From: Chloroflexota bacterium
Lineage (GTDB): Bacteria; Chloroflexota; Dehalococcoidia; UBA2979
Length of the DNA: 64,000 nucleotides
Reading direction: 5' to 3'
NCBI GenBank assembly: GCA_027593235.1
Contig: JAQCIU010000013.1
Location: 14,447 to 78,446 of the forward strand
Under the pieces are notes generated by a model that was not told the origin of the DNA, ran no database searches, and saw nothing but the letters and a program-made list of their open reading frames with translations. A program made the position numbers and the translations under genes. This document shows, in pieces, positions 1-64,000 of the stretch. The number at the start of each line of letters is the position of its first letter. Position 1 is the first letter of the stretch.

Positions 1-2
1 AG

Positions 3-428
3 GTGGTGCTGGGCAAACGAGGCGACTACGCGATTCGCGCCGTGATCGATGTCGCGGCGCGCCACGGTGAGCGCCGCAAGGCGCGCGAGATCGCCGAGCG
101 TATGTCGATCCCACCGAAGTACCTCTCACGCATCCTGGCTGACCTCGTTCGGGGGGGCGTCCTGCGGGCGACCGCCGGGCCCGACGGTGGATACCAATTG
201 ACCCGTCCCCCGCGCGACATCACGATGCTGCAGGTGATCGAGGCCGTCGAGGGCGAGACCGAGTCGCGCGACTGCCTGCTCCGAGGTGTGCCCTGTCAGA
301 GCGGCGGTATCTGCGCCGTGCATCAGGCCTGGGTCAACGCCGAGAGCGCGATGCTGGAGCAGCTACGCCAGACCACGTTCGCCGACCTTGATGTCAAAGC
401 GGAGCTCCCTCCGAGCCCGCGGCCCTGA
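3..428 (+). CDS. Rrf2-family (IscR/NsrR-like) Fe-S transcriptional regulator; may be 5'-truncated by the window edge
   Basis: DYAIRA..IAERMSIPPKYLSRIL..GPDGGYQL winged helix; C-terminal CLLRGVPCQSGGICAVH with three Cys plus His. Confidence 0.9.
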   Translation: MVLGKRGDYAIRAVIDVAARHGERRKAREIAERMSIPPKYLSRILADLVRGGVLRATAGPDGGYQLTRPPRDITMLQVIEAVEGETESRDCLLRGVPCQSGGICAVHQAWVNAESAMLEQLRQTTFADLDVKAELPPSPRP

Positions 429-436
429 GCCCGGCG

Positions 437-1159
437 ATGAAGCGAATCCGCCAGATCGACGTCGAGGCGATCGCCGGCCTCACCGCCGCCGTGATCGCGC
501 TGGTTCTTCATCTGCTGCACGTGGCCGACGAGGGTGTGCTGCTGGCGATCGTCCTCGTCATCCTCGCGTTGATCCTCGTACGCGACCTGCGGCGAGAGAG
601 CCGCGAGGAGCGGCTCGAGGAGATGCTGTCGCAGACCGTCGTGGACCTCGCCGACATCCACGCCGCCGTTACCCCGCCCGATACGGTACTGATCGGCCCC
701 GCCCGACTGCGCGAGGTCAGTGCGCAGTTCGCTGAGCAGGCGACCGGCGAGATGAGCTGGTTCAACGTCTGCCTCTCGATGTTCGAACCGCAGGCGCTGT
801 TCGACGTGCTACTCCGTCCGGCGGTCGAGAATCCGCGCGTGACCTCGATTCAGTTCGTCCTCGACGAAGGCGAACGGCAGCGCTGGGAGACGGCGGTCCT
901 GCCGAAGCTCGCGCGGTGTAGTGGCGCCGAAAAGGTCCTTGAACCGCACTGGAGCAGTCTGCACGAGCCGGTCTCGGTCATCTTCGCGAACGCCGGAGCC
1001 GGCGGGGTCGAAGCGCTGCTGAGCTTCTGGGGAGAGCCCTTCATGGGGCAGGCGTCCGGCCAGAACGTGCCACGCTACATTTTCCACGTACAACGTCATT
1101 CAGAGCTGATCGGCCGACTGCGGGAACTGGAACGCAGCTACCGGCTCACTCCGGCTTAG
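437..1159 (+). CDS. Hypothetical membrane-anchored protein (two N-terminal TM helices plus soluble alpha/beta domain)
   Basis: 240 aa ORF 8 nt after the Rrf2 gene; hydrophobic N-terminus; host-like codon usage. Confidence 0.75.
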   Translation: MKRIRQIDVEAIAGLTAAVIALVLHLLHVADEGVLLAIVLVILALILVRDLRRESREERLEEMLSQTVVDLADIHAAVTPPDTVLIGPARLREVSAQFAEQATGEMSWFNVCLSMFEPQALFDVLLRPAVENPRVTSIQFVLDEGERQRWETAVLPKLARCSGAEKVLEPHWSSLHEPVSVIFANAGAGGVEALLSFWGEPFMGQASGQNVPRYIFHVQRHSELIGRLRELERSYRLTPA

Positions 1160-1223
1160 GATTCATTCGCCGGGCGTTCGATCGGATTCGGACGGGCATG
1201 GCGGACGGAAAGGAACTACCTGC

Positions 1224-1679
1224 ATGACCACCCAAATCGACACCGAGGCGCTCCACGCGAACCTCGTGGCGCATGCTCCACATGCCGTGATCCTCGCGGG
1301 CCCCGACGGCGCCGTGACGGTTTGGAACGAGGCGGCCGAGCGGATCTTCGGCTTCACCGCCGAGGAGGCGATCGGCCAGAGTCTGGACATCATCGTCCCG
1401 GAGAAGTTCCGCGACGCGCACTGGACCGGCTATGACCGTGCGCTCGCCGCGGGCGAGACGAAGTACGCCGGGAAAGCGATGCCGACGAAGGCGATGCGCA
1501 AGGACGGCGAGGAGATCTACGTGGAGCTGAGCTTCGCGATGATCCACCAGGGCGACGAGGTGATCGGCGCGCTCGCACTGGCACAGGACATCACCGAGCG
1601 CTTTGAGTCGGACCGCGCACAGCGGCGCCGCATGCGTGAACTCGAGGCCGAACTCGAGGAACTCCGCGGCAAGAGCTGA
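1224..1679 (+). CDS. Stand-alone PAS domain protein with C-terminal coiled coil
   Basis: WNEAAERIFGFTAEEAIGQSLDIIVP, RKDG and QDITER PAS/PAC motifs; AAGGA RBS. Confidence 0.9.
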   Translation: MTTQIDTEALHANLVAHAPHAVILAGPDGAVTVWNEAAERIFGFTAEEAIGQSLDIIVPEKFRDAHWTGYDRALAAGETKYAGKAMPTKAMRKDGEEIYVELSFAMIHQGDEVIGALALAQDITERFESDRAQRRRMRELEAELEELRGKS

Positions 1680-1740
1680 TCCGCTCGCGCTCCGCGACCC
1701 CGGACATCGCGTCTAGCGTCCAGAGACCGGGTCGGCGCGC

Positions 1741-2532
1741 CTAGCGTCCCGCCACCCACGTCAGCGCGACGGCGTCGGTCGGCGACCCCGCACCGGCTGC
1801 GAGGGTCTTGAGGTCGATCGCGACCAGGCCCTCATCAACAATCACCAGCAGCGTGCCGGCGCCCTCATCGATCGCGATCGATCGAGGGGTGGCCGGCAAC
1901 TCGATCTGCCGGCCGGCGGGCGTCTCCCGCCGCAGATCGAACTCATGCAGTACGCCGGTGGCGGTGCTTTACCAGAGGGTGCCCGAAACGCCATCGACGG
2001 TCAGGCGCCGGAAGTCGAACGCCACCCCCTCGAGTTGGCTCGGGCCAATCGCGCCAGCCAGCTCGAGGGTGTCGAGGTCGTAGGCCAGCAGGCCGCCGCC
2101 GAGCGCCGAAACCAGCAGGCGTTCGCGGTCCTCGTCGATGGCGAAGGTGCGCGCGCGACCGTTGACCGAGCAGCCCCACAGGGCGACATCGGAGAACGGG
2201 CCGAGGTCCGGTCCGGCCGCGCCGGTGGCGAGTTCGATCGAGTGGATGCTCTGGTGGTCGTCGGAGTACCAGAGGCGCTCGTGGCTCGCGTCGTACGCGA
2301 CCTGCCGGCCCCCGTTCGCGGGACGCGTGAGGAACAGGTCGGAGGCGAGCACCTCCCCGGTCGGAGCGGTGACGATCGATCCATCCGCCTGCGCCAGCCA
2401 CAGCGCGGCGGGTGTCGACGCGGTGGAGGTCACCTCGGGCGTCCCGCCGGCGCAGCCGAGCGCAACGACGGCCAGCACGATTCCCGCGCCGGCCGTCTGG
2501 ATGAGCCTCGTTGCCGCTCTGCGTGCGCCCAT
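1741..2532 (-). pseudogene. Beta-propeller-like lipoprotein interrupted by an in-frame TAA at 1969-1971
   Basis: Lipobox VALGC; the frame stays open past GTLW* for 75 more codons (STATGVLHEFDL..PRSIAIDE..) to TAG at 1741-1743. Confidence 0.65.
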
Positions 2533-2610
2533 CGACGCGCCTCCCGCGGGTGGGACGGCCTCGGCCGCCCCGCCCGCTATCGCATTGGCTATCGGTCTGT
2601 CATCGCTGCG

Positions 2611-3762
2611 CTATGCCTCGATCTGGGTGAAGATCTCGGGGGCCTCGGGACCTTCGACCACCAGGTGGCCGCCGGCGCCCTTCGGCAATCGGCTCAGCGC
2701 GTGGTCGACGAGGAGGAAGGTGCCAGGCACCTCCAGGTCGAACTCGACCATCGTTGCGCCGCCGGGAGCCACGGAGACCGTCTGCACACTTTCGGCCATT
2801 GAGCTGAACGAGCCCCAGGTCGCGGCGCGGTCGAAGATCTCGCCGATGACGTGGAAGCTGGAGGTCTTGTTGGGGCCGCCCACTCCGAAGAAGATGCGGA
2901 CCCGTTCACCAACATTCGCCTTGAGTGCGCGGTCACCGGTGACCGAACCAACGGCGCCGTTGAAGACGACGTAGCTGGGGTTCTCCGCCGACATCCGCTC
3001 CAGGTCGAACGGCTGCATGCCCGGCTCCCCGGCCTTGCCGGAGGTGTAAATCTCGCCCTGGCAGACGTAGAACTCGCGGTCGACGGGGGGTAGGCCCTCG
3101 GGCGGTTCGATGACGATCAGCCCGTACATCCCGGCAGAGATGTGCAGATCGATCGGCGGTGTAGCGCAGTGGTAGATGTACACACCCGGGTGCATCGCCT
3201 TGAAGCGGAAGGCCTTGGTCTCGCCCTTCGCGACGCCAGTCAGGGTCGCGCCACCACCGGGGCCGGTGACGGCGTGCAGGTCGATGTTGTGCGCGAGCGT
3301 GCTTTCCGTCGGGTTGGTGAGCGTCAGTTCAACGTCGTCGCCCTGGCGTGCCCGGATCATCGGGCCCGGGATCGTGCCGTTGAACGTCCAGAAGTGGTAG
3401 CCGACGCCGTCGGCGAGCTTCCCATCGAGCTCCTGGACCTCAAGCGACACCTGGACCGTAGCCGGCTCGCTACGGTTGATCGGTCCGGGCATCTCCGCGA
3501 CTGGGAGGTACTCGAGGTTCACTGCGTCCTGGACGATCGGAGCGCTGGTTGACCCACCACCCTGGGCCACGCTGGCGGCCTCGCTGGTCGCGGTGGGCGT
3601 CGCGTTCGCGCGGTCGACGACAGCCCGCTGAGCGGCGTCGCGCGCCTCGATGGTGTCGTCGGAGGTGCAGCCGACCGCCCCGACCAGCGGCAAGGCGACC
3701 CCAGCCATCGCGAGTCGCTGCATCAGCCGGCGCCGTCCGAGCATCTCTGTCAGCACGGTCAT
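2611..3762 (-). CDS. nirK: Copper-containing nitrite reductase, predicted Tat lipoprotein
   Basis: HNIDLHAV, YHCATPPIDLHISAGM, SSFHVIGE and LVDHAL copper/catalytic motifs; GRRRLM..VGAVGC signal; ATG 3762 with GAGGA RBS. Confidence 0.93.
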   Translation of the reverse strand: MTVLTEMLGRRRLMQRLAMAGVALPLVGAVGCTSDDTIEARDAAQRAVVDRANATPTATSEAASVAQGGGSTSAPIVQDAVNLEYLPVAEMPGPINRSEPATVQVSLEVQELDGKLADGVGYHFWTFNGTIPGPMIRARQGDDVELTLTNPTESTLAHNIDLHAVTGPGGGATLTGVAKGETKAFRFKAMHPGVYIYHCATPPIDLHISAGMYGLIVIEPPEGLPPVDREFYVCQGEIYTSGKAGEPGMQPFDLERMSAENPSYVVFNGAVGSVTGDRALKANVGERVRIFFGVGGPNKTSSFHVIGEIFDRAATWGSFSSMAESVQTVSVAPGGATMVEFDLEVPGTFLLVDHALSRLPKGAGGHLVVEGPEAPEIFTQIEA

Positions 3763-3788
3763 TAGTTCCTCTTTTCGTGATGCTTTGC

Positions 3789-3817
3789 TCATCGTTGAGT
3801 AAATGAGTCAACGATGA
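3789..3817. promoter_or_regulatory. Perfect 10-bp inverted repeat upstream of nirK, candidate Rrf2 operator
   Basis: TCATCGTTGA-gtaaatgag-TCAACGATGA in an AT-rich intergenic patch. Confidence 0.6.
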
Positions 3818-3899
3818 CATCTCAGTATTCGTACGCTCCGTCACAAACGACAAGTGACTAAAGTCGCCCCGTTAATGTGACCTTTGGGCTCCACCCGCC

Positions 3900-4721
3900 T
3901 CACGTGTTGTCGCGGGGCCGCGACGGCGCCACTGCGGCGGCTTCGCCACGACCCTGCCGGTAAAGCGTAAGCCACTGCCTGAAACTCAATTCCGAGGGCG
4001 CCCCACCCGGATCGAAGCGCAGACGTTCAGCGAACAGGCGCACCTCCCGAGGTTTGAACCGCGCACGCAGTCCGCGCGCGACGTCGCCGGCGCCGAATGC
4101 GCCCTCGAGGAATCGCAGGTACGCCGGGCGCTCGGCGTCGGCGATCAGCGGCCGCGGTCGCCGCGCGAGGTGGAGCAGCACCGCGTCCACCGCCGGCGGC
4201 GGCGAGAAGTCCGTCCGTCGAAACCAGTGCACGATCTCCAGGTGCCACCACGGGTGCAGCGACAACGAGGCGACCGACTCCGGCGCGTACGGGCGTCCGG
4301 CGAACCGCGCGGCAGCCTCGAACTGGACCACGAGGTAGGCATCCTCCGGTGGCAACGGAGCGGTGGTCAGCCGACGCACGACATCGGCGGTGCGGTTGAA
4401 CGGCACATTGGCGAAGACCGCATAAGGAGCGTCGGGCAGCCGTGCGTCGAAGAAGTCTTCGCCGCGTACGTGCACGTTCCGCTGGCTGGCGAACCGTGCG
4501 TGCAGTCCGGCGACGAGGTACGGATCGACCTCGATCGCATGGACCTCGCGGGTGAAGGCGGCCAGCGCAGCCGTGAGCACGCCGGTGCCAGCACCGATCT
4601 CCACGACGAGATCGGTGGGGCGCAGCTCGGATTGGCGGATCAGCGTCCGCACCAGTCCCTGGTTACGAAGGAAGTGCTGAGAGAGGTCCGCGCGACGGCC
4701 GCGCTGCCGTCCCCCGGGCAC
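3900..4721 (-). CDS. Erm-like rRNA adenine N6-methyltransferase (Erm/KsgA family); start uncertain
   Basis: LSQHFL, VEIGAGTG, FANVPFN, FSPPPAVD; the SQxFL and NxPF variants look more like Erm than KsgA. Confidence 0.8.
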   Translation of the reverse strand: MPGGRQRGRRADLSQHFLRNQGLVRTLIRQSELRPTDLVVEIGAGTGVLTAALAAFTREVHAIEVDPYLVAGLHARFASQRNVHVRGEDFFDARLPDAPYAVFANVPFNRTADVVRRLTTAPLPPEDAYLVVQFEAAARFAGRPYAPESVASLSLHPWWHLEIVHWFRRTDFSPPPAVDAVLLHLARRPRPLIADAERPAYLRFLEGAFGAGDVARGLRARFKPREVRLFAERLRFDPGGAPSELSFRQWLTLYRQGRGEAAAVAPSRPRDNT

Positions 4722-4740
4722 GGGTGACCATCACACACAT
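4663..4740 (-). CDS. Candidate leader ORF MCVMVTRARGTAARPSRGPLSALPS overlapping the erm-like start
   Basis: -10 TATACT (4762-4767), AGGAG RBS (4748-4752) 7 nt before ATG 4740, TAA at 4663-4665. Confidence 0.45.
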   Translation of the reverse strand: MCVMVTRARGTAARPSRGPLSALPS

Positions 4741-4841
4741 TGGGCAGCTCCTGTTCGGCGCAGTATATGACCGGTGATTCGGGGTGTGTGGTGGGTATCG
4801 CCGCATTGTTCACGGTCCGGCGCACCCCTATCCTCGCCGCC

Positions 4842-6596
4842 ATGCGAATGTCACGGCAGTTCGGACACACCCTGCGCGAAGCGCCCGCGGATGCGGACAC
4901 GATCGCGCACCAGCTCCTCGTGCGGGGCTCCTTCGTCGATCAGCTCATGGCCGGCGTGTACTCGTACATGCCGCTGGGTCGCCGGGTGAAGCGGCGCATC
5001 GAGCAAGTCATCCGCGAGGAGATGGATCGCGCCGGCGGCCAGGAAGTGCTGCTGCCGACGATTCAACCCGCCGAGATCTGGGAGCAGTCCGGCCGCGCGC
5101 AGACGATGGCGGACGTGCTCTTCCAGCTCCAGGACAAGCGCGAGCGCGCGATGGTGCTGGGGCCGACGCACGAAGAGGTGATCACGAAGCTCTTCCAGGA
5201 TCACGCCAACTCCTACCGTGATCTGCCGGTCACGCTCTACCAGATCCAGACGAAGCTCCGCGACGAGACGCGCCCGCGCAACGGCCTGGTGCGCGTCCGC
5301 GAGTTCACAATGAAGGACGCCTACTCGTTCGACGTGAACGACGCGGGCCTCGACGTCTCCTACGACGCGATGTTCGAGGCGTATCGCCGCATCTTCGCGC
5401 GCTGCGGGATTCCGACCGTCGCCGTCGAGGCCGATTCCGGCGCGATCGGCGGCAAGGGATCGCAGGAGTTCATCTTCCTCACCGACACCGGCGAGGACAC
5501 GATCCTGCTCTGCGAGGAGTGCGGCTACGCCGCCAACCAGGAGAAGGCGGACTTCGTCCGCCCACCCGCGATCGAGGGCGACGCGTCGCCGCTCGAGGAA
5601 GTCGCGACCCCCGGCATCACGACGATCGACGCGCTCGCCGAGTTCCTGGGCGTCGAGGCACGCCAGACCGCGAAGGCCGTCTTCGTGATGGCTGAACCGC
5701 GTACCGGTGGCGATTCGTTCCCTGTCTTCGCCGTGATCCGTGGGGACCTCGACGTGAACGAGGTCAAGCTGATGAACATCCTCGACGCGCGGGCGCTCGA
5801 GGCGATGACTGACGCGCAGATCAACGCCTACGGCCTGGTCGCGGGATACGCATCGCCGATCGGCGTGAATCAGGCGCTGAAGATCGTCGCGGACGTTTCC
5901 ATCCTTGGGTCGCCCAACCTCGTCGCCGGTGCCAACAAGAGCGGCTTCCACCTGCGCAACACGAACTACGGGCGCGACTGGACCGCCGACCTCGTGGACG
6001 ACATCGCGCTTGCCGAGGCAGGCCACCTCTGCGCGCACTGCCCGGACGGTGTCACCGCCCCGCTCCGCTCGCGACGCGGAATCGAGATGGGGCACGTCTT
6101 CCGGCTCGGCATGACCTACACCCTGCCGTTCAACGTCACCGTGCTCGATGAGACGGGCGAGCACGTGATGCCGACGATGGGCTGTTACGGCATCGGCGTG
6201 GAGCGAATCGTCGCCGCCGCGGTTGAGGAGCACCACGACGACGCCGGCATCGTCTGGCCGGCCTCGGTCGCCCCGTACGACGTGCACCTGGTCGGTCTGA
6301 GTCTGACGCGCGATGAAGCGGTCGGCGCGGACGCGGAGACGCTGTACACCGAGTTCCAAGACGCGGGCGTGGACGTGCTCTTCGACGATCGGGACGAGTC
6401 GCCTGGTATCAAGTTCAACGACGCCGATCTGATCGGCATCCCGATTCGTCTCACCGTCTCGCCGCGGAATCTGAAGGCGGGCGTGGTGGAGCTGAAGCGT
6501 CGGGACGCCGAGGAAGCCGAGCAGGTACCGCGTGACGAGGTCGTCGCGCGTGTGCGGGCGATCCGCGCGGAGCTGCTCGCCGCGCTCGTCGTCTGA
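4842..6596 (+). CDS. proS: Proline--tRNA ligase (bacterial type with editing domain)
   Basis: MRMSRQFGHTLRE start, LGPTHEE, RVREFTMKDAYSF, GCYGIG, GIKFNDADLIG. Confidence 0.97.
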   Translation: MRMSRQFGHTLREAPADADTIAHQLLVRGSFVDQLMAGVYSYMPLGRRVKRRIEQVIREEMDRAGGQEVLLPTIQPAEIWEQSGRAQTMADVLFQLQDKRERAMVLGPTHEEVITKLFQDHANSYRDLPVTLYQIQTKLRDETRPRNGLVRVREFTMKDAYSFDVNDAGLDVSYDAMFEAYRRIFARCGIPTVAVEADSGAIGGKGSQEFIFLTDTGEDTILLCEECGYAANQEKADFVRPPAIEGDASPLEEVATPGITTIDALAEFLGVEARQTAKAVFVMAEPRTGGDSFPVFAVIRGDLDVNEVKLMNILDARALEAMTDAQINAYGLVAGYASPIGVNQALKIVADVSILGSPNLVAGANKSGFHLRNTNYGRDWTADLVDDIALAEAGHLCAHCPDGVTAPLRSRRGIEMGHVFRLGMTYTLPFNVTVLDETGEHVMPTMGCYGIGVERIVAAAVEEHHDDAGIVWPASVAPYDVHLVGLSLTRDEAVGADAETLYTEFQDAGVDVLFDDRDESPGIKFNDADLIGIPIRLTVSPRNLKAGVVELKRRDAEEAEQVPRDEVVARVRAIRAELLAALVV

Positions 6597-6672
6597 TCTG
6601 GCGACCAAGCGGCGTGCCGGGCCCGATCGGGTCGCGTTGGACCTCGTCAGTGCGCGCCCTCACGTCGATGCC

Positions 6673-6702
6673 TTGAGGCGGCGAGCGCGCGGGTGTTACG
6701 AT
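6673..6702 (+). promoter_or_regulatory. Sigma70-type promoter of the nusA operon
   Basis: TTGAGG-18 nt-TACGAT with extended -10 TG. Confidence 0.5.
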
Positions 6703-6731
6703 GACACCTCGCACGGCCTCTACTTCTAGAG

Positions 6732-6760
6732 ACGTGGGCGCCGTGCCCACGTTTTTTGTT
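6732..6760 (+). terminator. Intrinsic terminator/attenuator in the nusA leader
   Basis: ACGTGGGC-gccgt-GCCCACGT followed by a T tract, between promoter and nusA; resembles the hairpin found ahead of rimP-nusA operons. Confidence 0.75.
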
Positions 6761-6830
6761 GACCACCGCCAGTTCCCGACGCCGGGTGGCCGTCCACGGC
6801 TCGGGTCGCCTCAGGAGCGCACGACAGCGC

Positions 6831-8444
6831 ATGAAGAACGACTTCGTCTCCGCCATCACACAGCTCTCCGCTGAAAAAAACCTCAACGCTGACGCGGTGT
6901 TTAGCGCCGTTGAAGCAGCGATGGCATCCGCGTTCAAGAAGGACGAACTTCAGTACGCCGAGATCGAGGTATCGATCGACCGCGTCGATGGTGACATCGA
7001 GGCCTGGCGTACCTGGGCGATCACCGACGACGACGAGATCGAGGATGACGAGATCCAGCTCTCCCCGGAGCGCGCGAAGGAACTGGGCTTCGCCGACGCG
7101 AAGATCGGCGACGTCGTTCGCCGTCCGATCGAATCCGGACCGCAGACCGGGCGCATCGCCGCCCAGACCGCGAAGCAGGTCGTGCTCCAACGGCTCCGCG
7201 AGGCTGAGCGCGACTCGGTTTTCGAGGACTTCACCGGCAAGGAAGGCGAGATCGTCTCTGGCACGGTTCTGCGCGTGGAGCGCGGACGCCAGCAGGTAAT
7301 CCTGGACCTGGGCCGGACCGAGGCCGTGCTGCCCTATTCCGAGCAGATCCGCGCCGAGCACTACCGCATCAGCCAGCGGCTGCGCGTTTACGTCAAAGAG
7401 GTCTACCGCGCGACACGCGGCCCGCAGGTTGTCGTCTCCCGCGCCGCCCCGGAACTGCTCCGCCGGCTCTTTGAGCTGGAAGTCCCGGAGATCGCGCGCG
7501 GGACCATCGAGATCATGGGCGTCGCCCGTGAGCCCGGGTACCGCACCAAGGTCGCGGTGATCTCCCGCCAGGAAGGCGTCGATCCAATCGGCGCCGTCGT
7601 CGGCGTCCGCGGCGCCCGCATCCAGAACATCGTCAACGAACTCAGCGGCGAACGCATCGACGTGATCCGCTGGGACCCGAACGATATGGCGTACGTCGCA
7701 AACGCCCTCAGCCCTGCCGAGGTGGTGTCGATCAACGTCGACGAAGACACGCACACCGCGTTCATCGCGGTCCCTGACCGACAGCTCAGCCTCGCCATCG
7801 GCAAGGAGGGCCAGAACGCCCGACTCGCCGCGAAGCTGACCGGTTACCGGATCGACATCCGCGGCGAGGGCGCGATGATCACTGGGGGCGAGGACCTATA
7901 CCCGCCGCCGGAGCCGAACATGGACCCGATCCTCGTGCGCGAGCACGCCGCGATCCCGTCCACGGCAGAACTCGCTCCGCTGCCCACCGGTCCGGACTAC
8001 GCGCGCCCCGGCCTGCCGGGCGAGGGTGCACACGCCACCGCCGAGCCGATCGCGGTCCCCGCGGCGGAGGAGGAGGCTCGGCTCACCCCCGAGCAGGAGA
8101 TCCTCGCGGAGTTCGTGGAAGAGCAGCCAGCGGCGCAGGTCACCGAAGCTCCGGTCGAAGAGGCCCCCGCGACGCCGCGACGCCGCGACGAGCCGCTCGG
8201 TCTCCGCTTCGGCGATGACATTCGCGAGCGCCAGGTCCAGGAAGAAGAGGAAGAGCGCGAGCGCGAGAGCCGTGGCCGCCGCCGTCGTGGTGGCACCCCG
8301 GCCCCGCGTGCCGCCCGTCCAGAGCGTCGTGGACGCCGTCCCGCCTTCGACGAATACGAAGAGGACGAGATCGAGGCCGCGTTGCACGGTGAGGAATTCC
8401 TCGCGGGCGACCTCGATGAGCCGGACGACGAAGACGAAGGCTAA
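6831..8444 (+). CDS. nusA: Transcription termination factor NusA with long acidic C-terminal tail
   Basis: GRIAAQTAKQV, AREPGYRTK, LSLAIGKEGQNARLAAKLTG; AGGAG RBS. Confidence 0.97.
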   Translation: MKNDFVSAITQLSAEKNLNADAVFSAVEAAMASAFKKDELQYAEIEVSIDRVDGDIEAWRTWAITDDDEIEDDEIQLSPERAKELGFADAKIGDVVRRPIESGPQTGRIAAQTAKQVVLQRLREAERDSVFEDFTGKEGEIVSGTVLRVERGRQQVILDLGRTEAVLPYSEQIRAEHYRISQRLRVYVKEVYRATRGPQVVVSRAAPELLRRLFELEVPEIARGTIEIMGVAREPGYRTKVAVISRQEGVDPIGAVVGVRGARIQNIVNELSGERIDVIRWDPNDMAYVANALSPAEVVSINVDEDTHTAFIAVPDRQLSLAIGKEGQNARLAAKLTGYRIDIRGEGAMITGGEDLYPPPEPNMDPILVREHAAIPSTAELAPLPTGPDYARPGLPGEGAHATAEPIAVPAAEEEARLTPEQEILAEFVEEQPAAQVTEAPVEEAPATPRRRDEPLGLRFGDDIRERQVQEEEEERERESRGRRRRGGTPAPRAARPERRGRRPAFDEYEEDEIEAALHGEEFLAGDLDEPDDEDEG

Positions 8445-8510
8445 CGAACCGGGGTCCGATCCCGGCCACCGCACCACTACGAGCCGGCAGCGGCCCAGAG
8501 AGCGAGCACG

Positions 8511-10304
8511 ATGACCCAACCGACAACCACGGTCCGCCTGCCGCAGGCGATCGTCGTCGGCGACCTTGCGACGGCCCTCAACGTCACAGCCGTTGACGTC
8601 ATCAAAGAGCTGATGAAGAACGGCGTGATGGCCACGATCAACCAGGTCGTGGACTTCGACACGGCTGCCGTCGTCGCCGCCGACCTCGGCTTCGAGCCCG
8701 AAGAAGAGGATCGCGAGCCGACCGCTTCGGAGATCGCCGCCGAAGCAGGCGTCGAGCGCCCCTCCACCTCCATGCGCCTGGTCGAGGACGACGACCCGAA
8801 CCTCGTACCACGCCCCCCGATCGTCACCGTGCTCGGCCACGTTGACCACGGCAAGACCACGCTGCTGGACACGATCCGCCGCGCGAAGGTCGTGGATTCC
8901 GAGGCCGGCGGCATCACCCAGCACATCGGCGCCTACCAGGCCACGGCGCCTGACGGCCGCTTGATCACCTTCATTGACACCCCCGGCCACGAGGCCTTCA
9001 GCCAGATGCGCGCCCGTGGCGCGCAGGTGACGGACGTCGCGATCATCGTGATCGCCGCGGACGACGGCCTGATGCCTCAGTCGCGCGAAGCGATTGATCA
9101 CGTGCGCGCCGCCGGCGTGCCGATGGTCGTCGCGATCAACAAGATCGACGCGCCGAACGCGGACATCGATCGCGCGCGCACCCAGCTCACGGAGATTGGT
9201 CTCGTCCCCGAGGACTTCGGTGGTGACCAGGTCGTCGTCCCGATCTCCGCCCTCAAGGCGACCGGGATCGACGAACTCCTCGAGAGCGTGTTGCTCGTCT
9301 CAGACCTCGACCAGCCGAAAGCGAACCCGCAGCGGGACGCAATTGGCATCGTCCTCGAATCAGCCAGCGACCGTCAGCGCGGCGTCGTGGCGACGCTGCT
9401 GGTCCAGAGCGGCACGCTGCGCCAGGGCGACGCGATTATCTGCGGCCTGACCTCCGGTCGCATCCGCGCGATGACCGATCACGAGGGCAACCGCATCAAG
9501 GAAGCCGGACCGGCCACCCCCGTCGAGGTCATGGGCCTCAACGACGTGCCGCCGGCTGGCGAGCGCTTCGAGGTCCGCGCGAGCGACAAGGTCGCCAAGC
9601 GCGAGGCCGAGGATCGTCAGCGCGAACTGGTTGCCAGCGGCGCCGAGCGTGAAATGGTCACGCTGGATTCGCTCTTCGGCGAGATCCACAAGGGCAACGT
9701 TAAGGACATGAACATCGTGCTCAAGGCCGATGTTCAGGGTTCGCTCGAGCCGCTCGTCGACACGCTCGACGATCTGAGCGTCGACGAGGTGAAGACGAAG
9801 GTCATTCACGCCTCGGTCGGCTCGATCAACGAGTCGGACGTGCAGCTCGCCGTTGCCTCGAAGGGCGTGATCATCGGCTTCAACGTGGAGCCGGAGACCG
9901 GCGCCAAGCGCCTCGCCGACCAAGAGGGCGTGGAGATCCGCCTCTACAGCATCATTTACGACATCATCCAAGACGTCGAAAAAGCCGTGCAGGGGATGCT
10001 TGAGCCGATCTACGAGGAGCGACAGGACGCGCTCATCGAGGTCCGCCAGATCTTCCGCCTCGGTCGCCGCAACGCGATCGCGGGCTCGTACGTGCGCGAC
10101 GGCACGGTGCTCCGCTCCTCCCGCGCGCGCGTCATGCGCGGCGGCGAGATGATCTTCGAAGGCCCGTTCTCCAGCCTCAAGCGCTTCGACGATGACGTCC
10201 GAGAGGTCGCGACCGGCCTCGAGTGCGGCATCCAGATCGACGGCTTCACCGACTTCCAGGAAGGCGACGAAATCGTAGCCTTCCGCATGGAGCGCACGCG
10301 CTAA
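8511..10304 (+). CDS. infB: Translation initiation factor IF-2 (compact form)
   Basis: [43 protein letters not shown]. Confidence 0.98.
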
Positions 10305-10359
10305 TCACCGACCGGGTGACCGCGGGCGCGTGCCCGCGGTGGCGCTACGGAGTAGCCCT

Positions 10360-10722
10360 ATGAGCAGGCGCACCGAACAGGTCGGCGACCTGATCCAGAG
10401 CGTGCTCGCGGATCTGATCCGACGACGCCTCAAGCACCCCGCGCTGACCAACGTCATGGTCTCGATCACCCGCGTCGAGGTCACACCGGACTTCGCCCAC
10501 GCGACCGTGCACATCAGCGTCCTGGGCGACGACACACTGCGCGAAGAGGTGATGGAGGGACTTCGCCACAGCGAGGGATTCCTCCACCGCGAGATCTCCA
10601 AGGAGGTCCACCTCCGCCGCGTTCCGCGCCTGCGCTTCGCACATGACCGGTCGATGGAAGAGGCCGAACGCCTGACCGCAATCATGCGCGACGTTGCGCG
10701 CAGCGAAGGCCGCGAGCTCTAA
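10360..10722 (+). CDS. rbfA: Ribosome-binding factor A
   Basis: MSRRTEQV..ITRVEVTPDF..LRRVPRLRF; position between infB and truB. Confidence 0.95.
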   Translation: MSRRTEQVGDLIQSVLADLIRRRLKHPALTNVMVSITRVEVTPDFAHATVHISVLGDDTLREEVMEGLRHSEGFLHREISKEVHLRRVPRLRFAHDRSMEEAERLTAIMRDVARSEGREL

Positions 10723-10820
10723 CCGATGGCCCAACAGACAAGCGAGCGCGACGGAATCGCAGCGCAGGCGACCGCGCGCATCCGAATGGCAGCACAAGCG
10801 ACAGCGCGGTAACCAATGGC
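10720..10820 (+). repeat. Degenerate 30-bp tandem repeat forming a 28-aa mini-ORF (10726-10812) between rbfA and truB
   Basis: TAACCRATGGC at 10720 and 10810; GAATCGCAGCGCAGGCGACCGCGCG at 10754 vs GAATGGCAGCACAAGCGACAGCGCG at 10784. Confidence 0.6.
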
Positions 10821-11751
10821 ACTGCGCGGGTTCCTGAACATCGACAAGCCGGCTGGCATCACTTCGTTCGATGTGGTGCGGCACATTCGGCGCGCCGCCG
10901 GCATCCGCAAGGTCGGTCACGCCGGCACGCTCGACCCGGCGGCGACCGGCGTCCTCCCGATCGCGATCGGCGATGCCACGAAGCTGATCGAGGAGCTGGT
11001 TGACGCGCACAAGGCCTACCGCGGCGTGATCCGCTTTGGCGCCGCCACCGATACCTATGACTCCGACGGCGAGGTGGTTTCCGAATGCGACGCCTCGGAG
11101 GTGACCCGCGAGGCGATCGAGGCGCAACTCGACCAGTTCCGAGGCCTCATCCAGCAGGTTCCGCCTGCCTTCAGCGCCGTCAAACGCGGTGGCGAGCCGG
11201 CGTACCGTGCCGCCCGCCGCGGCGAGCCAATGGAGCTCGACGCCCGCCCGGTGACGGTCTACGACCTCGCGGTTGGCGAGTTGGACCGCAGTGATCCGAA
11301 GCGCCCATCGATCGTCGTGGACATCAAGTGCAGCCGTGGCTTCTACGTCCGCTCGCTCGCGCACGACCTCGGCGCCGCGCTTGGCGTGGGGGCACACCTC
11401 GACGGCCTCGAACGCACGGCCGTCGGTACGTTCGTCGTCAGCCAGGCGACGCCGCTCGACCGTGCCTGCGAACTGCTCGAGGCGGGCGAGACGAACGATC
11501 TCGTGCACGCGCTCGATGCGGTGCTCACGAAGTGGCCGGCCGTAATCGTCGGACGGCGTGACGCCTCGGACATTCGCCAGGGCCGCGACATCATCGCGAT
11601 GCCGAGGCCCGGCTACGTCGCGCCCCCGCTGGCCGAAGGCAAGCCCCGCCGCGCCCGCTGCTACGGCCCGGACGGCGAGCTGCTCGCGCTCCTCGATCAG
11701 GGTTTGGTCGTCGGCGCCTGGCACCCGTACCGGGTAGTACCGCCGGCGTAG
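10816..11751 (+). CDS. truB: tRNA pseudouridine(55) synthase
   Basis: DKPAGITS, KVGHAGTLDPAATGVL, CSRGFYVRSL. Confidence 0.97.
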   Translation: MALRGFLNIDKPAGITSFDVVRHIRRAAGIRKVGHAGTLDPAATGVLPIAIGDATKLIEELVDAHKAYRGVIRFGAATDTYDSDGEVVSECDASEVTREAIEAQLDQFRGLIQQVPPAFSAVKRGGEPAYRAARRGEPMELDARPVTVYDLAVGELDRSDPKRPSIVVDIKCSRGFYVRSLAHDLGAALGVGAHLDGLERTAVGTFVVSQATPLDRACELLEAGETNDLVHALDAVLTKWPAVIVGRRDASDIRQGRDIIAMPRPGYVAPPLAEGKPRRARCYGPDGELLALLDQGLVVGAWHPYRVVPPA

Positions 11752-11835
11752 ACGCCGCGCCGCGGTCAGGGGATTGGCAGCCGCGAACCGACGAAGTCGT
11801 AGCGACGGACGGTCTCGTCACGCAGACTACGGAGC

Positions 11836-12711
11836 ATGTTGCTCTGGTTGGCCATACGCGCCGGGACCGCGCTCGCGAATATCGTCCCGTTGCGGGTGAG
11901 CTACGCGCTCGCCCGCGGTGCGGGCACCCTGACCTACTGGCTGTGGTTCGGCGGTAGACGGCGCTGCATTGCCAACATGCGGCACGTCACCAGCGGTGAC
12001 GACGCCGCGGCGCGCCGCATCGCGCGTCAGTCATTCGGCAACTACGCCGTCTTCCTGATCGACTTCCTCCGCTCGATGAGCGCGACCCCCGAGGACACCC
12101 GCCGGCGCGTCATCTTCGATCGCTGGGCGGACCTCGAGGCCCTGCGCAACGGCAACGGGATCGTCTTCGTGACGATGCACCTCGGGAACTGGGACCTTGG
12201 CGCCGCCGCGCTTGCACTCGCCGGATTCCCGATCACGGTCGTCGCGGACAGCTTCAACAATCCGCGCGTCGATCAGCTCGTGCGCGACTCCCGCACCCAC
12301 CTCGGGATGACCGTGCTTGCCGCCGAGCGAATGGGGCCGGGCATCATTCGCGCGCTGCGGCGCAACGACGTGATCGCCGCCCTTGCCGATATACCCGCGC
12401 CACCCAGTGGCGGCGTCACGGTCCAGTTCTTCGGTGATGCGATCAGCGTCCCGGACGGCGTCGCCAGACTCGCGCTGCGGACGGGCGCCTCGGTCGTTGT
12501 GGCCGCGCTCCCGCGCCACGCGCCGTGGAGCGACCGCATCGAGGCCTGGATCGAGCCAGTGGCATTCGAGCCGACCGGCGACAATGACGTTGATGTGCCC
12601 GCGCTCACCCAGGCGATCTTCGGCTACCTGGAGACGATGGTCCGACGGCGTCCCGACCAGTGGTACATCTTCCGTCACCTCTGGACCGCCGATGCCGCCG
12701 CGTCCGCCTAG
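11836..12711 (+). CDS. Lipid acyltransferase (LpxL/PatA family)
   Basis: HLGNWD catalytic motif, V.FFG, PDQWY. Confidence 0.88.
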   Translation: MLLWLAIRAGTALANIVPLRVSYALARGAGTLTYWLWFGGRRRCIANMRHVTSGDDAAARRIARQSFGNYAVFLIDFLRSMSATPEDTRRRVIFDRWADLEALRNGNGIVFVTMHLGNWDLGAAALALAGFPITVVADSFNNPRVDQLVRDSRTHLGMTVLAAERMGPGIIRALRRNDVIAALADIPAPPSGGVTVQFFGDAISVPDGVARLALRTGASVVVAALPRHAPWSDRIEAWIEPVAFEPTGDNDVDVPALTQAIFGYLETMVRRRPDQWYIFRHLWTADAAASA

Positions 12712-12729
12712 CCTCGGGAGTCGTTACCG

Positions 12730-13635
12730 GTGATCCGACTGCGGTTGCTTCAACTGCTCGTGCGCGTCGGCGATCGGGTGCCGACAGCGATCCTCTACGC
12801 CCTCGCGCGTGCCGCCGGCACCGTGGCGTGGTTCGCCTCCGGTAGGCTGCGTCGCACGACCCGCGATCACATGCGCCACGTCTACCCGGCCGCGACACCG
12901 AGGAGCGCCATCGATCGCGCCGCGCGCGGCGCCGTCTGCAGCGCCGCGCTTTACTACGTCGACTTCGCGCGCACCGCGCGGCTGCGACCGGACGCCGTCT
13001 TCGATCAGGTCGATGCCCTCGAAGGCATCGACGCGCTCTTCCGCGCCTACGATCGGGGGCGCGGCGTGATCCTCGCGTCGGCGCACCTCGGTAATCCCGA
13101 ATTCATCGCCCCGGCGCTGGCGCCGCTCTTTCCGATCATGGTGCTCACCGAACGGCTGGCGCCTCCAGCGCTCAACGACTTCGTGCACGGCGTCCGCGGA
13201 CACAGCGGCGTCCGCTTCGTCCCCGCCGATCGCCATGGCGTGCGCGAGGCCTTGGAGCAGCTTCGCTGCGGCGGGGTCCTCGGCATGCTCGTCGACCGCG
13301 ATGTGCTCGGGACGGGCGAGCCGTTCCCGTTCTTTGGGGAGCGCGCCGCGATGCCTCGAGGCGCCGTCGAACTGGCGTGGCTGACGGGCGCCGCGATCGT
13401 GGTCGGGTTCGTGACGCGGTCCGGCACGGGGCGCTACTGGATCGCGCTCCACGAGGTCGCGGTCCTCACCCGCGGCGCCGGCTCCGGCGAGCGCGGCGCG
13501 GACATCGAGGCCGGCATGCGGAGCGTGCTCGCGGCGATCGAGGACGGCATCCGCTCCGCTCCGGATCAATGGTTCCCGCTCAGCCCGATCTGGACCTACG
13601 GGCTGACGCCCGATTCGGGTGACCGCTCCCGCTAG
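12730..13635 (+). CDS. Second lipid acyltransferase (LpxL/PatA family)
   Basis: HLGNPE, LVDRD, PFFG, PDQWF. Confidence 0.88.
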   Translation: MIRLRLLQLLVRVGDRVPTAILYALARAAGTVAWFASGRLRRTTRDHMRHVYPAATPRSAIDRAARGAVCSAALYYVDFARTARLRPDAVFDQVDALEGIDALFRAYDRGRGVILASAHLGNPEFIAPALAPLFPIMVLTERLAPPALNDFVHGVRGHSGVRFVPADRHGVREALEQLRCGGVLGMLVDRDVLGTGEPFPFFGERAAMPRGAVELAWLTGAAIVVGFVTRSGTGRYWIALHEVAVLTRGAGSGERGADIEAGMRSVLAAIEDGIRSAPDQWFPLSPIWTYGLTPDSGDRSR

Positions 13636-14312
13636 GCTGGCGGCACCGATGCCGGCTGCGCCCAGCGCACCTCGCTCAGCGAGGTGACGTGTTCCGGCAG
13701 CTCGACGCCCGGGAGCAGGCGGTCGTCCGGGATCGCCGCGTCGATCGTCTGGTGCAGCGGCACCACGCCCGCCCAGATTGGCAACTCGTAGTCCTCAGGC
13801 TCGTCGATCGGGCCGCCGGTGCGAACCTTCGCGGATACCTCGTCGATCGCGATGCTGAGGATCGTCGTCGCTTTCAACTCCTGCTCGGTCGGCTGGCGCA
13901 GCGTCGCCGCGCGACCGGGGACCAGCTCTTCGATGAACCGATCGAGGAGTTCCGGGCGCTTCGCCGTGTCCTCGATGCGGGCCTCGCCCAACAGCATCAC
14001 CGAACGGTAGTTCACGGAGTGATGGAAGCCGGAGCGCGCCAGTACCAGGCCGTCCAGGTGGCTCACGGTGAGGCAGACGGGGGCGCCCTCGGCGGCGCGA
14101 AGCATGTTGCTGGCGCTCGATCCGTGCCAGTACACGCGGTCACCCTCGCGCCAGTACAGCGTGGGCGTCACCATCGGCTGCCCGTCGATCACGTAGCCCA
14201 CGTGGCAGAGGACGCCCCCATCGAGGATCGCGTCGATCGCTGCCCGGTCGTAGCACCCACGCGTCGGTGATCGCCGCAGCCGCGTTCGCTTCGTTGGTGC
14301 CTCGTCCGCCAT
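13632..14312 (-). CDS. Pyridoxamine 5'-phosphate oxidase-like flavin-binding protein
   Basis: RGCYDRAAIDAILD, YWHGS, DGLVLARSGFHHSVNYRSV, WAGVVP. Confidence 0.9.
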   Translation of the reverse strand: MADEAPTKRTRLRRSPTRGCYDRAAIDAILDGGVLCHVGYVIDGQPMVTPTLYWREGDRVYWHGSSASNMLRAAEGAPVCLTVSHLDGLVLARSGFHHSVNYRSVMLLGEARIEDTAKRPELLDRFIEELVPGRAATLRQPTEQELKATTILSIAIDEVSAKVRTGGPIDEPEDYELPIWAGVVPLHQTIDAAIPDDRLLPGVELPEHVTSLSEVRWAQPASVPPA

Positions 14313-14478
14313 CGCATGTCCCCGTCCAGTAATCGCCGTTGCTCGCCGGCTTGCCGCTCCCGCGAGCAGCGCAGGGTATCGAGCTTGCCCCTCCATCGCA
14401 CGCCGGATTCGGACCAGCATCGGGTCACCTGCCACAACGACCATCAGCACTGGACCCACTCCGTACAATGGCCGCGTC

Positions 14479-15303
14479 ATGAGCACGTATCGGGACGAAC
14501 GTCCCTCGATCGCCTCCCTCCTCACCACCGACATCCGCTTCGGCCGCGCTGATCTCCATGTTGAAACCAACCGGGGCGAGGGCGCGGCCGACCTCGAAGC
14601 GATTCTTCAGCGCACCGAGCAACGCGCCGAACTCGATTTGATCGCAATCGCCGACCGCGATCGGATCGACAGTTCCCTCGATGCCCGCGAGCGGGCGGTC
14701 CGCGACGGGCTCAGTTTCGAGGTGGTGCCGGGGATGCTGGTTACGAGCACCGACGGCCCGCTCCTGGCGCTCTGGGTCGAGGAGGCCGTGCCTGCGGGCG
14801 CGTCCGCCGCACACACGATCGAGGCTATTCACCGCCTCGGTGGACTCGCGATCGTGCCGCACCCGTTCGCACGCTGGCGGCGCTCAATCGGTCGCGCGGA
14901 CCTCGAGGCGCTGCTCAGCTCGGACGATCCGGCGATCCACCCGGATGCGATCCAGGTCGCCAGCGGCTCCGCGCGGGCCAGCTCCGGAGCGGCGCGCGCG
15001 CTGGAGTTGAACGCGAAGCGCTATCACCTGGCCGAGATCGGGGCGAGCAACGCAGTGTTCGCCGAACGGATCGCAAGCGCCTATACACTCTTCCCGGGTA
15101 CGCTGCGTCCCGCCGTGCGGGCAGCCGAACTCCGTGTTGCCATCGAAAACGGGACCGCGCGGGCGGGCCGGGGGCAGCGCGCACCACTCCGTCAGATCGG
15201 CTGGCGACGTATCGCCGAACAACGCGGCCGCGAGGTCGGGTTTGCCTCGCGCCGATCGGTGCCCGCCTGGGCCGAACGGCTTGCGTTAGGGGGATCGCGA
15301 TGA
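14479..15303 (+). CDS. PHP-fold protein with degenerate metal-binding motifs
   Basis: ADLHVET, IAIADRD, GGLAIVPHP recognisable as PHP; stop overlaps the next start (ATGA). Confidence 0.75.
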   Translation: MSTYRDERPSIASLLTTDIRFGRADLHVETNRGEGAADLEAILQRTEQRAELDLIAIADRDRIDSSLDARERAVRDGLSFEVVPGMLVTSTDGPLLALWVEEAVPAGASAAHTIEAIHRLGGLAIVPHPFARWRRSIGRADLEALLSSDDPAIHPDAIQVASGSARASSGAARALELNAKRYHLAEIGASNAVFAERIASAYTLFPGTLRPAVRAAELRVAIENGTARAGRGQRAPLRQIGWRRIAEQRGREVGFASRRSVPAWAERLALGGSR

Positions 15304-16484
15304 AGATCGCACTTGTATCGCCCTACGACTGGCTCACGCCCGGCGGGGTCAATGGCCACATCGGCCAACTGGCCGAGGAGTTCGCGGCACGCGGCCACGA
15401 GGTGCTGATCCTCGCGCCCGCGAGTGGGCGGGTCGCCGACCCTCGGGTGCGCGTCATGGGGCGCCCGATCTCTGTCCCCGCGTCCGGCTCCACAGCTCGC
15501 ATCGCCCTCAATCCCACGCTCGGGCACCAGGTGAAGCGATTCCTGGAAGAGGAACACTTCGATGTAGTGCACGTCCATGAGCCGCTGATGCCGGTCCTTC
15601 CGATCCACGTCCTTCGCCACTCGAAGGCCGCGAACGATCGGGTGATCAACGTCGGCACGTTCCACGCCCGCAAGGACGGTGGCAACCGCCTGTACGGCTA
15701 CGGCCGCCGCCTGCTCAAGCGCTGGTTCCGCGAACTGGACGGCAAGATCGCCGTTTCGCCGCCGGCCGCGCAGTACGTCGGCGAGTACTTCCCCGGCTTT
15801 TACAACGTGATCCCGAATGGCCTTGATATCGAGCGGTTCGCGAACCCACTGCTCGAACCGCTCGCCGAGTTCGACGACAACCTGATCAACATCCTCTACG
15901 TCGGGCGCGCGGAGAAACGGAAGGGTCTCGCCTACCTGATCCGTGCTTTCGGCGTAGTCAACGCCCGCGATCCCAACACCCGACTGATCATCGTCGGTCC
16001 AGACTCCCGCACCCGGCGTCGCTACGAGGCTTCCGTGCGCCACAGCGGTCAGCGCAACATCGTCTTCGCGCCGGGGCCCTCAAACGAGCAACTCCCCCGC
16101 TACCATCGCAGCTCGCACATTTTCTGCGCGCCAGCGCTCGGGAATGAGTCACAGGGATATGTCATTCTCGAAGCCATGGCTGCGGGCCTCCCGATCGTCG
16201 CGTCGAACATCGAGGGTTACGCCTCGGTGGTGACGCACGGCGTCGATGGGTTGTTGGTCCGCCCGAAGGACACGCTCGGCCTTGCCGATGCGCTCACGCT
16301 GCTGGTCCGCGACAAATCCAAGCGCGACGCGCTGGCCGAGGGTGGCCGGGTGCGCGTGGAGGACTACTCCTGGCCGCGCGTGACGCAGCAGCTCCTCTCC
16401 TACTACGACCGACTGCTGGATCAGCACCACACCTGGGAGCAGGCACGCGCACGCGCGCGACTGCGCCGCCTGATGCGCGCATGA
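15300..16484 (+). CDS. GT4 glycosyltransferase, PimA-like (phosphatidylinositol mannosyltransferase-like)
   Basis: VSPYDW..GGV..H, HVHEP, RKG, FCAPALGNESQGYVILEAMAAG. Confidence 0.85.
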   Translation: MKIALVSPYDWLTPGGVNGHIGQLAEEFAARGHEVLILAPASGRVADPRVRVMGRPISVPASGSTARIALNPTLGHQVKRFLEEEHFDVVHVHEPLMPVLPIHVLRHSKAANDRVINVGTFHARKDGGNRLYGYGRRLLKRWFRELDGKIAVSPPAAQYVGEYFPGFYNVIPNGLDIERFANPLLEPLAEFDDNLINILYVGRAEKRKGLAYLIRAFGVVNARDPNTRLIIVGPDSRTRRRYEASVRHSGQRNIVFAPGPSNEQLPRYHRSSHIFCAPALGNESQGYVILEAMAAGLPIVASNIEGYASVVTHGVDGLLVRPKDTLGLADALTLLVRDKSKRDALAEGGRVRVEDYSWPRVTQQLLSYYDRLLDQHHTWEQARARARLRRLMRA

Positions 16485-16545
16485 CCGATCGCCGCCGCCG
16501 ACTCGCCCTCGCTGACCACTCGCGCACCAACGAAATACACGCCGG

Positions 16546-17136
16546 ATGAAGCTCCTCCCGACCCGCATCTCCGCGGAACGCCTCGCGCCGATCGTCGGTG
16601 TGTTCGTCGCGCTGGGAGTGACCCCAAACATGATTACGGTGGCCGGGCTGCTTGGGAGCATCGCGGCGGCCGTCGCGGTCGCCGATGGGCGGCTGCTCCT
16701 CGGTGGGGTGCTGGTGCTGGTGTTTGGCGGGCTCGACATGTTCGACGGGGCGGTCGCGCGGGCGACGGGGAAGGCGACGCCGTTCGGGGCGCTGTTCGAC
16801 TCGGTGCTCGACCGGCTCTCCGAGGCGGTCGTGCTCGGCGGGATCCTGGTCTACGAGCTGGATCGCGGGAACCAGGAGGAGACGATCCTCGCGTTCGCGG
16901 CGGTGGTTGGGTCGATCCTAGTGTCGTACGTGCGCGCGCGCGCCGAGGGCCTCGACGTTTCGATGACCAGCGGGCTGTTCACGCGCCCGGAACGGGTGAT
17001 CCTCACGGGGGCGGCGCTGATCCTGGGGCTGCTGCGCCCCGCGCTCTGGATCCTTGCGGTAGTGACGCTGGTCACTGTGGCACAACGGGTCGACACTGCA
17101 CGTCGGCTGCTGGCGGAGGAAACGAGCGCCCAGTAG
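16546..17136 (+). CDS. CDP-alcohol phosphatidyltransferase (PI/PIP synthase-like)
   Basis: TPNMIT, DMFDGAVAR..G..T.FGALFDSVLDR, VSYVRARAEG, RPER. Confidence 0.9.
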   Translation: MKLLPTRISAERLAPIVGVFVALGVTPNMITVAGLLGSIAAAVAVADGRLLLGGVLVLVFGGLDMFDGAVARATGKATPFGALFDSVLDRLSEAVVLGGILVYELDRGNQEETILAFAAVVGSILVSYVRARAEGLDVSMTSGLFTRPERVILTGAALILGLLRPALWILAVVTLVTVAQRVDTARRLLAEETSAQ

Positions 17137-17184
17137 CCCGCGTCCATTGCGCGCAGCGCGAGGCGTCGAGGAGGGTCGAGGACC

Positions 17185-18042
17185 ATGGTCAAGCCGGCGA
17201 GCCCGATGGACCGCGAGGATGCGACCCAGGTCGCGCAGTACCTGTCTCAGCGCATGGCGGCGCCGGTCAGCTTCGACGTCTGGACGCGCCAGGAGTCTGG
17301 GCTGGTGCGCACGGACCGCGACACCTGCAACCACTGTGGCGACGCGCTGGAACTGGCGCGCCAACTGGGCAGCCTGCACCCCGCGCTGCGGATCACCGCC
17401 TACGACCTCGATAAGCACGCGTCGCGCGCCGAGGAGGCGGGGATCACGCTCGCGCCAACGACGATCCTGCGCGGGAACGGGCGGTCGATCCGCCTCGTGG
17501 GGCTGTTCTCCGGGCTGCTCTTCCCGGCGCTCCTCGACATCATCTGGTTCCTCTCGCGCGGCGAAGCGCCGCTGCCGGAGGAGACGCGTATCGGCGCCGC
17601 CGAACTCGGAGCGGTCGAGATCGAGGCGATGCTGGCGCCCTACGACCCCTATTCAGCGCACATGGCGCGTCTGCTCGGCGCATTCGCGGTCGAGTCGAAG
17701 GCGATCAAGCTGCAACTGACGGAGATCGCCGAACTCCCGGTGCTTGCCAGCCAGCGGGCGGTCACGGAGGTGCCGATTGTGAGCATCAACGGCCGACGCT
17801 TCTCCGGGGCCTGGGACGATGCGCCGCTGCTCGAGCAGATTCAGCGGGTGATCGCGGGCAACACCGACGCCGTGATTCGCGACCGCGTCCTTGCCTCCGA
17901 GTTCCTCACCGAGGAGCAGGCGATCCAGCGAGCACGCGAAGCCGCGCAGCGGGAGCAGGGGACGGGCGGCATGACTGCCCCGACACCGGGGAACGCGGGT
18001 GGCCAGGCATCACCGGGTGGTCTGATCATCCCGGGGCGCTAG
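17185..18042 (+). CDS. Two-domain thioredoxin-fold protein (PDO / AhpF N-terminal-domain-like)
   Basis: CNHC in domain 1; second site reads DPYS; cis-Pro motifs LAPT and EVPI. Confidence 0.75.
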   Translation: MVKPASPMDREDATQVAQYLSQRMAAPVSFDVWTRQESGLVRTDRDTCNHCGDALELARQLGSLHPALRITAYDLDKHASRAEEAGITLAPTTILRGNGRSIRLVGLFSGLLFPALLDIIWFLSRGEAPLPEETRIGAAELGAVEIEAMLAPYDPYSAHMARLLGAFAVESKAIKLQLTEIAELPVLASQRAVTEVPIVSINGRRFSGAWDDAPLLEQIQRVIAGNTDAVIRDRVLASEFLTEEQAIQRAREAAQREQGTGGMTAPTPGNAGGQASPGGLIIPGR

Positions 18043-18091
18043 CCGATCCGCCGCTCGCCGCTCTGGCGCGAGTTGGTCAGGCCCTCGGCGG

Positions 18092-19480
18092 TTAGGCGCG
18101 CCCTCGGCGGGACAGCGCGAAGGCGCTGCCACCCAGGGCCGCGACGATCAGCAGGGTCACGAGCGCGACGATGATCCCGCTTGCTCCGCTCCCGCCATCG
18201 CTTCCGCCGTCGCTGCTGTCGGCCCCGGATGCGCCAGACGTGGCGGTCCCAGCCGCCCCCGCTCCGCTGCGCGGCGCCGCCGCGACCGAGGTCGGGATCG
18301 CCAGTGGCGCACGCGTCGCCTCGGCGCCCGGCACGGCCGTGCCGGCAGCGCTCGAACCGAAGTCGATCGCCGTCATGCCGTTGGCCTCGCGCCAGAGGTT
18401 GTAGAGGCCGTTCTGATCGACGCCGTAGACGGCCATCAACGCGTCGTCGGTCGGCGAACCGGCCTTGATGGTGCGGTAGACCTCGGCAAATGCTTCCTCG
18501 CCGAAGTTCGAGACCATGAAGTCGACGGTCGACCAGGACTGTCCGTAGAAGAGGTTGATGAGGCTCGCCTCGTTGGCGGGCGACTGGAGCGATCGCAGGT
18601 TGAGCGGCGCGCCGGTCTCGATGGCGAAGCGGATCGCCGAGCTATAGCCGGAGCCCGGGGTGTTCTGCATGTAGACCGCGGTGCCCTCGTCGAGCCAGGA
18701 CGGCACGCGGGTGAACGCTCCGTCGCCAGCCACCTTGGTGACGATGTGCGCGGTTTCGTGGCGGATCACGTCAACATCCGGGGTGAAGACGAAGATCAGA
18801 TCAGGCGCGACGCGCTGACCGCCAGTCACGACCTGCGAGTCGAAGGTCTCACCGCGCGGCTGTCGCGCCAGATCGCCATCGGACTCGGACGCCCAGACCA
18901 TGACCTTGACGGGGTATTCGACGGTCGCCTCGAGCAGGGCCTCGGTGTCCGCCAGCGATGAGCGTGTGGCCTCGAAGGCGAGGTCGGCGCGATCCTGGTT
19001 GCTGCCATACCAGTAGACGGTGACGGCGCCTTCGGTGCGGTTCTGCCAGTCGTAGCGGCCGTCGAGGAAGACGAACGACTCCTCGTCGGTGGTCACCTTC
19101 GTGCCGTCGCGATCGGTCAGTTCCCACTGGATCACGAATTCGGAGCCGACCGGGATGTAGCGGCTGGCGGTGACGGTCCCGAGCGTGAAGGTGACGTCGG
19201 TCCGAGTTGCCGGAACGAACTCCGCGACCCCGCCGCCACCGACATTGCCGTCCGGGTTGAGCACTTTGTAGATGAAGCGGGCCGACTCCAGGCTCGACGG
19301 CGCTTCGACGCTCACGCGGAAGCTGACTTCGCGCGGATCCGCGCTCTCGATCCGCGTCTCGCCGGCCGTGATGCTGCCCGCGCGCGCCGATTGTGGGGCG
19401 ATCGCCAGCACCGCTGCCAGCGCCAGCGCGAATAGGCCGAGGGCAGTCGCGACCCTCGCGGTGCCAGGGGTGCGGATCAC
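18092..19480 (-). CDS. Secreted, C-terminally anchored gluzincin-like (peptidase MA) metallopeptidase
   Basis: Signal peptide, HETAH followed by WLDEGTA, low-complexity linker, C-terminal TM helix with basic tail. Confidence 0.82.
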   Translation of the reverse strand: MIRTPGTARVATALGLFALALAAVLAIAPQSARAGSITAGETRIESADPREVSFRVSVEAPSSLESARFIYKVLNPDGNVGGGGVAEFVPATRTDVTFTLGTVTASRYIPVGSEFVIQWELTDRDGTKVTTDEESFVFLDGRYDWQNRTEGAVTVYWYGSNQDRADLAFEATRSSLADTEALLEATVEYPVKVMVWASESDGDLARQPRGETFDSQVVTGGQRVAPDLIFVFTPDVDVIRHETAHIVTKVAGDGAFTRVPSWLDEGTAVYMQNTPGSGYSSAIRFAIETGAPLNLRSLQSPANEASLINLFYGQSWSTVDFMVSNFGEEAFAEVYRTIKAGSPTDDALMAVYGVDQNGLYNLWREANGMTAIDFGSSAAGTAVPGAEATRAPLAIPTSVAAAPRSGAGAAGTATSGASGADSSDGGSDGGSGASGIIVALVTLLIVAALGGSAFALSRRGRA

Positions 19481-20611
19481 GAGGCGACGGCCGTGTCGTC
19501 AATGCCGACCTGGCTCCGCAGGTAGTCGTAGATGAACTCGTCGATGGCGCCATCGAGGACGGCGCCGGTGTCGCTGGTCTCGGTGCTGGTGCGCAAGTCT
19601 TTCACCATCCGGTACGGCTGCAGCACGTAGGAACGAATCTGGTTGCCCCAGCCCGCGTCCACGTGCACGCCCTTGATCTCCGCCCGTTCCGCTTCGACAC
19701 GCTCGATCTCGAGTTCGAGGAGCCGTGACTCCAGTACGAGCATCGCGCTCTCGCGGTTTCGATTCTGCGATCGCTCATTCTGACAGGTGACCACAATCCC
19801 GCTGGGGATGTGTGTGATCCGCACCGCAGTGTCGTTCTTCTGGACGTTCTGGCCACCGTTGCCGCTGGCGCGGTAGGTATCGATCCGCAGATCGTCCGAG
19901 TTGATCTCGACGCTGATATCGCCCTCGGAGGCCTCGGGCATCACCTCGACCAGCGCGAAGCTGGTGTGGCGCGAATGGGACGAGTCGAAGGGTGAGATGC
20001 GCACCAGGCGGTGGACGCCGCGCTCGGACCGGAGGAGGCCGTAGGTGTTGTCGCCTGCGATGCGGATCTCGACGGACTTCAGCCCGGCCTCATCGCCGTT
20101 GCTGATCGAGAGAATTTCCGTCTTGAAGCCGTGCCGATCGGCCCAGCGCAGGTACATGCGGAGCATCATCTCCGCCCAGTCCTGCGCCTCGGTGCCGCCC
20201 GCGCCCGCGTGAATCGCGAGCATCGCGTTGCGGTCGTCGTAGTCGCCGCTGAGGGTCAACTCAACCTCGAGGGCGTCGAACTCACGCTCGAGCTTGACCA
20301 GCTCGGCGTCGAGGTCCCGCGCCAACGCCGCGAGCTCGTCCTCGTCGTCGATCGCCTCGGCCATTGCGAGGAACTCCTGGATGTCACTCGAGCCGGTCTC
20401 CAGCACGTTCCAGGTGTTCACGAGGTGTTCGAGGCGTGCAATTTCCTTCATGACGCGCTGCGCGCGCTTCTGGTCGTTCCACAGATCGGGGGCCTGCGAT
20501 TGCTCGCGGCGTTCGGCTAGACGGCGTTCCTGTGCGGGCAGGTCAAAGTCGCACCTGCACATCCCGCACGCGCTCGAGTAGCTCGGCGACTCGCTGTCGA
20601 AGTTCGTCCAT
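19477..20611 (-). CDS. prfB: Peptide chain release factor 2 with programmed +1 frameshift
   Basis: SPF and GGQ motifs; 22-codon first ORF MDELRQRVAELLERVRDVQVRL ending CTT TGA C. Confidence 0.96.
20542..20556 (-). promoter_or_regulatory. prfB +1 frameshift site
   Basis: AGGTG-CGA-CTT-TGA-C: internal SD-like sequence 3 nt before the slippery CTT TGA C. Confidence 0.92.
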
Positions 20612-20707
20612 CGTCGTTCCATCGTCGCATGGACAGCGGATTCAAGGGAATGGAGAACGCCCCGGCTGGATGAACCAGCAGGAACGTCCTGCTTGCGCCG
20701 CGGCAGT

Positions 20708-21589
20708 TCAGCTCGCGGCTCGCGCCGCCTTCAGGGCGTTCACGAGCAGCATCGCGCGGGTCATCGGGCCGACGCCACCGGGCACGGGCGTGATCGCGCT
20801 GGCGATCTCCTTCACCGCGTCGAAGTCCACGTCTCCCGCCAGGCGGAAGCCGGCCTTCTTCGAGGGGTCGTCGACGCGGTTCGTCCCGACATCGATCACC
20901 ACCGCTCCCGGCTGGACCATGTCCGCCGTGATCAGGTTCCGCCGCCCAGCGGCAGCGACGAGGATGTCGGCCTCCCGGGTGACGCTGCCGAGGTCGCTGG
21001 TCCCGGTGTGCGCGATCGTCACCGTCGCGTTCGCACCGGCCGCCTTCGCAGAGAGCAGCATGGCGAGTGGCCGCCCGACGAGGATCGAGCGCCCAACAAT
21101 CACCACCCGCTTCCCGGCGGGATCGATGCCGCTGCGCAGCAGCAACTGCTGGATGCCGGACGGTGTCGCGGGGATGAACACTGGCGCGCCCTGCACGAGC
21201 CGGCCGAGGCTGGTCGGCCCCAGTCCATCCGCGTCCTTGCCAGCATCCAGCGTCGCGTCGACGAGAGCGTCATCCACACCCGGCGGTAATGGCTTCTGGA
21301 CGATCACGCCGTCGACGGCGTCGTTCGCGTTGAGGCCACGGACGACCGCGAGGATCTCGGCCTGGGTCGCGGTCGCGGGGAGCGCGACGGTGTCGCTGGT
21401 CATCCCGACCTCGGCGCAATCGCGGTGCTTGAGGCGGACGTAGGTCGCGGACGCGGCGTCGTCACCGACGAGGACGGCGGTCAGGTGCGGCGGGCGGCGC
21501 CCGGCGGCGACCAGCTCCGCGACGCCTGCGGCGACCTCGGCGCGTACCTCCGCCGCAATCGCGTTGCCATCGATAATGCGTGCCGCCAC
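20708..21589 (-). CDS. folD: Methylenetetrahydrofolate dehydrogenase/cyclohydrolase
   Basis: ARIIDG, SATYVRLK, KDADG, GRSILVGRP, GDVDF, TPVPGGVGPMT. Confidence 0.96.
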   Translation of the reverse strand: MAARIIDGNAIAAEVRAEVAAGVAELVAAGRRPPHLTAVLVGDDAASATYVRLKHRDCAEVGMTSDTVALPATATQAEILAVVRGLNANDAVDGVIVQKPLPPGVDDALVDATLDAGKDADGLGPTSLGRLVQGAPVFIPATPSGIQQLLLRSGIDPAGKRVVIVGRSILVGRPLAMLLSAKAAGANATVTIAHTGTSDLGSVTREADILVAAAGRRNLITADMVQPGAVVIDVGTNRVDDPSKKAGFRLAGDVDFDAVKEIASAITPVPGGVGPMTRAMLLVNALKAARAAS

Positions 21590-21739
21590 GGTTCCCCCTG
21601 CCCTGCTCGAAGCGCGAGTATCGCACGCGTCACAGCCAGTCCCCAGCCGCCTCGGATGGTGCGCGGCGGCCTCGTGGCGGTGGTGAGCGCGGCGGCGCGG
21701 CGTCGTCGGAGGGTGAGCGTCCCTGATAGATTCAGCGGC

Positions 21740-22234
21740 GTGACTACACATTCCGTTGGCATCGACATGATCGAACTGGATCGCGTGCGCGCGGTGCTCA
21801 AGAAGTACCCGGAGCGCTTCATCCACCGCGTCTTCACACCCGCCGAGGCCGCGTTTTGCCGCGGTCGGGTTCCCGAGCTGGCTGCCCGCTTCGCCGCCAA
21901 GGAGGCGGTGATGAAGGCACTGGGCACCGGCGCCCGCTCCGTCGCCTGGCGCGAAATCGAGGTGCTCCCCGACCGCCGAGGAAAACCGCTTGTCTACCTC
22001 TACGGCGGCGCGCGTACCCGCGCCGACTTCATCGGCCTCGAGGCGATCGACATTTCGCTGACGCACCTCGATTCGTTCGCCGTCGCCTCGGTCGTCTGCA
22101 CGCAGCGGATCCGTGAGCAGGAGCCCGAGGAGGCGCGGCCTCGGCTGATCGCGCGTCTCAAGCAGCGCGGGTTGCTGGTGGACGACGACGGCGAGGAGCG
22201 CCTGCCGGACGTGCTCCCGCCGATCCGCAAGTAG
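21740..22234 (+). CDS. acpS: Holo-ACP synthase
   Basis: VGIDMIE, LAARFAAKEAVMKALGTG, GKP, ISLTH. Confidence 0.93.
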   Translation: MTTHSVGIDMIELDRVRAVLKKYPERFIHRVFTPAEAAFCRGRVPELAARFAAKEAVMKALGTGARSVAWREIEVLPDRRGKPLVYLYGGARTRADFIGLEAIDISLTHLDSFAVASVVCTQRIREQEPEEARPRLIARLKQRGLLVDDDGEERLPDVLPPIRK

Positions 22235-22299
22235 TCTCGCCCCGCGGGGCAGCCCGACCAGCACCGCCAATCCCAGCAGCACCGAGAAGGTCCAGCACC

Positions 22300-24015
22300 G
22301 TGAGCAAACTCGTCACCGTCGCGCAGATGCGCCAACTGGAAGCGGCGGCCGTCGCGGCCGGCGTTAGCGAACAGCAACTGATGGAGGAGGCGGGGATCGC
22401 CGCCGCGCAGGAAGCGTGGATGGCGGTCGGCGCGATCGAACAGCGCGGCATCCTGATCCTGGTTGGGCCCGGCAACAACGGTGGCGACGGCCTGGTCGCG
22501 GCGCGTCACCTGGTCCAGTTCGGCGCGATCCCATACGTCTACCTGCTGGAGCCGCGCGCGGAGGACGACCCGCAGTGGCAGGCGCTGCTGGAGTCCGAGG
22601 TGCCCTGGACCACCGTCGCGGAAGACCCGAACTTCGAGCGGCTCGACGCGCTGTTCCGCGATGCCTCGGCCGTGATCGACGCACTGCTCGGGATCGGCGC
22701 ATCACCGCGCGAGCGGCCAATCGCGGGCGCGCTCGCGGAGATCCTGCGCCGCCTGCGTGCGACCGAACGCCGCGTCCCGGCGCCACAGATTCTCGCCCTC
22801 GATGTACCGACCGGCGTCGACGCGGATAGCGGCTACGCGGATCCGCTCGCGGTGAACGCCAGCGCCACGGTGACGTTTGGCTTCGCCAAGGTTGGTCTCT
22901 ACTCGGTTCCCGGGCGGGCGAACGCCGGGCGGGTGATCCCCGTGGATATCGGCATCCCGAAGGCCGCTTCCGCCGATCTCCCCTTCGAGGAACTACGACT
23001 GCGCGACCTGAAGGCGGTGATGCCGGAGCGGCGCGACGACGCGAACAAGGGCACGTTCGGCACGGTCACGATCGCCGCCGGATCGCGACGCTACCCGGGC
23101 GCCGCGCGGCTCGCCGCGGAAGCGGCCGCACGGTCCGGCGCCGGCCTCGTGCAACTCGCCGCCCCCGAGGTGATCCAGCCGCTGCTCGTGCACGGGCTGC
23201 CGGACGTGATCCACGAGCCGCTGCCATCGACCGATGGCACGCTGGACGCTTCGGCGGCACGCGCGCTGTTGCGCGCGCTCAACGGCGGCCGGTCGAACGT
23301 GCTGCTCGTGGGCCCCGGGCTGTCGCTCAGCAACGAGAGCCGCGCTTTCGTCCGCCACCTCCTCGCGGGCATCGACGACATCGATGGCCCGTCGGCGCTG
23401 GTGCTGGATGCCGACGCGCTCAACGTGCTGGCGGACGATCCGGAGTGGTGGACGCGGCTCGCACTACCGCGCGTGCTGACGCCCCACCCCGGCGAGATGG
23501 CGCGGCTGACCGGCACCAGCGTCGAGCAGGTCCAGGCGACACGCCTGGACACCGCCGCGGCCTACGCGAAGCTCACGAATTCCGTCGTGGTGTTGAAGGG
23601 CGCCTGCACCGTGATCGCGGCGCCGGACGGTACGGCCCGTCTCTCCGAGGCAGCGAACGCGATGCTGGCGACCGCCGGGACCGGCGACGTGCTCGCCGGT
23701 CTGATCGCGGGGCTGATCGCGCAGGGGCTCGCGCCGTACGACGCGGCCGCGGTAGCGGTTTATGTCCATGCGGACGCCGGACGCCGCGTCGCGGAGAGCC
23801 ACGGTACCGCCGCGGGGCTGGCGCAAGACTTGCTCGCCGTGCTGCACGAGTCGCGCCGGCTGCTCGAGCCGACGGGGGCCGGCGCTGGGTTGCCGGACTT
23901 TAGCGCCCTCGGCGGTATGGGCGGTGCTGGGGGGATGGGCGGCGGCGGCATGCCAGGGATGGCGGGCCTCGGCGATGCCGGCGGGCTGCCGGACAGTGGC
24001 GGATCGCCGTTCTAA
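22300..24015 (+). CDS. nnr: Bifunctional NAD(P)H-hydrate epimerase/dehydratase (NnrE-NnrD)
   Basis: GPGNNGGDG, DVPTG, NKGTFG, DADAL, LTPHPGE, ATAGTGDVLAG. Confidence 0.93.
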   Translation: MSKLVTVAQMRQLEAAAVAAGVSEQQLMEEAGIAAAQEAWMAVGAIEQRGILILVGPGNNGGDGLVAARHLVQFGAIPYVYLLEPRAEDDPQWQALLESEVPWTTVAEDPNFERLDALFRDASAVIDALLGIGASPRERPIAGALAEILRRLRATERRVPAPQILALDVPTGVDADSGYADPLAVNASATVTFGFAKVGLYSVPGRANAGRVIPVDIGIPKAASADLPFEELRLRDLKAVMPERRDDANKGTFGTVTIAAGSRRYPGAARLAAEAAARSGAGLVQLAAPEVIQPLLVHGLPDVIHEPLPSTDGTLDASAARALLRALNGGRSNVLLVGPGLSLSNESRAFVRHLLAGIDDIDGPSALVLDADALNVLADDPEWWTRLALPRVLTPHPGEMARLTGTSVEQVQATRLDTAAAYAKLTNSVVVLKGACTVIAAPDGTARLSEAANAMLATAGTGDVLAGLIAGLIAQGLAPYDAAAVAVYVHADAGRRVAESHGTAAGLAQDLLAVLHESRRLLEPTGAGAGLPDFSALGGMGGAGGMGGGGMPGMAGLGDAGGLPDSGGSPF

Positions 24016-24151
24016 CGGGCGTCCTCGAAGGTCAGCCGCGAGAGCGGCGGCGCGCTGGCGAATTCTCACGTCGCCAGAAGCCCCTTGCTACACTGCGAAA
24101 CCGTATGGCGAGGGGCCGCATTTGCGGTTCTGCCCGGCCGGGAGGCCGCTC

Positions 24152-25162
24152 GTGAGCGACGCAACGAACGCGCCCGCAGGCGCCGCCTCCGACACCGATC
24201 CCACTGCTCTGCTGTTCCCGGGACAGGGATCGCAGGCGCCGGGCATGGGCAAGCTCGTCCACGAACACTCCGCCGCCGCCCGTCTCGCGTACGAAGAGGC
24301 CAGCGACCTCACCGGTATCGACCTGGTGAAGGTTTGCTTCGAATCGGACATCGACGAGCTCGCTGAGACCCGCGCGACACAGCCGGCGATGGTCACGACC
24401 TCGGTCGCTTTCCTCCGCGCGATGCGCGAGAAGCTCTCCGAGGCGGGTGAGCGCGTGCGCCCACGGCTCTTTGGCGGTCACTCGCTCGGCATGTTCAGCG
24501 CTGCCGTCGCCGCGGAGGCGCTCTCGTTCCGGGATGCGCTGCTGATCATCCTCGAACGCGCGCGCCTGATGAGTGAGTTCAACGCGGCGCGCCCGGTGGG
24601 CATGGCCTCGATTCTGGGCCTCGAGTACGACGTGGTGCGTCAGATCTGCGAGGACGCAACGCAGTCGCCCGAGGACCGCGTCGATGTCGCGAACCACAAC
24701 CTGGACACGCAGATCGTGGTCAGCGGCGACGTCGCGGCGCTGGAGCGCGCGATGGACCGCGCCCGCGACCTGCAAGGCCGCGCGATTCGCCTGAAGGTGA
24801 AGGTCTCCAGTCACACCCCGCTGCACAACGAGCAGGCGGAAGAGTTCGCCTGGGTGATCCGCGAGATCCCGATCGCGGATCCGCTTCAACCGATCGTCTC
24901 CAACGCCACGTCCCGCCTGCTGTCGACCGCCGCCGAGGTCCGCCGTGAATTCGAGGAGCAGCTCCGCTCTCCCGTCTTCTGGACGAAGAACGTTCAGCGG
25001 ATGGAGAGCGAAGGCGTCGACACCTACATCGAGGTGGGCCCCGGTCACGTCCTCTCACGCATGGTGAAGCGCATCTCTGACCAACTCACCGCGGTGTCGC
25101 TGGACGACGCGCGCGAAGAGCCGATCCCGATTTCGGTCATTCCCCACCCCAGCGCTCGCTGA
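24152..25162 (+). CDS. fabD: Malonyl-CoA:ACP transacylase
   Basis: LFPGQGSQ, TQPA, GHSLG, SSHTPL, EVGPG; GGAGG RBS. Confidence 0.92.
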   Translation: MSDATNAPAGAASDTDPTALLFPGQGSQAPGMGKLVHEHSAAARLAYEEASDLTGIDLVKVCFESDIDELAETRATQPAMVTTSVAFLRAMREKLSEAGERVRPRLFGGHSLGMFSAAVAAEALSFRDALLIILERARLMSEFNAARPVGMASILGLEYDVVRQICEDATQSPEDRVDVANHNLDTQIVVSGDVAALERAMDRARDLQGRAIRLKVKVSSHTPLHNEQAEEFAWVIREIPIADPLQPIVSNATSRLLSTAAEVRREFEEQLRSPVFWTKNVQRMESEGVDTYIEVGPGHVLSRMVKRISDQLTAVSLDDAREEPIPISVIPHPSAR

Positions 25163-26403
25163 TGCCGCGCGAAGTCGTGGTTACGGGGCTGGGCATGATC
25201 AGCCCGGTCGGAAAGAACGTCGCTGACGGCTGGGACAGCATCGTCGCCGGCCGCTCCGGGATCGGCCTGATCAGCCGATTCGACGCATCCCAGTACGAGT
25301 ACCCGATCGCCGGCGAGGTGGACGGCTTCGAGCCCTCGGATCACGTGGAAGCGAAGATCCTGCGCCGGATCGACCTCTCGACCGCCTTCGCGATCGCCTC
25401 CGCGCAGGAAGCGGTGGCCGACGCGCAGCTTGAGATCAACGCGGAGCGACCGGACTCGGTCGGAATCCTGCTCGGCACGGGCATCGGCGGCGCGCACCTG
25501 ATGGTGGAGCAGCAGCGGATCCTCGAAGAGAAGGGGCCGCGTCGGGTCTCGCCGTTCCTGATCACGAGCATGCTGCCGGACACCGCGACCGGCTTGGTCG
25601 CGATCGCCCTCGGTGCGCGCGGCCCGAACTTCGCCGTGACCGCTGCCTGCGCCACCGGTGGCGCGGCGGTGGGCGAAGCGGCGGAGACGATCGCCCGCGG
25701 CGAGGCCGAGGTGATGATCGCGGGCGGCTTCGAGGCGCCGTTACAGCCGATCTACTACGCCGGCTTCAACGCGATGAAGGCGCTGGCGACGCACGAGGAT
25801 CCGACGCAGGCGGTGCGGCCCTTCGACAAGGATCGCAACGGCTTCATCCTCGGTGAGGGCGCCGGCACGCTGATCCTCGAATCGCTGGAGCACGCGCAGG
25901 CGCGGGGCGCGAAGATCTACGCGCGCTGGATGGGCGCCGCGACGAGCAACGACGCGTTCGACATGGTGGCCGCCGCCGAGGATGGCCGCGGGATCAACGA
26001 GGCGATGCGACGCGCCCTCAGTCGGGCGAACCTGACGCCGGATCGCATCTCCTACATCAACGCCCACGGCACCGGCACGCCGCTCAACGACCGCGTCGAG
26101 ACGCGGGCGATCCGCGACGTGTTCGGCGAAGATGCCGATCGCGTGATGGTCTCCAGCACGAAGGCGATGCACGGCCACATGATGGGTGCCTCGGGCGCTG
26201 TCGAGGCGGTGATCTGTGTGCTGGCCTGCAAGCATGGGATCGCGCCGCCGACGATCAACTACACGACGCCGGATCCGGACTGCGACCTGGACTACGTCCC
26301 GAACATCGCCCGTGAAGCCCCGATCGAGTACGCGATGAGTACGTCGGTGGGCCTCGGTGGACACAACTCCGCGCTGATTTTCGGACATTGGGGAGGCGAT
26401 TGA
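25162..26403 (+). CDS. fabF: 3-oxoacyl-ACP synthase II, paralog 1
   Basis: VVVTGLG, ACATG, NAHGTGT, GHMMGA, GLGGHN. Confidence 0.9.
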   Translation: MPREVVVTGLGMISPVGKNVADGWDSIVAGRSGIGLISRFDASQYEYPIAGEVDGFEPSDHVEAKILRRIDLSTAFAIASAQEAVADAQLEINAERPDSVGILLGTGIGGAHLMVEQQRILEEKGPRRVSPFLITSMLPDTATGLVAIALGARGPNFAVTAACATGGAAVGEAAETIARGEAEVMIAGGFEAPLQPIYYAGFNAMKALATHEDPTQAVRPFDKDRNGFILGEGAGTLILESLEHAQARGAKIYARWMGAATSNDAFDMVAAAEDGRGINEAMRRALSRANLTPDRISYINAHGTGTPLNDRVETRAIRDVFGEDADRVMVSSTKAMHGHMMGASGAVEAVICVLACKHGIAPPTINYTTPDPDCDLDYVPNIAREAPIEYAMSTSVGLGGHNSALIFGHWGGD

Positions 26404-27647
26404 TGGACACGGCACGTGTCGTCGTCACGGGCATCGGAATGATGACCCCGGTTGGGATCGGTCGCGACGCGAGCTGGGTCGCGATGCTCGAGGGCCGGAA
26501 CGGGATCGATCAGATCACCCTGGTCGAGGCGGCGGACCTCCCGTCCACCATCGCCGGCGAGGTGACTGGCTTCGAGCCGACCGACTGGCTCAACCGCAAG
26601 GATGCCCGCCGCATGGACCGCTTCGTCCAGCTCGCGATCGCCGCGACCGACGAGGCGCTGGAGCAGTCCGGCCTCGACGTTCGCGCGGAGGCGGATGAGA
26701 TCGGCTGCATGATCGGATCCGGCATCGGCGGCATCGGCACGCTGGAGGATCAGTTCCACGTCTTCTTCGACAAGGGCGCCCGCAGTGTCTCGCCGTTCCT
26801 GGTCCCGATGTTCATCTCCGACATGGCCGCCGGACAGGTCTCGATCCGCACCGGCGCGCGCGGTCCGAACGTCAATACGGTGAGCGCCTGCGCCTCCGGC
26901 GCGGACGCGATCGGCACGGCGTACGAGGTGCTGCGGCGCGGCGACGCAAAGGCGATGATCACCGGTGGCACGGACGCGGGCGTGACCCGGATGTCCGTGG
27001 CGGCATTCGCGGCGTCCCGCGCGCTGTCGACCGGGCAGAACGACAACCCGGAACACGCCTCGCGCCCGTTTGACCTCGATCGCGACGGGTTCATCCTCGC
27101 GGAGGGCGCCGGCACGCTGATCCTCGAGACGCTCGAGCACGCGCAGGAGCGCGGGGCGACGATCATCGCGGAGCTGGTGGGCTACGGCGCATCGGCGGAC
27201 GCGTTCCACGTCACGCAGCCCTCGGAAAACGGCGAGGGCGCGGCGCGTGCGATGAACGCCGCGCTGAAGAAGGCGGGGATCAACGCGAGCGATGTTGGCT
27301 ACATCAACGCGCACGCGACCAGCACACCGCTGAACGACAAGTTCGAGACGATGTCGCTGCGCACGGTCTTCGGCGAAGCGGCGGGGGCGATTCCGATCTC
27401 CGCGACGAAGTCGATGATCGGCCACACCCTCGGTGCTGGTGGGGCGATCGAGGCGGGCGTGACGATCCTGTCGATCCGCGATCAGCGCATCCACGGCACG
27501 CGGAACCTCGTGACGCCGGACCCGGAGTGCGATCTGGACTACGTGAGCGAGGGCGCGCGCGACGTGCCGATCGAGTACGCCATCTCCAACTCGATGGGCT
27601 TCGGCGGGCACAACAGCTCCCTGGTCTTCAAGCGCTTCGCGGAATAG
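26403..27647 (+). CDS. fabF: 3-oxoacyl-ACP synthase II, paralog 2
   Basis: VVVTGIG, ACASG, NAHATST, GHTLGA, NSMGFGGHN; TGATG overlap with paralog 1. Confidence 0.93.
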   Translation: MDTARVVVTGIGMMTPVGIGRDASWVAMLEGRNGIDQITLVEAADLPSTIAGEVTGFEPTDWLNRKDARRMDRFVQLAIAATDEALEQSGLDVRAEADEIGCMIGSGIGGIGTLEDQFHVFFDKGARSVSPFLVPMFISDMAAGQVSIRTGARGPNVNTVSACASGADAIGTAYEVLRRGDAKAMITGGTDAGVTRMSVAAFAASRALSTGQNDNPEHASRPFDLDRDGFILAEGAGTLILETLEHAQERGATIIAELVGYGASADAFHVTQPSENGEGAARAMNAALKKAGINASDVGYINAHATSTPLNDKFETMSLRTVFGEAAGAIPISATKSMIGHTLGAGGAIEAGVTILSIRDQRIHGTRNLVTPDPECDLDYVSEGARDVPIEYAISNSMGFGGHNSSLVFKRFAE

Positions 27648-27650
27648 CCG

Positions 27651-29468
27651 GTGACCGTTCCTCCGCCACAGGAGACACCGCTCGTCGAGCAGGCTCCGTG
27701 GGAAGGCGCGATCAAGCGCCGGCCGCCAACCAACGGCGATGACGGGCCCGCGCCCTTTACCGGCACCGTCACGCACGGCTCAGCAGGTCGCCTGTGGCGC
27801 CTGATGCCCGATCCTGACCTCAGTGGCTTCGCGGACGCAGGAGCGGGGCTGCCGCCGCTCATGCGGCGTCTGCTCGCACGTCGTGGGGTACACAACGCCG
27901 AGGAAGCGCGCCGCTACCTCGGTAGTCCGGGGGAGCTGACCGATCCGCGGCTGATGCCCAACCTCGATGTGGCGGTGCTGCGTCTGGCCGCGGCGTGTCG
28001 TGCGGGCGAGACGGTGGCCGTGTTCGGCGACTTCGACGTGGATGGCGTGACCTCGACGACGATCCTGACGGAGGGGCTGCGCGAGCTTGGCGCGAAGCCG
28101 ATGCCGTACATCCCCGACCGGTTCCTCGAGGGCTACGGGCCGAACGTGAACGCGGTGCGACAGCTTGCCGACCGAGGCGCGACGCTCCTCGTGACGGCCG
28201 ACTGCGGTACCTCGTCGACGGTCGAGGTGGCCGAGGCGAACGGTCTGGGCATGGAGGTGATCGTGATCGATCACCACACCGTGCCGGATGAGCTGCCGGC
28301 GGCGCTGGCGCTCGTGAACCCGAAGCTCACCGATTCGCGGTACGGGTCGGAGCCGGCGGCGGTCGGGGTGGCCTACAAGGTCATTCACGATCTGTACGAC
28401 CACTTCGGGCGGGCGTACGACGCGGACTCCCACCGGGCGCTGGTCGCCCTGGGGACGGTCTGCGACCTCGCGCCGATGGTCGCGGAGAACCGCGATCTAG
28501 TGCGGCTTGGTCTGGAGGCGATCCGGACGACGACGCGGCCCGGTCTGCGCGCGCTCGCGAAGGTGTCGAACGTCGATCTCAGTACAGCGAACGTCGACAC
28601 GTTCGGGTGGGTGCTGGGGCCGCGGCTGAACGCGGCGGGACGGATGCTGCACGCTCAGGTCGCCCTCGATCTGATGCTGGCCGACAACGATTCGGACGCC
28701 GAGCGGCTGGCGAAGCAGCTCGACGAGCTGAACCGCGCGCGGCGGGATGACACGCAGGCGGCGATCACCGACGTGCACGACCGGCTGAGCGCGGCCGACC
28801 TCGAAGCGGCGCTGATCGTGGCCGCCTCGCCGGAGATCTCCTCGGGGATCATTGGCCTCGCGGCTTCGCGACTGGTCGAGCAGCACCACCGACCGGCGAT
28901 CGTGATGCAGACGGACGATCGGGAGGCACGAGGATCGTGTCGCTCGCTGCCCGCCTTCGACATCACGGCGCTGCTGCGGCGCCACGCCGACCTGTTCCTG
29001 CGATTCGGCGGCCACCGCGCGGCGGCCGGATTCACCCTCGACGTAGCGCGCGTCCCGGAGCTGAAGCAGCGCCTGATCGAGGACGCGACCAGCGCGATCG
29101 ATCCGCAGGATCTGCTGCCGGCATTCGAGGTCGAAGAGGAGTTGTCGCTGCAGGTGGTCGACCGGCGGCTGATCCAGTGGCTGGGCCTGCTCGGTCCCCA
29201 TGGGATCGGCAATCCGACGCCCGTCTTCCTGGCGCACAACGTCTCCGTCGTGAAGAGCCGTGGCGTCGGGCAGGGTGGCGAGCACCTCCAGCTCGTGCTG
29301 AAGGAGGGCGCCGTCACGTGGCGCGCGATCTCCTTCCGTAATGCCGCGGCCGCGGTTCCCGAGGGCGAATCGGCAGACCTGATCTACACCTTCCGCCGCG
29401 ACGATTTCCGCGGCGACGGCGCACTGCAACTGGAGGTTCTGGACCTCCGCCCGGCGATCGGCGCCTAG
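27651..29468 (+). CDS. recJ: ssDNA exonuclease RecJ (start uncertain)
   Basis: GDFDVDG, TADCG, IDHH, PRLNAAGR, GGHRAAAG. Confidence 0.94.
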   Translation: MTVPPPQETPLVEQAPWEGAIKRRPPTNGDDGPAPFTGTVTHGSAGRLWRLMPDPDLSGFADAGAGLPPLMRRLLARRGVHNAEEARRYLGSPGELTDPRLMPNLDVAVLRLAAACRAGETVAVFGDFDVDGVTSTTILTEGLRELGAKPMPYIPDRFLEGYGPNVNAVRQLADRGATLLVTADCGTSSTVEVAEANGLGMEVIVIDHHTVPDELPAALALVNPKLTDSRYGSEPAAVGVAYKVIHDLYDHFGRAYDADSHRALVALGTVCDLAPMVAENRDLVRLGLEAIRTTTRPGLRALAKVSNVDLSTANVDTFGWVLGPRLNAAGRMLHAQVALDLMLADNDSDAERLAKQLDELNRARRDDTQAAITDVHDRLSAADLEAALIVAASPEISSGIIGLAASRLVEQHHRPAIVMQTDDREARGSCRSLPAFDITALLRRHADLFLRFGGHRAAAGFTLDVARVPELKQRLIEDATSAIDPQDLLPAFEVEEELSLQVVDRRLIQWLGLLGPHGIGNPTPVFLAHNVSVVKSRGVGQGGEHLQLVLKEGAVTWRAISFRNAAAAVPEGESADLIYTFRRDDFRGDGALQLEVLDLRPAIGA

Positions 29469-29602
29469 CGCAGCGCCGTCCGAGGCCGCGCGAACGGCGG
29501 CTGCACCGCTGGCTCGAACGGCCGGCGATCCCTTCTCAGTATCACTAGCGTTGTCGGGCCTTCACTCCGCGCCGTACTATCCCCGCAGATGAGGGGGTAG
29601 CG

Positions 29603-31627
29603 ATGAAGTCTTACACGTCTGACCGTCTGCGTAACGTTGTCCTGATGGGCCACGGCGGAGCGGGAAAGACGACGTTGGCTGAATCGATGCTCTTCGCGGC
29701 TGGCGCGATTAGCCGCCTCGGTAGCGTGGACGACGGCACGACGGTCGCCGACTACGACGAGGACGAGCACCAGCATCACTACTCGATCTCCACGGCGCTG
29801 CTGGCGATCGAGTGGGATGAATGCCGGATCAACCTGCTGGACGCGCCCGGCTACGCCGATTTCGAGGGCGAGGTCGTCTCCGCCGTCCGCGCCGCCGATG
29901 CCGCGCTGATCGCGGTCGATGCCTCCGCCGGCGTCCAGGGCGGCACCGAACTAGCATGGCAACGCGCCGACGAGGCGGGCCTACCGCGGATCTGCGTCGT
30001 CACCCGACTCGACCGCGAGAACGCCAGTTTCGAGCGGGCGGTGGAGAGCCTCCGCGAGACCTACGGCAAGCGTGTGATCCCACTCGGACTCCCGGTCCGC
30101 GGCGCCGACGGCAAGCTCACCAGCTTCTTTGACCTGCGCACGCACGACACGCCGCCGGACGGCATCGTCGGTGACCTTGAGGCCGCGCGCGAAATGCTGG
30201 TCGAAGCGGTCGCCGAGACGGACGACGAACTGCTGGTGAAGTACCTGGACGGCGAAGAACTCACGCGCGAGGAGATCACCGTCGCGCTACATGACGCGAT
30301 CGAGAGTGGCGCGGTGGTGACCGTTGTCCCGGTCTGTGCGCCGCTCAGCGTCGGGGTCGAGGGTTTGCTCAACAACATCGTGAACCTCATGCCCTCGCCA
30401 CTTGGACGCGAGCACGCGCTCAGCGAGGGCACCGTGACGACGAGCGTGGACGGCCCGCTGGTGGTGCAGGTCTTCAAGACGCTGGCGGATCCGTTCGTCG
30501 GGCACCTCTCGCTGATGAAGGTGATCTCTGGTTCGCTTCCGGCGAGTCTCAGCCCGTACAACGTCCGTTCGCGCTCAACGGAGCGGCTTGGGCACCTCTT
30601 CCTGCAGCGGGGCAAGGAGCAGATCGCCGTCGACGAGCTCGTCACCGGCGACATCGGCGTGGTGGCAAAGCTGACCGACACGCACACCGGCGACACGCTG
30701 GTCGCCTCCGCCGATCACGCGGTGACGGTGGCTCCGCTGCCGTTCCCGCACCCCACGTACCGGACCGCTTTGCACCCCGCGAGCCAGGACGACGTGAACA
30801 AACTGGCTTCGGCGCTGCACCGGCTCCAGGAGCAGGATCCAACGATCAAGGTCGACCGTGACGCGGACACCGGTGAAACGATCATGCTGACCATCGGCGA
30901 CGCCCAGGTGGCGATCGCCTGCGCGCGCCTCGAGCGGGTCTACGGCGTCAAAGTGACCCCGGAGTTGCCACGCATTCCCTACCGCGAGACCGTCAGCGGC
31001 GTCGCGAAGGCGGAGTACAAGCACAAGAAGCAGAGCGGTGGGCACGGGCAGTACGGCCACGTGGTGATCGAGATCGCGCCGTTGACGCGCGGCATGGGCT
31101 TCGAGTTCGCGGAACAAGTCGTCGGCGGCAGCGTACCTCGGCAGTTCATCCCCGCGGTCGAGAAGGGCATCCACGAAACGCTGCCGCGCGGTCCGCTCGC
31201 GCAGTCACCGATCGTCGACGTGAAGGTGACGCTCCTCGATGGCTCGTCGCACGCGGTCGATTCGTCGGAGATGGCATTCAAGACCGCCGCCTCGCACGCG
31301 CTCCGCGACGGTCTGCTCGAGGCACAGCCGACGCTGCTGGAGCCGGTGATGCGGCTACGTGTCCACGTCCCCGGCCAGTACGTTGGCGATGTGATGAGCG
31401 ATATCAGCACCCGCCGCGGCCATGTCCACGGCGTCGAGGGCGAAGGTGCGTTTTCGATGATCGAGGCCGACGTTCCGCTCTCCGAGGTGCAGCGGTACGC
31501 CACGGAGCTGCGCGCGATCACGCACGGGCGCGGTCGCTTTGAGCTCGAGTTCGATCGTTACGTGGAGGTGCCGGCGCACGTCCAGGACTCGATCATCACG
31601 ACGCTGCGCGGCGGGAGCGCCAACTAG
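29603..31627 (+). CDS. Elongation factor G-like protein (EF-G2 type)
   Basis: GHGGAGKTT, DAPGYADF, KKQSGGHGQYG, DSSEMAF; divergent switch I and G4 (TRLD). Confidence 0.88.
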   Translation: MKSYTSDRLRNVVLMGHGGAGKTTLAESMLFAAGAISRLGSVDDGTTVADYDEDEHQHHYSISTALLAIEWDECRINLLDAPGYADFEGEVVSAVRAADAALIAVDASAGVQGGTELAWQRADEAGLPRICVVTRLDRENASFERAVESLRETYGKRVIPLGLPVRGADGKLTSFFDLRTHDTPPDGIVGDLEAAREMLVEAVAETDDELLVKYLDGEELTREEITVALHDAIESGAVVTVVPVCAPLSVGVEGLLNNIVNLMPSPLGREHALSEGTVTTSVDGPLVVQVFKTLADPFVGHLSLMKVISGSLPASLSPYNVRSRSTERLGHLFLQRGKEQIAVDELVTGDIGVVAKLTDTHTGDTLVASADHAVTVAPLPFPHPTYRTALHPASQDDVNKLASALHRLQEQDPTIKVDRDADTGETIMLTIGDAQVAIACARLERVYGVKVTPELPRIPYRETVSGVAKAEYKHKKQSGGHGQYGHVVIEIAPLTRGMGFEFAEQVVGGSVPRQFIPAVEKGIHETLPRGPLAQSPIVDVKVTLLDGSSHAVDSSEMAFKTAASHALRDGLLEAQPTLLEPVMRLRVHVPGQYVGDVMSDISTRRGHVHGVEGEGAFSMIEADVPLSEVQRYATELRAITHGRGRFELEFDRYVEVPAHVQDSIITTLRGGSAN

Positions 31628-31726
31628 CGGCGCAGCGCGGGCACGCGTGACGACGGCGAGGCGAGGTTGGCAGGGCTCGGGATTCGGAACAGGGTCGATC
31701 CGCCGCCTGAGCGGCAGGATCCGAGG

Positions 31727-32185
31727 CTAGTTCGTTTCGCGGGAGTTGGACGCCCAGAGCGTCTCGTACTGCTCGCCACTCACAGCACGCAGCAGTTCAC
31801 GCACCTCGAGGCTTCGCAACTCCCGCAGGCAGGCGTCGGCCATCTCCAGGAACTGGCAGGGATCCGAGGCGAGCCCCTGCACGCGGGAGATCACGTGCGT
31901 CCAGACGCCGAGCCGCGAGAGCGAGTCGACGCGGTGCGTCCAGGGAATCATCGAAATGGATTGGGGGCGGGGGAAGGTGGGACGGAGGCGGCGGAAGGAG
32001 CGATAGCGTTCGAGGCCGTCTTGCGCGATTGGGACGAGGGTGACCAGTGGGCCGGCATGGTCGTTCTGCCGCGTGTCGAGAATCAGCGTCTTACCGAGAA
32101 GCGGAAAATAGAGGGTGATGACGTCAGCTTCGTCGATATTTTGCACGACCCGATCCAGGTCGAGCTCGATTCCGCTGTCCAGCAT
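31727..32185 (-). CDS. Hypothetical protein
   Basis: 152 aa ORF with GGGGG RBS-like element, downstream of and co-oriented with tyrS. Confidence 0.7.
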   Translation of the reverse strand: MLDSGIELDLDRVVQNIDEADVITLYFPLLGKTLILDTRQNDHAGPLVTLVPIAQDGLERYRSFRRLRPTFPRPQSISMIPWTHRVDSLSRLGVWTHVISRVQGLASDPCQFLEMADACLRELRSLEVRELLRAVSGEQYETLWASNSRETN

Positions 32186-32209
32186 ATGGAAGCCCCCGCC
32201 TATCTCTAG

Positions 32210-33457
32210 CTAGTGTAACTGTCCGGCCTTGGTAAGTCGTAAAAAGCGGTGCCGTCCGACGCGAATTTCATCGCCCGGTTTCACCGGCAGCGTGAACTCA
32301 TCGACGCGTTCGCCGTTCACGGACACGGCACCCTGGCCAACGAGCCGGCGGACCTCGCCGTTGCTGCTGGCGAGGTCCGCGCCGGTGAGCACGTGGTGCA
32401 ACGGCTGTTCGCCATCGACCTCGTACTCCGGCATCTCCTCGGGAGTTTCCTGGCGCTGGATCGTGGCCTCGAAGTAGGCCTGCGCGTCGGCGGCGGTGCC
32501 GTCATCGGAGAAGACGGCGACGATCTCGCCGGCGAGCCGCTTCTTCGCCTCCATCGGCGGGAGCGTCCCGTCGTCGACGGCCTCGGCGATCTGGTGCACC
32601 GCGGCCGGGGTGAGCGGAGTCACCAGCGTGAAGAAGTCGAGGATCACCTCGTCGGGGAGCGACATCACCTTGCCGTACATGTCGTTCGGCGGCTCGTTGA
32701 TCCCGATCGAGTTCCCGGTCGACTTGGACATGCGCTGCGTGCCGTCCGTGCCAACGAGGATCGGCAGCGTGATCACAACCTGCGGCCGCTGCTCGTTGTC
32801 GCGCTGGAGCGTCCGTCCGGCCATGAGGTTGAAGAGCTGATCGCTGCCCCCAACCTGGACGTCGGTTTCGAGGACGACGGCGTCCTGGGCTTGCATGATC
32901 GCGTACATGAATTCGCTGAGGTAGATGGCGTCGTGGTTCTGCCAACGCTTGGCGAAGTTGTCCCGTTCGAGGAACTGGGCGACGGTGAACTTCGAGGTGA
33001 GGCCGACCACGTCGGCGAAGGTGAGCTTGCCCAGCCAGTCCGCGTTGTAGCGGACGGTGGTGCGTTCCGCGTCGAGGATCCGGAAGGCCTGATCGGCGTA
33101 GCTGCGACCGTTCTCAGCCAGGCGGTCGGCGGTGATCATCGGGCGGCCCTTGTCCTTGTCGGACGGATCGCCGACGAGGCCGGTGAAGTTGCCGATCAAG
33201 AACGTGACGTCGTGGCCGAAGTCCTGGAACTGGCGCAGCTTGCGCATCGGCAGGGTGTGGCCGAGGTGCAGGTCAACCGAGGTGGGGTCGAAGCCGGCGT
33301 AGACCTTAAGCGGGCGATCCTCTTCGAGGCGTTCGCGCAGCTCGGCTTCCATGGTGGTGTGGGTGCGGTCATCGCCGTACTCGACGCCGCCGAGGAGCAC
33401 CGAGAGCTGCTCTTCGACCGGAGCCATCTGGCGCGGCTTTGGTTTGCTGGGGGTCAT
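32210..33457 (-). CDS. tyrS: Tyrosine--tRNA ligase
   Basis: GFDPT..HLGH, GGSDQLFN, RMSKS, C-terminal S4 domain; ATGA overlap with ribF. Confidence 0.96.
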   Translation of the reverse strand: MTPSKPKPRQMAPVEEQLSVLLGGVEYGDDRTHTTMEAELRERLEEDRPLKVYAGFDPTSVDLHLGHTLPMRKLRQFQDFGHDVTFLIGNFTGLVGDPSDKDKGRPMITADRLAENGRSYADQAFRILDAERTTVRYNADWLGKLTFADVVGLTSKFTVAQFLERDNFAKRWQNHDAIYLSEFMYAIMQAQDAVVLETDVQVGGSDQLFNLMAGRTLQRDNEQRPQVVITLPILVGTDGTQRMSKSTGNSIGINEPPNDMYGKVMSLPDEVILDFFTLVTPLTPAAVHQIAEAVDDGTLPPMEAKKRLAGEIVAVFSDDGTAADAQAYFEATIQRQETPEEMPEYEVDGEQPLHHVLTGADLASSNGEVRRLVGQGAVSVNGERVDEFTLPVKPGDEIRVGRHRFLRLTKAGQLH

Positions 33458-34377
33458 GCGAACCACTCACGGGTGGCGACGAGGTCGCGATCGATCTGGG
33501 CGCGGAGCGCGTCGATGCCATCGAACTTCTGCTCGGAGCGGAGGCGGTGGAGGAGCTCGACGGTGACGACATCTCCGTAGAGATCGCCTTCGAAGTCGAG
33601 GAGGTGGGTCTCGACGAGACGCTTCGGCTCGCCCTCGAAGGTGGGGCGCACGCCGATGTTGGTGCAGGCGTGCAACTCGCGGTCGCCGACGTGGGCGCGG
33701 GTGACGTAGACGCCGTTGGGCGGGAGCCAACGGTCGGCGCTGACGCCGACGTTGAGCGTGGGGAAGCCGATCTGACGCCCGCGTTCGTCGCCATGGAGCA
33801 CGGGGCCACGGAGCAGGAAGGGATGGCCGAGCAGGTCGGAGACGGACTCCATCTCCCCGGCCGCCAGCGCCTCACGGACGCGGGTGCTGGAGACGCGGTC
33901 ATCACCATCGCCGAGGAGTGGGATCGGCAGCACCTCGAACCCGAGCTGCTCGCCGATCGCGGTCAGCACGGCGACGGTGCCCTCGCCGCCGCGTCCGAGG
34001 CGGAAGTCCTCGCCAACGACGAGGAGGCCCATCCGGGCCTCTTCGACGAGCAGGCGGCAGAAGTCGAGCGCGGAGACCTGTTGCAGCTCCGAGGTGAACT
34101 GGAGCACCGAGACGAAGTCCAGGCCGAGGCCGCGAAGCAGTTCGACGCGGCGTTCGAGTGATTCGAGGTAGCTGATCTTCACGTCCGGGCGGACGACGGT
34201 CAGCGGATGCGGGTGGAAGGTGACGACGCCGCCGCCGAGGCCGCGCGAGCGCGCTTCCTCCAGCATCCGGGCAATCAGCATCTGGTGGCCGCGGTGGACG
34301 CCGTCGAACACACCGATGGAGAGCGCGTGCGCTCCCGGTGTGACGCTCGCCTGGAGCTCTTGGCGGACCAGCAACAC
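33454..34377 (-). CDS. ribF: Riboflavin kinase / FAD synthetase
   Basis: GVFDGVHRGH, VSSTRVR, GRQIGFPTLN, ETHLLDF. Confidence 0.96.
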   Translation of the reverse strand: MLLVRQELQASVTPGAHALSIGVFDGVHRGHQMLIARMLEEARSRGLGGGVVTFHPHPLTVVRPDVKISYLESLERRVELLRGLGLDFVSVLQFTSELQQVSALDFCRLLVEEARMGLLVVGEDFRLGRGGEGTVAVLTAIGEQLGFEVLPIPLLGDGDDRVSSTRVREALAAGEMESVSDLLGHPFLLRGPVLHGDERGRQIGFPTLNVGVSADRWLPPNGVYVTRAHVGDRELHACTNIGVRPTFEGEPKRLVETHLLDFEGDLYGDVVTVELLHRLRSEQKFDGIDALRAQIDRDLVATREWFA

Positions 34378-34472
34378 CGGTGGCAGACCCTTTCGCAGTC
34401 GAACAATATACCCGCGTTCGAGAGTGGGAAGTGACGAAATCGTACCATCGCCGGCCCGCAGGGCAGAGCGGA

Positions 34473-35435
34473 TCAGACGCCGGTGAACTCCTCGGCAAGC
34501 TCACCGAGATCGGGGATCACGGCGCCCTCGATCTTCACGAGGTCGATATCACCGAAGCGCTCGGATTGCGTCGCTTCGAGGTAGCGCGACTTGATCAGTT
34601 CGAGGATCGCGAGGAAGTCGACGATCACGGTGACGCGTGAGGTCGCGTTTTCGACGAGGCGGCGGAAGCTGGTGCGCTGTTCGCGCTCCAGGAGATCAAC
34701 GATGCTGCGCAGTCGATCGCGGAGGCGGATGCGCTCCATGACGATCGTTCCGACCGGCTCCTCCTCGGGCAGCCGGTCCATCACTTCACGGAGCACCTCG
34801 ACGAGTGAGTCGAGGGTGACACGATCGAGGCCGGTTGGGAGCGTGACCTCGGGCGGCGCGACCTCGCGGCGATAGGTCTGGTGACCGGTGTCACGCTCGC
34901 GGAAGAACTCGGCGGCTTCCTTGAAGCGCCGGTACTCGCGCAGCGCCTTGACGAGGTCTTCGGGTTCGTCATCGTCGACCTCCGGATCCTCTTCTTCGAC
35001 CGGCAGCAGCGCGCGTGATTTGAGCAGGAGCAGGCGCGCGCCGATCGCCACGAAGTCCGCGAGCGCACCGAGGTTGATCTCCTCGGCGGCGCGCAGGTAG
35101 GCGAGGTATTGCTCCGTCACGCGCAACAGCGAGATCTCGGTGATGTCGAGTTCGTTGCGCTCGATCAGGTGGAGCAGCAGATCGAGCGGGCCCTCGAAAG
35201 CGCCGTCGAGCAGCGGGACGTTGAGCTGGAAGGCAGGCTCGACCGTGGTCTCGTCGTCCGGGTCGGGCGCAGCCACGGCAGCGGGATCCTCGGAGGCCGC
35301 GCCGTCGTCGATCGTGACCGCCTGGGCGGCGCTGTCCTCGATCGTGGGCGCCGGGGCGTCGCTGTCCTCGGTGGCGGCGACCGCGGCGGGAGCGTCGCGA
35401 TCGTCGGTGGCGGGCCCGGCGGGCTCGTTGGTCAT
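34473..35435 (-). CDS. scpA: Segregation and condensation protein A with acidic N-terminal extension
   Basis: FEGPLDLLLHLI, LLLKSRALLP, FLAILEL, FGDI. Confidence 0.92.
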   Translation of the reverse strand: MTNEPAGPATDDRDAPAAVAATEDSDAPAPTIEDSAAQAVTIDDGAASEDPAAVAAPDPDDETTVEPAFQLNVPLLDGAFEGPLDLLLHLIERNELDITEISLLRVTEQYLAYLRAAEEINLGALADFVAIGARLLLLKSRALLPVEEEDPEVDDDEPEDLVKALREYRRFKEAAEFFRERDTGHQTYRREVAPPEVTLPTGLDRVTLDSLVEVLREVMDRLPEEEPVGTIVMERIRLRDRLRSIVDLLEREQRTSFRRLVENATSRVTVIVDFLAILELIKSRYLEATQSERFGDIDLVKIEGAVIPDLGELAEEFTGV

Positions 35436-35830
35436 GAGGTGGTCCCGGTCGCGGCTTCCTGGCGCTCGATCAGATCGGCGCGCAAGCGGCGGGCGCCGCG
35501 CAGGTAGATGTGCTGCAACTCGGCGTTGGAGCGTTCGGTGTTCACGTGCATCAGGATCCGGACGCAGCGGCTCAGCGAGCCGGGGACGTTCATGTCGTGG
35601 AGGCATTGCAGGGCGACGTCGGTCCAGCCGTCCTCGCGAGCGGCAACGGCCGGGAACTCGGCGTTGAGATCGACGGTGGTGGTGAAAATGATCGAGGCGA
35701 CGTGATCGTGCTCGATCTGATTCGCCTCGACGATCGCCGATAGCAACTCGCGGGTCGCTTCGAGGATCTCCTCGCGAGAGTTGGATTCCACGGTGGTTGC
35801 ACCGCGGATGCCGCGGACCATCATCGTCAC
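35432..35830 (-). CDS. aroH: Chorismate mutase, AroH class (start may be 35824)
   Basis: VRGIRGATTV, FPAVAAR, RCVRIL, HIYLRGA..LR.DL. Confidence 0.93.
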   Translation of the reverse strand: MTMMVRGIRGATTVESNSREEILEATRELLSAIVEANQIEHDHVASIIFTTTVDLNAEFPAVAAREDGWTDVALQCLHDMNVPGSLSRCVRILMHVNTERSNAELQHIYLRGARRLRADLIERQEAATGTTS

Positions 35831-35846
35831 GTTGCGCGTCTCCCCG

Positions 35847-36671
35847 TTAGCCGTTGGCCGCGACGGGCGACCGTCCACTCATTCGTTCGCAAAAGGCACG
35901 CACCAACGCGGCGCGTTCGTCCCGGGGCGCATCGCGCACGAGGTTGACGAACGCGCTGCCGACGATCGCGCCATCCGCGATGCTCCCGACTTCCCGCACG
36001 TGCTCCGGCTCCGAGATGCCGAAGCCGACGGCGAGCGGCAGGTCCGTGTGGCGGCGCACCCGAGCGAGGAACTCCGCGAGACCTACAGCCATCTCCTGAC
36101 GCGCGCCAGTGACGCCCGCCAGGCTGACACAGTAGACGAAGCCGCCGGCGTGTTCGGCAACCACCTGGAGCCGCGCCTCGGTGGAGGTGGGGGCGACGAG
36201 GTAGATCACGGGGAGTCCGGCGGCGCGCGCCGGCCCTTCGACCTCGGCCGCCTCGTTCGGCGGCATATCGACGACGATCAGCCCATCGACGCCCGCGGCG
36301 ACGGCATCGCGCACGAAGGCGTCGCTCCCATAGGCGAGCAGCGGGTTGATGTAGCCCATCACGATGATCGGGATCTCGATGCCGCGCGCGCGTAGATCGC
36401 GCACCGTTGCGAAAACGGTGGAGGCGTTGACGCCCTGGAGCAGGGCCTCGTGGTAGGCCTGCTGGTTGGTAGCGCCATCGGCGAGCGGGTCGGAGAACGG
36501 GAGGCCGAGTTCGATCGCATCCGCGCCGCCGGCGATGGCGGCCTCGATAATCTCGGCGGTCGCATCGGCCTCGGGCCAACCGGCGGGCACGAACGGCATC
36601 AACGCGGGGCGGCCTTCGGCGCGCGTCCGGGCGAACATCTCGGCGATGCGATCGGGACGGTCAGCGGTCAA
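35847..36671 (-). CDS. trpA: Tryptophan synthase alpha chain
   Basis: IELGLPFSDPLADG, MGYINP, GVTGAR, VGFGI, DGAIVGSA; TTG start overlapping upstream stop. Confidence 0.95.
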   Translation of the reverse strand: MTADRPDRIAEMFARTRAEGRPALMPFVPAGWPEADATAEIIEAAIAGGADAIELGLPFSDPLADGATNQQAYHEALLQGVNASTVFATVRDLRARGIEIPIIVMGYINPLLAYGSDAFVRDAVAAGVDGLIVVDMPPNEAAEVEGPARAAGLPVIYLVAPTSTEARLQVVAEHAGGFVYCVSLAGVTGARQEMAVGLAEFLARVRRHTDLPLAVGFGISEPEHVREVGSIADGAIVGSAFVNLVRDAPRDERAALVRAFCERMSGRSPVAANG

Positions 36672-37429
36672 TTGAGGACCCCAATCACGGTCACGATAAG
36701 GCTCACGGTGTTGATGATGAAGTGCGCGGTGATGCTCACCCAGAGCGAACCGGATGCCTTGAAGGCCCATGCGAAGAGCATGCCGATGATGGTGAACGGC
36801 AACAATACGGCGAGATTGACGTGGAACGCACCGAACGCGAGGCCACTGACCGCAATCGCCGCCCAACTCGGCCAGACGCCGTCCAGTGCGCGAAAGAGCA
36901 ATCCGCGGAAGAAGATCTCTTCCGCGAGCGGCGCGACGGCGACGACCGCGACGCCGAAAATGACGAGCAACCCGACGAGCGGAAGGGTGTCGGAGCCCTC
37001 ATCGATCGGGATCGAATTGCCGCCCTCGAAGATGCCGGTATCGACACCCAGCTCGTGGAGCGCCTGGATGGCGATCCCGTAGCCGAGCAGCACGGAGTAC
37101 GACCCGGCGACGGCGATGCCGACAGGCGCCCAGCGATCAGGGCGCCGAAACCCGAGCTGGGCAAGGTTGATGTGGCGCCGCCGTGCCAGCATGAGGACGG
37201 ACAGCCCGAAGAAGACCTCGAACGCGATGGTGAAGATCGCGGCCGCGAAGTCCTGGCCGTCCCCTTTGAGATCGAGCGCGGTGACGAAGGCGACGAGGAG
37301 GGTGGAGATCAGCACGAACCCGGCGACCAGGATCCCCATTCCGATCAGCGGATCGCGCCCACGCCAACCGGCCTTGGGGACGACAGGGGGCGCACGAAAC
37401 GCAGTGGCGACCGGAGGTTCGGCGAACAT
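36668..37429 (-). CDS. CPBP (CAAX protease/Abi) intramembrane metalloprotease
   Basis: PLAEEIFFRG, FGAFH, AHFIIN; multiple TM helices. Confidence 0.9.
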   Translation of the reverse strand: MFAEPPVATAFRAPPVVPKAGWRGRDPLIGMGILVAGFVLISTLLVAFVTALDLKGDGQDFAAAIFTIAFEVFFGLSVLMLARRRHINLAQLGFRRPDRWAPVGIAVAGSYSVLLGYGIAIQALHELGVDTGIFEGGNSIPIDEGSDTLPLVGLLVIFGVAVVAVAPLAEEIFFRGLLFRALDGVWPSWAAIAVSGLAFGAFHVNLAVLLPFTIIGMLFAWAFKASGSLWVSITAHFIINTVSLIVTVIGVLN

Positions 37430-37499
37430 CGTCTGAGCGTATCAGCGAGTCCGGATGCGGGATCACGCGGCGAACACGACCGAGCGATACGTTGGCGCG

Positions 37500-38177
37500 A
37501 TGTCACAGCTCGTGTCGGTGGTGATCCCCGCGTTGAACGAAGCCATGGTGATCCGACGGGCGGTGCGGAGCGCGCTGGTTGCCGGCGCCTGCGAGGTCAT
37601 CGTGGCTGACGGCGGCTCGACCGACGGGACCGTCGCAGCGGCGATCGAGGCGGGGGCACGGGTGATCGCGGCACCTCGGGGGCGGGGGCCGCAGCTCAAT
37701 GCCGGCGCCGCCGCGCGCGGGGGCGACGTGCTGCTGTTCCTGCACGCGGACGCGCTGCTACCGGCGAACGCGGTTCAACAGATCGAAGTGGCGCTGGCCG
37801 ATCGAGGCGTGGTGGGTGGGAACTTCCGGATTCACTTCGGGACCGGCCGACACGCCCGATTCCTGGCAGCGTTCTACCACGTGATCCGCCAGCTCACTGT
37901 GTACTACGGCGACTCGGCGATCTGGGTGCGTCGGGAGCACTTCGCGGCGATCGGCGGGTTTCCGCCGTACCCGCTGATGGAGGACTTGAAGCTGGTGCAG
38001 CTCCTGCGGAAACGCGGGCGGATGGCGTACCTCGATGGTCCCGTGCACGCGTCGCCGCGGCGCTGGGAGCGTGGCGGGCTGCTGCGAACGTGGGCGAGCT
38101 GGGTAGTGATCCAGACGCTGTACTTCTGCAACGTCTCGCCGCCGCGGCTGGCGCGGCTGTACCGGCACATTCGATAA
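37500..38177 (+). CDS. GT2 glycosyltransferase, TIGR04283-like
   Basis: SVVIPALNE, DGGSTDGT, QLNAGA, FLHAD, YGDS, PLMEDL, SPRRW. Confidence 0.85.
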   Translation: MSQLVSVVIPALNEAMVIRRAVRSALVAGACEVIVADGGSTDGTVAAAIEAGARVIAAPRGRGPQLNAGAAARGGDVLLFLHADALLPANAVQQIEVALADRGVVGGNFRIHFGTGRHARFLAAFYHVIRQLTVYYGDSAIWVRREHFAAIGGFPPYPLMEDLKLVQLLRKRGRMAYLDGPVHASPRRWERGGLLRTWASWVVIQTLYFCNVSPPRLARLYRHIR

Positions 38178-38211
38178 CAACTCAGCGACGAAGCAGGACT
38201 AGGGTCGGCGG

Positions 38212-38679
38212 ATGAACCAGGGGACCGGGGCCATCTTCGTCGTGGGGTTGATCGTGTTGATCGCGGCCGGCGTCTTTGCGTTCGGGCTGGCGGGTGGCAG
38301 TACCACGATCACACCCGGGCCCCCGGAGCTGGGGTTCGAGTCCATCCCCACGGATGGATCGGCGGTGGTGGCCAGCAGCTCCCAGAGCGGTGGGTTGAAG
38401 CTGCTGGGCGTGCGGTTCCACCAGCCGGACTACACCCTCAATGTGGCGCTGGCCGTGCCGGAGAGCTGCCTGGTGGACGACGGCAGCGGGCACGAGCGGC
38501 TGCGCGCCGATGGGGAGTGCGCCGACCTCCCGGTCTCGGGCGCAGTGAGCGGCGGCGGCGTGACGGCGGGTGGCGACCGGATCGTGCAGATCGCGATCGT
38601 GGTGTCGCGCGCCTGCCACGAGGCGATTGCGCTGGGCGCGGCGTGGCCGAGTGACCTCAAGGTTTGCCGGGCGGCGTGA
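38212..38679 (+). CDS. Hypothetical exported/membrane-anchored protein with four Cys
   Basis: N-terminal hydrophobic helix; TAGGGT -10 six nt before ATG. Confidence 0.7.
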   Translation: MNQGTGAIFVVGLIVLIAAGVFAFGLAGGSTTITPGPPELGFESIPTDGSAVVASSSQSGGLKLLGVRFHQPDYTLNVALAVPESCLVDDGSGHERLRADGECADLPVSGAVSGGGVTAGGDRIVQIAIVVSRACHEAIALGAAWPSDLKVCRAA

Positions 38680-38767
38680 TTGCGGGCGGGGTGACGCCGC
38701 TCACGGCACAGCGAGCGAGGCGCTGGCAGGCTCGACCGTGCACCCGATCGAGGGCGAACGGAGCCGC

Positions 38768-39742
38768 GTGACGAGCATCGAGTCGATCTACTGGGTCTTC
38801 ACGCACAACTGCAATCTGCGGTGCGCGCACTGCTACAACGACTCGCGGCCGGGCGCCCCGACGATCACGCAGGCGGAAGCCGATGCGGTCCTCGGGCATC
38901 TGCCGGAGGTGGCGAACCGCTTCATCCTGTCGGGCGGCGAGCCGCTGGTAGAGCTGGAGCTGCCGCTCCACCTCGTGAGGTCGGGACGCGCGAGGTACCC
39001 GCACGCGCGGGTCGCGCTGCAGACGAACGGTGATGTGCTGGATCGTTCGACGCTCGACGCGCTGACCGTGGCGGGCGTCGATAGTTTCTCGATCTCGTCG
39101 TACGACCAGTTCCACCCGCGGCCGGCGGGGAAGTTCGAGGGCCTTCGATCGTTGTTCGCAAGCGCAGGGGTAGTGGAGCGGCAGGTGGGGGACCCGGCGG
39201 AGAACCGGCCGGGTGGTGACGCGGAGTCCGAGGTGAGTTTCACGGTTTGGGGCGCAAACCCGGAGCTGTGGGTCGGTGGAATCTGGCCGCGCGGGCGAGC
39301 GATGAAGTACGGGCTGGCGCAGCTCATGCCGGAACACAACTTCTGCGATCGCTGGTCGGGCGCGCTGGGGTTCCTGGATGACGGTTCCGCGCAGCAGGAG
39401 GTGTCGATCCAGCTCACCTCGGTGTATCCGTGCTGCCCGGGGACGGTGGAGCCGTTGGGGGATCTCGCGGAGGAATCGCTGACCTCGATCCTGGCGCGGC
39501 ACCGCGGGGATCCGATGTGGGCGGCGCTGAACCGCGGCGACCCGGCGGCGATGGGGGCGCACGCGGGGTTCGATCGGGGGGCAGCCCTCGAGCGAATCGA
39601 GGCGCTGGGGTCGGTCTGTCTCTGGTGCGACGAGTACATGACGGAACGGGTGCGGGCGCGGGGCGATCGTGCGGAGGAACTGCCCGTCCAGGGCGAGCGG
39701 CGGCTGGTCCCGATCGCGACGATCGAGGGCGGCGCGCACTGA
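38768..39742 (+). CDS. Radical SAM enzyme with C-terminal Cys-rich (SPASM/twitch-like) region
   Basis: CNLRCAHC, SGGEP, QTNG; later FC, YPCC and CLWC. Confidence 0.88.
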   Translation: MTSIESIYWVFTHNCNLRCAHCYNDSRPGAPTITQAEADAVLGHLPEVANRFILSGGEPLVELELPLHLVRSGRARYPHARVALQTNGDVLDRSTLDALTVAGVDSFSISSYDQFHPRPAGKFEGLRSLFASAGVVERQVGDPAENRPGGDAESEVSFTVWGANPELWVGGIWPRGRAMKYGLAQLMPEHNFCDRWSGALGFLDDGSAQQEVSIQLTSVYPCCPGTVEPLGDLAEESLTSILARHRGDPMWAALNRGDPAAMGAHAGFDRGAALERIEALGSVCLWCDEYMTERVRARGDRAEELPVQGERRLVPIATIEGGAH

Positions 39743-39810
39743 CTGGCTCCGACTCAAACCGATTGGCGCTGACTCGCGCCGAACCGTAAGGGGCGACGTA
39801 GGCTGCGGGC

Positions 39811-40518
39811 ATGACGAGCGAACCTCGAGGGCCGGCGATCGGCGTGCTCACGCGGTACCCGGAGCGCGGGCGCGGGAAGACGCGCCTGGCGGCGGCGATC
39901 GGCGCGGACGCGGCGTACGCGCTGGCGCGGGCGATGCTGCTCGACGTCTGCGACGCGGTGCGGGCGACGGCACTCTGCCACCCGACGGTATTCGTCGAAC
40001 CCGCGGAGGCGATCGACGACACAGTGGAGCTGACGGGGATCCTCGATGTGCGCGCGCAGGCGAGCGGCGACATCGGCGCGCGGATGCTCGCGGCGACCGC
40101 GTCGCTCGCCAGCGACGGATACGGCCCGGTGATCCTCGTGGGATCCGATCTGCCGTGGTTGGAGCCGGGGCGATTCCATCACGCACTGCGGGCGCTGCGG
40201 CGAGCGGACGTAGTGTTCGGGCCGGCCGCGGACGGTGGCTACTACCTGATTGGGATGCACCGGCCACTCGCGGCGCTCTTCGAGGGTGGCGCGATTAGCT
40301 GGGGTGGGCCGAGCGTCCTCGATGCTTCGATCGCGGCGGCGCGACGGGTGGGGCTCGACTATGGGCTGCTGCCGGAGGGGTTCGACGTGGACACGGCGGC
40401 AGACCTCGATCGGTTGCGGGACGAGCTGGCGCGTCGCGCGATCGACGGCGAGGCGTTGCCGCGACACACGGCGGAGGCGCTGGAGGCACTGGACGCGCTC
40501 GGCCTCGGGGGCGGGTGA
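39811..40518 (+). CDS. TIGR04282/DUF2064-like glycosyltransferase (CofC-like fold)
   Basis: GRGKTRL, GDIGARM, GSDLP, GPAADGGYYLIG, DVDTAADL. Confidence 0.87.
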   Translation: MTSEPRGPAIGVLTRYPERGRGKTRLAAAIGADAAYALARAMLLDVCDAVRATALCHPTVFVEPAEAIDDTVELTGILDVRAQASGDIGARMLAATASLASDGYGPVILVGSDLPWLEPGRFHHALRALRRADVVFGPAADGGYYLIGMHRPLAALFEGGAISWGGPSVLDASIAAARRVGLDYGLLPEGFDVDTAADLDRLRDELARRAIDGEALPRHTAEALEALDALGLGGG

Positions 40519-40546
40519 TCCGCCGCGGCGCGCCGAGGATTGCCGA

Positions 40547-41262
40547 TCAGAACGTGTAGCCGAGAACCTCGATGTCGGAGCGATAGATCTCGGCGACGCG
40601 CTGGCTGGTGCCGGCGTCGTAGTAGGCCGTGTAGTGATCGAAGCGGTCCTTTGCTCGGAAGGCGTGGCCGGCGAGACGGAATCGCCGCAGCCAGAGCGCG
40701 TACGCGAACTGCATGGCTCGCACCCGGCGGTAGGCGTACTGGGCCAGCTCATCCGAGGAGTTGAGGTGGGGCAGCGACGCGGCAGTCCGAGGGCATCGCA
40801 GACCTCGAATAACTCGGGCGCGAGGTTCTCGAAGCGAATCAGGCGATCGACGATGACGTTGCCGGAGTCGTCGCAGACGAAGTCGGTCTGCGGGCGGACG
40901 AAGTAGTGGAGGCGCTCCCACAGTTCGCCAGCGAGTAGCTCGTTCACGAAGACGGCGAAGGGGACGTGGATCGCGAGGTAGCGATACATGGAGACCACGC
41001 GCGCCCACGGGTTCCGGACCGTCGCGAACGTGAGGTAGTCGTCGAACATCGCCTGCGGGAGGTACTTGAGGCGCACATAGTCCGCGGCGGTGAGGTGCGA
41101 CAGGTACGGCGGGCCGAGCGTCGGATCGCTGTTCGGGGTAATCAGCAGTTGTGGCGCGCGCTCCCAATCGATGCCGAGCGCGTCGGTGAAGGCGTGCTCG
41201 ATGCTCTCGCCCGCGGCCTTCGGAACATGAACGAACACGCAGCGATGGTGATGGCTGATCAT
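40547..41262 (-). pseudogene. Sulfotransferase family 2 protein split by a 1-nt frameshift near 40780
   Basis: MISHHHRCVFVHVPKAAGES, VRNPWARVVS, RFENL in one frame; LPHLNSS..YYD..IYRSDIEVLGYTF in the adjacent frame. Confidence 0.8.
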
Positions 41263-41286
41263 GAGAGGGGTCGGTCGCCGATCGGG

Positions 41287-42495
41287 CTAGAGGGTGAAGT
41301 GCAGTGCTTCGGCGACGGTGTTCATGTCCTTGTCGCCGCGCCCGCTGAGGTTCAGCAGCACCACGTCATCCGGCGTCAGTTCCGGGGCGAGCTTCGTGAG
41401 GTAGGCGACGGCGTGCGATGACTCGAGGGCAGGCACGATGCCTTCCAGTTCGCAGAGGAGCTGGAGGGCAACGAGCGCTTCCTGGTCGGTGATAGCGTGG
41501 TACTCGGCGCGCTCGTTGAGCTTGAGCCAGGAGTGCTCCGGGCCGACCCCGGGGTAGTCGAGCCCGGCGGAGATGGAGTGGGCCTCGATGATTTGACCCC
41601 ATTCATCCTGGAGCAGCATCGACTTCGCGCCGTGGAGCACGCCGGGGCGGCCTTTCGAGAGCGTGGCGGCGTGGCGGCCGTTGAGGCCCTCGCCGGCTGC
41701 TTCGACGCCGATCAGGCGGATCGGGTCATCGAGGAGCGGGTAAAAGAGGCCCATCGCGTTGGAGCCGCCGCCGACGCAGGCGATGCCGATGGTGGGGAGC
41801 CGCCCTTCCTGCTCGAGGATCTGGGCGCGAGCTTCGCGACCGATCACGGACTGGAAGTCGCGGACCATCATCGGGTACGGGTGCGGGCCAACGACGCTAC
41901 CAATGATGTAGTAGGTGTCGGCGACGTTGGTGACCCAGTCGCGAATCGCCTCGTTAGTCGCGTCCTTGAGGGTGCGTGAGCCGGCGTTGACGGTGCGGAC
42001 CTCCGCGCCAAGCAGCTTCATGCGGAAGACATTGAGCGACTGGCGACGAACGTCCTCGGCGCCCATGTAGACGACGCACTCAAGGTCCAGCAGCGCGCAG
42101 ACGGTGGCGGTGGCGACGCCGTGCTGGCCAGCGCCGGTCTCCGCGATGATGCGGCGCTTGCCCATGCGCTGGGCGAGCAGGCCCTGTGCGAGGGCGGCGT
42201 TGATCTTGTGCGCGCCGGTGTGGGTGAGGTCCTCGCGCTTCAGGTAGACCTTCGCGCCGACGCGCTCCGACAGCCGCTCGGTGAAGGTCAGCGGCGTAGG
42301 CCGTCCGACGTAGTTCTTGAGGAGATCATCGAGGCGCGCGCGGAACGCGGGATCCGCCATCGCCTCGTGGTAAGCGATCTCCAGCTCGGCGACCGCGGGC
42401 ATCAGGGTCTCGGGGATGTACTGGCCACCGAACTCACCGAAGTGCCCGGTGGCGTCCGGGAAGGGATCGGATCGGGGGTGTTCAGTGGTGGTCAT
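41287..42495 (-). CDS. trpB: Tryptophan synthase beta chain
   Basis: [49 protein letters not shown]. Confidence 0.97.
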
Positions 42496-42559
42496 GTTCG
42501 TCCCTGCTGCAGTCGTTCGGTGCCTCGGTCGGTTGGCATGTTCGCGGGTTCGGGCGGAC

Positions 42560-43309
42560 TCAGGACATGCTTTCGTCAGCGCGGCGCACCGCCTCGATGA
42601 AGGCGCGCACGCGGCCGTAGTCCTTGCGGCCGTTGGTCTCCGTGCCGGTGGCGACATCGACAATCCACGGCTCGACGGCGCGGATCGCTTCGGCGACGTT
42701 TTCCGGGCTGAGGCCACCGGCGAGCATGATCGGGATCCGATCGGCGACTCGTCGGGCCACCTCCCAGTCGAAGGTGCGGCCAGTGCCGCCACGGTAGGGA
42801 CCGTGCGCGGCATCGAGTCCGAGCGCGATCGCGAAGCCGGGCTGCACTGAGACGAGGGAATCCGAGGGCGAATCGAGCGGTGAGACGTGCACGATCTGGA
42901 TCACCTGGCGGGTGACGAGCAGGCAGTCCTCCCAGCTCTCATCGCCGGAGAGCTGGACGAGATCGACACCCGACTCCTCCGCGAGTTCGTTGACCTCGTC
43001 GATCGGCTGATCGGCGAAGATGCCGACGGTGAGCGGTCGCTTGACCTCGAGGTAGGCCTCGATCACCTCGGCGCCGTGGCGGAACCACGGCTCGATCTCC
43101 TCGCGGGCAGCGGACTGCGCGGGTGGCGGCACGGCGAACGGGTGATCGGCGAGCGGGGCGCCGAGGGCGCGGACCATCGCGCGCGCCTCATCGATGTCGA
43201 CCTGTCGGGTCGATTTGGCGAAGTTGATGCCGACGAAGTCGGCGCCAGCCTCCGCGGCGGCGAGGACATCCTCGGGCGTTCGGTTCCCGCAGATCTTGAC
43301 GAGGGTCAT
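42560..43309 (-). CDS. trpF: Phosphoribosylanthranilate isomerase with internal insertion
   Basis: [31 protein letters not shown]. Confidence 0.93.
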
Positions 43310-43337
43310 CGGTCACTCCGATCGCACACGGCACGCG

Positions 43338-44201
43338 TCATCGTGGAGTCCCGGCTGGTGCGATCATGAACTCGCGCGCGCGTTGTTCGACATTGTCGCC
43401 GGTAACGAGCGCTTCGCCGATCAGCAGCGCGTGGGCACCGGCAGCGGCCATGCGTTCGGCGTCCGCGCGGGTGCGGATCGCCGACTCGGCGACGAGCGTG
43501 GCTGCGGCACCGACGAGGCCGGCGAGACGCTCGGTGGTCCCGAGGTCTTCCTCGAAAGTACGGAGGTTGCGGTTGTTGACGCCGACGACGCGCGCGCCGC
43601 AGTCGAGTGCGACGCGCAGCTCCGGCTCGTCGTGCACCTCGATCAGTGGCTCCATGCCGAGGGCCCGGGTGCGGGCGATCAGCCTGGTGAGTACGTCAGG
43701 CTGCAGGAGCATGACGATCAGCAGGACGGCGTCGGCACCGTGGGCGCGCGCCTCCAGGAGTTGGTACTCGTCCCAGATGAACTCCTTGCGGAGCAGGGCC
43801 GGGCGATCGGGGTCAGCGCGGAAGGCCGCGCTGACGTCCGCGAGATCCTGGATGCTGCCGGCGAAGAAGTCGGGCTCCGTGAGGATGGAGATCGCGGCAG
43901 CGCCAGCACGGGCGTAGCTGGTCGCCTGCTGGACGGCATCGAGATCGGCGTCGAAGACGCCCTTGCTGGGGGAGGCGCGCTTCACCTCCGCGATCAGGCG
44001 GACACGCGCGCCCTCGGGGGTGGCGGGGCGACCGCCGCGCAGCAGTGCCTCGAAGTCGCGTGCGGGTGGCGCGCCCTCGATGAGCGCGGCCAGCACTGAC
44101 TCTGGTCGCGCGACGCGATCCTCGGCGAGTCGCAGGCGGCGTGCGGCGACGATCTTGTCGAGCACGGTGCCGGTGTCGCGGGTCGCGCTCGCGTCGGACA
44201 T
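43338..44201 (-). CDS. trpC: Indole-3-glycerol phosphate synthase
   Basis: IAEVKRASPSKG, SILTE, LRKEF, GVNNRNL, AESAI. Confidence 0.95.
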   Translation of the reverse strand: MSDASATRDTGTVLDKIVAARRLRLAEDRVARPESVLAALIEGAPPARDFEALLRGGRPATPEGARVRLIAEVKRASPSKGVFDADLDAVQQATSYARAGAAAISILTEPDFFAGSIQDLADVSAAFRADPDRPALLRKEFIWDEYQLLEARAHGADAVLLIVMLLQPDVLTRLIARTRALGMEPLIEVHDEPELRVALDCGARVVGVNNRNLRTFEEDLGTTERLAGLVGAAATLVAESAIRTRADAERMAAAGAHALLIGEALVTGDNVEQRAREFMIAPAGTPR

Positions 44202-44207
44202 CGGGGG

Positions 44208-45266
44208 CTACTTCCCCGCCGCGCGGCGGGTGGCCTCGACGAAAGCGCCGGTCTTGGCAGCGGCCTCGCCGCTGTCGATCGCCTTCGCGGCCAGCTCCGC
44301 GCCCTGCTTGATGGAGGAGGCGAGGCCAGAGACGTAGAGCCCGGCGGCGGCGTTGGCGATGATCAGATCGCGGACGGCGAGCGGGCCCTCACCGCGGAAG
44401 ACGGCGCGGAGGATACCGGCGTTGTCTTGCGGGGTCCCGCCCAGGATCGCGTCGAACGGGTGGATCGAGATACCGAGGTCGAAGGGGGTCACGGTGCGGC
44501 GGGTGACCTGCGTGCCTTTGACCTCGAAGATCGTCGACGGGCCGGTGACGGTGAGGTCATCGAGGCCGTCATCGCCGGAGACGACGAGCGCGTGGCGCAT
44601 GTCGAGGCGGGCAAGCGCGTGGGCGAGCTTCTCGCCGACCTCGGGGTTGGCGACACCCATGACGTGGCAGTTGGCGCCGGCCGGGTTCGTGAGCGGGCCG
44701 AGCAGGTTGAAGATCGTGCGGACGCCGATCTGGGGGCGCAGCGGGCCGGCGAACTTCATCGCGGGGTGGAACGACTGCGCGAACATGAAGCCGACGCCGG
44801 TCTGCTCCACGCACTGCGCGACCTGCTCCGGGGTGAGTGCGATCTGGGCGCCTAGCGCTTCGAGGAGATCGGCGGAACCGGACTGCGAGGTCATCGCGCG
44901 GTTGCCGTGCTTCGCTACCGTCGCGCCGGCGGCAGCGGCGACAAACGCCGCCGCGGTCGAGGCGTTGAACACCTTCCGGGAGGAGCCGCCGGTACCGGCG
45001 GTGTCGAGCAGCGGGCGCGCCTTGATATCGACGCGGAGGGCGTAGGAGCGCATCGCCTTCGCCATGCCGACGATCTCGTCGACGCTCTCGCCCTTCATGC
45101 GGAGGGCGGTGACGAACGCGCCGAACTGGGCGGGCGTCGCCTGTTCACCCTCGCTGGCCGGACCCTCGAGGCCAGCGCGCATGATGTCCTGCATCGCGCC
45201 GCGCGCTTCGGCCTCGGTGAGGTCGCGCCGCTCGTCGACGAGGGCGGCGATTGCTTCCTTGATCAC
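44208..45266 (-). CDS. trpD: Anthranilate phosphoribosyltransferase
   Basis: DTAGTGG, FNAST, AKHGNRA..SGSAD, RTIFNLLGPLTNP. Confidence 0.96.
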   Translation of the reverse strand: MIKEAIAALVDERRDLTEAEARGAMQDIMRAGLEGPASEGEQATPAQFGAFVTALRMKGESVDEIVGMAKAMRSYALRVDIKARPLLDTAGTGGSSRKVFNASTAAAFVAAAAGATVAKHGNRAMTSQSGSADLLEALGAQIALTPEQVAQCVEQTGVGFMFAQSFHPAMKFAGPLRPQIGVRTIFNLLGPLTNPAGANCHVMGVANPEVGEKLAHALARLDMRHALVVSGDDGLDDLTVTGPSTIFEVKGTQVTRRTVTPFDLGISIHPFDAILGGTPQDNAGILRAVFRGEGPLAVRDLIIANAAAGLYVSGLASSIKQGAELAAKAIDSGEAAAKTGAFVEATRRAAGK

Positions 45267-45868
45267 GATGCGACCACCTCGGCAGCGCGCAGGTGCGCAG
45301 GTGCGCTCACGCCGAGGAAGTTGGCGAGGAGCTGGTGGCCGACCTTCGTCATGATCGATTCGGGGTGGAACTGGATGCCCTCGATCGGGAGCGTCTTGTG
45401 CCGGACGCCCATGATGACGCCGCTCTCGGAGCGGGCGGTCACCTCGAGTTCCTCGGGGACGGTGGCCGGATCGATCGCGAGCGAGTGGTAGCGGATGCCC
45501 TCGAAGGGATTGGGTAGGCCGCGGAAGACGCCCTTACCGTCGTGCTCGATCATCGAGGTCTTCCCATGGAGGATCTCGCCCGCGTAGTTCACGGTGCCAC
45601 CGTACGCCTCGCCGATGGCCTGGTGGCCGAGGCAGACCCCGAGCAGCGGGACCTGCCCTGCCGCGGCTTTCACGAGATCGATGGAGATGCCCGCCTCCGC
45701 CGGCGTGCAGGGGCCGGGCGAGATCACGATCTGATCCGCGCCCATCGCCAGGCAGTCCTCCACGGAGATCTCGTCGTTGCGATGGACCTCGACCTGGGCG
45801 CCGAGTTCCGAGAGGTACTGGTAGAGGTTGAAGGTGAACGAGTCGTAATTGTCGATGAGTAACAGCAT
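45263..45868 (-). CDS. trpG: Anthranilate synthase component II (start may be 45889)
   Basis: IDNYDSFT, SPGP, GVCLGHQ, RYHSL, QFHPES. Confidence 0.95.
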   Translation of the reverse strand: MLLLIDNYDSFTFNLYQYLSELGAQVEVHRNDEISVEDCLAMGADQIVISPGPCTPAEAGISIDLVKAAAGQVPLLGVCLGHQAIGEAYGGTVNYAGEILHGKTSMIEHDGKGVFRGLPNPFEGIRYHSLAIDPATVPEELEVTARSESGVIMGVRHKTLPIEGIQFHPESIMTKVGHQLLANFLGVSAPAHLRAAEVVAS

Positions 45869-45898
45869 GAGGTTGCCGTCCTTCGTCATGTCGCTAAT

Positions 45899-46828
45899 TT
45901 AGTCCTGGCGAGCGGTGTCCGACATCGCCAGGAGCTGTTCGGTGTGTTCGTGTTCGTGGCGGGAGATCTTGGCGATGCGATCGCCGATCCGGACGGCACC
46001 GCGTTCGTGGTGGTTGCCGTACTGGGTGAGCTGATCGTCCTCGAGACTGGCGAGCCAAAAGCGGGTGCGCTCGCGCGCCGCGTCCAGGCGTTGGCGCACG
46101 GTTTCGAGGTCGTCGACCGGCCGCGCGCGGTAGAGATCGTGCCACTGCGCGTCGTTGAAGCCGCGCCAGGTGTGCCCGGCGATGCGGAGCAGCCGATCGG
46201 TCTCGGCCAGGTAGTAGGTCTCGACATCGGCGATGTGCGCGAGGATGTCGAGCGGCGACCAGCCGTCCGTCAGTTGCTCCTCGCGAGCCGCCTCGGGGAC
46301 GGACTCGAAGGCGGCGAGCAGCGCGCCGCGCGTCTCGTTGAGCAGCGTGCCGATCGCATTCGCGGTCTGCGGATGCTCCGCAGCGCCGAGGGTGCGGGCG
46401 AGCCAGGCGGCGACCTCCGGCAGCAGTTCCGAGCCAACCGACGGGGTCGCGGGGTGTGCCCAGACGGCATCGGCGTAGTGCTTCGCGTTGAAGCGCGGCT
46501 CGCCGCGCCATGCACGACAGAGGAACGCGTTCACGATGAAGCGTGAACCGCCCTCACCGCTGACGTAGAGCGTGTCCTCGAAATCGAACGGACCCGGCTC
46601 GACGTGGACGTGCTCGCGCAGCACGCGCCCGAGTGCTTCCTCGGCGGTCTCGTCGTCGGCGACGCCGGTGATCGGGAGCGACCAGCGGCCGGCGAACGGA
46701 CCGGCATCGAGGTGCCGGAGGAGGAGGACGCGGCCGTCGTCACGGCGCATCACGGCCGCGGAGGCAAGCAGCGGGCCGGCCGGTGGGCCGGCAGATGAAG
46801 CGGGGGGCGGAGAAGCATCGTTGGTCAT
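45899..46828 (-). CDS. NUDIX-like plus DinB-family fusion protein
   Basis: N-terminal Nudix fold (VLLLR..WSLP..ETAEEA); C-terminal WSPLDILAHIADVE..HEHEH. Confidence 0.8.
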   Translation of the reverse strand: MTNDASPPPASSAGPPAGPLLASAAVMRRDDGRVLLLRHLDAGPFAGRWSLPITGVADDETAEEALGRVLREHVHVEPGPFDFEDTLYVSGEGGSRFIVNAFLCRAWRGEPRFNAKHYADAVWAHPATPSVGSELLPEVAAWLARTLGAAEHPQTANAIGTLLNETRGALLAAFESVPEAAREEQLTDGWSPLDILAHIADVETYYLAETDRLLRIAGHTWRGFNDAQWHDLYRARPVDDLETVRQRLDAARERTRFWLASLEDDQLTQYGNHHERGAVRIGDRIAKISRHEHEHTEQLLAMSDTARQD

Positions 46829-46845
46829 TGGTGTCGTCTTTCGCC

Positions 46846-48315
46846 CTAGTAGCCGAGGCTGCCGGTCGGCGGCCCGCCCTCGCCGTGTTCCGCATCATCC
46901 AACGCGGCGATCAACGCGCGCGCCTTGTGCTGGCATTCCTCGTACTCCTTCAGCGGATCGGAGTCGAAGACGATGCCAGCGCCCGCCTGCACGTGTGCCC
47001 AGCCGTCCTTCATCACCAGCGTGCGGATAGTGATGCAGGTCTCCGCGTTGCCGGACATGTCGAAGAATCCGACGGCGCCCGCGTACGGCCCGCGCTGATC
47101 CGGCTCGAGTTCGGCGATGATCTCCATCGCGCGGATCTTCGGGGCGCCGGAGACGGTCCCGGCCGGGAAGGCGGAGCGCAGCGCGTCGTAGGCGGTCATG
47201 TCGTCCCGCAACCGGCCCTGCACGTGGCTGACGAGGTGCATGACGTGCGAGTAGTACTCGATGTCGAGCTGCTGGGTGACCTCGACGGTGCCCGGCGTGG
47301 CGACGCGTCCGACGTCGTTGCGGCCGAGGTCGAGCAGCATCACGTGCTCGGCGATCTCCTTGGGGTCGTGGGCCAACTCCTCGGCGAGACGCTCGTCGTC
47401 GAGCGGAGTCTCGCCGCGCCGGCGGGTACCGGCGATCGGGTGCACCTCAACGAGGTCGTCCTCGATGTTGACCAGTAGCTCCGGGGAAGCGCCGACGATG
47501 TAGGTGTCGTCGAACTTGAGGTAGTACATGTACGGCGAGGGATTGATCGCGCGCAGGCTGCGATAGACCTCGAACGGGTGCGCCCCCGTCTGCCGCGAGA
47601 AGCGGAGCGAGATGACGCCCTGAATGATGTCGCCCTCGACGATGTAGTCCTTGATCCGACCGACCGCGGTCATGTACTCCGCCTGCGACCAGTTCTCCTG
47701 GATCGGCTGACCGGCGACACCGTCGAAGGGGATGTACGGCAGCGCGCCGAGCGGGATCTCGAGGCGGGCGACGAGTTCGTCGATGCGGCCAACGGCCTGG
47801 CGGTAGCTGGAGTCGATATCGCCGTCGAGCCGGACGTGCGAGACCACCTTGATCGAGTGCATGAGGTGATCGAATACGAGCAGGGTCTCGGCGAACATCA
47901 ACCATGATTCGGGCAACCCGATGGTGTTCGGACCGGCGATCGGCAGATCCTCGAAGTGACCGCCCGCCTCCCACCCGAGGTAGCCGACGGCGCCGCCGTG
48001 GAAGCGGGGCAGCCCCGGGACCTCCACGGCCTGCAGGCGCCCGAGTTCGCGTTCGATTTCGTCGAGCGGATCGCCATCGCTGTGATCGCGCGCGGCGACG
48101 CGGAAGGGCTCCGTGCCGATGAAGGAGTAGCGCCCGAGCCGCTCGCCGCCCTCGACGGATTCGAGGAGGAACGAGTAGGGACCGCGGGCGACCTTCAGGT
48201 AGGCGGAGACGGGCGTCTCCAGGTCAGCGCGGACCTCGCGGAAGACGGGGACGATGTTGCCTTTCCCCTGGAGGCGACGGACTTCGTTCAGGGGTGGGGT
48301 GTACTCACCGGGCAT
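46846..48315 (-). CDS. trpE: Anthranilate synthase component I
   Basis: FLLESVEGGE..RYSF, NPSPYM, PIAGT, EHVMLLDLGRND, FPAGTVSGAPK. Confidence 0.96.
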   Translation of the reverse strand: MPGEYTPPLNEVRRLQGKGNIVPVFREVRADLETPVSAYLKVARGPYSFLLESVEGGERLGRYSFIGTEPFRVAARDHSDGDPLDEIERELGRLQAVEVPGLPRFHGGAVGYLGWEAGGHFEDLPIAGPNTIGLPESWLMFAETLLVFDHLMHSIKVVSHVRLDGDIDSSYRQAVGRIDELVARLEIPLGALPYIPFDGVAGQPIQENWSQAEYMTAVGRIKDYIVEGDIIQGVISLRFSRQTGAHPFEVYRSLRAINPSPYMYYLKFDDTYIVGASPELLVNIEDDLVEVHPIAGTRRRGETPLDDERLAEELAHDPKEIAEHVMLLDLGRNDVGRVATPGTVEVTQQLDIEYYSHVMHLVSHVQGRLRDDMTAYDALRSAFPAGTVSGAPKIRAMEIIAELEPDQRGPYAGAVGFFDMSGNAETCITIRTLVMKDGWAHVQAGAGIVFDSDPLKEYEECQHKARALIAALDDAEHGEGGPPTGSLGY

Positions 48316-48451
48316 GGCGAACCTCGTGTATGGCGCTTGCGGGACGGCGGCTGAGCGAACGTGCACGGCTGCGCCACCACTGCCCCCGGCCGCTGTGATC
48401 GCCCAGAGGGCGACCGGCGTTGGCGGGCACGTGACGGGTGTCGCTGCTCAT
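48305..48451 (-). CDS. Candidate 48-aa Trp-Trp leader peptide overlapping the trpE start
   Basis: GAGGAG RBS (48461-48466); MSSDTRHVPANAGRPLGDHSGRGQWWRS..; TGG TGG at 48374-48379; stop inside trpE. Confidence 0.6.
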   Translation of the reverse strand: MSSDTRHVPANAGRPLGDHSGRGQWWRSRARSLSRRPASAIHEVRHAR

Positions 48452-48536
48452 CGTTCGATTCTCCTCATCCCAGCGGCCATACGGCCGAGGGCTCCTCGTC
48501 TCGCCTCGGGCGGTTGACCGAGATCGTTTCGCACAC

Positions 48537-48565
48537 AAAAAAACCACCGCCCGTGGGGCGATGGT
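48537..48565 (-). terminator. T-box terminator hairpin
   Basis: ACCATCGCCC-cac-GGGCGGTGGT followed by a T tract. Confidence 0.88.
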
Positions 48566-48826
48566 CCTCGCGGTGCCACCCACATTTCGCCGGCACGGCG
48601 GAGCCGCGTCGACGCATCTTCGGAGCACGGCCACCGTTCGAGACGGGGCGATGCCCTGGGCCTGGATAACGGCGCCCACACCGTCGACGCCTACTTGCGC
48701 TCCAGAGGAGCGCGTTTGGGCCGAGACTCACGGGTCCATTCGGTCGTTGCTGGCGGGCGCCGGTTCTCAGCTTGTCCGGTTCTCTGTAGCCCCGCGTGAC
48801 GACGTACTACTCCCGATCAACGTCGG
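48537..48826 (-). ncRNA. T-box riboswitch, Trp specifier
   Basis: AGTA, AGAGA and GCTGAGA stem I motifs; GAA-TGG-A specifier (48736-48738); GGTGGCACCGCG T-box (bulge 48572-48578); terminator downstream. Confidence 0.93.
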
Positions 48827-48850
48827 TATTGAAACCTCAGTAATCGGTCG

Positions 48851-48879
48851 AGGCTACGCCACAGCTCGAAAGCATGCAA
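48851..48879 (-). promoter_or_regulatory. trp operon promoter
   Basis: TTGCAT-17 nt-TAGCCT just upstream of T-box stem I. Confidence 0.6.
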
Positions 48880-48896
48880 CGAGATTAGCGGCCCGC

Positions 48897-49292
48897 CTAC
48901 GCCTCGTCCGGGCCTCGCGAGCCAAGCTGCTGGGCCGAGTCACACAACTCCACGTATGAATCGAAGAACTGCTCCTGAAAGCGGACGGCCGCGGCGATCT
49001 TCTGGGCGTCCCAGGTCTCCGCGCCGACGACGGCGACGAGCTTGTCTTCGACGTCATCGCGACGGCGCACGATGCCGACGACCTCGGCGCGCTCGCAGAC
49101 CTCGAGGGGTTCGCTGGTACCGAGGAGGTAGACGTCGAGTTCTTCCCCGTCGGGGGCGAGCACGCCGGGGACGAAGCCGTAGTTCACCTCGTAGGCGTAG
49201 CCGTGCTCGGGGTGAGTGGATCCGAGCGGGCGATCGATCACGACGCGCGTGGTGCGCCCGGTCCAGTCCTGGGGGTGGAGTGAGTCGTCCAT
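48897..49292 (-). CDS. Short family I inorganic pyrophosphatase-like protein
   Basis: IDRPLGSTHP, NYGFVPG, DGEELDVY, EDKLV. Confidence 0.8.
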   Translation of the reverse strand: MDDSLHPQDWTGRTTRVVIDRPLGSTHPEHGYAYEVNYGFVPGVLAPDGEELDVYLLGTSEPLEVCERAEVVGIVRRRDDVEDKLVAVVGAETWDAQKIAAAVRFQEQFFDSYVELCDSAQQLGSRGPDEA

Positions 49293-49294
49293 CG

Positions 49295-49939
49295 CTACGC
49301 TCCTCGCCGCGCGATTACGGTAGCCCAGCCGCGCGATCCCGCGTTGAGGTGCGATTGCTCCTCCTCGTGGATCTCGATGACGAGGTCGTCGATCGCGAAA
49401 CCAGCGGCTTCGACGCGGGCCCGCCAGTCCTCGGGCGCGAGGTAGCCGTAGAAGAGCTCCGCGCCGGGGGCCGACTTCCGCGGGACGAAGCCCTCGCTGT
49501 CGCCAACTTGCACGGAGCCGACGAAGGCGGCGCCGGGGCGGAGCACGCGAGCGAGCTCGGCGAGCGCGACATCGAGGTCCGTGCGTGACATGTGCAGCAG
49601 CGACGCGGAGGCCCAGGCGCCCTCGAATGAGGCGTCAGCGAAGGGGAGGCGGCGCATGTCGCCGCGCACGCAGGGGATCGCGGGCTGCTGGTGGCGAACA
49701 TGCTCGAGGAACGCACGCGAGAGGTCGAAGCCGACCGGCTGGTACCCGCGGTCGTGGAGCGTCCGCGTCTCCCAGCCCCGCCCACATCTGAGGTCCAGGA
49801 CCCGCGCGCCGGTGGCGGTTCGCTCACAGAGCGCGTCGAGGTAGCCCATGATCGGAGCGCGGTCCTCGTTGTACGACGTGTAGTCGATGACGCCGGTTTC
49901 GTACTCGCGCGCGTTCCGAACCACGTACTCGTCCGCCAC
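49295..49939 (-). CDS. Class I SAM-dependent methyltransferase
   Basis: RVLDLRCGRG, GFDLS, GDMRRLPF, WASASLLH, RVLRPG. Confidence 0.82.
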   Translation of the reverse strand: MADEYVVRNAREYETGVIDYTSYNEDRAPIMGYLDALCERTATGARVLDLRCGRGWETRTLHDRGYQPVGFDLSRAFLEHVRHQQPAIPCVRGDMRRLPFADASFEGAWASASLLHMSRTDLDVALAELARVLRPGAAFVGSVQVGDSEGFVPRKSAPGAELFYGYLAPEDWRARVEAAGFAIDDLVIEIHEEEQSHLNAGSRGWATVIARRGA

Positions 49940-49986
49940 GACCGGCCTCCGCTCGGCCGAATGCTAGCGAGGAATGGGTGAGGTTA

Positions 49987-50613
49987 CTAGACCTCGATCG
50001 GGGCGCGATCCGCGCGGGCGGCTTCGGCACGGATCGCGGCGGCGACGGCGCGTACGGTGCCATCGAGGTCGCCCTCGACGTTCTCGATCACGTGGGTGAA
50101 GTACGCGGCTTCGCGCAGTTCGGCCTCGACCTGCTCGAGGCGGCGGCGGAGGGCGGCGGCGTCCTCGGATCCGCGCTCGCGCAGGTGGGCCTCGAGGTGG
50201 GCGAGGTCGTTGGGGACGAGGAAGATCGAGACGGCGCCCGGGAGTGTGTCGCGGAGGGAAGCGGCGCCCTGGACGTCGACGCGGATCAGTACGTGGTTAC
50301 CGGTGGCCATGGCGGCGCGCACCTGGGCGCGCGGGACGCCGTAGCGGTTGCCGTAGACCTTGGCGTGCTCAAGTAGCTCGCCCGCCTCGACCTGGCGCTC
50401 GAACTCCGCGAGGTCAACGAAGACGTAGTGGACGCCATCGATCTCCTCGGAGCGGCGCGGGCGGGTAGTCATGGTGACCGGCATCCGGATTGGGTGGCCA
50501 AGTTCGATCATCCGCTGGATGACGGCATCCTTGCCGACGCCCGACGGGCCGGAGAGGACGATGACGAGCGGGGGATCGGGGCGATCGAGCAGCGGCCCGG
50601 GAGCGTCGCTCAC
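49987..50613 (-). CDS. gmk: Guanylate kinase
   Basis: SGPSGVGKD, TTRPRR.EEIDGVHY, VYGNRYG, DVQGA. Confidence 0.95.
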   Translation of the reverse strand: MSDAPGPLLDRPDPPLVIVLSGPSGVGKDAVIQRMIELGHPIRMPVTMTTRPRRSEEIDGVHYVFVDLAEFERQVEAGELLEHAKVYGNRYGVPRAQVRAAMATGNHVLIRVDVQGAASLRDTLPGAVSIFLVPNDLAHLEAHLRERGSEDAAALRRRLEQVEAELREAAYFTHVIENVEGDLDGTVRAVAAAIRAEAARADRAPIEV

Positions 50614-50886
50614 CTAGGCCGCGGCGTCCGAGGCCTGGCGGATGGAGGCGACGCGGCTGGCAAAGGTCTCCGGGGTGATGGCGATGAGCGCGACCCAGTC
50701 ATCCTCGAGGACGACGACGGCTTTGGTGCGGCGACCGCTGGTGAGATCGATGACGCGTTCCTGCTGCTTGCCGCGCTGGACCATCCGCTTCACGGGCGCG
50801 GAGGTTGGGGCGGCGACAGCGATGACGCGGTTGAGCGCCAGGCTGTTGTCGAAGCCCACGTGAACGAGTTCGGTGCGATCGGCCAT
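50614..50886 (-). CDS. remA: RemA/DUF370 family regulator
   Basis: LVHVGFDN, SAPVKRM, IDLTSGRRTKAV; immediately upstream of gmk. Confidence 0.88.
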   Translation of the reverse strand: MADRTELVHVGFDNSLALNRVIAVAAPTSAPVKRMVQRGKQQERVIDLTSGRRTKAVVVLEDDWVALIAITPETFASRVASIRQASDAAA

Positions 50887-50936
50887 CGCGGATCCCTCGT
50901 GGTGCGGAGGTCAGCGGGTGACGGCGGTTGGAACTG

Positions 50937-52247
50937 CTACTGAGCGCTGATACGCCCGAGATCCGACCAGAAGGCAGGATACGACACGGCCACGGCGTCC
51001 GCCCCGGTGACGGTGGTATCGCCGTCCGCGAGCAGGCCGGCGACCGCGCCGAGCATGGCGACGCGATGGTCGAGCGCGGAGTCGACGCTGGCGCCTCGGA
51101 TGGTGGCGCCGCCGCTGACGCGGAGGCCGTCGGGGCGCTCCTCGAGATCGACGCCGAAGGCGCGGAGGACGGCGCCGGTGGTGGCGACGCGATCCGATTC
51201 CTTGACGCGGAGCTCCTCGGCGTCACGGATCACCGTCTCGCCGGTGGCGAGCGCGCCGGCGAGCGCAACGAGCGGGAGTTCGTCGATCGCGCGCGGGATC
51301 AGGTCGCCCGCGACCTCGATGCCGTGGAGCGCCGCGGAGCGGACGACGAGGTCGGCGACGGGTTCGCCGCCGACGGTGCGCTCCTCGGTGAGTTCGATAT
51401 CGGCGCCCATGGCGCGAAGGATGTCGATGATGCCGCTGCGGGTCTCGTTGACGCCGACGCCGTGGAGGACGAGTTCGGCGTCGGGGTGCACGGTGGCGGC
51501 GACGATCCAGGCTGCCGCGGTCGAGATGTCGCCGGGGACGCGCACGTCGACGGCGATGAGGTCACCGTCGGGCGGCGTGAGGATGACGGACGGACCATCC
51601 ACAACGATGTGCGCGCCCATCGCGGCGAGCAGGCGCTCCGTGTGATCGCGGGTCTGCGCGGGCTGGACGACGGTGGTCGGCCCATCCGCGGCGAGGCCGG
51701 CGAGGAGGATCGCGGACTTCACCTGCGCCGAGGCCATCGGCGTCTCCAGGCGCTGGCCGCCGGCGATGCGACCGCCCTCGATCACGACGGGGGGCAGCGT
51801 GCCTTCGGCGCGGGCGGTGACGCGAGCGCCGAGTTCGTTGAGCGGGCGGACGATGCGCGCCATCGTGCGGTTGCGCAGCGAGGCGTCGCCAGTGAGCACC
51901 GCAAGGCCGGGCAGACCGGCGACGATGCCGGCGAGCAGACGCATCGAGGTCCCCGAGTTGCCGCAGTCGAGGACATCGCTGGCCTCGGTCAATCCGGCGC
52001 GCCCGCGGCCCTCGATGTAGATGGCGCCGTCCGCGCCCTCCTCGATGCTGGCGCCGAGAGCGCGGAGGCAGGCCATGGTGGAGCGGGTATCGGCGGCGTT
52101 CAGGAAGCCATCGACGCGTGCGCGCCCGCGTGCGAGCGCGTTGAACATGAGCGCACGGTGGGAGATCGATTTGTCGCCGGGGACATGCAGTTCGCCGCGG
52201 AGGCGGTTCGCGCCGTGGATCGTGCGCGCGGTCGGTTCGGTAGTCAT
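50937..52247 (-). CDS. aroA: EPSP synthase
   Basis: VPGDKSISHR, GNSGTSMR, SAQVKSA, RDHTE, RVKESDR, DHRVAM. Confidence 0.97.
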   Translation of the reverse strand: MTTEPTARTIHGANRLRGELHVPGDKSISHRALMFNALARGRARVDGFLNAADTRSTMACLRALGASIEEGADGAIYIEGRGRAGLTEASDVLDCGNSGTSMRLLAGIVAGLPGLAVLTGDASLRNRTMARIVRPLNELGARVTARAEGTLPPVVIEGGRIAGGQRLETPMASAQVKSAILLAGLAADGPTTVVQPAQTRDHTERLLAAMGAHIVVDGPSVILTPPDGDLIAVDVRVPGDISTAAAWIVAATVHPDAELVLHGVGVNETRSGIIDILRAMGADIELTEERTVGGEPVADLVVRSAALHGIEVAGDLIPRAIDELPLVALAGALATGETVIRDAEELRVKESDRVATTGAVLRAFGVDLEERPDGLRVSGGATIRGASVDSALDHRVAMLGAVAGLLADGDTTVTGADAVAVSYPAFWSDLGRISAQ

Positions 52248-52286
52248 CGAAGGTCTCTTCAGCTGTTCGGCGACGGCCGTCCGCCG

Positions 52287-52441
52287 CTTAGTCGATGTCG
52301 CGCTTCATGCGACCGTAACTCAGTCGATGTCGCGCTTCGTGCGACCGTAACTCAGTCGATGTCGCGCTTCATGCGACCGTAACTCAGTCGATGTCGCGCT
52401 TCATGCGACCGTAACTCAGTCGATGTCGCGCTTCATGCGAC
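52287..52441. repeat. 32-bp tandem repeat (about 4.8 copies) of the tyrA 3' end
   Basis: Unit CTCAGTCGATGTCGCGCTTCATGCGACCGTAA; AGTCGATG at 52290, 52322, 52354, 52386, 52418. Confidence 0.95.
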
Positions 52442-53447
52442 GGGCCAACTCCGCCTTGCGGATCCGGTTTTCGGAGTCCGAGGTCATGTCGCTGATCTTG
52501 TCCTTCGCCATCTGTCCGATCAGCAGTGCGCTGAAATCGAACTGGTCGGCCTCGGAGGCGACCGTCGAATCTTCCTTGCGGCCGACGGCACCGAGCAGGA
52601 AGGCGCTGTAGTCGAGTTCGGACTTGGCGATGTCGGTGAAGAGGCTCTCGCGGTCGTCGTCGCCGAGGCGGTCGCGCATGTCGCGGAGTTCGTCGATGAA
52701 GCGATCGAGCCAGTGAATCGTCTGCTCGCGATTGGTCGCGAGGATGTCGTAGGCCATCGAAGGATCGGTGGCGGCCAGCCGCGTGGAGCTTTTGAAGCCG
52801 CCGGCGGCAAGGAGCGAGAGCTCGGGCCAGGCCTCGGAGCGACGGACCAGGCCGAACATCGCGTGCGCGGCGACCATGGGGAGGTGGGAGATGGCGGCGA
52901 CGTAGGCGTCGTGCTCCTGGGGATCCATGATCATCGGGATCGCGCCAACGGCCTCGGCGAGGCTGAAGACGGATTTGACGGCGTTTTCAGGTGCGGAGGC
53001 GGGAGCGGTGACGATCCAGCGGGCGCCCTTGAAGAGCGTGGGATCGGCGTGGCCAGGACCAACCTCGGTCTTGCCGGCCATCGGGTGTCCGCCGACGAAG
53101 CTGACCCCGCGAGGCAGGTGCTCGGCGGCGGCGGCCATGGTGGCGCCCTTGGTGGAGCCGGTGTCGGTGACGACGGCGCCCTCCGGAAGGTGCGGCGCGA
53201 TGTACTCAAGCATGCGGTGGTTGGCGAGCACCGGGGCGGCGAGGACGATCAGGTGCGCGTCGCGGACGGCGTTGGCGATATTCGGCTCGATGCGATCAAC
53301 CGCGCCGATCTTCTTCGCTTGACGAAGATTGATCAGCTCTCGGTCGTAGCCAACGAGCTCGAGGTTCTTGACCTCTGAATTCGCCTTGAGCGCGAGGCCG
53401 ATCGAGGTGCCGATCAGCCCGGTTCCGAGGATCGCGACTTGTGTCAT
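52416..53447 (-). CDS. tyrA: Prephenate/arogenate dehydrogenase
   Basis: GTGLIGTS, DTGSTK, GGHPMAG, HDAYVAAISHLP, STRLA. Confidence 0.93.
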   Translation of the reverse strand: MTQVAILGTGLIGTSIGLALKANSEVKNLELVGYDRELINLRQAKKIGAVDRIEPNIANAVRDAHLIVLAAPVLANHRMLEYIAPHLPEGAVVTDTGSTKGATMAAAAEHLPRGVSFVGGHPMAGKTEVGPGHADPTLFKGARWIVTAPASAPENAVKSVFSLAEAVGAIPMIMDPQEHDAYVAAISHLPMVAAHAMFGLVRRSEAWPELSLLAAGGFKSSTRLAATDPSMAYDILATNREQTIHWLDRFIDELRDMRDRLGDDDRESLFTDIAKSELDYSAFLLGAVGRKEDSTVASEADQFDFSALLIGQMAKDKISDMTSDSENRIRKAELARRMKRDID

Positions 53448-53566
53448 GAGAACGCCCCGTTCACCCCGTTAGATCACGCGAGATTGGCTCGAGCGCGTAC
53501 CGACGATGGTAGCACCGAGCGCTGAGGCAGATGGGAGGACCGGGGTGGCAGCGACCGGGGCTGGGC

Positions 53567-54142
53567 TCAGGCAGCCTCGTCCGCGACGAGCAGCCAGTGC
53601 AGTTCGCGATCGTCGGAGGCAGGCGGGTCGTGGTGGATCGCGGTCAGCTCGATGACGCGCGGGTGGCTGCCGGCGGCGTGGAGTAACGCGGCACCGAGCG
53701 CAGCGTGGTGGCGGAGGCGCCAGAGCGCCTGGCGCCAGTGGGCGGATGACACCGCGAGGGCGCCCGGTTCGCGCGCGAGTCGATCGACGAGGCGCAGCGA
53801 GACGGCACGGAGAATGACGTAAAGGACGCGGTCCTCGACGCGGAGGGTGCCCTTGCCGACGTCGTGCATGAGCGCGGCGACGAGCAGGTCATCGCTCGGG
53901 ACCGCGCCAGCCTCGGAGGCGGCGCGGCGGGCGAGGCGCATGGTCTCCACCGCGTGGCGGCGATCACGCGGGCGCATCGCGAGGAAGAGCTGGAGTTCGG
54001 CCGCGGAGAGGAGGGCGCCGATGGCGCGTGCGTCCTCGGGGGTGACGGCGGTGCGAAGCGCGCGGCCAAGCTGGGCGATGCGGTAGGGCCAGCGGCGGAG
54101 CGCGCGCAGGGATCCGGCGGTGACCCGAGCCGCCTCAGCCAA
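53567..54142 (-). CDS. HD-domain protein
   Basis: RRHAV, ALMHDVGK, HHAALG, IHHD, VADE. Confidence 0.82.
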   Translation of the reverse strand: MAEAARVTAGSLRALRRWPYRIAQLGRALRTAVTPEDARAIGALLSAAELQLFLAMRPRDRRHAVETMRLARRAASEAGAVPSDDLLVAALMHDVGKGTLRVEDRVLYVILRAVSLRLVDRLAREPGALAVSSAHWRQALWRLRHHAALGAALLHAAGSHPRVIELTAIHHDPPASDDRELHWLLVADEAA

Positions 54143-54875
54143 ATCGGAGATCCGTCGCGTTCCCGACGAACGCCTTGAGCAGCAGATCGATCGCCGGGCT
54201 CATGACGGTGAAGAGCGGACTGTCGTAGCCGAGGAAGCGGGGCAGGAAAATCAGCGCGAGCAGGATCGGCATGCCCCAAGGAGCGGTGGCGGCGAGCGGC
54301 CTCGAGAGATCGTCGGGCAGCAGGCCGACGGCGGCGTTGAAGCCATCGAGGGGTGCGATCGGGAGGAGGTTGAAGACGGCAAGAATGACGTTCAGCAGGA
54401 CGACGGTCCCGAGGAAGAGCCCCAGCAGATCCGCCGGCGAGCTGGTCCAGAGTTCCGCGTAGCGGCCGGCCAGCGACGGGCTGACGAAGGGGTGGTGGAA
54501 CGGGATCCAACCGGCGTTGATCGGGAACCCGGCGACCCCTGCGATCACGACGTTGGAGGCGGGACCGGCGAAGGAGGTCAAGGTCATGGTCTGTTTCGGG
54601 TTGGCGGTGGCGGACGGATTGACCGGAACCGGCTTCGCCCAACCGAACCCGACGAAGAAGATCATCGTCGAGCCGATCGGATCGAGATGGGCCTTCGGGT
54701 TAAGCGAGAGGCGACCAAAGCGGCGCGGGGTGCCATCGCCCAGACGGTCCGCAACGAGGGCGTGCGAATACTCGTGCACGGTGAGGCCGGCAAACAACGC
54801 GAATGCGAACGCGCTGATCAGGGTGAGGAACGCCAGGGGGGAGTCACCGAGGACGGAGAGGTACTGGAGGATCAC
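54135..54875 (-). CDS. Site-2 protease (M50 family)
   Basis: HEYSH, GWAKPVPVNP, AGPASN, FNLLPIAPLDG. Confidence 0.92.
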   Translation of the reverse strand: MILQYLSVLGDSPLAFLTLISAFAFALFAGLTVHEYSHALVADRLGDGTPRRFGRLSLNPKAHLDPIGSTMIFFVGFGWAKPVPVNPSATANPKQTMTLTSFAGPASNVVIAGVAGFPINAGWIPFHHPFVSPSLAGRYAELWTSSPADLLGLFLGTVVLLNVILAVFNLLPIAPLDGFNAAVGLLPDDLSRPLAATAPWGMPILLALIFLPRFLGYDSPLFTVMSPAIDLLLKAFVGNATDLRFG

Positions 54876-54952
54876 TGGTTCAGCGTAGCAACCACCCTCT
54901 GCAGAGAGGTCAAGGAAGGGTCATGGAAGCCCCTACATCCCGGATCACTTCG

Positions 54953-54982
54953 TTGACACTCCACGGTGTGCGTTCCTATCGT
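54953..54982 (+). promoter_or_regulatory. Sigma70-type promoter
   Basis: TTGACA-18 nt-TATCGT. Confidence 0.65.
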
Positions 54983-54988
54983 GAATTG

Positions 54989-55086
54989 CGCAGGGGCGCG
55001 ATCACTTCGCGTTTGAGCGGTCCGACAGCGAAAGGCTGAGAGGCGACTCCCCAGCGTTACCGTCCCGGGCGGGGTGAGCGGTAACG
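54989..55086 (+). ncRNA. Candidate structured cis-regulatory 5' UTR, family not recognised
   Basis: GGGG/CCCC closing stem around CGCGA/TCGCG and CAGC-GAAAG-GCTG hairpins, then CGTTACCG/CGGTAACG stem. Confidence 0.45.
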
Positions 55087-55113
55087 AGATCTGACGATCG
55101 GTCGCCGGATCCT

Positions 55114-56250
55114 ATGGCCCTTCAACCTCGCCCACCTCGGGTCATTCGTCTCGTGCTCGGCTCCGCCGGGCTCGTCGCCGTGCTTGCGGTAGCGGCAGTG
55201 GTTGCCGCGTTGGTGCGCACTGGTGATGTTCAGCCGGAGCTGGTGACCACCTCCGAACCAACGCTGGTCTTCGCGGAGTTCGGTCCCTCGGCGGACGAGA
55301 TCTTCGTTGCCCCAGCAAGCGATCCGACCGCACGCACACGGATCCAATCGGTGCCACACGCGAGCGGCTGGGGGCTGAACCCCGCGCCGGAGATGGTTGC
55401 CGGGAAAACGGCCTACACGGTGCTGCCGCCGAACGCGGCGCCGGAACGAACGAGCGCGGCGGAACTGTGGTTGCTGGACGTCAATACCGCATCCGCGAGC
55501 CGGCTGGCGCGCGACGCGGATCTGCTGGCCGCACCGGTGCTGCGCCAGGACGGCGACGTGCTGGTGTACCGACGAACCGAAGAGGACGGCGCGCAATCGC
55601 TGGTGCGGGTCGATCTGACGACACGCGCGCGACGGGTGCTCCACCGCGAAGCGCAGTCGTTCGGCTTGTTCCCGGTCGGGTTCGACCAGAGCGGCGCGGT
55701 GCTCTTCACCCGACTGTCGGCGGCCGGGACGGATCTGGTTCGCGTATCCGAGGGATCCGCGGCGACGGTGGTGTTGCACGCCTCGGACGAGATTGCGCGC
55801 GACTGGAGCATGTCGCCGGCCGGCGACGCGGTCGCGTTCGTCGCGCCGCTGTTGCAGGCGGAACGAATCGTGCACCAGGCGCAGGTGCTGACGCTCGGCG
55901 GTCGCAGCGGAAACAGCCAGGCGCTGGTCACCTCGGTGGTGGGCGAGCAGTACAGCCCGACGTGGCGCAGCGACGGCGCGTTGGCGATTGGGCGCGAGGC
56001 GACGGCGGACGGCGCGGCGCCGCTGGTCATCGGCGCCGCGGTGAGCACGACGCTGGCGGCGGACCCGGCAGGCTTTGATGTGCCGCTGGGCTGGAGCGCG
56101 GCCGGCGACTACCTAGCGGTCCGTCACTTCAGCGGATTCAACTCGCAACAGCCCGGCGTCGAGACGCTGGTGTTGATCGGCCTCGATGCGTCGCGAGCCG
56201 AGATCGCGACCGAGACAGAGCTGATCTTCCTCGGTTGGACCGGTGCCTAG
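55114..56250 (+). CDS. Exported TolB/WD40-like beta-propeller protein
   Basis: N-terminal TM helix; SPAGDAVAF, SPTWRSDG and WSAAGDYLAV blade motifs. Confidence 0.72.
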   Translation: MALQPRPPRVIRLVLGSAGLVAVLAVAAVVAALVRTGDVQPELVTTSEPTLVFAEFGPSADEIFVAPASDPTARTRIQSVPHASGWGLNPAPEMVAGKTAYTVLPPNAAPERTSAAELWLLDVNTASASRLARDADLLAAPVLRQDGDVLVYRRTEEDGAQSLVRVDLTTRARRVLHREAQSFGLFPVGFDQSGAVLFTRLSAAGTDLVRVSEGSAATVVLHASDEIARDWSMSPAGDAVAFVAPLLQAERIVHQAQVLTLGGRSGNSQALVTSVVGEQYSPTWRSDGALAIGREATADGAAPLVIGAAVSTTLAADPAGFDVPLGWSAAGDYLAVRHFSGFNSQQPGVETLVLIGLDASRAEIATETELIFLGWTGA

Positions 56251-57595
56251 CCAGATGACGCGAGCACGACGAACGCTTGCGATGGTCGCGCTGTTCGGCG
56301 CGATCGTTTCGGCGCTCGCCCTCGAGGGTGGCGCAACGCCGACGCCGGCGACGGCGTGCGCGTTCGATCCGCTGCGGCCGGCGACCTACGAGGCGGACGC
56401 GTTGCGGGAACGCTACCTGCTGGTGATGAGCGCGGCGGCCTCGAACCAGCTCTTCCCCGGCGATCCGTATTTCGAGCTGCCGGCGGTCGAGGTGGGCACG
56501 CGCGCAAACCGCAGCTTCGGGGCGTCGGCGCTGCCGGTGGAGATCCTGCGCGCGATCGGGTGGGTGGAGTCCTCGATGACGATGGCCTCGCGGTCGACGC
56601 CGTTCGAGGCGATCGGACCGGCGCTGGTGTCGTTCGACTGCGGGCACGGGATCATGCAGGTGACGAGCGGGATGACGGTGCCGCTGGGAGCCGGAGGCCA
56701 GCCGACAAGCAACCAGATTGCCGTGGCGACCAGCGACCTCCACAACGTCGCACGTGGCGCGAGCATCCTGGCCTCGAAGTGGAACGACGCACCGGGTCTG
56801 CGACCGATCGCTGGGACGAACACGAACGCCGACCCGACGATCATCGAGAACTGGTACTACGCGGTGTGGGCCTACAACGGGTTCACGGGCCCCGGGTCAC
56901 GCCAGAGCAACCACCCGCTGGATCCGAACCAGGCGTGGCCACGCTCCGCGTACCGCTGCGACGGCACGCAATCGCGGACACGCTATCCGTACCAGGAACT
57001 CGTGTACGGTTGCGTGGCGAACCCGGCGGAGCGCGCTGGTCGCGATCTCTGGGCGGCGGTGCCAGTGTCGTTGCCGGACCTGACGAACCCGCAGTTCTTC
57101 AACGCGATGCGGCTGGCAAGTTTCGAGTTCCCCTACAACGGGATGGATATCCCGACACCGAGCCCGTCGCACCGCACGACAACCCCGCAACTTCCGGCGA
57201 ACATCCGCGCGACGCTTGCCGGTTCGCCGCAACTCTCAGTGAACGCGGGCGCGATCACGATTCATACGAACGGGACGCCGGATCAGGCGCGGGCGACGAT
57301 CCGGATCGCGAACCCGGGCAGCGGTGTGTTGTCGTGGTTCGCGAAGCCGTCCGACAATTTCCTGATCGTCGACCCACCCGCCGGCAGCGCGGTTGGCTCC
57401 GGGGTGCGCTGTACCGCATCAGGCTGCCCCAACGGCGAGATCACGGTGTCGATCAACCCCACGTTGCTCCCCGCCTCACGGGCGTCCGGGACGATCACGA
57501 TCACCTCGCCGAACGCGTCCGGCAGCACCACGATTCGAGTGCAGGTGGTCGCGGAGTTCGAGGTGGCAGCACCGGGTACGAGCCGAGCGCCCTAA
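56243..57595 (+). CDS. Secreted lysozyme-like / lytic transglycosylase-like protein with C-terminal Ig-like (BACON-like) domain
   Basis: Signal peptide; AIGWVESS, GHGIMQV and AVWAYNG SLT-type motifs; NPGSGVLSW..GTITIT. Confidence 0.75.
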   Translation: MPSQMTRARRTLAMVALFGAIVSALALEGGATPTPATACAFDPLRPATYEADALRERYLLVMSAAASNQLFPGDPYFELPAVEVGTRANRSFGASALPVEILRAIGWVESSMTMASRSTPFEAIGPALVSFDCGHGIMQVTSGMTVPLGAGGQPTSNQIAVATSDLHNVARGASILASKWNDAPGLRPIAGTNTNADPTIIENWYYAVWAYNGFTGPGSRQSNHPLDPNQAWPRSAYRCDGTQSRTRYPYQELVYGCVANPAERAGRDLWAAVPVSLPDLTNPQFFNAMRLASFEFPYNGMDIPTPSPSHRTTTPQLPANIRATLAGSPQLSVNAGAITIHTNGTPDQARATIRIANPGSGVLSWFAKPSDNFLIVDPPAGSAVGSGVRCTASGCPNGEITVSINPTLLPASRASGTITITSPNASGSTTIRVQVVAEFEVAAPGTSRAP

Positions 57596-57696
57596 CGGGT
57601 CGCCCGGTACGAGCCGAGCGCCCTCACGGGTCGCCCGGTACGAGCCGAGCGCCCTCACGGGTCGCGGAGCACCAGCCGAGCGCCCTCACGGGTCGC
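57573..57696. repeat. 31-bp tandem repeat (4 copies) of the 3' end of the preceding gene
   Basis: Unit CCGGTACGAGCCGAGCGCCCTCACGGGTCGC; AGCCGAGCGCCCT at 57581, 57612, 57643, 57674. Confidence 0.93.
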
Positions 57697-57766
57697 GGGC
57701 GAGTCGAGCGTCCACGCAGGCCGCCTATACTCAAGATTCCTCACCATCGTGCAGAACGGAGTTCCG

Positions 57767-58255
57767 ATGATCGGACGCTGGCTCAACGCGGTCCGCCGCA
57801 ACCACGGCCTCGAACACGCGACAGTCGCAATCCTGTTCGAACGGAGCGGGCCCCAGCGAATCGCGGGGCGAGCGAGCGGGAACGGCTTCTTCATCGTCGG
57901 CAAGGTCGATCAGACGGTGCTGGATGAGTGCGCCCACGAGGCGCTGCGCCGGATGCAGAACGGACAACCGGGCCTCGCGGTGTCGCCGCTCTGCGGGACG
58001 AACATCGCGGTCACCGGCCTGTTCACGGCGGCTGCAGCACTGGGCGCGATGCGTCGTGCCAAACGCCAGGGCCGCAGCGACGGCTTCATGAGCGCAACGA
58101 CGGCGGCGATGCTGGCCGTGGTGGCGGCTCAGCCGGCGGGACGTTGGCTGCAGCAGTTCGTGACGACACGAGGCGACGTCGATCAGTTGTCGATCGTGGA
58201 AACGAAGCAACTGCTCCCGGGCGTGAAGAAGGTCTTCACCCGCTCCAGCGTGTAG
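57767..58255 (+). CDS. Conserved hypothetical protein (DUF6391-like)
   Basis: RRNHGLEHAT, LAVSPLCGTN; TATACT -10 and GGAG RBS. Confidence 0.75.
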   Translation: MIGRWLNAVRRNHGLEHATVAILFERSGPQRIAGRASGNGFFIVGKVDQTVLDECAHEALRRMQNGQPGLAVSPLCGTNIAVTGLFTAAAALGAMRRAKRQGRSDGFMSATTAAMLAVVAAQPAGRWLQQFVTTRGDVDQLSIVETKQLLPGVKKVFTRSSV

Positions 58256-58295
58256 TCCGCAGATCGGGCCAGGGCCCGCGCCGCGGAAGCGCGCC

Positions 58296-59006
58296 CTAGA
58301 ACAGCGCGCCCTGGGTGTCCGCTTCCGCTTCGACCAGGCAGGCCGGGTCGTCCGCGGCGACGGCGTTCACGCGCCGGCTGACGGCGCGAGCGACGAGGGT
58401 GTCCGGGGGTGCAGGGCGCAGCAGCGCCCGGAGCCGTTCGGCGGGCTGTCCCGCCGCCAACCACTCGTCGGCCGCTTCGTCACCGTCCAGGATCGCTGGC
58501 ATGCGGTCGTGGATGTGACTGACCGCGCCGCTGGCGGGCGTGGTGATGATGGTGAAGGTCGTGGTCGGACGCAGTTCGCCGGGGAGTTGTGCTTCCGTGT
58601 AGAGCCCGGCGAAAAGCACCAGTCCATCGTCAGGACGGTGGAACCAGAACGGGCGCCGTGCCTCGCGCTCCCCCGTCCACTCGTAGAAGCCATCGGCGGG
58701 GACGATGCAGCGCGTGGCGCGGAAGGCCGCGCGGTAGGCGGAGCGCTCCTCGAGCGATTCGGCGCGGGCGTTGATCTGACGCGCGGCGCCAGTGCGGTTG
58801 GGGTCCCAGGCGTTGACGAGACCCCAGGTCGCGCGGACCAGCGCACGGTCCTCGCGGGTCGCGGCCGGGCGCACGATCCAGTGCTCCTGCATCGGCGCGA
58901 CGTTCCAGCGAGGCTGCCAGGAATCGTCGATGTCCTCGGGGGACACGCCGAGGAGGGCGGCGAGGAGATCGCGGTCCTCGATGGTCAGGGTGAAGCGGCC
59001 GCACAT
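58296..59006 (-). CDS. SOS response-associated peptidase (SRAP/HMCES family)
   Basis: MCGRF N-terminus, INARAE, RCIVPADGFYEW, IHDRMP. Confidence 0.95.
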   Translation of the reverse strand: MCGRFTLTIEDRDLLAALLGVSPEDIDDSWQPRWNVAPMQEHWIVRPAATREDRALVRATWGLVNAWDPNRTGAARQINARAESLEERSAYRAAFRATRCIVPADGFYEWTGEREARRPFWFHRPDDGLVLFAGLYTEAQLPGELRPTTTFTIITTPASGAVSHIHDRMPAILDGDEAADEWLAAGQPAERLRALLRPAPPDTLVARAVSRRVNAVAADDPACLVEAEADTQGALF

Positions 59007-59067
59007 GCGCGGATTCTACGTCAGGGGATGACGCCGGTCAGGGTCGCGGTGGTCAGGGTTGCACTGA

Positions 59068-59469
59068 TCAGGCTGGCGGCATGACCGGCCGCGAGCACCA
59101 CCAGCCGCCGAGGAGTGCGCCGGCGATGCCGAAGAGCGCGAATTCGCCGCCGACCCCACCGGGCTGGTCGGCAATGAGGGTGGCGCTGGGCATCTCATCG
59201 AGGAGGGCAAGCGCGAGCCAGGCGCCGCCCATGGCGAGCAGTCCGATGACGGCGGCAATCGTCGCCTCGCGAGAGCCGAGCTGCCGCTCAGCGAGCACGC
59301 GCGGCAGTCCAGCGGGGAGGAAGGCGATCAGCAACGGGAAGAGGTGATAGGTGGTCCCCGTGCGAGCGGTGAGCACGACGAAGATCGCTGCGGCGGCGAA
59401 CGCCACCAGCGCACCACCGACGATCCTGCTCGTTCCAGCTTCTGGCTGGTTGACCTCGACTTGAGCCAT
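59068..59469 (-). CDS. Hypothetical four-TM membrane protein
   Basis: AGGGG RBS, four hydrophobic segments. Confidence 0.65.
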   Translation of the reverse strand: MAQVEVNQPEAGTSRIVGGALVAFAAAAIFVVLTARTGTTYHLFPLLIAFLPAGLPRVLAERQLGSREATIAAVIGLLAMGGAWLALALLDEMPSATLIADQPGGVGGEFALFGIAGALLGGWWCSRPVMPPA

Positions 59470-59733
59470 GGATCCCCCTGAGCGCGCCACGGGAACAGGG
59501 TCCACGCAGCGACGACGACCGTCCGCAATCCCGATCACCATCGATCCCGCGCACCGGCTGGCGCGTGCCACGGGGCCCACGGCACCAGGGTGCGCCCTTC
59601 GCGCCTGATGGTCCGCTGACGGCGACGAGCACCTGCGGGTCCACCCAGTCGGGGGAACCCCTACGGGAACCCCCTAGTCGTGCCGACCGATTACAGAGGC
59701 GGACGCCGTCCGTCGCTGGATGAGGAACGGCCG

Positions 59734-60120
59734 ATGCAGCTACTAATCCCCCTACTCATTGCGCTGTGGACCGCGGTCGCGCCCAGCATGACCGTGCACC
59801 GACTGGACGGACCGGTTCAATTCACCGATCTGTACGGCAACGCACGGGAGGCGGAGGCCGCGATGGGCTGCCCAGCAAGCGGACCGGAGCTGTGGCTATC
59901 ACCGACGGTGACGCTGGAAACGCTGGTCCATGAGCTGGCGCACGCGCGTGACTGCCTGGACAACGGTGCGATGGACGCCAGCCTGACACAGCGTCCGGCC
60001 GTCCGGCCCGCATGGGCTTCCAACTATTGCTGGGTCTCCGACGCGGAGTGGTACGCGTGCTCGGTGGTGAAGTTCCGCAGCGTGTCCCCGCACGAGGTGC
60101 CCGGCTGGCCCGAGGGCTAG
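59734..60120 (+). CDS. Small secreted HEXXH protein (minimal zincin-like)
   Basis: Signal peptide, TLVHELAH, distal AEWYAC, four Cys; GAGGA RBS. Confidence 0.65.
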   Translation: MQLLIPLLIALWTAVAPSMTVHRLDGPVQFTDLYGNAREAEAAMGCPASGPELWLSPTVTLETLVHELAHARDCLDNGAMDASLTQRPAVRPAWASNYCWVSDAEWYACSVVKFRSVSPHEVPGWPEG

Positions 60121-60261
60121 CGCCCCGATCGGCGGCAGCCGTCAGCGGCCCGCAGCAACGGGAACCCGCTCACCTCGATGGTTCCGCCGGCTGTCCGCCT
60201 TGCCGCGCGCGCGTCCGGGTCTCGATACTCGACAAGCGCCCAACGGTTGAGAGGACACGCC

Positions 60262-61203
60262 GTGGCTCCACAGGCACTGGTTACCGGCTCATCAGGTTTC
60301 GTCGGCGGGCACGTGATGCGCCGGCTGATCGCCGACGGGTACGCGGTGACCGGCCTCGATATCGCGCCGCCACGCGGGAGCTTTGGTCCCGAGGCGCGCG
60401 AGGTGACGATGGACGTCCGCGATCACGGCGCGGTCGTGGCGCTGGTGAACGAGACACGACCCGAGCTGGTATTCCACATCGCGGCGCAGGCTTCGGTGCC
60501 CGCTTCGATGCGCGATCCGCGGACGGACGTGGAGACGAACGCGCTGGCGACGCTGGAGCTGGCGTTCGCGGCGGCGGCGATTGGTTCGCGCCGAATGGTC
60601 TTCATCTCCAGCGGCGGTGCGATGCACGGAGCACCGCCCCCGGAGGAGCTGCCGGCCAACGAGGACAGCGCCGTCGCACCGATGTCCGTCTACGGCGCGT
60701 CGAAGGCGGCGGCTGAGATCTACCTCGGCGTGGTGTCACGGCAGACGGGACTCGAGGTCTCGATCCTACGTCCCTCGAACATCTACGGTCCCGGGCAGAA
60801 CCCACACGGCGAGGCGGGCGTGATCGCGATCGTGACACGGGCGATGCTGCGCGATGAGCCGGTGACGCTGTTCGGGGACGGCAGCCAGACGCGCGACTAT
60901 GTGTACATCGATGACACGGTGGACGCCGTGATCCGCGCTTCGGAGCGCGCGCCGGAGATCTGCGACATCAGTACCGGCGTGGAGGTATCGACCGGCGCGA
61001 TCTTCGAGGAGCTGGCGCGCCTGACCGGGTACGAGCGTCCAATCGTCTACGCCGACGAGCGGGCGGGCGACATTCAGCGAATCGCGCTGGATCCGGCGAA
61101 GGCAGGACGCGTGTGGGACTGGCAGCCGCAGACGACGTTCACCGACGGCGTGGCGCGAACGGTGGACTGGTTCCGCGCTGAATTCGCCGCGGGTCGCGGC
61201 TAG
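60262..61203 (+). CDS. NAD-dependent sugar epimerase/dehydratase (GalE-like)
   Basis: TGSSGFVG, HIAAQASV, YGASK, NIYGPGQ, TRDYVYIDD. Confidence 0.92.
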   Translation: MAPQALVTGSSGFVGGHVMRRLIADGYAVTGLDIAPPRGSFGPEAREVTMDVRDHGAVVALVNETRPELVFHIAAQASVPASMRDPRTDVETNALATLELAFAAAAIGSRRMVFISSGGAMHGAPPPEELPANEDSAVAPMSVYGASKAAAEIYLGVVSRQTGLEVSILRPSNIYGPGQNPHGEAGVIAIVTRAMLRDEPVTLFGDGSQTRDYVYIDDTVDAVIRASERAPEICDISTGVEVSTGAIFEELARLTGYERPIVYADERAGDIQRIALDPAKAGRVWDWQPQTTFTDGVARTVDWFRAEFAAGRG

Positions 61204-61655
61204 TTCGCAGCGGTCCGCTCGGCGTGACCGGTCGCGGGCTCGTCAGGTGGTCTGACCACCAGCACCGGCACCGGGCTGTCGCGGAGCAGTGCCTGCGCGA
61301 GGCTGCCGAGCAGCCCGCCCAGTAACCCGGTTGCGCGCTTGCTGGTGACGACGATCGCGTCGACCTCAAGATCGCTTGCGCGCCTCGCGATGTACTCCGA
61401 CGTCTGGTCGCCGTAGGGGAGTGCCTCGACGAGCAACTGAACGGCGAAGTCCGCGTTCACGACGAGGGCTTCGAGCTGGTGGCGACGTTCGGCCATGACC
61501 TGGCGTAGCTCCTCGTCGCTCCAGGCCTCGCTGGCAGCACGCACGACGTGGAGGACGACGACCTCGGGGACGGTTTCGTCCGCCAGGGTCACGATCGCCG
61601 GGAAGGCAACGTCCCGTAGCTTTCCGGATCCGTCCGCGGCGACCAGCAGTTTCAT
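61200..61655 (-). CDS. Universal stress protein
   Basis: KLLVAADGS, VLHV, GGLLGSLAQALLRDSPVPVLVV. Confidence 0.88.
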   Translation of the reverse strand: MKLLVAADGSGKLRDVAFPAIVTLADETVPEVVVLHVVRAASEAWSDEELRQVMAERRHQLEALVVNADFAVQLLVEALPYGDQTSEYIARRASDLEVDAIVVTSKRATGLLGGLLGSLAQALLRDSPVPVLVVRPPDEPATGHAERTAAN

Positions 61656-61813
61656 CGCATCTCCCGTTCAACTGTTCGATCGATCGTAGCGCGGACCGAC
61701 GCTGTGTCAGAGGCGGTGCGGGAGATTCGTGGCGGGGAAGTGGGTGGCACGCTCAAGCACCGCGCAAGGGGGCAGCATGCCACGAGGCGATTAGCGAGGT
61801 GGGGCGACCTCGG

Positions 61814-62605
61814 TCAGGCGCAGCTCACGATGAACGGGGTGCCGGCGGGCAGCGACAGCGGGAAGTCCGAATTCACGAAGCCGGGCGCACCGGGCAGATA
61901 GCCGATGAAGGCGCCGTTCAACGTGATCCAGACCGTGGCGCGCGTGCAGCCCTTCGCCGCCACCGAGGCGATTAGTTGCTCGGGAGCGGCGGTCTCTTGC
62001 ACGACGATCAAGCCAACACCACTGGTGGGCACGGAGCCGGTCACCTGCACCGGGGCGACAGTGGTCACCGTAGGCGGCGCGGCTCCGCCCGGCGGGGAGC
62101 TGTCCACCACCGAACCGAAGTCGATCACCCAGAAGTAGCGGTAGGTGGTGCCGGGCACCTCGTGCAATGCGATGCCGGCGGCGATCGCGTCCTTCGCGAG
62201 GATGTTGGCGTAGTGCCCCGGCGACTCGATCCAGCCCTTCACCACCGAGGCAGGCGTGGCGTACCCGGCAGCGATGTTCTCGCGGATGGTTGAGTTGGCC
62301 GGGTAGTCGAAGGCGTTGAGGCGGTCACGGAGGCTGCGGCCAAGGGTGTCGGTGTGATCGAGCCCGTCGATCGTCGAGAGATCGGCGGCGAGCCAGGCGG
62401 CCGCGGCATCGAGGGTCTTCGTGGCGACGAGGGCATCGAGTCCGTTGCGCGCGCGTTCCTCGTTGATGAGGTCGAGCACTTCCTGCTCGGCTGAGGTCAT
62501 CGCGGCGTCAGCGCGCGTGGGGGTACCGACCAGCGAGAGGCCAACCGTCACGAAGACGATCACCGCCAGCGCAAGCGCTCCCGGGAGACGAGGTCGACTG
62601 CTCAT
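61814..62605 (-). CDS. Secreted CAP/SCP-domain protein
   Basis: Signal peptide, LINEERARNGL, ENIAAG, WIESPGHYANIL, FWVIDFG. Confidence 0.9.
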   Translation of the reverse strand: MSSRPRLPGALALAVIVFVTVGLSLVGTPTRADAAMTSAEQEVLDLINEERARNGLDALVATKTLDAAAAWLAADLSTIDGLDHTDTLGRSLRDRLNAFDYPANSTIRENIAAGYATPASVVKGWIESPGHYANILAKDAIAAGIALHEVPGTTYRYFWVIDFGSVVDSSPPGGAAPPTVTTVAPVQVTGSVPTSGVGLIVVQETAAPEQLIASVAAKGCTRATVWITLNGAFIGYLPGAPGFVNSDFPLSLPAGTPFIVSCA

Positions 62606-62739
62606 GAACGAATCATCGACGAGCGGATCCTCCGCGATTACTGCAGGTCCGTAGGCGCGAGAACCCTCGAAGCGTAAGAAATCGCTATCGTGACGGACAC
62701 CGCGAGGACCCCAATCGACCGGCGAGGAGACCCGTAGAC

Positions 62740-62931
62740 ATGACGTTGGCACTCATCGTTGGTGGTTGTGGCGTATTGCTGGCGTTCCTGATGGCTGATT
62801 TTGCGGAGCGACTCCGACGCCGAGTGTATGAGGCCCGGGGCCGACAAGCGCCAGTTAGTCCATTTAAGCGTTATGTAACGGTCGCACTGTCGGTGTTCTT
62901 CGTCGCCTGGAGCATGGTCGCGTACCTCTAG
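62740..62931 (+). CDS. Small two-TM membrane protein
   Basis: GAGGAG RBS; two hydrophobic helices separated by a basic loop. Confidence 0.55.
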   Translation: MTLALIVGGCGVLLAFLMADFAERLRRRVYEARGRQAPVSPFKRYVTVALSVFFVAWSMVAYL

Positions 62932-63101
62932 CCGCCCTGTGCAAGGCCCTGGCGCCTACGAGAGCGCGTAGAACGCCCGCATTCACGGGCCTGTTCCGCA
63001 ATCCTCCGAAAGAGGGACGCGTAAGATCGAGCGCGATCCGACGATGCTGAAAGGCCGGCCACGGATGTGGCGAGGCGCGGTGGTGCACAAGGGGCCCGAC
63101 G

Positions 63102-64000
63102 ATGACCGATGCGTTCGCGGCCGCCTACCCAGCGAGATGGTCGTGGCGGGCGAAACTACTGCTTCCCGCCGTCCACCCGATGACGCTGGTACGAGCGATC
63201 CACCTGGGATTGATGTTCCCACTGGGGATCGCGTCGTTCGTTTTCCTGGTGGTGACCCTGGCTGTTGGTGGGTCGCTGATCTGGACGCTGATCGGCCCGA
63301 TCGTCCTGTTGCTGGGCCTCTACATCTCGCGCTGGTTCGGCGACCTAGAAGCGTGGCGCGTACGGCACGTGGCGGGCATCGAACTGCGGCGCCCGCCGAC
63401 CGGGATTGAACGAGGCCAGTCGTTCCGGCAGCAGGTGAAGACGCGACTGATCGATCCCTCGACGTGGACGGGGCTGATCTACCTGCTGATTCAGTTCCCG
63501 ATCGGGATCGTGGCGTTCGTCTGGTTGGTGGTCCTGGGCGCGGTGGCAGGCGCGCTGATGGCGGCCCCGTTGTTGGTGCAGTTCTCCGAGCCCAGCAGCG
63601 GCATTCAGATCATGATCGATTTCGGATTCTGGTCGACGAATCTAACCAAGCAGGGAGAGATCGCGCTGGCGCTGGTCCCGGTCGGCGTGCTGGTGTACTT
63701 CGTGCTGGTGCACAGCATCTACATCGGTACCGCGGTGCACGCCTCCTGGGCCCGGTTAATGCTGGGCAGCCGTGCCGAGCCGATCGCCCTGGGGCCGGCG
63801 GAACGGCCGGAGCCGCCCCCGCCACCCACGACCGGGATCGACATGCCCGCCGACGAGGAGGCTCCGGTGGCGGCGCTCGCGTCCGGCGAGGAGTCCGACC
63901 CGGCCGCGCCAGCCCTCGAGGACGAGGTAGCGGCACCCGAGGTCCCCGCGGCCGCGCCCGAGATCCCGGCGGCGCCGCTGGAGCCGGCGGCTCCGGATCC
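63102..64000 (+). CDS. Membrane 'putative sensor' domain protein, running off the window (absent from the ORF track)
   Basis: AAGGGG RBS, ATG 63102, open to the end: LMFPLGIASF..DPSTWTGLIYLLIQFPIG..WARLMLG, then a Pro/Ala/Glu linker. Confidence 0.8.
   Translation, partial: MTDAFAAAYPARWSWRAKLLLPAVHPMTLVRAIHLGLMFPLGIASFVFLVVTLAVGGSLIWTLIGPIVLLLGLYISRWFGDLEAWRVRHVAGIELRRPPTGIERGQSFRQQVKTRLIDPSTWTGLIYLLIQFPIGIVAFVWLVVLGAVAGALMAAPLLVQFSEPSSGIQIMIDFGFWSTNLTKQGEIALALVPVGVLVYFVLVHSIYIGTAVHASWARLMLGSRAEPIALGPAERPEPPPPPTTGIDMPADEEAPVAALASGEESDPAAPALEDEVAAPEVPAAAPEIPAAPLEPAAPD

Follow-up and report, generated by a model that had tools for sequence, protein, structure and literature searches.

The window analysed here, a stretch of 64,000 nucleotides from a member of the Dehalococcoidia (Chloroflexota), carries an operon for tryptophan biosynthesis on its minus strand. 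The trpE gene (46846..48315) encodes an anthranilate synthase component I of 489 amino acids, identified by the Pfam domains Chorismate_bind (3.4e-90) and Anth_synt_I_N (4.8e-27). The rest of the operon (41287..46828, minus strand) consists of an ORF with NUDIX and DinB_2 domains, trpG (GATase), trpD (Glycos_transf_3), trpC (IGPS), trpF (PRAI) and a PALP enzyme. The names of these downstream genes are a reading from the Pfam domains, and the PALP enzyme is taken to be trpB.

A Trp T-box leader, extending from Stem I to the antiterminator (48551..48829, minus strand), lies upstream of trpE. The model RF00230 aligned to 48829..48551 over its full length (positions 1-219) with 67.2 bits and an E value of 2.6e-14; because this score is below the Rfam gathering score of 93, the T-box is unlisted at the gathering threshold, and the matches of the genome's other two T-boxes, those of thrS and ileS, are likewise under that score. 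Alignment to the specifier position of the model placed the codon UGG at 48736..48738, followed by A at 48735. In this context, GAA-UGG-A, the codon precedes a purine, fits the trp pathway encoded downstream and fits the CCA anticodon of the tRNA-Trp encoded in the genome. The conserved T-box sequence AAATGTGGGTGGCACCGCGAG with UGGC was located at 48567..48587, the T-box 14-mer region, by sequence reading and by the covariance model alignment; within it GGGUGGCACCGCG (48581-48569) represents the T-box motif with UGGN, and the UGGC can pair with the GCCA found at the 3' end of tRNA-Trp, the discriminator base being G. A terminator scan found the hairpin ACCATCGCCCC-ACG-GGGCGGTGGT followed by seven T residues at 48537..48565, the sole terminator-like site between 48000 and 49200, and the antiterminator pairs aligned by the RF00230 model stand opposite this intrinsic terminator in a predicted switch. 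No second or tandem T-box was found at the locus, there being no further RF00230 match at E values up to 10. The specifier UGG, the UGGC bulge and the intrinsic terminator mark the first tier of control, at the level of sequence, as a Trp-specific T-box, at which transcription would pass the terminator only when uncharged tRNA-Trp is bound. The original prediction had described a Trp T-box with its terminator at this place, separated from trpE by about 220 nt; both were found, and the distance from the terminator to the trpE ATG is 222 nt.

Between the terminator and trpE, a Shine-Dalgarno sequence GAGGAG (48461..48466), located 9 nt before an ATG at 48451, leads an ORF of 48 codons plus TGA (48305..48451, minus strand). 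Its predicted peptide is MSSDTRHVPANAGRPLGDHSGRGQWWRSRARSLSRRPASAIHEVRHAR, and homologous ORFs with a cluster of Trp codons occur in the family. The only two Trp codons of this leader are in tandem at codons 25-26 (48374..48379) and are likely the sensing site. A spacer that is C-rich and G-poor, as judged by (G-C)/length, runs from the Trp codons to the trpE ribosome site (48328..48373), whose Shine-Dalgarno sequence GAGG (48322..48325, 6 nt before the ATG at 48315) lies within the leader ORF. The leader lies in a frame different from that of trpE, and its TGA (48307-48305) overlaps the trpE start ATG (48315-48313) in the 11-nt sequence ATGCCCGGTGA (48305..48315), so placed that the stop lies 8 nt past the A of the ATG. 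The predicted ribosome-binding site, the 48-codon length, the exclusive tandem of Trp codons and the out-of-frame passage over the ribosome site and AUG of trpE into the gene were all confirmed.

Conservation of the leader ORF in the host family

Leaders were compared over 90 trpE loci of the host family, of which 64 yielded a leader and 61 entered the detailed tests. An ORF led by a Shine-Dalgarno sequence, with a tight cluster of Trp codons and an end at the trpE start, was present in these 64 loci, representing 15 of 20 genera, compared with 7.2% of 22,605 size-matched open segments taken from the same genome as the window; apparent losses of the leader fall in genera g5, g8, g10, g15 and g16. 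These counts, derived from comparison of sequences, indicate that the leader ORF is not a chance frame and that the frame is under selection; the conservation in relatives on which the original prediction depended was thereby upheld. Each of the 64 leaders contains two to five Trp codons, Trp making up 7.3% of residues compared with 2.1% in random open segments. The leader peptides are otherwise divergent, and the frame has been kept through lengths of 32-66 codons. A leader typically starts at a strong ribosome site about 85 nt past the T-box terminator and has about 40 codons, with the Trp cluster near the middle and a second half that passes out of frame over the ribosome site of trpE. A scripted check found an SD-like 4-mer ahead of the chosen start in almost every leader of the 61 relatives. 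A pattern search detected the T-box 14-mer upstream of 48 of the 64 leaders, and all six submitted g6b loci gave T-box matches with cmscan. In genus g3, where trpS is inserted between the T-box and the leader, the leader is still attached to trpE.

The position of the stop codon was the second conserved property. In 53 of the 61 relatives the leader ends in an overlap with the trpE start, as ATGA or GTGA in 34 and with the stop 2-20 nt past the first base of the start codon in 19. At 58 of the 61 loci the leader stop falls between -31 and +14 relative to the trpE start, compared with 19 loci for a stop of the third frame. At such positions, in the window as in these 58 relatives, a terminating ribosome would cover the trpE ribosome site, which is the arrangement of the rtpLP type; the 11-nt overlap in the window is also of the kind found in translationally coupled overlapping uORFs. 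The Bacillus subtilis leader rtpLP is 10 codons long, has three Trp codons and stops just before the Shine-Dalgarno sequence of the anti-TRAP gene. Genus g13, in which the leader stops about 14 nt upstream of a strong GGAGG, has what we take to be the geometry of rtpLP. At some loci the trpE ribosome site is weak (4-mers), and it is absent in loci L002 and L003. The first Trp codon precedes the trpE start by a median of 62 nt (IQR 59-71), so that a ribosome stalled there would leave the trpE start uncovered.

Immediately downstream of the Trp codons begins a tract of about 100 nt that is rich in C and poor in G. The mean (G-C)/length of the spacer is -0.19 in the window's genus (three loci) and -0.17 family-wide at genus level, being negative in 13 of 15 genera, and the skew over the first 45 nt of trpE is -0.18; a skew of -0.16 is reached by 11.5% of random 45-nt windows.

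The family-type leader was absent from 58 trpE loci of other families of the class, 25 of which have a T-box motif 52-134 nt before trpE. Clusters of Trp codons at L196 and L203 in these families were rejected as leaders, since they are out-of-frame stretches within trpS and thus due to chance, and a cluster at L180 was provisionally taken to be chance as well. Neither do T-boxes as a rule come with an ORF of cognate codons, because the thrS and ileS T-boxes of the same genome have no such ORF.

Proposed pairing of the Trp codons with the trpE start

The original prediction held that the mRNA at the Trp codons pairs with the trpE start and that a ribosome stalled at these codons frees it. The segment GGGCA/UGGCG (48385-48372) is complementary to CGCCAUGCCC (48319-48310), all 10 pairs are standard, and the duplex energy in the window is -21.4 kcal/mol. 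Thus the complementarity is present as it had been written, but it does not exceed chance, as 9% of random genomic 22-mers (n = 400) paired with the window's Trp-codon segment as well or better. Folding the RNA that follows the terminator in the window gave the ten pairs a probability of 0.0, and enforcing them cost +15.0 kcal/mol. In this fold the Trp codons pair rather with leader codons 5-7 (48437-48432, p 0.6-0.96), the GAGG of trpE pairs with 48490-48487, and pairing of the codon tract with the Shine-Dalgarno sequence, as in elements of the Ms5788A/LEU type, was not found in the stable structure. A ribosome footprint was simulated at every third codon in a context that began 20 nt before the leader start and hence omitted the arm 48490-48473; opening the window's trpE start took 5.8 kcal/mol both with and without a footprint on the first Trp codon, and in the relatives such a footprint lowered the energy by at least 2 kcal/mol in 6 of 61. 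The proposed release of the trpE start from this helix by a stalled ribosome was therefore not borne out in the window, either by the fold or by the footprint.

The same conclusion was reached with the relatives. Ranked against random genomic 22-mers, the duplex stood at 0.09 in the window and at a median of 0.56 in the family, and the cognate duplex was better than duplexes with starts of other genera in 33 of 61 loci; in genera g1 and g12 the cognate duplexes were better than the non-cognate ones. Changes in the pairing within the window's genus were one-sided (two wobble and two disruptive changes in L003, none compensatory), and the pairing was not conserved outside this genus. Alignment of the relatives' upstream regions, as the original prediction had suggested, showed that the ribosome-binding site and the Trp cluster are kept, whereas covarying anti-AUG pairing was not seen. 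Within the transcript, the Trp-codon segment counted as one of the top partners for the trpE start (rank 0.1 or lower) in 38 of 61 loci; this signal is a composition effect, because it was gone against random genomic 22-mers and non-cognate starts. On the strength of the folding, footprint, random and non-cognate controls, a helix of the Trp codons with the trpE start was rejected as a general mechanism.

Other structures and readings of the leader were also examined. The window fold and the g6b consensus contain a long-range helix between the region of the leader start (48490-48473) and that of the trpE start (48339-48322). Across the 61 loci this helix was weakly better than controls, with a median rank of 0.36, a rank of 0.1 or lower in 9 loci and the cognate combination better in 42, and in g6b a compensatory change was seen at 1 of 39 pairs. 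No common consensus RNA structure was shared between genus groups. A hungry-codon frameshift into the trpE frame found no support. At 59 of 61 loci the trpE frame is open as far back as the Trp codons, but the third frame is open at 53 of 61, and genera differ in whether the leader frame is +1 or +2.

Possible modes of action of the leader

Since a Trp T-box is followed by a real, conserved leader with Trp codons that reaches over the trpE start, it is very likely, judging from these sequence features, that the charging of tRNA-Trp is read twice on this biosynthetic operon, as the original prediction had proposed. The second tier is established as a conserved translated frame, whereas its action is what we infer. 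We tentatively favor, while giving it somewhat less than an even chance, an arrangement of two tRNA-Trp sensors in series in which the second would work through ribosomes occupying the trpE start, similar to rtpLP. With charged tRNA-Trp plentiful, ribosomes would traverse the leader, terminate on the trpE start and keep it occupied, so that transcripts leaking through the terminator would give little TrpE when Trp is sufficient. With charged tRNA-Trp scarce, ribosomes would be held up at the Trp codons, about 60 nt ahead of the trpE start, and this C-rich start with its weak structure would become free for new initiation. Such occupancy would need no specific helix between the Trp codons and the AUG, and its direction is deduced solely from what control of a biosynthetic operon should achieve.

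The main rival to occupancy is plain positive translational coupling, in which the leader would deliver ribosomes to a structured trpE start poor in Shine-Dalgarno sequence by termination-reinitiation or by helix melting, and in which the Trp codons would merely throttle this delivery under extreme starvation or have another purpose. We consider this rather unlikely, although it would account for the ATGA or GTGA junctions, for the short overlaps and for the weak or missing Shine-Dalgarno sequence of trpE at some loci, which suits a gene that relies on coupling more than one that initiates freely. ATGA and 13-nt overlapping uORFs are coupled in Sinorhizobium meliloti, where destruction of the uORF lowered expression of the main ORF in reporters, according to the available text of PMC13285730. 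The geometry of the leader stop and trpE start (ATGA or an overlap of at most 13 nt) is of the type that gave positive coupling in those reporters, an observation that speaks against occupancy. The S. meliloti uORFs also resemble the leader in having the Shine-Dalgarno sequence of the main ORF inside the uORF; unlike the leader, they are reported with neither clusters of regulatory codons nor a preceding riboswitch in the part of PMC13285730 available. The cost of opening the trpE start in free RNA, 5-16 kcal/mol, is also consistent with coupling. Coupling leaves unexplained, however, why every leader has two to five codons for Trp, the rarest residue, while the remaining peptide drifts, and stalling would then cut TrpE synthesis just when Trp is short. 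A generalized pairing model, in which the G-rich Trp-codon segment would hide the trpE start until a stalled ribosome frees it (translational attenuation), we regard as unlikely. It could draw on the ten pairs of the window, on the 38 loci in which the segment is among the best partners and on the cognate duplexes of g1 and g12, and a kinetic version would lie beyond equilibrium folding. It also has precedents in the mycobacterial Ms5788A and the actinobacterial LEU element, as described in the accessible parts of 10.1101/834739 and PMC1262725. The cost of the helix in the window, the lack of a footprint effect there and in all but a few relatives, the equal performance of random 22-mers and non-cognate starts and the lack of compensatory change in the genus all argue against it; moreover, this model does not require that the leader reach the trpE start, yet this reach is the conserved feature.

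Three further explanations would place the action of the leader in the RNA or in the peptide. A ribosome at the Trp codons might alter the access of Rho to the C-rich tract or, by an idea we take from ermC, might as a parked ribosome shield the mRNA from decay at its 5' end. The tract running from the Trp codons into trpE, its negative skew in most genera and a Rho encoded in the genome would suit the first of these, but the rut site is putative only, and a ribosome stalled upstream exposes the tract instead of covering it, which is the opposite of what a biosynthetic operon would call for; we hold such RNA-level action to be improbable. Alternatively, the leader might be an arrest peptide of the TnaC kind sensing free Trp, where the nascent W-W-(W)-R would bind Trp in the exit tunnel and release would be blocked at the UGA overlapping the trpE AUG, so that the parked ribosome physically shuts the trpE start. 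In TnaC the ribosome with bound Trp fails to terminate at UGA. Of the 64 leaders, 63 terminate with UGA; the stop is located on the trpE start, and the conserved Trp cluster, followed by Arg, lies 17-29 residues ahead of it. However, UGA is forced by the ATGA junction, the C-terminal residues are accounted for by the overlapped trpE Shine-Dalgarno sequence, and a distance from Trp to stop that depends on lineage, together with a Trp count of two to five, is typical of codon sensing rather than tunnel contact. An arrest peptide is thus very improbable; if true, the operon would integrate uncharged tRNA-Trp through the T-box and free Trp through the peptide, without a protein regulator. We give similarly little credence to the notion that the frame is untranslated, the UGG repeats being an RNA motif (a T-box relic or a second site for the tRNA 3' end) and the ORF incidental in GC-rich DNA. 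The bulge sequence UGGC of the T-box does recur in most Trp clusters, and all three frames are mostly open across the leader span. At L022 of g15 a classical attenuator was rejected because the Trp codons sit inside a variant T-box motif, which would fit this notion; the Rfam T-box match of g15 came, among the submitted loci, from L165. Against it stand the Shine-Dalgarno sequence and start at a steady distance, the survival of the frame through indels, the stop fixed far more often than that of the third frame and the lack of a second T-box match.

Relation to known systems

To our knowledge, the B. subtilis gene for the regulator anti-TRAP is the only one for which a tandem of T-box and Trp-codon leader has been described. 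In that at operon (rtpA/yczA), as here, a Trp T-box is followed by a short ORF with Trp codons and then by the controlled gene, and both sensors read tRNA-Trp. The T-box acts on transcription and the ORF, ending at the ribosome site of the next gene, on translation, a division of functions which is predicted for the operon studied here. The two differ in that the controlled gene is biosynthetic trpE in the one and a regulator in the other, and in that the leader here has about 40 codons and a stop overlapping the start codon, a stop before the Shine-Dalgarno sequence being confined to g13. We know of no TRAP system in this member of the Chloroflexota. Synthesis of AT in B. subtilis is ascribed to a T-box and 'tRNA-dependent ribosome stalling' in the available text of PMC10327191, which cites Chen & Yanofsky 2003 and 2004. 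Within the same class, Wels et al. 2008 (PMC2494555) reported a trpE-related T-box in Dehalococcoides strains CBDB1 and 195, likewise a Trp T-box before trpE; no leader ORF is described in the accessible part of that paper.

Classical trp attenuators, such as E. coli trpL and the trpE leaders of Corynebacterium and Streptomyces (PMC1262725, available in part), resemble the leader in that a short ORF with its own Shine-Dalgarno sequence lies upstream of trpE and has a cluster of tandem Trp codons followed by Arg (WWR). In contrast to them, no terminator or antiterminator, and no U-run, was found after the Trp codons in the scan of 48000-49200, the ORF continues for about 20 codons past the Trp codons to the trpE start, and a T-box precedes it. 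Ms5788A, a polycysteine uORF, and the LEU element, as far as the available text on them goes, are similar in that regulatory codons in a uORF control translation of a biosynthetic gene in a high-GC bacterium. They differ from the leader in the known or proposed pairing of these codons with the Shine-Dalgarno sequence, for which no support was found here, and the Ms5788A ORF ends 97 nt before its gene while the leader ends on the trpE start.

A search of the literature found no paper describing a T-box together with a Trp-codon leader on a trp biosynthetic operon. The same tandem logic is placed here directly on the biosynthetic operon of an uncultured Chloroflexota family, and since it is kept in 15 genera and absent from the 58 sampled loci of other families, the architecture seems to have arisen independently in the order. 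The family offers about 64 natural variants (ATGA junctions, overlaps of 8-17 nt, a stop before the Shine-Dalgarno sequence, trpS inserted upstream) for asking how a stop placed on a start turns translational coupling into regulation. For annotation it follows that what is taken for a 'spacer' after a T-box may contain a second control element.

Trp T-box and leader frame ahead of trpE

Upstream of the trp operon, which lies on the minus strand as do all features of the window in this section, the Rfam T-box model gave a full-length match at 48829..48551 (67.2 bits, E 2.6e-14). This score is below the Rfam gathering score of 93, and a default scan thus lists nothing. The T-box model places the specifier UGG at 48738-48736 (context GAA-UGG-A), and the window's conserved T-box sequence contains UGGC. 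Since the only tRNA-Trp found in the genome by ARAGORN has the anticodon CCA and ends in G-CCA, both T-box contacts fit. A terminator hairpin followed by seven T (48565-48537) is the sole terminator-like site in 48000-49200.

The terminator is followed, after 222 nt, by the ATG of trpE (48315; 489 aa, domains Chorismate_bind and Anth_synt_I_N), compared with about 220 nt in the original prediction. A leader ORF of 48 codons (48451..48305) lies between, with its SD sequence GAGGAG (48466-48461) 9 nt before its ATG. Its only Trp codons are the tandem pair at 48379-48374, as predicted, about 190 nt past the T-box sequence. The leader is read in a different frame from trpE, crosses the GAGG of the trpE SD (48325-48322) and the trpE ATG, and stops at a TGA (48307-48305), giving an overlap of 11 nt. 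T-box, terminator, GAGGAG, ORF and overlap had all been located correctly beforehand. Downstream of trpE, domain matches gave the order NUDIX/DinB ORF, trpG, trpD, trpC, trpF and a PALP enzyme, which is taken to be trpB. The ORF between trpE and trpG (45899-46828) encodes 309 aa with NUDIX and DinB_2 domains.

Two more T-boxes bring the genome's total to three matches. They were found on contigs C44 (16717-16954) and C30 (15928-16251), with 41.6 and 29.1 bits, respectively, and are directly followed by genes whose translated starts resemble thrS and ileS. Their terminators are clear, their scores are under the gathering score, and no ORF with cognate codons lies between either T-box and its gene. 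RF00230 systematically under-scores the T-boxes of this lineage.

Conservation of the leader in the family

A 48-codon frame alone means little in GC-rich DNA, and the regions upstream of trpE were therefore compared across the family. In the genome collection, the window's close relatives are MAGs of uncultured Dehalococcoidia and Chloroflexota, and its order consists of one family only in the genome set searched. Of the 92 genomes of the family that carry trpE, 90 supplied upstream DNA. To count as a leader, an ORF needed a start codon with an SD-like site, a tight Trp cluster (two W separated by 0-2 residues) and a stop codon at -65..+30 relative to the trpE start. The null consisted of 22,605 open segments from the window's genome, each 34-66 codons long. 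Leaders were found in 64/90 loci, representing 15 of 20 genera, against a tight Trp cluster in 7.2% (WW in 3.1%) of the null segments. Three further loci had two Trp codons at wider spacing. Neither form was found in 23/90 loci: 12 from the low-GC genera g8, g10 and g16, one from g5, five from g15, and the single loci L005, L018, L140, L143 and L162. L005 comes from the window's own genus (genome G002), and the 700 nt before its trpE have only 47% GC and lack both T-box motif and leader, in contrast to the three remaining genomes of that genus; this region may have been replaced, or the contig mis-binned. The g15 loci (L022, L165-L168) have a variant T-box sequence with an insertion reading GGCUGGUGGCG, which yields an in-frame WW as a side effect of the RNA motif; trpE lies within about 100 nt of it and a separate leader is absent.

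The 64 leaders have a median length of 41 codons (range 32-66) and carry two (16 leaders), three (33), four (14) or five (1) Trp codons, W making up 7.3% of residues compared with 2.1% in the null segments. Arg usually follows the W cluster; elsewhere the peptides vary freely between genera (for example GQWWRS, RAWWWRT, GVWRWRR, SGWWRWWRP and AWRWPGWRAWRGW), and the SD-led frame is preserved from start to stop despite every change in length. In the 61 leaders used for the stop positions below, the first Trp codon is leader codon 16-37 and lies at a median of 62 nt upstream of the trpE start (IQR 59-71).

The position of the stop is a second conserved feature beside the Trp-codon frame. On 61 leaders (the set without three g18 loci added later), stop and trpE start form an ATGA/GTGA overlap in 34; in 19 the stop lies 2-20 nt beyond the start's first base, and in 2 it ends just ahead of the start. 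The other 6 include four g13 loci, in which a strong GGAGG follows the stop at a distance of about 14 nt. A stop within -31..+14 of the trpE start occurred in the leader frame in 58/61, compared with 19/61 for the first stop of the third frame. TGA is the stop in 63 of the 64 leaders.

The T-box 14-mer was found by pattern upstream of 48/64 leaders. In subgroup g6b the exact pattern is lacking, yet Rfam matched a T-box in 6/6 submitted loci. In g3 (L015 1-1520, L125, L127, L139) the order is T-box-like motif, trpS, leader, trpE, the motif being recognised solely from the characteristic translation heading the trpS frame; as trpS sits between motif and leader, the leader travels with trpE. Several other families have trpS directly before, or overlapping, trpE without a leader. 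Of 58 loci sampled in other families of the class, none yielded a genuine leader, and 25 had a T-box motif 52-134 nt upstream of trpE. Three W-cluster ORFs flagged there by the script were rejected, two as out-of-frame pieces of trpS and one as a long frame without a T-box.

The proposed pairing between the Trp codons and the trpE start

According to the original prediction, RNA at the Trp codons pairs with the trpE start, which a stalled ribosome would free. The complementarity is present, as all ten pairs of GGGCA/UGGCG with CGCCAUGCCC are standard, but ensemble folding of the RNA beyond the terminator (48536..48270) gave every one of them a probability of 0.0, and forcing them to form cost +15.0 kcal/mol. 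Instead, leader codons 5-7 were the predicted partner of the Trp codons, and CCUC (48490-48487) that of the trpE GAGG. The duplex of the WW window with the trpE start (-21.4 kcal/mol) was matched by 9% of 400 random genomic 22-mers, and across the family the median rank of such duplexes was 0.56. For the Trp windows, their own trpE start was no better a partner than a start from another genus (-15.3 vs -14.8 kcal/mol; own better in 33/61), g1 and g12 being the only exceptions, and changes in the pairing arms within g1 are one-sided. The W window ranked among the best partners within the transcript in 38/61, which was put down to its G-richness. When a ribosome footprint was set with its A site on the first Trp codon, in folds begun 20 nt ahead of the leader, the cost of opening the trpE start stayed at 5.8 kcal/mol in the window; in 61 relatives it fell by at least 2 kcal/mol in 6 and rose as much in 2. 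Consensus folds were group-specific, the W codons having a downstream partner in g6a and an upstream one in g6b and g1. We therefore reject the helix between WW and the trpE start as the conserved transducer, although it may play a kinetic role in g1.

A different helix was predicted (p 0.5-0.8) between CCUCGGCCGUAUGGC (48473-48490, just upstream of the leader SD) and GCCAUACACGAGG (48322-48339, including the trpE SD). The g6b consensus contains a similar closing helix, and the family-wide signal is weak. In the window (48270-48373) and its relatives, about 100 nt of C-rich, G-poor sequence run from just past the Trp codons into the first trpE codons. Across the family, (G-C)/length is -0.17 for the spacer and -0.18 for the first 45 nt of trpE, and the spacer skew is negative in 13/15 genera; -0.16 is reached by only 11.5% of random 45-nt windows. 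The RNA of this tract folds poorly by itself, and the tract may be an open ribosome landing site or, less likely, a Rho site; Rho is encoded in the genome.

Proposed mode of action and comparison with known systems

In outline the predicted two-tier control was right, although the WW pairing as its transducer was wrong or at least unsupported. The two-tier architecture and its family-wide conservation are confirmed as sequence features: a Trp T-box with terminator, then a conserved SD-led frame rich in Trp codons that ends on the trpE start. We infer that the frame is translated, that its Trp codons would sense charged tRNA-Trp and that stalling on it would raise trpE expression. Our preference, held tentatively, is for an occupancy mechanism like that of rtpLP, the Trp leader peptide of the B. 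subtilis at operon. A ribosome that reads the leader to its end would pass over the trpE start, terminate there and hold it shut; one stalled on the Trp codons, 60 nt further up, would leave the start accessible. This model depends on the conserved stop position and does without a conserved helix. Two points count against it: the trpE SD is weak, or missing in two loci of the window's genus, and the same overlap geometry is described as giving positive coupling in S. meliloti reporters (PMC13285730). Purely positive translational coupling of the leader to trpE is a rather unlikely alternative, as it would leave the conserved Trp codons unexplained and give the wrong sign of response.

T-boxes ahead of trpE were reported for Dehalococcoides in 2008 (PMC2494555), Trp leader peptides with terminators for Actinobacteria (PMC1262725), and codon tracts pairing with the SD for mycobacteria (10.1101/834739). 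A full-text literature search found no trpE operon described as carrying a T-box and, after it, an ORF with Trp codons. Anti-TRAP of the B. subtilis at operon is described as being under the joint control of a T-box and tRNA-dependent ribosome stalling (PMC10327191, citing Chen & Yanofsky 2003 and 2004). The window would share this combination, with leader stalling proposed from its sequence, and the target is anti-TRAP there and trpE here. Judged by this sample, in which 58 loci represent other families, the leader arose within the window's family.
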